A stretch of DNA of 6,070 nucleotides from Candidatus Thorarchaeota archaeon (GTDB lineage: Archaea > Asgardarchaeota > Thorarchaeia > Thorarchaeales > Thorarchaeaceae): the NCBI GenBank assembly GCA_003345555.1, contig PRDJ01000071.1, forward strand, positions 1-6,070, in the 5' to 3' direction. Both the position numbers and the translations under genes were made by a program. Below, in pieces: positions 1-6,070 of the stretch. Under the pieces are notes generated by a model. The model was not told the DNA's origin. It worked only from the letters and a program-made list of their open reading frames with translations, and did no database searches. Every line of letters starts with the position of its first letter. Within the stretch, counting starts at the first letter, position 1.

Positions 1-1
1 C

Positions 2-967
2 GACGAGGACAATGAGGTTATTCGTGAATGGGGTGGAAAGCCCGTTTTTGACTTCGATGTAAAGAGCCACGTTGATCTCCTAGATACCTTGGACGTTGGT
101 GATATCCCAAGAGCCGCCAAGATCTCCGGCGCAAGGTTCTACTTCCTGAAGAATGACTTGGTATTCCTTGACCTTGCTATGCAACAGATGGCACTCGACA
201 TTCTGTCCAAGAAGGGATTCACCCCGATATATCCGCCTTTCATGATTCACAGGGAACCGTATGAGGGTGTAACTGACCTCGCAGATTTCGAGGATGTAAT
301 GTACAAGGTGGAGGGCGAGGATCTCTATCTCATTGCAACTGCTGAACACCCGATTGCGGCTATGCACATGGGCGAGATATTCGAGCCAACAAGCCTTCCG
401 ATAAGGTACGCTGGAGTAAGTGCGTGCTTTAGGAAAGAAGCGGGAAGCCATGGCAAGGACACAAAGGGGATTTTCAGAGTACACCAGTTCAACAAGGTTG
501 AGCAGTTCGTATTCAGTCATCCGGACGAAACTTGGAGAGTTCATGAGGAATTGATTGGCAACGCCGAGGGATTCTTCCAGACACTCAAGATTCCATATAG
601 GGTCGTCAATGTATGCACAGGTGATATAGGCACTGTTGCTGCGAAGAAGTATGACCTGGAAACATGGATGCCGGGGCAGGGCGTGTACAGAGAGGCAGTC
701 TCCTGCAGTAACTGCACCGCATATCAAGCTACTAGGCTAGGCATAAAATATAGAATCAAGAAGGGCGGTCTTGAGAAAGGATACGTGCACACGTTGAATA
801 GCACAATGATGGCAAATCCAAGGGCTATCGTCGCTATAATGGAGAACCATCAAAGAGAGGATGGCAGCATACTGATTCCCACTGCGTTGCACAAGTACCT
901 GCCATCAGGGCTGAGAGAGATTGTTCCTAGGGCTAAGGCAGAAGTATCGACTATCTCGGATGAATGA
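2..967 (+). CDS. serS: Seryl-tRNA synthetase (canonical class II type), 5'-truncated by the window edge
   Basis: The frame is open from position 2 (DEDNEVIREWGGKPVFDFDVKSHVDLL...), so the ORF-track start at 89 is an internal codon. Motifs: AAKISGARFYFL, ATAEHP (TxE), motif 2 FRKEAGSHGKDTKGIFRVHQFNKVEQF, YREAVSCSNC, and motif 3 HTLNSTMMANPRAIVAIMEN. Stop TGA at 965-967. Confidence 0.98.
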   Translation, partial: DEDNEVIREWGGKPVFDFDVKSHVDLLDTLDVGDIPRAAKISGARFYFLKNDLVFLDLAMQQMALDILSKKGFTPIYPPFMIHREPYEGVTDLADFEDVMYKVEGEDLYLIATAEHPIAAMHMGEIFEPTSLPIRYAGVSACFRKEAGSHGKDTKGIFRVHQFNKVEQFVFSHPDETWRVHEELIGNAEGFFQTLKIPYRVVNVCTGDIGTVAAKKYDLETWMPGQGVYREAVSCSNCTAYQATRLGIKYRIKKGGLEKGYVHTLNSTMMANPRAIVAIMENHQREDGSILIPTALHKYLPSGLREIVPRAKAEVSTISDE

Positions 968-1102
968 GCCTGTTAGTCACTCATTGTACAAGGGAAGCAA
1001 GATCACGTTACACGCAAAGAAAGTGGCTGGCAAACGATTTCTGAGAGCGTCTTCATATCATGACCGAACCAAGTGCAGCAGTCTGTGCAGGAGAATCGAA
1101 GG

Positions 1103-1534
1103 CTACTTCTTGCAGTATGTGCCCATCATCTGAGCAGACTCGATTTTATGTTGTTCACACAGTTCCTGAAAGTTCTTCTTCGTAGCTCCCTTGAGAGATG
1201 GAACATCGAGCGCGTAAAGTGTCAAGAAGTACCTGTGTGTGCCCGAGGGCGGCGCGGGGCCACCCCACTTCTTCTCGCCAAAGTCGTTCGTTTCTTGCAC
1301 ACCAGGAACAGGCCCTCCAGCAGGTATGGATTTCGTCGTTGCTGATATGCTGTGGACCAGCCAGTGTATCCAGTTACCCACTGGAGCATCAGGATCGTTG
1401 CAGATCAACGCAAGACTCTTCGCGGTGGCAGGGACCTGATCCCATGCTAAATGTGGGCTGGAATTCGTCTTCCTGTACGCGCACTTATCGGGGATTGGTG
1501 CTCCTTGAGCAAAATCGTTGGACCACAGTTTCAA
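1103..1534 (-). CDS. YbhB/YbcL family Raf kinase inhibitor-like (PEBP) protein, 143 aa
   Basis: Family motifs: PHLAW, DPDAP..NWIHW, NDFG..WGGPAPPSGTHRYF.LYALD. The TTG start is supported by GAGGTGA (1541-1547, minus strand) 6 nt upstream. Confidence 0.95.
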   Translation of the reverse strand: MKLWSNDFAQGAPIPDKCAYRKTNSSPHLAWDQVPATAKSLALICNDPDAPVGNWIHWLVHSISATTKSIPAGGPVPGVQETNDFGEKKWGGPAPPSGTHRYFLTLYALDVPSLKGATKKNFQELCEQHKIESAQMMGTYCKK

Positions 1535-1540
1535 CTGCTC

Positions 1541-1547
1541 TCACCTC
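1541..1547 (-). promoter_or_regulatory. Shine-Dalgarno site GAGGTGA for the YbhB/YbcL gene
   Basis: Plus strand tcacctc; minus strand GAGGTGA-gagcag-TTG. Confidence 0.8.
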
Positions 1548-1590
1548 AGCTCAGTACATCGTACTCGTTGGCTCTACTTGTACTTCTGTT

Positions 1591-1602
1591 TTGTTGTTGT
1601 TG
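1591..1602. repeat. Short (TTG)4 / (CAA)4 tract in the divergent intergenic region
   Basis: ttgttgttgttg is seen directly. GTTGGCT also occurs twice nearby (1567-1573 and 1599-1605). Confidence 0.5.
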
Positions 1603-1619
1603 GCTGAATGTGCATTATG

Positions 1620-1625
1620 TTTAAA
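1620..1625 (+). promoter_or_regulatory. Candidate TATA box (TTTAAA) for the ferritin-like gene; palindromic, so it could also serve the divergent YbhB/YbcL gene
   Basis: TTTAAA lies 32 nt before the ATG at 1658, consistent with an archaeal promoter and a short leader. Confidence 0.55.
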
Positions 1626-1644
1626 GCCAGTCTGACATCTTGGC
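1626..1644 (+). promoter_or_regulatory. Candidate operator, copy 1 (GCCA-gtctgacatct-TGGC)
   Basis: 4-bp inverted arms with an 11-nt spacer, directly after the TATA-like box. Matches 4333-4351 at 12 of 19 positions. Confidence 0.35.
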
Positions 1645-1657
1645 CCTTGAACCGGCC

Positions 1658-2128
1658 ATGACAACTGTCCAGCAGTCCTTTGAAAGACTCGTTTCTCTCG
1701 CGATAGAAAGAGAGACAGAGACATATGAGTTCTATATGCAAGCCGCGAAGCGAGCCGAACTCTCATCGTCTGCGAAGCTACTGAAAGAACTCTCCGAACA
1801 GGAAGTGGGGCATCGAAAGAAGCTGGAAGCTGCATTCAAACAAGGTGTGTGTGGAACCTTTGTATGCAAGAGTGTAGCAGAGTTCAAGAAAATGGACCTT
1901 GACAGATATCTTGCTGAGGTACCACTGACACCTTCCTCATCACCTCAGGACGTACTGATTTTCGCTATCAAGAAGGAGGAGGCGGCACACGACTTCTATA
2001 AGACCCTTTCAGAACTGACCGCAGATCCATCAAACAAAGTAGTCTTCGAAACACTTGCAGGCGAAGAACTGAAGCACAAGCAGAGGCTTCAAGATCTCTA
2101 CGATGAGAAGATTCAGCAGTGGATGTGA
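1658..2128 (+). CDS. Ferritin-like di-iron protein of the rubrerythrin family, without a rubredoxin domain (~156 aa)
   Basis: Duplicated E...ExxH pattern (numbering from the ORF-track TTG at 1640): AIERE25..FY32..E55VGH58 and AIKKE113..FY120..E143LKH146. The ATG at 1658 is preferred over TTG 1640 because of the TATA position. There is no C-terminal CxxC...CxxC domain. Confidence 0.92.
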   Translation: MTTVQQSFERLVSLAIERETETYEFYMQAAKRAELSSSAKLLKELSEQEVGHRKKLEAAFKQGVCGTFVCKSVAEFKKMDLDRYLAEVPLTPSSSPQDVLIFAIKKEEAAHDFYKTLSELTADPSNKVVFETLAGEELKHKQRLQDLYDEKIQQWM

Positions 2129-2142
2129 AGCAGTCAGCTCAT

Positions 2143-2186
2143 ACCTACTGCTAGGTCGCCCTCGTCAGTTAGACGATAGGCTTTGT
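2143..2186. terminator. Possible terminator region between convergent genes
   Basis: Two weak hairpins (accta-ctgc-taggt at 2143-2156; gccctcgtc-agtta-gacgataggc at 2158-2181) followed by tttgt, in a 65-bp convergent gap. Confidence 0.3.
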
Positions 2187-2193
2187 ATAATGA

Positions 2194-3474
2194 CTAGTCT
2201 CTGTGGAGGTGAGGGGCGGCTATGAATGTCAGACCCCGCTTCGTCAGCTCCTCTGCCGTTCTGTTGACTGCTCTATGCTTGTCCATGTAGTTCTGAGTCA
2301 CCAGCGGCATTTCACCCTTCTGCTCAATTTCGTTCTTCTCCCTGAAATAGTCCAATATGTCGCTCGGATGAGAACGAGTGGAATCTATTTCGGGTACCCC
2401 GCCTTCGTGTTTCGCACTGATGTTCTTCACATGATTAGCAAGCTCCAGTAGCTGTGGGAGTCTGTCGTAAGGCTGACGTACGATGCTCTTGTATGTCTCA
2501 GTTATGTGATGTTCAATACGTACTACGTCTTCGAAGCCGAATTTCTTGCGGACATAGGCAGCTAGCTCTATCGTCTCGCTATTCACGCTATTTGAGAGAT
2601 TGAATCCTATCAGAGGAGTCGTACCATCGTCCCTACTGAATAGCTTGGCTGTCATCATTGTCCATAGGCATGAGAAGGGATTGTCGTTGCCCGTGAAGAC
2701 AGAGATTTTGAATTCCATATCAATGCCTAGCTTGTGCATGAGGTACGCAGCTAGAATGCTCCCGTTATTTACGTTGAGAACTTGCTTCACACCATAAGCA
2801 GTGTAATACTGAAGGTACTCGTCAGCCCATTTCAGGGGATACTCATTGGGCATACCTACACCACCGAAATAGCCCGTGATTGTCTCAGGGCCGCCCAAGT
2901 GAACATTCGCGGGAGCTCCATCGGGCCCCGGCAAGGTTCCCTTTGTATCCAGAGTCTCCACGTAAGAAGACCCCACGATCTGCATTGCGGCGGCGAAAGC
3001 AATAACATCGTCATCAGCTGTCTGCTCTTTCATGTTGCGAACACGTATGAAACGTCCAGGCATCAGCTCTCGATGGGCAATTGCCTCGCGTGCCTCTTCA
3101 ATGACCCAAGAGAAGTATTGACACGCGCTTATTTCCAGGGTCACGGCAAAGCTTTCGTCGAAGGCCATGGAGTCGGCCTTGTTGCCAAGCACCTTGCGGC
3201 GGTACTCGGGAATCGTGATGAAAGCACCGTCATCGCGCTGCTTTTCCAACCACCGCAGATCCCTAATAAGTGGGGACCTCTTCGATTCTAGTCTTGCGAT
3301 TAGCACATCCAGCTTGCGTGCTTCCTTCGCTCGTCGGTTTATTTCGTCGGGTCCACCATACTTCTCTATGAGATCGAGTATGCCATTGACAAGCGGGTTA
3401 TTCACTTCAAGCAAGAAATCGTTTATTGCACTCAGTCTCTTGGAATCAATTCTCAGCTTCTTTCTGTCTGTCAT
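2194..3474 (-). CDS. Uncharacterised 426-aa protein: helical N-terminal ~110 aa plus a predicted (beta/alpha)8 barrel, possibly U32-like
   Basis: A long ORF that tiles between its neighbours, with an ATG start and a weak upstream GAAGGT. There are eight short hydrophobic strands, each followed by an amphipathic helix. No function can be assigned from the sequence. Confidence 0.85.
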   Translation of the reverse strand: MTDRKKLRIDSKRLSAINDFLLEVNNPLVNGILDLIEKYGGPDEINRRAKEARKLDVLIARLESKRSPLIRDLRWLEKQRDDGAFITIPEYRRKVLGNKADSMAFDESFAVTLEISACQYFSWVIEEAREAIAHRELMPGRFIRVRNMKEQTADDDVIAFAAAMQIVGSSYVETLDTKGTLPGPDGAPANVHLGGPETITGYFGGVGMPNEYPLKWADEYLQYYTAYGVKQVLNVNNGSILAAYLMHKLGIDMEFKISVFTGNDNPFSCLWTMMTAKLFSRDDGTTPLIGFNLSNSVNSETIELAAYVRKKFGFEDVVRIEHHITETYKSIVRQPYDRLPQLLELANHVKNISAKHEGGVPEIDSTRSHPSDILDYFREKNEIEQKGEMPLVTQNYMDKHRAVNRTAEELTKRGLTFIAAPHLHRD

Positions 3475-3536
3475 TCGAAGACCTTCACACTTGGCATATG
3501 TGGATTCCTGGCGAGAGAGGCAGAAGGATGCGTCCA

Positions 3537-3542
3537 GATAAA
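3537..3542 (-). promoter_or_regulatory. Weak TATA-like element (TTTATC) upstream of the 426-aa gene
   Basis: Minus strand cagaatcg-TTTATC-tgg, about 62 nt before the ATG at 3474. Confidence 0.3.
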
Positions 3543-3550
3543 CGATTCTG

Positions 3551-3568
3551 AAAAAGAGACCTAGGTCT
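3551..3568 (-). terminator. Candidate terminator after the ECF S gene: perfect 12-bp palindrome plus a U5 tract
   Basis: AGACCTAGGTCT (3557-3568) is self-complementary. On the minus strand it is followed by CTTTTTC, about 20 nt after the stop at 3588. Confidence 0.45.
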
Positions 3569-3587
3569 GTCGGTCAAAATGGGGCCA

Positions 3588-4124
3588 TCACCCAAGTTGT
3601 CTAAGGTGGTCTCTAAGAACGGGACCAACGGCAGCGGCAACGAGAACACCGACAGTGACCTGTATTGAGTTGACACCCACAAGTTCGAGCAGGGCTGGAC
3701 CAATTCCAAGCATTAACAGCCAAGTCTCGCCTACGAAGTACCCTGTGAGCATTACAACTGCACCGCATACCAATGCGAGAGCGTCTCTAGCTCGCAATCT
3801 CTTGCTTGGCTCTTTGCTGCGGCTGACCAGAGCAATAACTAGCCCCTCACAGCCCTTGACTATGAGAGTGATCGGTGCATACTGAGGTGCCACAACAGCA
3901 TCGACCATTGCAGAACCAACTCCGCCGACAAAGAATGCTCCCGCCGGACCTAACATGAGCCCGCTGGTCATTACAACAGTGTCGCCAATATTTAGATAGC
4001 CACTCGTTGTCGGAAATGGAATCACCAAGACTGCAGTGACTGCTGTCGTCAACGCAGTTAGTACTCCTATGAGGGCAATGTAGAACACCGGATTCTGCTT
4101 TTCCGGAGCTGAGTACTCTTCCAT
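3588..4124 (-). CDS. ECF transporter S (substrate-binding) component, COG4720/HmpT-PdxU2-like group; substrate unknown
   Basis: 178 aa, about six hydrophobic segments. Family motifs: IPFP..SGYLNIGD, GGVGSAMVD, YAPITLIVKGCEG, plus an AxxxA in helix 1 (ALTTA). ATG start with GTGAGGA (4134-4140) upstream. Confidence 0.92.
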   Translation of the reverse strand: MEEYSAPEKQNPVFYIALIGVLTALTTAVTAVLVIPFPTTSGYLNIGDTVVMTSGLMLGPAGAFFVGGVGSAMVDAVVAPQYAPITLIVKGCEGLVIALVSRSKEPSKRLRARDALALVCGAVVMLTGYFVGETWLLMLGIGPALLELVGVNSIQVTVGVLVAAAVGPVLRDHLRQLG

Positions 4125-4203
4125 CCCCAGCGTTCCTCACTTCAAATCTGCCTTTCGAAAAAGAGCCTATATCGTGCTCCCGGCAGGAGCGCCTATTAGT
4201 TCG

Positions 4204-4211
4204 CATATAAG
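4204..4211 (-). promoter_or_regulatory. Candidate TATA box (CTTATATG) for the ECF S gene
   Basis: Plus strand catataag. It is the best TATA-like match on the minus strand within ~100 nt of the ATG. Confidence 0.5.
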
Positions 4212-4318
4212 CGTGAGCCTGTCAGCCGACTTTGATAGATGCATTGTCATGTCTGGTTGATGTGCTTGCGGCCCTGTTCAATTGTGTCAAGTGGTGAAGT
4301 ATTTTAGCAAGCGTTCAC

Positions 4319-4326
4319 GTATATAC
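4319..4326 (+). promoter_or_regulatory. Candidate TATA box (GTATATAC) for the SOR gene
   Basis: TATATA at 4320-4325, about 52 nt before the ATG. A GAGGT ribosome-binding site lies at 4366-4370, 7 nt before the ATG. Confidence 0.55.
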
Positions 4327-4332
4327 TCTCTG

Positions 4333-4351
4333 GGCAGTCTGAATGTGTGCC
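4333..4351 (+). promoter_or_regulatory. Candidate operator, copy 2 (GGCA-gtctgaatgtg-TGCC)
   Basis: Inverted arms (5 bp if G4332/C4352 are included) with an 11-nt spacer, between the TATA box and the expected start site. Shares CAGTCTGA with 1626-1644. Confidence 0.35.
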
Positions 4352-4377
4352 CGGCTCAAATGTAAGAGGTAGATAGA

Positions 4378-4767
4378 ATGTCCAAGAATTGGATGCAGAC
4401 GGCAGACTGGAAGACCGAGAAACATGTGCCAGTCATAGAAGCGCCAGATGTCGTGAAGAAAGGGGACCTAGTAAAGGTTTCAGTCACTGTTGGCAAACAG
4501 ATCCCGCACCCCAATGTGACTGAGCACCACATCTCTTGGGTTGATTTGTTCTTTTGGCCCGAAGGTGACAAATTCCCGATGGAAATCGGATACATGACTT
4601 TCGACACTCATGGGGAATCCACACAAGGTCCGAATACAGGTTCGCTGTATTCAGAGCCTCAAGCCGTATTCGCGTTCAAGATAACAAAGGCTGGGACCTT
4701 GATGGCGACTTCATACTGCAATATTCACGGTCTCTGGAAGAGCGACAAAGAGATTAAAATCAAGTAG
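4378..4767 (+). CDS. sor: Superoxide reductase-like protein (neelaredoxin type, class II SORL / desulfoferrodoxin ferrous-iron-binding domain), 129 aa
   Basis: Complete Fe(His)4Cys ligand set: E14-K15-H16, H44-P, H50, C114-N-I-H117-GLW. It carries the FPMEIG..FDTHGES..GPN insert that I recall from class II SORL proteins. There is no N-terminal desulforedoxin domain. Confidence 0.95.
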   Translation: MSKNWMQTADWKTEKHVPVIEAPDVVKKGDLVKVSVTVGKQIPHPNVTEHHISWVDLFFWPEGDKFPMEIGYMTFDTHGESTQGPNTGSLYSEPQAVFAFKITKAGTLMATSYCNIHGLWKSDKEIKIK

Positions 4768-4785
4768 TACAAAGTACTGATGGGA

Positions 4786-4826
4786 CAAGGCCTGCCCCAA
4801 GAGCAGGCCTTGGCTCCAATTTTCTT
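4786..4826 (+). terminator. Hairpin terminator downstream of sor
   Basis: Perfect 10-bp stem CAAGGCCTGC (4786-4795) / GCAGGCCTTG (4803-4812) with a 7-nt loop, followed by AATTTTCTT, 18 nt after the stop. Confidence 0.7.
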
Positions 4827-4866
4827 ACTTGATACTATGCCCGAGGAAGTTCAGCCTATAGCGTGG

Positions 4867-5187
4867 CTACTGCTTGCCACGAGACGACTTCGCTCGGCCA
4901 GAACGCTTTCCCGGGCCCTTGATGGGTTTTGTGCCGGGAACGGCAGTCGATTCCTCGCTCCGAAGATTAGCTTTCCAGATAGTATGACCATCAGTAAGCC
5001 CCATTGCCGTCATGTGCTTACCTAGGTTTGCAGCAAAGATCCCTGAGCCGTAGTCAGCAGAGACCGCTTCCCAAGGATATATGGCAGAAAGCTCATACTG
5101 GGTCCCGTCATCTGTGGTTATCACATAACGATTCATGATCCTGGATATCAAGCCCGTGATTGACACATCTTTCATGCTGCTGCTCAA
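4867..5187 (-). CDS. Hypothetical protein (~106 aa), beta-rich OB-fold-like core with a Lys/Arg/Gly/Pro-rich tail
   Basis: Part of ORF 4867..5244. The start is reassigned to TTG 5187 because AGGTGA (5193-5198) lies 5 nt upstream; ATG 5175 is the alternative. The pattern VSITGLISR / YVITTDDG / YELS / G.HMTAMG / TIWKANL fits a five-stranded barrel. Confidence 0.7.
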   Translation of the reverse strand: MSSSMKDVSITGLISRIMNRYVITTDDGTQYELSAIYPWEAVSADYGSGIFAANLGKHMTAMGLTDGHTIWKANLRSEESTAVPGTKPIKGPGKRSGRAKSSRGKQ

Positions 5188-5359
5188 TACTCTCACCTGC
5201 CGGAACGACATACAGGCTCTCTTTAGACATTGGACAGATTGCATGCATCAGTGGGAGATATGCGTTTCCTGTGTTATGTCGCCCGAGGGGAAGTGAGTGA
5301 TAGACATTCGAATGAGAATCCTGAGGACTTCTGAAAGAAAGCTATCGGGCAAAGCCCAT

Positions 5360-5956
5360 CTATGCCCTCAATATCCAGCTGACCAATTCAGCTGTCATGG
5401 GGTTCTCCTTCATGAATTCATCGCGATAAGCCCTGTTCTTGAAGTCCAGCCAGATGTTCTGGAACCCGGCGTCGAATCCCACGATTCTCACAGCTGATTC
5501 TATGGGTTTTGGCCGAAACGCTGCAATTGATAGAATGAACGATGCAATTGCTAAGATCACTACGCCATACACCCAAGCATCACTTGTTTTCCCCAACCAT
5601 AGGTTGCTACCTAGAGTCAGAAGAGCAAATGTGAGTGCGACTATGGAAAAACCGTCAGCAAGCATACAGAGCATCTTGTAGCGACAGTAATCTTCGTCTG
5701 AATACAGGTGGTCCTCGCACACAGGAATCAATAGTGTTCTTGTTTCAGGAAGAGAGAGTCCCGTCTGCCTCCTGAGAGCTGGGTTATACGACGGGTCCCA
5801 GATAGGTCGTAGATACTGTCTCCTTCCGGGTGCCACAGTAACCCGAGTAAGATGCAGGGCTGCAGCTCCGCACACAGGGCATTTCTTGGGGAATCTAATC
5901 CTATCAACCGCAACCCGGACTACCGGTTCATTGAATACTTCTCTTCGCGTACTCAC
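5360..5956 (-). CDS. Hypothetical membrane protein with a split CxxC...CxxH putative zinc site and two TM helices, 198 aa
   Basis: GTG start with GAGGT (5963-5967) 6 nt upstream. C26-P-V-C29 and C80-E-D-H83; hydrophobic segments at ~95-121 and ~127-147; C-terminal FKNRAYRDEFMKEN. Confidence 0.85.
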   Translation of the reverse strand: MSTRREVFNEPVVRVAVDRIRFPKKCPVCGAAALHLTRVTVAPGRRQYLRPIWDPSYNPALRRQTGLSLPETRTLLIPVCEDHLYSDEDYCRYKMLCMLADGFSIVALTFALLTLGSNLWLGKTSDAWVYGVVILAIASFILSIAAFRPKPIESAVRIVGFDAGFQNIWLDFKNRAYRDEFMKENPMTAELVSWILRA

Positions 5957-6070
5957 ATGCCGACCTCTTGACGGCCCTAGTTAGGTGTTGAGCTGGGTGG
6001 TAGATTAGCCTGTCGAACCGAGCCAGTAAACGACCCATTCCGATGCTCTGGTGTGACCAAGGCTGACGAT

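Follow-up and report, generated by a model that had tools for sequence, protein, structure and literature searches.

The open reading frame analysed here is best explained as a gene for a soluble enzyme of an undescribed TIM-barrel family, known from its sequence, its predicted fold and its gene context. Comparison of loci shows that this gene is tightly coupled, across phyla, to genes for enzymes that use a pterin-bound one-carbon unit in aldol-type reactions at C3 of 2-oxo acids. The coupled partner of bacteria is a PanB paralogue, and that of archaea is a fusion of a DHDPS-type pyruvate aldolase with formaldehyde-activating enzyme (aldolase::Fae). From this context we tentatively favour an undescribed, probably metal-dependent enzyme that would act on a 4-hydroxy-2-oxo acid, or on the direct precursor of one, in a one-carbon-linked keto-acid pathway.

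The gene, its fold and its conserved residues

The window is the whole 6,070-nucleotide stretch of Candidatus Thorarchaeota DNA that was analysed. The ORF list and its translation give an uninterrupted ORF of 426 amino acids at 2194-3474, where the first-pass annotation had placed it without naming a strand; it lies on the minus strand. Judged from sequence, this ORF is a real gene because its top homologues match over 100% of its length with 75-89% identity and E values of 1e-259 to 1e-222. The features of the gene are as follows.

2194..3474, minus strand: gene with its stop codon, encoding the 426-aa protein P0001; ORF list and translation, with full-length homologues at E down to 1e-259
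3169..3474, minus strand: all-helical N-terminal domain, residues 1-102, seven helices; AlphaFold2/DSSP, block pLDDT 91-98
2197..3168, minus strand: residues 103-426, forming the (beta/alpha)8 TIM barrel plus a C-terminal helix and an extra strand; models and structure searches
2845..2946, minus strand: residues 177-210 (TKGT...N-V-H-LGGP-T-I-T-G-Y-F-G-G-V-G-x-P-N), the conserved Gly-rich loop that follows strand 3
2707..2709, minus strand: codon of Lys256 in strand 5 (strand 254-257), invariant in 40 sequences
2506..2514, minus strand: codons of E321-H322-H323 in strand 7, candidate metal or acid-base residues; E321 and H323 invariant
2404..2412, minus strand: K355-H356-E357 codons, where strand 8 ends; all three residues are invariant and are candidates for a metal or acid-base role

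A predicted (beta/alpha)8 TIM barrel behind a seven-helix N-terminal domain is confirmed by the AlphaFold2 model of the protein (pLDDT 91.9, pTM 0.91), in which DSSP assigns seven helices to residues 1-102 and barrel strands to residues 106-118, 141-144, 170-173, 231-232, 254-257, 288-292, 319-325 and 352-356, with helices after each of these eight strands. Structure searches with Foldseek and with VIA-align, for which a barrel-only model was used as well, agree with this assignment, as the matches in the Foldseek list and among the top 50 of VIA-align are all TIM barrels or TIM-barrel-containing enzymes. The first-pass annotation had read both the helical N-terminal region and the barrel from the letters, and each of its eight strands was right to within a few residues.

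Conservation was assessed in a 40-sequence alignment of the family that reaches down to 39% identity. This alignment contains 57 invariant residues which, when placed on the model, are located at strand C-termini and the loops that follow, with the invariant Glu, Arg, Asn, Lys and His residues clustering at the C-terminal (catalytic) face of the barrel. The barrel domain holds 52 of the 57, and the N-terminal domain is conserved in length yet has only 5. E114, R146, E173/D176, K256, E321, H323, K355, H356 and E357 are invariant or nearly so; all of these had been singled out earlier as polar residues at strand ends together with R144, which did not stand, R141 being invariant instead. E321, H323, H356 and E357 are invariant and are positioned at the ends of the neighbouring strands 7 and 8, and their predicted closeness follows only from these places at the C-terminal ends of adjacent strands. 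The alignment thus supports the earlier suggestion of an undescribed branch of barrel enzymes with invariant Glu, His and Lys residues at the catalytic face.

The Gly-rich loop that had been noticed after strand 3 is present and highly conserved, with N190, H192, G201, G204, G205, G207, P209 and N210 invariant, and copies from Thorarchaeota, Bathyarchaeia and Heimdallarchaeota carry a 5-residue insertion in it. It is also the lowest-confidence part of the model (pLDDT 54-58) and is a candidate for a mobile lid or a phosphate/carboxylate-binding loop. The protein has two cysteines, neither of them conserved (C118 is kept in 20/40 sequences and C269 in 14/40), which bears out the earlier remark that a cluster of Fe-S cysteines is missing.

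Distribution and gene neighbourhoods

The protein had been called an orphan, which is refuted by a family of at least 8000 homologue clusters (90% identity) that occurs in over 584 species genomes from archaeal and bacterial phyla. Carriers run to thousands of sediment archaea and anaerobic bacteria, among them Asgard archaea, Bathyarchaeia, Thermoplasmata, Chloroflexota, Bipolaricaulota and others; the family is found in 103 of 201 Asgard genomes, where it is patchy by taxonomic family, and in 18 of 201 Chloroflexota genomes. Conservation in the family is extreme, and archaeal and bacterial copies are 60-66% identical to each other. Every source name among the listed homologue clusters is "hypothetical protein" and none has a recorded Pfam domain. 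Sequence searches of Pfam, NCBIfam and PDB, with the single protein and with a 40-sequence profile, gave chance-level matches only; the ESM Atlas gave no usable match to the whole protein or to the barrel alone, and our literature searches found no description of the family nor of a PanB-containing sugar-acid route.

Two neighbours of the Thorarchaeota gene in the window are relevant here.

3588..4124, minus strand: ECF transporter S component, upstream neighbour; PF07155, E 1.2e-28
1640..2128, plus strand: rubrerythrin/ferritin-like protein, convergent downstream neighbour; PF02915, E 9e-15

The S component gene is separated from the gene by 113 nt and is found directly upstream on the same strand in 24 loci, all from Thorarchaeota. 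A relative of this S component has a weak match to the folate family of ECF S components (26.6 bits against a cut-off of 60). The rubrerythrin-like gene is adjacent and convergent in 25 loci, all with the Thorarchaeota type of neighbourhood, and was absent beside the gene in the other lineages searched. A desulfoferrodoxin (superoxide-reductase) gene is also present nearby in the window.

In other archaea one arrangement involves aldolase::Fae, identified by TIGR00674 and TIGR03126 which were both over cut-off. This fusion adjoins the gene in 43 of about 100 loci, specifically in Lokiarchaeota, Heimdallarchaeota, Odinarchaeota and Bathyarchaeia, where it either follows on the same strand after 8-33 nt or is divergently oriented. 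In Thorarchaeota the fusion is not beside the gene and occurs instead on another contig as a tandem pair. Strict co-occurrence of the two genes was rejected, as each is found without the other: Asgard families f12 and f13 have the fusion but not this gene, and f5 and f22 have this gene but not the fusion. In two fusion-less Asgard families and in Thermoplasmata, genes for an aminotransferase, a homoserine dehydrogenase (NF004912, over cut-off) and an aldehyde:ferredoxin oxidoreductase (AFOR) are present downstream. We also considered that archaeal carriers lack PanB and use aldolase::Fae as its replacement, an idea that was dropped as a small-sample artefact given that PanB is present in 150 of 201 Asgard genomes, including 38 of the 43 from the window's own family.

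Bacterial loci show a different partner. PanB is encoded in 20 of 29 of these loci; its gene is usually located directly upstream in the same orientation, 9-120 nt away. The Anaerolineae genome G202 has two PanB copies, of which one is linked to this gene and the other adjoins a gene for ApbA ketopantoate reductase, and the linked PanBs form clades of their own (100/100 support) apart from the canonical G202 copy. The PanB beside the gene in bacteria is a distinct, dedicated paralogue. For the Bipolaricaulota genome G201 a second copy is doubtful, as the PanB in question falls within the linked clade and comes from a contig of 3.3 kb.

The most divergent branch, at 39% identity and with the same invariant residues, comes from a human-gut contig. 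Its cluster encodes a xylose-isomerase-like barrel, PanB, a Liv-type ABC importer, this protein, IlvD, an MBL hydrolase, DhaK/DhaL and IclR. This IclR-linked cluster looks catabolic; its IlvD-PanB pair would fit successive steps of pantoate synthesis equally well. A search for fused forms also recovered one 759-aa protein in which a distant DHDPS-family domain is joined to this protein, a single case that is too thin to carry much weight.

Proposed function and competing explanations

The structure searches gave no family-level neighbour and the chemistry was therefore inferred from gene context alone. In the reading that we tentatively favour, the protein would bind a small hydroxy- or oxo-carboxylate through its arginines, with the Glu and His residues of strands 7 and 8 probably holding a divalent metal, and would make, isomerise or otherwise convert the 4-hydroxy-2-oxo acid used by its partner. 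The partner would split this acid into, or build it from, a 2-oxo acid such as pyruvate and methylene-THF/H4MPT. The simplest candidate acid is 4-hydroxy-2-oxobutanoate, and a hydroxymethyl-branched analogue may also serve. In P. putida, PanB partly fulfilled the function of a 4-hydroxy-2-oxobutanoate aldolase in vivo (bioRxiv 10.1101/2025.02.17.638773). In lineages that lack this partner, the same intermediate may be turned into homoserine by transamination and then oxidised to aspartate, with aspartate semialdehyde on the way, by the aminotransferase, homoserine dehydrogenase and AFOR of the operon. We tentatively favour the catabolic direction, in which the enzyme would act early after uptake; it may be a hydro-lyase, an isomerase or a lyase. 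Which of 4-hydroxy-2-oxobutanoate, ketopantoate and a branched sugar-acid derivative is the substrate, and in which direction the flux runs, is guesswork.

The chemistry of the partner genes aldolase::Fae, aminotransferase and homoserine dehydrogenase matches that of the archaeal Fae-Hps enzymes and of the engineered homoserine cycle (4-hydroxy-2-oxobutanoate aldolase plus transaminase), a likeness that concerns the partners, as none of the components of these systems resembles our protein. A bolder version, which we regard as speculative and on the unlikely side, is that the protein and its partner form a natural pathway, widespread among anaerobes, that strips hydroxymethyl carbons from a 4-hydroxy-2-oxo acid and delivers them directly to THF/H4MPT as methylene units, with the barrel carrying out a reaction type that is not assigned to any family. 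Its substrate could be 4-hydroxy-2-oxobutanoate or a doubly hydroxymethylated analogue, such as an apionate-type branched sugar acid might yield.

An unlikely alternative is that the protein is itself the C-C lyase, a new metal-dependent (class II-like) aldolase acting on a larger 2-keto-3-deoxy or branched sugar acid, with PanB or aldolase::Fae then taking the remaining hydroxymethyl carbon. The best Foldseek matches are indeed class II fructose-bisphosphate aldolases and related metal aldolases, but they are weak (E 6e-5 to 1e-3, TM 0.30-0.35) and indistinguishable from those to other TIM barrels. Among the closest known systems are the beta-keto-acid cleavage enzymes (BKACE/DUF849, PF05853; Kce; PDB 3c6c, 3chv, 3lot, 2y7d) and the CutC family (PDB 4r9x, 1twd, 2bdq). 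The Zn ligands in the Kce structure are a His-x-His motif and a Glu, and neither this HxH pattern on an early strand nor the three His ligands of class II aldolases is visible among the invariant residues. The gut cluster speaks for a lyase, with its IlvD dehydratase, lactonase-like MBL hydrolase and DhaK/DhaL, and with PanB as the sole other candidate C-C lyase, although two lyases in a two-gene module of PanB and this protein would be less economical. Xylose-isomerase-like TIM barrels (PF01261: ketose 3-epimerases, UxaE, C-glycoside deglycosidases) are recurring weak structural matches as well. The Glu/Asp/His/Glu metal site with which they act on sugar-like substrates resembles the candidate set of invariant residues E321/H323/H356/E357, whereas there is no sequence match and the gut cluster encodes its genuine PF01261 protein separately.

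The prominence of PanB as the commonest bacterial neighbour, the presence in the gut cluster of IlvD and PanB, successive steps towards ketopantoate, and the vitamin-type S component in Thorarchaeota all raise the possibility of an alternative ketopantoate reductase or another ketopantoate/pantoate step after PanB, which we nevertheless consider quite unlikely. Our gene does take the position beside panB that a reductase (PanE/ApbA) often holds. However, protein and family searches gave no PF02558 match, the fold is a TIM barrel that shows no resemblance to a nucleotide-binding family in the structure searches, and separate genes for ApbA-type ketopantoate reductase are present in 5/5 carrier genomes tested. 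In addition, G202 retains its canonical panB beside an ApbA gene besides the linked panB, an ordinary PanB is present besides the fusion in most Asgard genomes, and the aminotransferase/homoserine dehydrogenase/AFOR context does not fit pantoate.

We consider it improbable that the enzyme salvages a vitamin or cofactor imported by the adjacent S component as part of an uptake-plus-salvage module. The same-strand upstream position in the 24 Thorarchaeota-type loci argues for such a module, and the folate-family match of the S-component relative would fit the pterin-dependent partners seen elsewhere, but this linkage is confined to one lineage and the match is far under its cut-off. Nor is there similarity to pterin-binding TIM barrels (PF00809: DHPS, MeTr): the 40-member search gave no Pfam match, and hhalign against nine pterin-binding domains, taken from five genomes and combined in a profile, gave a probability of 0.3%. 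Kinship with these barrels was rejected at the sequence level.

The first-pass annotation had proposed a relative of peptidase U32 (PF01136; Mk0906, RlhA, TrhP, UbiU/UbiV) that uses a His/Glu metal site in place of Fe-S cysteines, for instance in O2-independent hydroxylation, which now appears extremely unlikely. The Fe-S dependent U32 members RlhA, TrhP and UbiU/UbiV have a conserved cysteine cluster for a 4Fe-4S centre; our family lacks conserved cysteines. PF01136 did not match the 426-aa protein nor any of 40 family members at E<=10, profile-profile comparison (hhalign) with 11 Asgard U32 proteins gave a probability of 0.1%, and U32 dropped to rank 29 in the search with the barrel-only model. 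Kinship was rejected at the sequence level, and the earlier motif line-up with the U32 core is supported by no search. Genomes G008 and G040, which carry this gene, moreover encode U32 proteins as a family apart from it, and gene context, which differs between the two families, gives no support for a hydroxylation-factor role, with no ubiquinone, rRNA or tRNA hydroxylation context at any locus examined. A part in the oxidative-stress response, suggested by the rubrerythrin-like and desulfoferrodoxin genes, is just as remote, as this association is limited to one lineage, convergent orientation implies no co-transcription, and keto-acid or one-carbon neighbours are present in every other lineage.

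Significance for the carbon metabolism of anaerobes

With 60-66% identity between its copies in Asgard archaea and those in Chloroflexota/Bipolaricaulota, yet with no Pfam, NCBIfam or PDB relative, this enzyme is carried by thousands of metagenomic lineages, and the family is a clear annotation blind spot for the carbon metabolism of sediment and gut anaerobes. It is amenable to direct testing, being soluble, having no conserved cysteines and having a confident model, and the host of the gut homologue may be culturable. The hydroxymethyl-stripping pathway, if true, would be a natural equivalent of the chemistry engineered in the homoserine cycle, and the family may offer a natural template for synthetic formaldehyde or C1 assimilation. 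Finally, the association with keto-acid lyases that transfer one-carbon units suggests that central keto acids and the THF/H4MPT pools are connected in a way not yet described, which bears on metabolic reconstructions of Asgard archaea and Bathyarchaeia.

Distribution of the barrel gene

The gene for the 426-aa barrel protein lies in a window that is one entire contig (C71) of the Thorarchaeota genome G000, which is 2.28 Mb in size and 93% complete. The features of the window are as follows.

2194-3474, minus strand: barrel ORF of 426 codons (from the ORF list and translation)
113 nt upstream of the barrel gene, same strand: ECF-transporter S component gene
Convergent with the barrel ORF: rubrerythrin-like gene
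Neighbor of the barrel gene: seryl-tRNA synthetase gene, 3' part only
Neighbor of the barrel gene: PEBP-family gene
Neighbor of the barrel gene: desulfoferrodoxin-type superoxide reductase gene
Elsewhere in the window: two further ORFs with no family assignment

A TTTAT element is present at 3538-3542 on the minus strand, ~65 nt 5' of the barrel start codon and within the gap behind the ECF S gene, so at the level of consensus matching the barrel gene may have its own archaeal promoter instead of being co-transcribed with the ECF S gene. Separately, a 198-aa ORF at 5360-5956 (minus strand), to which no family could be assigned, has an N-terminal CxxC...C motif, a weak rubredoxin-like zinc-ribbon match and hydrophobic stretches; its cluster is conserved in 11 loci, all except one of which have the Thor-type neighborhood.

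The barrel ORF is a real gene. It had been called an orphan in the first-pass annotation, which is contradicted by a word-indexed search that returned at least 8000 scored homologue candidates, all of them significant, and by a one-genome-per-species scan that found >584 carriers. The best homologues are full length with 75-89% identity, and the nearest named ones come from Candidatus Thorarchaeota. Among the candidates every name given by the sources is 'hypothetical protein', and no Pfam domain is on record for any of them. When 50%-identity representatives were searched exhaustively with HMMER, few full-length clusters were recovered, reaching down to 39% identity, and the remainder were fragments. 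A handful of such clusters against so many candidates indicates that the family is large yet tightly conserved.

The carriers listed include Thor-, Loki/Prometh-, Heimdall-, Odin- and Hodarchaeota, Bathyarchaeia and Thermoplasmata among archaea, and Anaerolineae plus other Chloroflexota, Bipolaricaulota, Thermotogae and Deltaproteobacteria among bacteria; cyanobacterial MAGs also occur among the source names. Archaeal and bacterial copies share 60-66% identity. The gene is present in 103 of 201 sampled Asgard genomes, including 41 of the 43 in the window's own family and none of the 19 in Asgard family f12, and in 18 of 201 Chloroflexota genomes.

Fold and conserved residues

An AlphaFold2 model built on a 40-sequence alignment (mean pLDDT 91.9, pTM 0.91) has seven helices at residues 1-102 and, from residue 106 onward, eight strands with one or two helices after each. 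The eight strands previously proposed by eye differ from those of the model by no more than a few residues, a notable accuracy for such a reading. The alignment contains 57 invariant columns, 52 of them in the barrel part, where they occupy the strand C-termini and the loops directly after.

Strands of the AlphaFold2 model and their conserved residues
Strand 1, residues 106-118: E114 and S116, invariant
Strand 2, residues 141-144: R141 and R146, invariant
Strand 3, residues 170-173: E173 and D176, in at least 90% of sequences
Strand 4, residues 231-232: N234, invariant; N236, in at least 90% of sequences
Strand 5, residues 254-257: K256 and S258, invariant
Strand 6, residues 288-292: N292, invariant
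Strand 7, residues 319-325: R319, E321 and H323, invariant
Strand 8, residues 352-356: K355, H356 and E357, invariant
Gly-rich loop: N190-H192...G201-G204-G205-G207-P209-N210, invariant residues
C-terminal closure: long helix and a short extra strand, residues 415-419

Model confidence is low only in the Gly-rich loop (pLDDT 54-58), as would be expected for a mobile lid. The four residues that had been proposed as a His/Glu site (E321, H323, H356 and E357) are thus all invariant across the 40 sequences. The reported absence of an Fe-S cysteine cluster also holds, since neither of the two cysteines is conserved in the alignment, which excludes an Fe-S center.

Sequence searches of Pfam, NCBIfam and PDB gave no match beyond chance level, whether run with the barrel protein, the 40-sequence profile or the 40 members one by one. 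The Foldseek matches in the PDB were all weak barrel hits (E 6e-5 and worse, TM 0.30-0.37); class II aldolases and ketose epimerases ranked first, ahead of BKACE and glutamate mutase E. Exhaustive VIA-align scores were flat, with CutC and a de novo designed TIM barrel both at 12.1, the U32 protein Mk0906 at 11.6, BKACE at 11.5, and glutamate mutase E and IspG at 11.4. No natural family outscores the idealized designed barrel, so these matches are evidence of the fold alone, and no known family can be assigned from the sequence or structure searches. The motif line-up with the U32 family, which the first-pass annotation had proposed, is unsupported given that PF01136 matches neither the barrel protein nor any of its 40 relatives, that profile-profile alignment against 11 Asgard U32 proteins yielded a probability of 0.1%, and that U32 and barrel genes coexist in genomes such as G008 and G040; the window's own genome has no PF01136 match at all. 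What survives of that interpretation is an undescribed barrel enzyme with invariant Glu, His and Lys residues on its catalytic face, without the U32 kinship. A relation to pterin-binding TIM barrels (PF00809) was likewise rejected from sequence, the profile-profile probability being 0.3% against nine such domains from five genomes.

Gene neighborhoods across lineages

We clustered ORFs from ~130 loci of many phyla. In Thorarchaeota, the window included, the ECF S component gene precedes the barrel gene in the same orientation (24 loci), and the rubrerythrin-like gene is convergent with the barrel gene (25 loci). In Loki-, Heimdall- and Odinarchaeota the barrel gene is followed, after 8-33 nt and on the same strand, by a gene for a 495-aa fusion protein (aldolase::Fae) in which a DHDPS-family class I pyruvate aldolase (above the TIGR00674 cut-off) is joined to formaldehyde-activating enzyme (above the TIGR03126 cut-off). 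The same fusion is the divergent upstream neighbor in Bathyarchaeia, and overall it adjoins the barrel gene in 43 of ~100 loci. In two Asgard families without the fusion, and in Thermoplasmata, the barrel gene heads an operon, part of which is also found in single Hodarchaeota and Bathyarchaeia loci.

Gene sets outside the window
Two Asgard families and Thermoplasmata, after the barrel gene: class I/II aminotransferase, homoserine dehydrogenase (NF004912, above cut-off), tungsten-type aldehyde:ferredoxin oxidoreductase (AFOR)
L106:8347-11235 (G000 C39:50346-53234), on a contig other than that of the barrel gene: two tandem aldolase::Fae genes (467 and 482 aa), then an M20-family peptidase gene
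L154:210-14412, human-gut contig: divergent xylose-isomerase-like barrel, PanB, Liv-type ABC importer, barrel-protein homologue P0131, IlvD-type dihydroxy-acid dehydratase, MBL-fold hydrolase, DhaK, DhaL, IclR regulator

In bacteria, 20 of 29 loci contain a gene for the ketopantoate-pathway enzyme PanB, which mostly precedes the barrel gene directly, in the same orientation and with 9-120 nt between them. Besides its linked panB, the Anaerolineae genome G202 carries a second copy that adjoins an ApbA ketopantoate reductase gene. A maximum-likelihood tree places the linked PanBs in strongly supported clades separate from this canonical copy and from Asgard PanBs. The linked PanB is a dedicated paralogue. 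On one Logan contig, the 759-aa protein P0391 carries a distant DHDPS-family domain (24% identity to the aldolase of the Fae fusion) N-terminal to a full barrel-protein copy; this may be a genuine fusion or the result of a lost stop.

Co-occurrence of the barrel gene with the fusion is not strict, as Asgard families f12 and f13 have the fusion without the barrel gene and families f5 and f22 have the reverse. The fusion is not simply a stand-in for PanB, since an ordinary PanB is also present in most Asgard genomes. A search for aspartate-semialdehyde dehydrogenase (TIGR00978, a model with matches in 14 of 14 control genomes) drew a blank in four of the five carrier genomes examined (G000, G133, G130 and G205); in G133, G130 and G205 a homoserine dehydrogenase gene nonetheless adjoins the barrel gene. 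The pattern is a hint that these carriers handle homoserine and aspartate semialdehyde in an unusual manner, or it could reflect auxotrophy or genome incompleteness.

Several uncharacterized genes recur nearby. In 20 Bathyarchaeia loci the barrel gene has a convergent gene right behind it for a 248-aa protein that matches neither Pfam nor NCBIfam (L042:4341-5084 and relatives); an 85-aa ORF often comes next (12 loci), and in most of these loci a TrmI/GCD14-like methyltransferase gene follows aldolase::Fae. Three bacterial loci have, ahead of panB and the barrel gene, a Maf-like gene and a gene for a 407-aa protein that matches no family (L099:5201-6421 and relatives, Bipolaricaulota). Two Bipolaricaulota loci have a convergent homocysteine S-methyltransferase-domain gene downstream.

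Proposed role in 2-oxo-acid metabolism

What these contexts have in common is a partner enzyme whose aldol-type chemistry acts at C3 of a 2-oxo acid and involves a pterin-carried one-carbon unit. The one-carbon donor of PanB is methylene-THF, and aldolase::Fae would use formaldehyde that is exchanged with H4MPT. Where the partners are instead aminotransferase, homoserine dehydrogenase and AFOR, these enzymes would convert 4-hydroxy-2-oxobutanoate via homoserine and aspartate semialdehyde to aspartate. Given both sets of chemistries, the simplest shared intermediate is a 4-hydroxy-2-oxo acid. The barrel protein would then act one step away, either making this compound from an imported precursor or isomerizing or otherwise converting it. 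Its arginines would hold carboxylate groups, and the Glu/His site plus Lys, probably with a divalent metal, would suit enolization-type chemistry. Such partner chemistry is not far-fetched, as PanB gave partial 4-hydroxy-2-oxobutanoate aldolase function when assayed in vivo in P. putida (bioRxiv 10.1101/2025.02.17.638773).

The most divergent branch, P0131 from human-gut metagenome contigs, has 39% identity and keeps every invariant residue. Its cluster, in which PanB (above the TIGR00222 cut-off) is again a member, looks like a catabolic operon of the sugar-acid type, and one guess for its substrate is a hydroxymethyl-branched sugar acid. The IlvD-type dehydratase (above the TIGR00110 cut-off) and PanB can also be read together as pantoate synthesis, which keeps alive a ketopantoate-directed role of the barrel protein. 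We lean toward a catabolic direction because of the IclR regulator gene in this cluster, the importer genes directly upstream in two unrelated lineages, and downstream routes that give pyruvate, reduced ferredoxin and C1 units. The fold, the conservation, the placement of the residues and the linkage are shown here, and the substrate class, metal and direction are inferred. The barrel protein represents a real, highly conserved and unannotated TIM-barrel enzyme family that is firmly tied by its gene context to one-carbon-linked 2-oxo-acid metabolism.
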